Part shown: positions 1 to 10,526 of the stretch, one piece after another
How the letters are laid out: every line of letters begins with the position of its first letter
Position numbering within the stretch: the first letter of the stretch is position 1
NCBI GenBank assembly: GCA_037446215.1
Contig: JBBIJB010000076.1
Location: 1-10,526, forward strand
Length of the DNA stretch: 10,526 bases
Origin: Armatimonadota bacterium
GTDB taxonomy: Bacteria > Sysuimicrobiota > Sysuimicrobiia > Sysuimicrobiales > Humicultoraceae
Direction: 5' to 3'
Notes under the pieces: generated by a model
Seen by the model: only the letters and a program-made list of their open reading frames with translations
Told to the model about the DNA's origin: nothing
Database searches by the model: none
Translations under genes and position numbers: made by a program

Positions 1-104
1 TCTGGCTTCCGGAGCGGCCCGGCGCGGAGGAGCGGGCCCAGCAGGAACAGCCCTGCCGCGCCGGCCAGCCCCACAAGCGCGAAGCCCAGCACGGCGTCGA
101 TCAC
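1..104 (-). CDS. 5' end of a membrane-anchored protein, probably CcmI/CycH-like cytochrome c biogenesis protein (runs off the window)
   Basis: Not in the ORF track. GTG at 104 overlaps the ccmF TGA (GTGA) and is preceded by GAGGAGG. Translates MIDAVLGFALVGLAGAAGLFLLGPLLRAGPLRKP..., one TM helix ending in 'PLLR' as in CcmI N-termini. Position directly after ccmF. Confidence 0.6.
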   Translation of the reverse strand, partial: MIDAVLGFALVGLAGAAGLFLLGPLLRAGPLRKP

Positions 105-688
105 GGGGAGCGGCCCTCCTCCCCGAGCCCCCCGCCCGCGCTCCGCCGCAGCGGGCGCGTCGTCCGCGCAGGGCGAAGCCGCCGCTCGGGCAGCGCGGCA
201 AGCAGCGTCCCCAGCACGATGACTACTCCGCCGGCCCACATCCATGACACCAGCGGGTTCACCAGCACCCGGATCGTCGCGGCCCCATCCTCGGTCCAGT
301 CCGAAAGGATGACGTAGAGATCCTCGCGCGGCGAGGACCGGATCGCAACGCGGTGCATCGACTGCTCCTGCGAGGCGTAGAAATAGCGCTGCGGCGAGAG
401 AATCCCGAGCCATCTCGACCCGGTCCACACCCTGACCGCGGCCTCCGTGATCTCCACCCCTGGTATCGCGGAGCCGCGCAGTCCGCCGTATTCGAGGATG
501 TACCGGCCCACCTCAAACCTCTGCCCCGGGCGCAGCACGGCCTGCGACTGCGTGCTGAACACGCTGCTCGCCGCCACACCGGCAAAGACAAGCAGCACCC
601 CCAGGTGGACCAGGTAGCCGCCGTAGCGTCTCCGGTTGCGCAGCACCAACCGGACCGCGGCCAGCGCCATGCCCTCGCCCCGTCCCAC
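101..688 (-). CDS. ccmF: CcmF heme lyase, C-terminal fragment (separated from the N-terminal part by a 34-bp insertion)
   Basis: RNRRRYGGYLVHLG, EDLYVIL and VNPLVSWMWAGG are typical of the CcmF C-terminal domain. The frame stays open upstream as TVALEAARGVSVR, up to and into the insertion. Confidence 0.88.
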   Translation of the reverse strand: MGRGEGMALAAVRLVLRNRRRYGGYLVHLGVLLVFAGVAASSVFSTQSQAVLRPGQRFEVGRYILEYGGLRGSAIPGVEITEAAVRVWTGSRWLGILSPQRYFYASQEQSMHRVAIRSSPREDLYVILSDWTEDGAATIRVLVNPLVSWMWAGGVVIVLGTLLAALPERRLRPARTTRPLRRSAGGGLGEEGRSP

Positions 689-695
689 CCGGACG

Positions 696-2141
696 CTAAC
701 TCCCCGTGCCGCCTCCAGCGCGACGGTGCGCGCGTGTGGAGCTGCTCAGGAAGTTTTGCGTGCCAACGACGAACAGCGAGAGCGCGAAGACCATCAGGGG
801 CCCGGCCTTCCGCACCCCCAGAACCCCGAGCAGGAGCGCCCCGAGCACGGCCAGCGCGGCCGGCATGAGGAAGTTGTGAGCGAGTTGCTCCGCGGTCGCC
901 CGGCGCCAGGGCATCATCGGACCCAGGCCCATCAGCGCCAGTATTCCGATGCCGACCGGCACCATAACCATGTTGTAGTACGGTGGGCCGACGTTCACCT
1001 TCACCCCGCGGAAGACCTCTGTGAGGGCCGGGAAGATGGTCCCCAGGAAGACCACGACGGCCGCCGCCACGAAGAGGAGGTTGTTCGCGAGGAAGGCCGT
1101 CTCTCTGCTCACGACCGACTCCACTCCTCCGTGGCTGCGCAGCGACTCCCAGCGCCAGACCAGCAGCCCGAACGATCCGATGAGGAGCAGGGCCATTAAC
1201 CCCAAGAACATGTAGCCGATTGTCGGCGCCTGCGCGAAGGCGTGGACCGAGCTGAGGATGCCGCTTCGCACCAGGAACGTCCCGAAGATCGTCAGCCCGA
1301 AGGTCAAGAGGATCAGGGAGGCGTTCCAGGCTGCCAGCATCCTGCGGCGGGCCTGGATCTGGATCGAGTGGATGAACGCGGTCGCGGTGAGCCAGGGCAT
1401 CAGCGCGGCGTTCTCTACGGGATCCCAGGCCCAGTAGCCGCCCCAGCCCAGGACGACGTACGCCCACTTGGCCCCGAGCAGGATCCCCAGCGTGAGGAAC
1501 GCCCACGCGACCAGGACCCATCGCCTCGAGAGTTCTATCCAGGACTCGTCCAGGCGGCCGGAGATCAGCGCGCCCACTGCTATGGCGAAGGGCACGCTCA
1601 TGCCCACGTAGCCGAGATAGAGGGCCGGGGGATGTGCGACCATCCAGGGGTTGCGCAGGAGCGGGTTCAGGCCCTGCCCGTCGGGAGGGGGCGGCAGCAG
1701 CGGGTGGAAGGGGTTGCTCGCGGTGGCCAGCAGCACTGAGAAGAAGATCGCCACCGCCAAGAGGGTCGCCGTTGCCGGCCCCTGCAGGTCGGGATGGTCG
1801 CGCAGGCTCCTGACCCCGAGCGTCATGTAGATGCCGAGCACGAGCGCCCACAGCAGCAGTGCCCCGTCATGCCCGCCCCAGAAGGCGGTGATCGTGTAGA
1901 AGATCGACTGGGTGGACTCGCTCGCCGTGGCTACGAACCGTATGGAGAAGTCTCGCGTGAGGAGACCCACCAGGAGGGAAACCGAGGCGAGCGCCATCAG
2001 CAGGGTCCAGACGACGACAGCACGCTGCCCGGCCTGCGCCATCCCCCCCTCCCTGCGCCAGAGCCCAAGGAGGGTTGCGGTCAGGCCGTATAGCGCGACG
2101 GCGGTCCCCGCCTGGAGGGCAAACCTGCCTATCTCACCCAC
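696..2141 (-). CDS. ccmF: CcmF heme lyase (holocytochrome c synthase), N-terminal fragment; gene frameshifted
   Basis: Motifs FWGGHDGALLLW, DGQGLNPLL, HPPALYLGYVG, WWD motif LGWGGYWAWDPVENAALMPW, AFIHS, SVHAFA, VGPPYYN. The last ~21 aa (after FVVG) are out of frame. Confidence 0.92.
   Translation of the reverse strand: MGEIGRFALQAGTAVALYGLTATLLGLWRREGGMAQAGQRAVVVWTLLMALASVSLLVGLLTRDFSIRFVATASESTQSIFYTITAFWGGHDGALLLWALVLGIYMTLGVRSLRDHPDLQGPATATLLAVAIFFSVLLATASNPFHPLLPPPPDGQGLNPLLRNPWMVAHPPALYLGYVGMSVPFAIAVGALISGRLDESWIELSRRWVLVAWAFLTLGILLGAKWAYVVLGWGGYWAWDPVENAALMPWLTATAFIHSIQIQARRRMLAAWNASLILLTFGLTIFGTFLVRSGILSSVHAFAQAPTIGYMFLGLMALLLIGSFGLLVWRWESLRSHGGVESVVSRETAFLANNLLFVAAAVVVFLGTIFPALTEVFRGVKVNVGPPYYNMVMVPVGIGILALMGLGPMMPWRRATAEQLAHNFLMPAALAVLGALLLGVLGVRKAGPLMVFALSLFVVGTQNFLSSSTRAHRRAGGGTGS
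726..763. other. 34-bp insertion in ccmF bounded by a 4-bp direct repeat (GTGC at 726-729 and 760-763)
   Basis: Plus strand GTGC-GCGCGTGTGGAGCTGCTCAGGAAGTTTTGC-GTGC. Deleting 730-763 joins ...FVVG to TVALEAARG... and gives one 668-aa ORF (2141 to 101). Confidence 0.75.
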
Positions 2142-2286
2142 GGCGTCCGCTCTGGCCGCCCGCGGGCCGGCCGAGCCTGGCCGCCCAGGCCTCGCCCTCC
2201 TCTACCCTCGCCAGGAGGCGCCAGAGCAGCCGGCCGACGATCAGCCACAGCACGAGCAGCAGCGCCAGCAGCAGTTGCGGGCTCAT
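2134..2286 (-). CDS. Small single-TM membrane protein (50 aa), CcmD-like architecture
   Basis: Not in the ORF track. ATG at 2286 is 4 nt after the ccmE stop. MSPQLLLALLLVLWLIVGRLLWRLLARVEEGEAWAARLGRPAGGQSGRRG*. The stop overlaps the ccmF start region, it fills the ccmE-ccmF gap exactly, and codons are GC3-rich. Confidence 0.65.
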   Translation of the reverse strand: MSPQLLLALLLVLWLIVGRLLWRLLARVEEGEAWAARLGRPAGGQSGRRG

Positions 2287-2290
2287 ACCC

Positions 2291-2713
2291 TCACCGCCCC
2301 GGAGCGCCTTCTGTCTTTCGCCTATACCGGTCCGACATCTCCTTGTACTCCACCGGGTGAGTGGTTATCACCTGCACCGCCTGAAGCACTTCGGAGGCGT
2401 CCAGGCGCCCCTCCACCAGAACCTCCCTGCCCTCTGAGAAAAGGTCTGGGAGTGAGCCCCCGAACTGCACGCGGTACGAGGTGGTACCGTCGCCGACGGC
2501 GAACCGGTAGACCTCCCCGACCTTCTCAAACGAACCCGGGAGGACGCGGGCCGCGAGCCGCACCCTCATCGCGCGCAGGTCCGGCCGTGAGGCGAACTCC
2601 GTGGGCGTGAGGTAGTAGACCATCGAGGAGCGGGCCCCCTGGTAGGCAACGGCCGCCAACGCGGCGACGATCACCGAGGAGCCGATCACCAGCTTGCGGC
2701 GGGTCGTGCTCAC
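2291..2713 (-). CDS. ccmE: Heme chaperone CcmE
   Basis: N-terminal TM anchor, VYYLTPTE, LPDLFSEGREVLVEG, and a C-terminal heme-attachment motif HPVEY (HxxxY). GTG start overlaps the ccmD stop. Confidence 0.93.
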   Translation of the reverse strand: MSTTRRKLVIGSSVIVAALAAVAYQGARSSMVYYLTPTEFASRPDLRAMRVRLAARVLPGSFEKVGEVYRFAVGDGTTSYRVQFGGSLPDLFSEGREVLVEGRLDASEVLQAVQVITTHPVEYKEMSDRYRRKTEGAPGR

Positions 2714-2841
2714 GCCCGTCCCTCGCGCTGCCGGAGCGCCTCGATCATGTCGGAGATCATCCGCTGCCGTGAGCGAAGCGACAACACATACGCCAGGAAC
2801 AGGAGCGCGGCCAGGAGATAGGCGGCGGATACGTAGGCCAC
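2710..2841 (-). CDS. ccmD: Heme exporter protein CcmD (43 aa)
   Basis: C-terminal part of track ORF 2710..3456. GTG at 2841 gives MAYVSAAYLLAALLFLAYVLSLRSRQRMISDMIEALRQREGRA, with the YVxxAY motif, one TM helix and a charged tail. Lies between ccmC and ccmE. Confidence 0.8.
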   Translation of the reverse strand: MAYVSAAYLLAALLFLAYVLSLRSRQRMISDMIEALRQREGRA

Positions 2842-2846
2842 GGCGG

Positions 2847-3509
2847 CTAGCTTCCCTCCAGCGATTCGGCGAGGATCTGCAGCGTGCGCTCCTGCCGTGT
2901 GCGCAGGACCATCAGCACGGCATAGACCGCCAGGAACGCGCCGATGCCTATGACCAGGGGTACGAGCATGCTGCCCGGGAGGGCCGGGCCCGCCGCTCGG
3001 AATACCGTGGGCTGCGGGTGCAGCGTACGGAGCAGGAGGGCGGACCAGTGGATCAGCGGGATGTCCAGCACGCCGACAATGCCGATGACGGCGGCGGCCC
3101 TCGCGCCGCGCGGCCCCGGAGCCCAGGCTCGCACGATCAGATAGGCCACGTAGATGAACCAGAGGATCAGCGTGGTTGTGAGGCGCGCATCCCAGGTCCA
3201 CCAGGTGCCCCAGACCGGCTTCCCCCATATCGCGCCCGAGGCGAGGGTCATCGAGATGAAGAGCACGCCGAGCTCGGCCGACGCCTGGGCCACCCTGTCC
3301 CAGTTGCTGTCGCGGCGCCACAGGTAGACGACGCTGGCGACGAAGACGACAAGGAGGGCGGTGTACGCGGCTATCACGCTGGGCACATGGACGTACATTA
3401 TGCGCTGGGGAACCCCCTGGAACAGCTCGGTCGGGGCCGCTAGGAGCGCCCAGCACAGGCCGAACAGCATGAGGGCCACGCTCAATATGATAAGCGCGCG
3501 CAACACCAC
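2847..3509 (-). CDS. ccmC: Heme exporter protein CcmC
   Basis: QRIMYVHVP (His ligand), WWD motif WGKPVWGTWWTWDARLT, RTLHP (second His), multiple TM segments. The exact start among 3509/3506/3503 is uncertain. Confidence 0.95.
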   Translation of the reverse strand: MVLRALIILSVALMLFGLCWALLAAPTELFQGVPQRIMYVHVPSVIAAYTALLVVFVASVVYLWRRDSNWDRVAQASAELGVLFISMTLASGAIWGKPVWGTWWTWDARLTTTLILWFIYVAYLIVRAWAPGPRGARAAAVIGIVGVLDIPLIHWSALLLRTLHPQPTVFRAAGPALPGSMLVPLVIGIGAFLAVYAVLMVLRTRQERTLQILAESLEGS

Positions 3510-3528
3510 TCCCCCAGCACCCCGCGCG

Positions 3529-4176
3529 TCACTCTTCGACTACGAAATCAAACAGCAGTAGGCCGGCAGTAACAAAGAGTATATCAAAGAGGAACATCAG
3601 CTTCAATTGCGGCCCGATCGCCGGAAGCGGCAACCCGTCTACGATTCCGGCCGTTGCGCCCACCGCGGCGATCACGAGGGGGAGCGTCGTGGGCAGCATC
3701 AGGATAGGGAGCAGGGCTTCCCGAAGCCGGGCTTGAACGATCAGGCCTCCAAAGAGCGTTCCCGCTGCCGCAAGCCCGACCCCGCCCAGCGCCAGCGGGA
3801 GCAGCAGGGCTCCAAGCCGCCCCCAGATCGCCTCCGTGAAGAGCGCGCCGAAGAGGGGCAGCGAGAACAGCTGCACCACGGTGAGGCCGACCCAGTTGGT
3901 CAGCGCCTTGGCTGCGAAGACCGCCGAGCGATCGATCGGGGCCATCAGGAGCCCGGTCAGGTGATCCTGCTCTATCGCGAACGCCCTCGTGAACCCGAGC
4001 GTGGCGGCGAAGGCATAGGTGACCCACATCGCCGCGGGTGCGCCGCCGGGACCCGACTTGACGGCTCCCAGGACGATGACGAGGAGCAGTGCGAGCAGCC
4101 CCATTGTCGTGAGGATCTCGCGGGTGCGCCACTCCAGGCGTAGGTCCTTGGCGACGAGAAGGCGGATTACGCTCAC
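3529..4176 (-). CDS. ccmB: Heme exporter permease CcmB
   Basis: KDLRLEWRTRE, L.GLLMAP.DR, REALLPILMLP..LP.VIAAV motifs and hydrophobic throughout. Start placed at GTG 4176, which overlaps the ccmA TGA; the track start is 4197. Confidence 0.92.
   Translation of the reverse strand: MSVIRLLVAKDLRLEWRTREILTTMGLLALLLVIVLGAVKSGPGGAPAAMWVTYAFAATLGFTRAFAIEQDHLTGLLMAPIDRSAVFAAKALTNWVGLTVVQLFSLPLFGALFTEAIWGRLGALLLPLALGGVGLAAAGTLFGGLIVQARLREALLPILMLPTTLPLVIAAVGATAGIVDGLPLPAIGPQLKLMFLFDILFVTAGLLLFDFVVEE
3578..3606 (-). promoter_or_regulatory. Putative internal sigma70 promoter for ccmCDEF within the ccmB 3' end
   Basis: Minus strand TTGAAG (3606-3601), 17-nt spacer, TATACT (3583-3578) with a TGn extended -10. 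Locally AT-rich island about 70 nt upstream of ccmC. Confidence 0.65.
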
Positions 4177-4886
4177 CGCCTGCCCTCGTGGAACCACGCG
4201 GCCAGGCGTGCCTCATCGAGGCGGTCGGGTTCCATGACCTCGGTCAGGCGTCCGTCGAGGAGGACGGCTACGCCCGTGGCCAGGGCGCGCACCTCGGCCA
4301 GGTCGTGCGAGGTGAATATGATCGTCCGCTCTCCAGCCGTGCCCTCGCGCAGGCTGGCCGTCAGCCGCTCACACGCGCCCACGTCCAGGCCGGTATAGGG
4401 CTCGTCGAGGATGAGCAGCTCAGGGCCGTGGAGCAGCGCCCGTGCCAGGTTGACCTGCTGGCGCTGCCCCCTGGAGAGCACTCGGGCGCGCCGCCCAGCC
4501 AGGCCCGCCAGGCCGGCTCGCGCCAGCACGTCACCGGCGTGTCTGGGCGGCAGGCCGTAGAGGCCCGCGAAGAAGCGCAGGTTCTCCTCGACCGTCAGGC
4601 TCTCGTAGAGGAGCGACTCGTGGGGCAGAAGGCCAATCCGCCGCCTGAGTTGGGGCGCAGGGACGGCCGGGGCGCCGAAGAGCGACACCACGCCGCGCGT
4701 GGGCCGGGTCAGTGTGGCGATCAGCCGAAGCAGCGTGGTCTTGCCCGACCCGTTTGCCCCCAGCAGGGCGATCGCCGCCCCTCTTCGCACGCGAAGATCG
4801 ATGCCGCGCAGCACGGGAGTGTAGTCGAACGCCTTGACCACCCCGTCCATCTCGATCACCGGGGAGTGGGCGCAGGGCCTGCTCAC
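4173..4886 (-). CDS. ccmA: Heme ABC exporter ATP-binding protein CcmA
   Basis: Walker A GANGSGKTT, signature LSRGQ, Walker B LILDEPYTGLD, H-loop TSH. Directly upstream of ccmB. Confidence 0.92.
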   Translation of the reverse strand: MSRPCAHSPVIEMDGVVKAFDYTPVLRGIDLRVRRGAAIALLGANGSGKTTLLRLIATLTRPTRGVVSLFGAPAVPAPQLRRRIGLLPHESLLYESLTVEENLRFFAGLYGLPPRHAGDVLARAGLAGLAGRRARVLSRGQRQQVNLARALLHGPELLILDEPYTGLDVGACERLTASLREGTAGERTIIFTSHDLAEVRALATGVAVLLDGRLTEVMEPDRLDEARLAAWFHEGRR

Positions 4887-6481
4887 GGACGGACCGCCCC
4901 GGCATCAGCATCTCCTGCGGCCAGGGCGTCGACGAGCGCCTCGACCGACTCGACAGGGTGCAGCAGGAACGGGTAGCCTCTGTAGTCGATGGCCTCCGCC
5001 TCGGCCTGGCGGCGCTCCGCCTCCCTCAGCTCGCGCGCGGCCTCCTGGAGTCGCTCAGAGACGGCGGGCTGCAGCTCGAGGTTGATCTCGCGGATGCGCC
5101 CCGTGACCTCCCGCCGCTGCCGCCTGGTCATCTCTGCCGCGCCTTCGAGCCTTCGGATCAACTCCCACTTCTCGTCTGTCAGGGCCCGATACCAACCCTC
5201 GCCCTCGGCCAGGAAGCGATCCGGGTTGTGCTGGAGGTCCAGGTGAAGCCGCCGCAGCCGCTGCAGATCGCCCTCGTCCGGCGTTCGGGAGCTAAAGGGA
5301 AGGAATAGCGTCGCCGTGGCCACCGAGTAGGCCGGGGGCTCGATGCCGAAGAAGCGGCGGATGATGGCATCGGTCGCGCGATCGTACCGACCGCCGCCGA
5401 CCCCGTGTATGAACAGATCGGCCAGGGCAAGCCGGAGGAACGCGGTCAGTGAAACGGCCCTGGGGCGGATCGCCATCGCCTTGAGCCCGGGCGCGTCTGG
5501 ATCGTCGGGCACGTTGCCGAGCTCCTGCCCGTTTGCCCAGAAGCGGCCGTCCTCGAGGTCGACATAGAGGGGCGTGCGGACTCCTCCGTGGATCAGCCAG
5601 AACGGGGCCTCGACGAGAGAGCCGGCCACATCGAGGTCGGGAAACGGCTGAGCGCCGGTCCGGATCCCGTGGCGGAGGCGGTACTCGGACAGCGCGGCAT
5701 TGTGTACCCCGGCGAACCGCTCGGCCTCCCGGACTATCGAGAGCACGAAGGTTCGGAAGGCCGAGGTACGGGCGATCCACGAGACCGGCACCTCCACGTA
5801 GGGCCTCCGTCCCTCCAGCCGGCGCCTGGCCGCCGTGACCGCGCCGGACAGGCCGTGGGCGCGCGTCGGAGGGGGCGCGTCCCTTGTTGCGGACCAGGCA
5901 GAGGCGATGGCCTCCTCGCCGAGGCCTTCCAAGCAGTCGTCCACCTCCCGGACGAACCGCCTCCACCCCTCCTCGGAAGTGGCCGCCATCAACTCGAAGG
6001 GAACCTCGGGCTCTGCGCCGACGAGCCGCACCCGGTGACGCCGCAACCTGCCATCTCGGGCCGGCACCTCTGCGACCACCTCCTCGGAGGCGTCGCTGTC
6101 GACGACGACGCTCACCCCGGAGCCGTCCGGCGGAACCAGCCGGGCGAGTGAGAGATGCTTGATCCAGATCCCTGGATGAACGAGGAGCGGCTGGTGGCCG
6201 GTACAGATCAGGAGGCCGTTCCCGCCCGGGACGAACTCCACGCCAAGCCCCTCGGTGTACTCCACGCCCAGGGCGGCTATCTCGATGCGCGCCCTCCGGC
6301 GCAGCTCGGCCAGCAGGACTGAGCCGATCCGGAGGCCGGGCGCCTCGAGGGCTTTCCTGTTGGAGGCTGCCATCCCGTGCCAGAGCGAGAAGGTAGGCGT
6401 CGCAAAGGCCGACGGCGAGGCTTCCGGAATCCCCGCCTCCAGATCTAACCCGAGCGCCGTGCCCTCACCGTCTCCGGTCAC
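4883..6481 (-). CDS. Uncharacterised 532-aa protein; putative WbqC/BshC-like aminoacyl ligase or transferase
   Basis: Long ORF with GTGA overlaps at both ends. Motifs TGHQPLLVHPGIWIK, VVDSD, RPRA, LFIHGVGGGRYD and a C-terminal helical/coiled-coil region. CDS status is secure; the function is inferred. Confidence 0.7.
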   Translation of the reverse strand: MTGDGEGTALGLDLEAGIPEASPSAFATPTFSLWHGMAASNRKALEAPGLRIGSVLLAELRRRARIEIAALGVEYTEGLGVEFVPGGNGLLICTGHQPLLVHPGIWIKHLSLARLVPPDGSGVSVVVDSDASEEVVAEVPARDGRLRRHRVRLVGAEPEVPFELMAATSEEGWRRFVREVDDCLEGLGEEAIASAWSATRDAPPPTRAHGLSGAVTAARRRLEGRRPYVEVPVSWIARTSAFRTFVLSIVREAERFAGVHNAALSEYRLRHGIRTGAQPFPDLDVAGSLVEAPFWLIHGGVRTPLYVDLEDGRFWANGQELGNVPDDPDAPGLKAMAIRPRAVSLTAFLRLALADLFIHGVGGGRYDRATDAIIRRFFGIEPPAYSVATATLFLPFSSRTPDEGDLQRLRRLHLDLQHNPDRFLAEGEGWYRALTDEKWELIRRLEGAAEMTRRQRREVTGRIREINLELQPAVSERLQEAARELREAERRQAEAEAIDYRGYPFLLHPVESVEALVDALAAGDADAGAVRP

Positions 6482-7161
6482 ACCAGGCCGTCCCAGCGGG
6501 CCACCCCGATCTTCTCCCGGCAGACGAACGCCTCGCCGAAGCGTCGGCCAATCAGGCGGCCCCAGTAGCGGTTGGTTGCCTTTATCGCCTCCAGAACGCC
6601 CGCGTTGCCCCTGGCCTCGTTGAACTGCGATCCGTAGGCGGCCACGGCGGCCATCTTGGTCTCGATGTGGTCGGAGATGTCCGTGACGAAGGATGGTTCG
6701 ATGTGCAGCCGGTAGTGGGTGGAGAAGAAGTGGTAGATGCGCCGTGGGTAGTGGGGCTCTCCGCGCATCCCCGTCTTGGTGTACTTCGCGGTGAACCTGG
6801 CGGCCTCGCAGATCGCGGCGGCGGCGATGTGATCGGGATGCGCGTCCACCCAGTACGGAACGAAGAGCACCTCCGGACGCACCTCTCGGATCACCTCCGC
6901 CACCAGCGTACGCGCCTCAACGGTGTCCTGCAGGAACCGGTTGGGAAGCCCCAGGGTTACCCTGTCGCGGATGCCCAGCAGCCTCGAGGCCTCGGCGGCC
7001 TCGGCCGCCCTCAGCTCCGGCGAGCCCATCGGCGTGGGCTCACCGTCGGTCAAATCGCAGAGTGACACCTCGTGGCCCTGCGCTATGAGCAGGCAGACCG
7101 TGCCGCCCATCGCTATCTCGATGTCATCCGGGTGGGGGCCTATTGCGAGGAACCGCGCCAG
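6478..7161 (-). CDS. bshB1: PIG-L/LmbE family Zn-dependent GlcNAc N-deacetylase, BshB1-like; probable CTG start
   Basis: In-frame extension of track ORF 6478..7110 gives (L)ARFLAIGPHPDDIEIAMGG with the HPDD metal motif. Also DLTDGE, R..EA..A..LLG, HPDH and SQF. The symbol reflects the family; the substrate is uncertain. Confidence 0.85.
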   Translation of the reverse strand: MARFLAIGPHPDDIEIAMGGTVCLLIAQGHEVSLCDLTDGEPTPMGSPELRAAEAAEASRLLGIRDRVTLGLPNRFLQDTVEARTLVAEVIREVRPEVLFVPYWVDAHPDHIAAAAICEAARFTAKYTKTGMRGEPHYPRRIYHFFSTHYRLHIEPSFVTDISDHIETKMAAVAAYGSQFNEARGNAGVLEAIKATNRYWGRLIGRRFGEAFVCREKIGVARWDGLV

Positions 7162-7871
7162 CGCTTCACCTCTTCCTCGAGTACCTTCTCGTAGTATCGC
7201 AGGCGTGCATCCACATCGTCGAGGCCGCCCCAGAACCTGCGGTCCGGGTTCTTGTAGATCCTGGGCGTGGCGAGCTCCACGACCCTCAGCCCGGCTCGGG
7301 CGGCTTGTATCCAGACCTGCAGCGGCATGCCGTAGGAAGGCTCGGTGAGGGCGAAGGAGCGCAGCGCGTCGGCCCGGTAGGCCTTGAAACCGCAGAATGC
7401 GTCTGTTATCGCGTAGCCCGTCAGGGCTATCAGCCTCGCCGTTATCTCCTCGTTGAGGCGCCGGCGATCGGGCGGCGGCTCGTCGCCGCCCATTCCGGGG
7501 TCGAGATAGCGGCTGCCGGACACCACATCCGCGCCGTCCAGCGCCTCCATGAACTCGGGGATCTGCCCTGGCACGTGCTGCTCATCGCAGTCTATCGTGA
7601 CCACGGCGTCGTAGCCGTGCGCCGTAGCGTATCCGAAGCCGTCGATCAGCGACTGCCCGTACCCCTCGTTTTGCGCGTGCGTGAGAACCGTGACCTCGCG
7701 GTAGGCCCGCAGTATCTGCGGGGAGCGGTCGGTCGAGCCGTCGTCCACCACAAGCACGTCCGCCTTCGGGGCGGACGCGCGGACCTGCCGGACAACGCTG
7801 TCCAGGCTGGCCTCCTCGTTGAAGAGGGGGATGACCACGATCGCTCGGCGCATCGACTCCGAAGAACGCAC
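7140..7871 (-). CDS. Glycosyltransferase family 2 (DPM1/polyprenol-phosphate glycosyltransferase-like)
   Basis: VVIPLFNEE, VVDDGSTD, H..N.GYG, DxD motif TIDCDEQH, VSGSRY, TDAFCGFKAY. AAGGAG lies 7 nt before GTG 7871. No C-terminal TM helices. Confidence 0.92.
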   Translation of the reverse strand: MRSSESMRRAIVVIPLFNEEASLDSVVRQVRASAPKADVLVVDDGSTDRSPQILRAYREVTVLTHAQNEGYGQSLIDGFGYATAHGYDAVVTIDCDEQHVPGQIPEFMEALDGADVVSGSRYLDPGMGGDEPPPDRRRLNEEITARLIALTGYAITDAFCGFKAYRADALRSFALTEPSYGMPLQVWIQAARAGLRVVELATPRIYKNPDRRFWGGLDDVDARLRYYEKVLEEEVKRWRGSSQ

Positions 7872-7896
7872 CGGGCAGCTCCTTGGATTCCCGACG

Positions 7897-8586
7897 TCAG
7901 AGAAGCTTCACTCCGTTGATCTGCAGCTTGAAGTCGCAGCCGAGGAATCGGGCGGCCCTCCGGCACATCAGCATCCTGTCAAGGAAGATCTCGAAGTACT
8001 CCATGACCTGGGAGATCGTCGTGTCGATCGTGAGCTCCAAGGTGAGGGTCTTGGCCGTCTCGTCCACCCGAAGGAACGAGTGCTCCACGGCGTAGTTGAC
8101 CCTGTCGTGGATGTCAAAGGCCGTGGTGTCGGGGTTACGCACACGCGTCCGGTGGACGTCGGACTTGTCCGCCAGGATGACCGCCGCGCCCGCGGCGCTG
8201 ACCGCCTCCCCGTGGCGCTCCTCGTGATTGCCGATCGCCCCCATGACGATGGCTCGCTCCTCGGCGCCCATTCCCAACCGCGCCAGTATCCGGTCGGCGA
8301 GCAGCGCCGCGGCCTGCTCGTGGTTCTCGCGACTGACCATGTTGCCGAGGTCGTGCAGGTAGGCCGAGATCGCCGCCAGCTCCGCGGTTCGCTCGTCCAT
8401 GCCCAGGCGGCGCAGGACGTTCCCGGCGATGCTCGCGGTGAGGTTCGCGTGCCTAAGTCCGTGCTCGGTGTAGCCGATGACCCCCGTGTACTCGTTGGCC
8501 TTGGCCAGGAATACGTCCACCTCACCGTCGCGCCTGACGTCGTCAAGCCCTGGCCCAGGAGGGGGCGCGGCTCTCTCTTCTCTCAC
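7897..8586 (-). CDS. HD-domain metal-dependent phosphohydrolase
   Basis: EHGLRH, YLHDLGN, GNHEE, ILADKSDVHRTRVR, DIHDRVNYAV. Purine-rich RBS (GAGAGGAAG) before the GTG. Confidence 0.9.
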   Translation of the reverse strand: MREERAAPPPGPGLDDVRRDGEVDVFLAKANEYTGVIGYTEHGLRHANLTASIAGNVLRRLGMDERTAELAAISAYLHDLGNMVSRENHEQAAALLADRILARLGMGAEERAIVMGAIGNHEERHGEAVSAAGAAVILADKSDVHRTRVRNPDTTAFDIHDRVNYAVEHSFLRVDETAKTLTLELTIDTTISQVMEYFEIFLDRMLMCRRAARFLGCDFKLQINGVKLL

Positions 8587-8620
8587 AGTGCTCTTCCTCT
8601 CGGGCCGCCGCTCCCCAGCC

Positions 8621-8911
8621 CTACTCCTCGCCCTTCGAGCGGACGTAGCTGACCGATCCGCGGTCCGCCTTGACCCTGACGTTGGGCGCCAGGTCGAGAT
8701 TGAGGACGTCGTCCTTGATCTCCGCGATCGTCGCGTGGATCCCGCCCAGCGTGACCACGCGGTCGCCCCTCTTGAGCGCCGAGAGCATCTGCTGTCGCTT
8801 GCGTGCCTGCGTACGCTGCGGCCTGATCATCAGGAAGTAGAACACCGCGAAGATCAGAACCCAGAGCACGATAACGGGAACCGGCGACTGGCTTGCCTGC
8901 AATGCCTGCAT
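8621..8911 (-). CDS. yajC: Preprotein translocase subunit YajC
   Basis: TM followed by FYFLMIRPQ and LKRGDRVVTLGGI. GAGGAGG RBS upstream. Follows tgt as in the conserved arrangement. Confidence 0.96.
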   Translation of the reverse strand: MQALQASQSPVPVIVLWVLIFAVFYFLMIRPQRTQARKRQQMLSALKRGDRVVTLGGIHATIAEIKDDVLNLDLAPNVRVKADRGSVSYVRSKGEE

Positions 8912-8962
8912 CCTTCATCCTCCTCAGCCGATCTGGCGGCGGGTCTGCTCCCGCGTTAGGAC

Positions 8963-8991
8963 ATTATACCTTGCCGGCTGCCGCGCCGCAC
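8963..8991 (-). promoter_or_regulatory. Putative sigma70 promoter upstream of yajC
   Basis: Perfect TATAAT (8968-8963) in the longest clearly non-coding gap, in a GC-rich background. The -35 at 17-nt spacing is poor (GTGCGG). Confidence 0.55.
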
Positions 8992-9028
8992 CTCGTGGTC
9001 CGCCGCTCGTGCGCGCAGCGCGATCCCA

Positions 9029-10156
9029 TCACCAGGAGGTGGAGTAGAGCTCCAGTGTCCCTTCCTTCCAGGAGGCGTAGCGCCCTTCGCGCAGCGCCTC
9101 CCTCGCCTCCTCCATCAGCCGGCCGATGAACCACAGGTTGTGATAGGTGGCAAGCCTGGGGCCGAGCATCTCGTCGGCGGCGAAGAGGTGCCTCAGGTAG
9201 GCGCGCGTGGTGCGCCCGCAGACGCTGCACGCGCAGGCCGGGTCGGGAGGCGAGAGATCGGCCCTGAACCTGGCATTTCGCAGGTTGATCCGTCCCTCCC
9301 GGGTGAAGAGCATCCCGGTGCGCGCCACCCGCGTCGGCAGCGCGCAGTCGAAGAGGTCTATGCCGCGGGCGATCCCCTCGAGGAGATCGGGCACCCCACC
9401 GACGCCCATCAAGTAGCGCGGGGCACCGGTGGGGAGTTCGGCGACGACCGCCTCGATGGCATCGAGCGCGGCCTGCTTGGGCTCACCCACCGAGAGGCCG
9501 CCGATCGCGTATCCTGGGAAGCCCAACTCCGCGGTGCGGCGGGCGGCCTCGGCCCGAAGCGCGGGCTCGACTCCCCCCTGGACGATGCCAAAGAGATCTC
9601 CTCCCCCGACCTCCCGCCTCCGCGCTTGGGAGCGGGCAGCCCACCGCAGCGTCCGCTCGAGCGCGTCGCGCGCCTCGCCCGGCCCGTGAGGGTATCCCAG
9701 GCAGACGTCCAGCGGCATGACGAACTCCGACCCCAGGGCTCGCTGGATGTCGACCACGCCCTCAGGGGTGAACCTGTGTGGGCTGCCGTCGAACGGCGAC
9801 CTGAACTCTACCCCGCCGTCGTCCACGCGGCGCATCCGGGAGAGGCTGTGGACCTGGTACCCGCCGCTGTCGGTCAGGATGGGACCGACCCATCCCATGA
9901 ACCGGTGGAGCCCGCCCGCCGCCCCGACCACCTCCAACCCCGGCCTGAGGTAGAGGTGGAAGGCATTCGCAAGGATCATCCGGGCGCCGGACTCCGCCAC
10001 CTCTTCGGGCACCAGTGACTTGACCGTAGCATTGGTGCCCACCGGCATGAAGGCCGGCGTCTCTACGGCACCCCTGTGCGTGGAGAGACGCCCGGCCCGC
10101 CCGGCCGAGCGCGGCCCCGGCCGGCCGGCTTCAAACTCAAAGGGCTTGTGATCTAC
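9029..10156 (-). CDS. tgt: tRNA-guanine(34) transglycosylase (queuine tRNA-ribosyltransferase); start codon uncertain
   Basis: VETPAFMPVGT, ILANAFHL, TDSGGYQV, PLDVC, GIVQGG, GGLSVGE, DLFDCALPTR and Zn site CACSVC...H. Homology extends upstream of the first ATG (10048) to about 10140. Confidence 0.95.
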   Translation of the reverse strand, partial: VDHKPFEFEAGRPGPRSAGRAGRLSTHRGAVETPAFMPVGTNATVKSLVPEEVAESGARMILANAFHLYLRPGLEVVGAAGGLHRFMGWVGPILTDSGGYQVHSLSRMRRVDDGGVEFRSPFDGSPHRFTPEGVVDIQRALGSEFVMPLDVCLGYPHGPGEARDALERTLRWAARSQARRREVGGGDLFGIVQGGVEPALRAEAARRTAELGFPGYAIGGLSVGEPKQAALDAIEAVVAELPTGAPRYLMGVGGVPDLLEGIARGIDLFDCALPTRVARTGMLFTREGRINLRNARFRADLSPPDPACACSVCGRTTRAYLRHLFAADEMLGPRLATYHNLWFIGRLMEEAREALREGRYASWKEGTLELYSTSW

Positions 10157-10526
10157 GGATAGATCCCCCTGATCATCAGCGCGTTGGCCACGCGCTCCAC
10201 GGCGCGCTGCATTGCGGCAAGCCGGAGCGAGATCCCCTGCTCGTTGGCGTAGTGCAGCACGTCATGGACGCTGCGGACCATGACCTGCTCCAGCCGGCTG
10301 TTGACGTCGTGCTCGCTCCAGAACAGCGACTGCAGATCCTGGACCCACTCGAAGTAGGAGACGATCACGCCACCGGAGTTGGCGAGGATGTCCGGCAGCA
10401 CGACAACCCCTTTGGACTCGAGCACCGCGTCGGCGTCCGGTGTGGTCGGCCCGTTCGCGCCCTCCACGATCACCCTGGCCCTTATCCGGTCCGCGTTCTC
10501 ATCGGTGATCTGCCCCTCGATCGCCG
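10153..10526 (-). CDS. gdhA: Glu/Leu/Phe/Val dehydrogenase (glutamate dehydrogenase), C-terminal part; starts outside the window
   Basis: AIEGQITDENADRIRARVIVEGANGPTT, PDILANSGGVIVSYFEWVQD, C-terminal RGIYP. Confidence 0.93.
   Translation of the reverse strand, partial: AIEGQITDENADRIRARVIVEGANGPTTPDADAVLESKGVVVLPDILANSGGVIVSYFEWVQDLQSLFWSEHDVNSRLEQVMVRSVHDVLHYANEQGISLRLAAMQRAVERVANALMIRGIYP

Follow-up and report, generated by a model that had tools for sequence, protein, structure and literature searches.

The window analysed in this work, a stretch of 10,526 nucleotides, carries on its minus strand a gene for a GT2 glycosyltransferase, a gene for a deacetylase and a gene for a protein of 532 amino acids, designated here as X532 (Table 1). 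An earlier note on this DNA had described three overlapping genes of this kind, a GT2, a deacetylase with HPDD and HPDH motifs and a 532-residue unknown, and this description has been borne out by the open reading frames found at the same coordinates, by the matches to PF00535 and PF02585 and by the presence of both motifs. The GTG start of the GT2 gene is preceded by a Shine-Dalgarno sequence (AAGGAG) at a distance of 7 nt, and the start of the deacetylase gene overlaps the end of the GT2 gene by 22 nt. The X532 GTG start and the deacetylase stop overlap in the sequence GTGA, as do the X532 stop and the ccmA start.

Table 1. Features of the gene cluster and its flanks.
Feature	Position	Strand	Description
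ccmA	4173..4886	-	ABC_tran, E 4.1e-30; leads ccmABC(D)EF
X532	4883..6481	-	532 aa, without annotation; remote structural BshC homolog (predicted model)
BshB1-type PIG-L/LmbE deacetylase	6478..7161	-	227 aa; PF02585, E 3.4e-17; probable CTG start at 7161
GT2 glycosyltransferase	7140..7871	-	243 aa; PF00535, E 1.5e-27
HD-domain gene	7897..8586	-	PF01966, E 3.3e-5; 25 nt upstream of the GT2 gene

The ATG at position 7110, initially listed as the start of the deacetylase gene, was discarded because it falls inside the HPDD region and the frame is open further upstream. The gene was assigned to 6478-7161 because the CTG codon at 7161 lines up with the Met or Val with which eight homologs begin (MARIL...) and is preceded, at a distance of 5 nt, by a GAGGTGA-like ribosome-binding site. 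The ccmA gene product scored 127.5 bits against TIGR01189 (cut-off 131.6). Of 39 CSP1-3-like loci, 25 had this gene immediately downstream of X532, compared with none of the 32 judgeable loci of other groups, and it is context outside the conserved module. The HD-domain gene was found upstream in 17 of 37 CSP1-3-like loci and was retained in close relatives only.

Conservation of the module and distribution of thiol biosynthesis genes

Relatives of X532 were abundant: one search gave 377 sequences at E ≤ 1e-3, another gave 3707 representative clusters, and relatives were present in 345 stretches of a species-representative genome collection. A GT2 ortholog was found directly upstream of the X532 homolog in each of the 75 loci whose upstream DNA was long enough to judge, and the PIG-L deacetylase gene was located between both genes in 60 of these loci and was not adjacent in the other 15, although these counts overstate the support because related genomes are not independent. 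The conserved loci were labeled as Sysuimicrobiota/CSP1-3, Coriobacteriia, Clostridia, Caldisericota, Coprothermobacterota and Planctomycetota. Clustering of the homologs had been proposed in the earlier note as a check of its hypothesis, and both the constant GT2-X532 pair and the frequent complete trio agree with it. Since X532 has many relatives and the three-gene order recurs across phyla, the trio goes beyond a chance arrangement. In the four planctomycete genomes carrying the GT2-X532 pair alone, a BshB1 protein above the cut-off was encoded elsewhere (4/4); in one genome without an adjacent deacetylase gene (G186) none was found above the cut-off.

Among 94 genomes from the window's phylum, 90 carried X532 (53 of the 54 high-quality ones), none carried canonical BshC and one carried BshA. 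In the genome of the window itself, which is 91% complete, BshC gave no match at E ≤ 0.01, the best match to the BshA model (TIGR03999) reached 102.1 bits (cut-off 273.7), and neither GshA nor GCS2 was found. The sole match to MshC (TIGR03447), with 277.4 bits against a cut-off of 485.1, corresponded to an ordinary CysRS-like gene on another contig and was rejected. Thus, the canonical bsh and msh genes, whose occurrence elsewhere in the genome the earlier note had asked to be checked, were absent or below cut-off. Concerning the proteins that use bacillithiol-type thiols, YpdA/Bdr reached at best 47.6 bits (cut-off 339.9), and BrxA/B and YtxJ gave no match in this 91% complete genome.

BshC and X532 did not occur together in any of 101 X532-bearing genomes. 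In a sample of 81 genomes of another phylum, BshB1 was found above the cut-off in 23 genomes, 21 with BshC and 2 with X532, the latter being exactly the two X532-bearing genomes of the sample. The GT2 subfamily (327-329 bits) was restricted to the same two genomes, with the next best match at 134.7 bits, and BshA was detected in BshC-positive genomes only.

Properties of the three encoded proteins

The GT2 protein is a GT-A type enzyme with the motifs DDGSTD and DCDxQH, the latter invariant in 24 sequences except for C95, which is nearly invariant, and in agreement with the DxD...QH signature of polyprenyl-phosphate glycosyltransferases. Its assignment as BshA was rejected, because it is a family 2 (PF00535) enzyme with a GT-A fold whereas BshA, the GlcNAc-malate synthase, belongs to GT-B family 4. 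The AF2 model (pLDDT 93.2) matched ArnC, DPMS and GtrB in Foldseek at E values of about 5e-15, and GpgS at about 1e-11 (TM 0.71-0.74). The best NCBIfam matches were Dol-P-hexose transferase (69.9 bits, equivalog cut-off 375), ArnC (55.3 versus 529) and PpgS (55.1 versus 370), all of them far under the cut-offs, and the GpgS family model gave 21.7 bits (cut-off 262). The sequence signature is that of the DPM1-type group, which is inverting like most GT2 enzymes.

With polyprenyl-phosphate transferases (Dol-P-hexose transferase, ArnC, PpgS, DPM1/DPMS and GtrB) as the closest relatives of the GT2 in sequence and fold, an alternative is that this enzyme forms polyprenyl-phosphate-GlcNAc, which would be deacetylated on the lipid by the PIG-L protein, modified at the amine by X532 and flipped to decorate the envelope. 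The PIG-L family namesake deacetylates GlcNAc-PI on the lipid, and the pairing of a GT2 with a deacetylase, also present here, is the logic of ArnC/ArnD and PpgS-type pathways, which yield a lipid-linked aminosugar. However, the GT2 lacks any transmembrane segment (top 19-residue hydropathy window 1.13 and none above 1.6, compared with 2.71 in the CcmB control), and the deacetylase and X532 likewise showed no transmembrane or strongly hydrophobic segment by hydropathy, with the same control clearly positive. The GT2 may nonetheless be a short DPM1-type enzyme that leans on a membrane partner for anchoring. The wide distance to every polyprenyl-phosphate transferase cut-off also argues against the lipid route, as do the deacetylase score above the BshB1 equivalog cut-off (see below), the lack of a flippase or GT-C gene conserved beside the module and the occurrence of the module in lineages with very different envelopes. 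Furthermore, the GT2 is fitted about equally by GpgS (GT81), a soluble GT-A enzyme of about the same length with a small hydroxy-acid as acceptor, although sequence similarity to it is marginal; GpgS is a retaining enzyme and uses UDP-glucose. The deacetylase family is different from that of ArnD and NaxD, and no ligase is known in pathways combining a polyprenyl-phosphate transferase with ArnD- or NaxD-type deacetylation. A lipid-linked product is, on this balance, considered unlikely.

In the deacetylase, the HPDD and HPDH motifs, which form the metal site of the LmbE fold, were invariant across nine aligned sequences. With its full N-terminus the protein scored 207.3 bits against TIGR04001 (BshB1), above the equivalog cut-off of 182.5, and the shorter listed frame scored 175.6 bits. 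The four other cluster-linked deacetylases tested also exceeded this cut-off (4/4), and the X532-linked proteins had the lowest scores among those above it. In a quick tree made from HSP translations, 22 canonical BshB1 sequences were placed on one side of a branch with SH-aLRT 100, and the deacetylase of the window and all 25 other sequences from X532-bearing genomes were outside it, including two that share their phylum with the canonical set.

No Pfam or NCBIfam family matched X532, no PDB entry was retrieved with a profile, and PF10079, PF24850 and PF08889 each failed to match any of 30 family members with the threshold relaxed to E ≤ 10. By contrast with these sequence searches, the AF2 model (pLDDT 90.9) matched BshC (4wbd) in Foldseek with E 3.2e-11 and probability 1.00, and in VIA-align with Z 23.9 over 449 residues, model positions 12-528 being superimposed on positions 13-536 of the chain. 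BshC was the only strong PDB neighbor and was matched along the whole length, with a Rossmann-like core, which carries inserted subdomains in the BshC fold, and long C-terminal helices at 429-446 and 453-498; the next VIA-align matches were class I tRNA synthetases and MshC, with Z about 10 (9.7 for MshC). Comparison of X532 and BshC with hhalign gave a probability of 8% and E 0.0043 over 304 collinear columns, pairing TGHQP..HPG..K of X532 with TGQQAG..GPLY..K of BshC, plus further motifs, so that positions align and residues differ. Nearly all positions that are invariant in BshC carry other residues in X532, which, unlike BshC, retains a His and a Gly where the synthetases have their HIGH loop. 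Judged from the predicted fold, X532 is clearly a BshC relative, and a remote one. The view that BshC cannot be recognized in the third gene therefore holds at the sequence level and fails at the level of fold, and no link to WbqC, also suggested in the earlier note, was found. The BshC-like fold strengthens the analogy with a three-step pathway.

Mycothiol, synthesized in Actinomycetota by MshA, MshA2, MshB, MshC and MshD, shares with the trio the transfer of GlcNAc, a deacetylase of the PIG-L family and a ligase whose fold is like that of class I synthetases, although the resemblance between MshC and X532 is at the general fold level only. Nevertheless, the deacetylase of the window reached only 32-35 bits with the MshB and Mca models (cut-offs 224-277), MshC was not found in the genome, and the trio shows neither an evident inositol-phosphate logic nor a conserved adjoining GNAT gene, one being seen in locus L085 only.

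Bacillithiol, an antioxidant of bacteria, is synthesized by BshA (GT4), BshB1 (LmbE) and BshC in Bacillus, Deinococcus-Thermus, Chlorobiota and Bacteroidota. The trio resembles this system in the sequence glycosyl transfer, de-N-acetylation and ligation, in the deacetylase reaching the BshB1 cut-off and in the whole BshC fold predicted for X532, including the C-terminal helical domain. It could be argued that the product is bacillithiol itself; the GT-A enzyme would then be a GlcNAc-malate synthase of retaining mechanism, and X532 would have diverged from BshC but kept its function. The BshB1-level score of the deacetylase, the occurrence of BshB1 only with BshC or X532 in the 81-genome sample, the structural proximity of the GT2 to GpgS, a retaining GT-A enzyme acting on hydroxy-acids, and the location of malate-producing genes (malic enzyme and fumarase) directly upstream of the GT2 gene in locus L082 are consistent with this proposal. 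On the other hand, the first enzyme belongs to another fold class than BshA and carries the signature of an inverting group, the linked deacetylases are on a branch separate from canonical BshB1 and score lowest, and X532 is invisible to the BshC models (TIGR03998; PF10079 and PF24850), with GHQP..HPG where BshC has GQQ..GGPLY and almost none of its invariant residues. The failure to find Bdr, BrxA/B and YtxJ in the genome of the window also argues against it, and authentic bacillithiol appears an improbable product.

Candidate pathway and its significance

The proposal of the earlier note that the cassette follows a bacillithiol-like three-step logic toward a different product is supported by the clustering of the genes, the lack of canonical genes and the BshC-like fold of X532. 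The chances are about even that GT2, deacetylase and X532 genes constitute an operon with coupled translation that encodes a three-step pathway of the bacillithiol type, assembled from partly different parts. In the first step, the soluble GT2 would transfer GlcNAc from UDP-GlcNAc onto a small anionic acceptor, with malate or another hydroxy- or phospho-acid as candidates, and the linkage would be beta if the enzyme inverts. The deacetylase, of BshB1 type by family, would then remove the N-acetyl group from this putative substrate. Finally X532, which by its fold belongs to the BshC lineage and has diverged deeply within it, would acylate the amine released in this way, the amino acid being most likely cysteine. 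The trio would thus make a previously undescribed aminoacyl-glucosaminide by three steps of the bacillithiol type, and this compound would probably be a thiol. A soluble relative of bacillithiol, a cysteinyl-glucosaminide distinct from it, is given roughly equal odds of being or not being the specific product.

Alternatively, the same scaffold could receive from X532 a non-cysteine amino acid or a carboxylate, yielding an aminoacyl-glucosaminide without redox function, for instance a compatible solute, a ligand for metals or the precursor of a cofactor. None of the results points to cysteine, the conserved residues of X532 differ from those of BshC, the redoxins and reductase of bacillithiol type were not found in the genome of the window, and GpgS-like chemistry gives solutes. 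This possibility is of low probability when set against the lack of any other known thiol pathway in the carrier genomes, the presence of an OsmC peroxidase-type gene directly upstream of the GT2 gene in 11 of 12 Actinomycetota-labeled loci, and the role of BshC and MshC, the two solved relatives of X532 by fold, which PMC5790435 places in pathways of cysteinyl-glucosaminide thiols.

The cysteinyl-glucosaminide route would supply a central small thiol or cofactor to phyla without glutathione, mycothiol or canonical bacillithiol genes. More tentatively, and with somewhat less than an even chance, the trio could produce a new low-molecular-weight thiol, with a linkage or aglycone unlike that of bacillithiol, and this thiol would be the principal redox buffer in the cytoplasm of Sysuimicrobiota, many Planctomycetota, Coriobacteriia, Caldisericota and Coprothermobacterota, for none of which a thiol is known or predicted.

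Annotation pipelines will designate these deacetylases as 'bacillithiol biosynthesis deacetylase BshB1' even where bshA and bshC are both missing from the genome. In Hiras et al. 2018 (PMC6282198), Planctomycetes, Verrucomicrobia, Spirochaetes and other major lineages are described as having no documented or predicted low-molecular-weight thiol. X532 is a concrete and testable candidate for this missing thiol chemistry, because it represents a large unnamed family that always adjoins one GT2 subfamily and co-occurs with a BshB1-type deacetylase. According to PMC5790435, the BshC reaction, the addition of cysteine to GlcN-malate, has never been reconstituted in vitro. If X532 is a BshC-type ligase, it would offer a second, independent way into this reaction, and it may be more tractable for establishing how ligases of this type activate cysteine, since the His and Gly of the HIGH loop are kept.

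Gene structure of the GT2/deacetylase/X532 module

The window (contig C76, about 68% G+C) belongs to a genome of 2.16 Mb in 149 contigs that was judged 91% complete, and every real gene in it is carried by the minus strand. The three genes on which the earlier note had based an aminoacyl-aminosugar pathway were all found in their places, those for a family-2 glycosyltransferase (GT2), a PIG-L/LmbE deacetylase and X532, the proposed ligase; only the start of the deacetylase had been wrongly set. The ATG at 7110 in the ORF list falls within the HPDD motif, the frame stays open upstream, and ATG, GTG and TTG are all absent upstream of this motif. Because the initiator Met/Val of eight homologues falls on a CTG at 7161 in the alignment, and a GAGGTGA-like ribosome-binding site lies 5 nt upstream of it, this rare codon is the likely start of the gene. 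On the BshB1 equivalog model (TIGR04001, cut-off 182.5) the full-length protein reached 207.3 bits, versus a below-cut-off 175.6 bits for the version truncated at ATG 7110. Automatic gene callers would shorten the deacetylase and lose the BshB1 call. The deacetylase gene shares 22 nt with that of GT2, and a GTGA overlap is present at both the deacetylase/X532 and X532/ccmA junctions; these tight junctions fit translational coupling.

Genes of the window, with the OsmC-family gene of one homologous locus
Feature	Position	Strand	Remarks
Glutamate dehydrogenase fragment	10153-10524	-	
tgt	9029 to about 10108	-	
yajC	8621-8911	-	
HD-domain gene	7897-8586	-	25 nt upstream of GT2
GT2	7140-7871	-	
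PIG-L deacetylase	6478-7161	-	Start corrected from ATG 7110 to CTG 7161
X532 (532-aa unknown)	4883-6481	-	
ccmA, ccmB, ccmC, ccmE, ccmF		-	Downstream of X532, in that order
OsmC-family gene, locus L064	3910-4473		Pfam assignment

At the end of the ccm genes, ccmF (101-2141) lies in two frames, with 696-2141 encoding PF01578 and the first half of CcmF_C and 101-688 the second half. A stretch of 34 nt (726-759) is missing in contigs from three of four public runs, in which the parts join in frame, and the ccmF of the related locus L007 is continuous (651 aa), so that the split in the window would be a strain-specific insertion or an assembly artefact. The four public runs listed are all of DNA and stem from a single study, with no RNA data set among them.

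Family and fold assignments

The deacetylase scored far under the cut-offs of the BshB2, MshB and Mca models, and four cluster-linked deacetylases of other phyla also exceeded the BshB1 cut-off, with 185-203 bits. Fifty deacetylases (50 sequences) were placed in a quick maximum-likelihood tree, in which 22 canonical BshB1 proteins lay on one side of a branch with SH-aLRT 100, and every copy from genomes carrying X532 on the opposite side. The latter include the copies of G099 and G129, two genomes from the phylum of the canonical set; their position outside the canonical clade indicates that deacetylase type tracks ligase type and not organism.

GT2 is a soluble GT-A protein of 243 aa. Its top NCBIfam matches were Dol-P-hexose transferase, ArnC and PpgS, each far under its cut-off. 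The AF2 model (pLDDT 93.2) resembled ArnC, DPMS and GtrB (Foldseek E about 5e-15) and, nearly as well, GpgS (E about 1e-11, TM 0.71-0.74), a soluble glycosyltransferase of hydroxy-acids. The likeness to ArnC, DPMS and GtrB speaks for a rival reading in which the trio makes a lipid-linked aminosugar; against it, no hydrophobic segment was found in GT2, the deacetylase or X532, and many were found in the CcmB control.

X532 matched no Pfam or NCBIfam family, as was the case for 30 of 30 relatives even at E <= 10, and its profile gave nothing meaningful against PDB sequences (best E 0.83). The label "WbqC-like" that had been attached to it found no support, neither WbqC nor BshC being matched in Pfam at E <= 10 by any of 30 family members. 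The AF2 model of X532 (pLDDT 90.9, pTM 0.86) was matched at E <= 0.001 in Foldseek by one structure only, Bacillus subtilis BshC (4wbd; E 3.2e-11), over the full length. VIA-align superimposed the model on 4wbd with Z 23.9 (449 residues aligned, rmsd 5.9, identity 10%), followed by tyrosyl- and glutamyl-tRNA synthetases (Z about 10), MshC (Z 9.7) and CysRS (Z 9.5). Judged by its predicted fold, X532 is a separate family within the BshC lineage; homology in sequence is only suggested, since hhalign against a BshC profile built from 12 genomes returned a probability of only 8% (E 0.0043), with 304 collinear aligned columns. The motifs paired in this alignment were, for X532 and BshC respectively, TGHQPxLxHPGIWxK and TGQQAGxFTGPLYTIYK, VDSD and SEDHD, HGVGGGRYD and AGPGEIAYY, and PPxY..TATL and MPxIYPRxSxTL. 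The differing residues at shared motif positions would point to a changed substrate or changed chemistry, and it is here that a second rival, a non-thiol aminoacyl-glucosaminide as the product, has to be considered next to the BshC fold.

One search returned 377 relatives of X532, and the 120 listed were each unnamed or "hypothetical"; an exhaustive profile search gave 3707 representative clusters at E <= 1e-3, a number that fell to 1970 at E <= 1e-30. The nearest ESM Atlas clusters were unnamed planctomycete families, and those with part of their members in PF10079 scored only 0.85 and 0.79 and serve as leads only. A search for longer relatives gave none, which is weak evidence against fusion proteins. 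Frames of 725-830 aa that could be read as deacetylase-ligase fusions were no fusions at the four loci checked, where the reading frame of X532 simply continues without a stop through the deacetylase gene, which is read in a different frame.

Distribution and conserved neighbourhood

Relatives of X532 were encoded in 345 stretches of the species-representative genome collection. Of the 79 loci retrieved, 75 extended 1.5 kb or more beyond the X532 homologue on its upstream side. A GT2 orthologue (identity 36-75%) lay directly upstream of X532 in all 75, and the deacetylase between the two in 60, which bears out the clustering expected in the earlier note; chance adjacency of GT2 and X532 was rejected on the linkage in 75/75 loci across phyla. 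The remaining 15 loci were 11 labelled Planctomycetota plus L028, L070, L077 and L081. In four planctomycete genomes with a bare GT2-X532 pair, a BshB1 above cut-off is present at another place in the genome; a fifth bare-pair genome, G186 (which holds L070), has none above cut-off. According to sequence-record labels, carriers belong to Sysuimicrobiota/CSP1-3 (Candidatus Fervidifonticultor being an example of confirmed lineage), Coriobacteriia and other Actinomycetota, Clostridia, Caldisericota, Coprothermobacterota and Planctomycetota, and the flanks beyond the module vary phylum by phylum.

The earlier note had allowed for canonical thiol genes elsewhere in the genome. MshC was not found in the window's own genome, nor were GshA (PF04262) or GCS2 (PF04107), the sole match to the MshC model being CysRS-like (277 bits versus a cut-off of 485). 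Within the phylum, X532 was present in 90/94 genomes (88/92 without G017 and G025, which are flagged unpublished) and in 53 of 54 high-quality genomes, canonical BshC in 0/94 and BshA above cut-off in 1/94. This single BshA (521.8 bits) lies on one contig of G023, a 59%-complete genome with no BshC, and is likely due to contamination or gene transfer. BshC was also absent from ten X532 carriers of other phyla.

A second sample comprised 81 genomes from the phylum of the Clostridia-labelled carrier G099. BshC was found in 22 and X532 in two (G099 and G129), with no co-occurrence. BshB1 exceeded its cut-off in 23 genomes, namely 21 with BshC plus exactly G099 and G129, and these two alone carry this GT2 subfamily (327-329 bits; next best 134.7 bits). 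BshA above cut-off occurred in 15 genomes, each BshC-positive, and in neither G099 nor G129. The canonical set itself is imperfect in this sample: one BshC genome has no BshB1 above cut-off, and seven (G105, G119, G128, G141, G142, G148 and G175) have no BshA above cut-off, which may reflect incompleteness or another glycosyltransferase in its place. The distribution of the module is complementary to that of bshA and bshC.

A third rival, authentic bacillithiol made by non-orthologous enzymes, has to be read against the accompanying redox genes of the window's own genome, in which the best YpdA/Bdr match reached 47.6 bits versus 339.9, and BrxA/B and YtxJ were not found. Their absence counts weakly against a canonical bacillithiol redox system. 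Like that of the other thiol-system genes it is weak evidence, because some thiol models match just one or two of the control genomes known to make bacillithiol, and the window's own genome is only 91% complete.

Neighbouring genes and the proposed pathway

Among the 12 judgeable loci with an Actinomycetota label (L046-L069), 11 have an OsmC-type gene immediately before GT2 and on the same strand as it; such a gene also immediately precedes GT2 in one of two Clostridia-labelled loci. In the Coprothermobacterota-labelled locus L082, genes for malic enzyme and both class I fumarase subunits (1263-4006) directly precede GT2; this one case would agree with malate being the acceptor. Directly 3' of X532, ccmA was found in 25 of 39 judgeable CSP1-3-like loci (those of the window's phylum group) and in 0/32 judgeable loci of other groups; a functional tie of the module product to cytochrome c maturation is conceivable. 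The HD-domain gene is kept 5' of GT2 in 17 of 37 CSP1-3-like loci only, and a phosphatase role for its protein, were the acceptor phosphorylated, is pure speculation. In the planctomycete locus L085, and in no other locus examined, a GNAT acetyltransferase gene (7924-8472) follows the X532 homologue at about 320 nt, recalling MshD of the mycothiol pathway.

The three-step logic put forward for these genes, of transfer, deacetylation and ligation, gains support from the family and fold assignments, the conserved linkage and the complementarity to bshA and bshC. They are most economically read as encoding a pathway of the bacillithiol type, with GT2 in the place of BshA and a deeply diverged member of the BshC lineage as the ligase. 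In this pathway the family-2 GT-A enzyme would transfer a sugar from UDP-GlcNAc to a small anionic acceptor. The DPM1-type signature goes with an inverting mechanism, and GT2 would accordingly be expected to form a beta-linkage. X532 would then ligate an amino acid, presumably cysteine, and the product may have a redox role.

No published description of the module was found in the literature searched. The term "BshC-like" gave no match, bacillithiol with anammox gave only work judged to be unrelated, and the main text of the two CSP1-3/Sysuimicrobiota papers never mentions bacillithiol, mycothiol, glutathione, thiol or deacetylase. Planctomycetes and other lineages are without a predicted thiol according to Hiras et al. 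2018 (PMC6282198). A 2025 survey (PMC12719100) counted only complete BshA/B/C sets by BLAST, and such a count would miss the present variant. The BshC reaction itself had never been reconstituted, according to a 2018 review (PMC5790435). On the most economical reading, the module would be a widespread and unnamed variant of the bacillithiol-type pathway.
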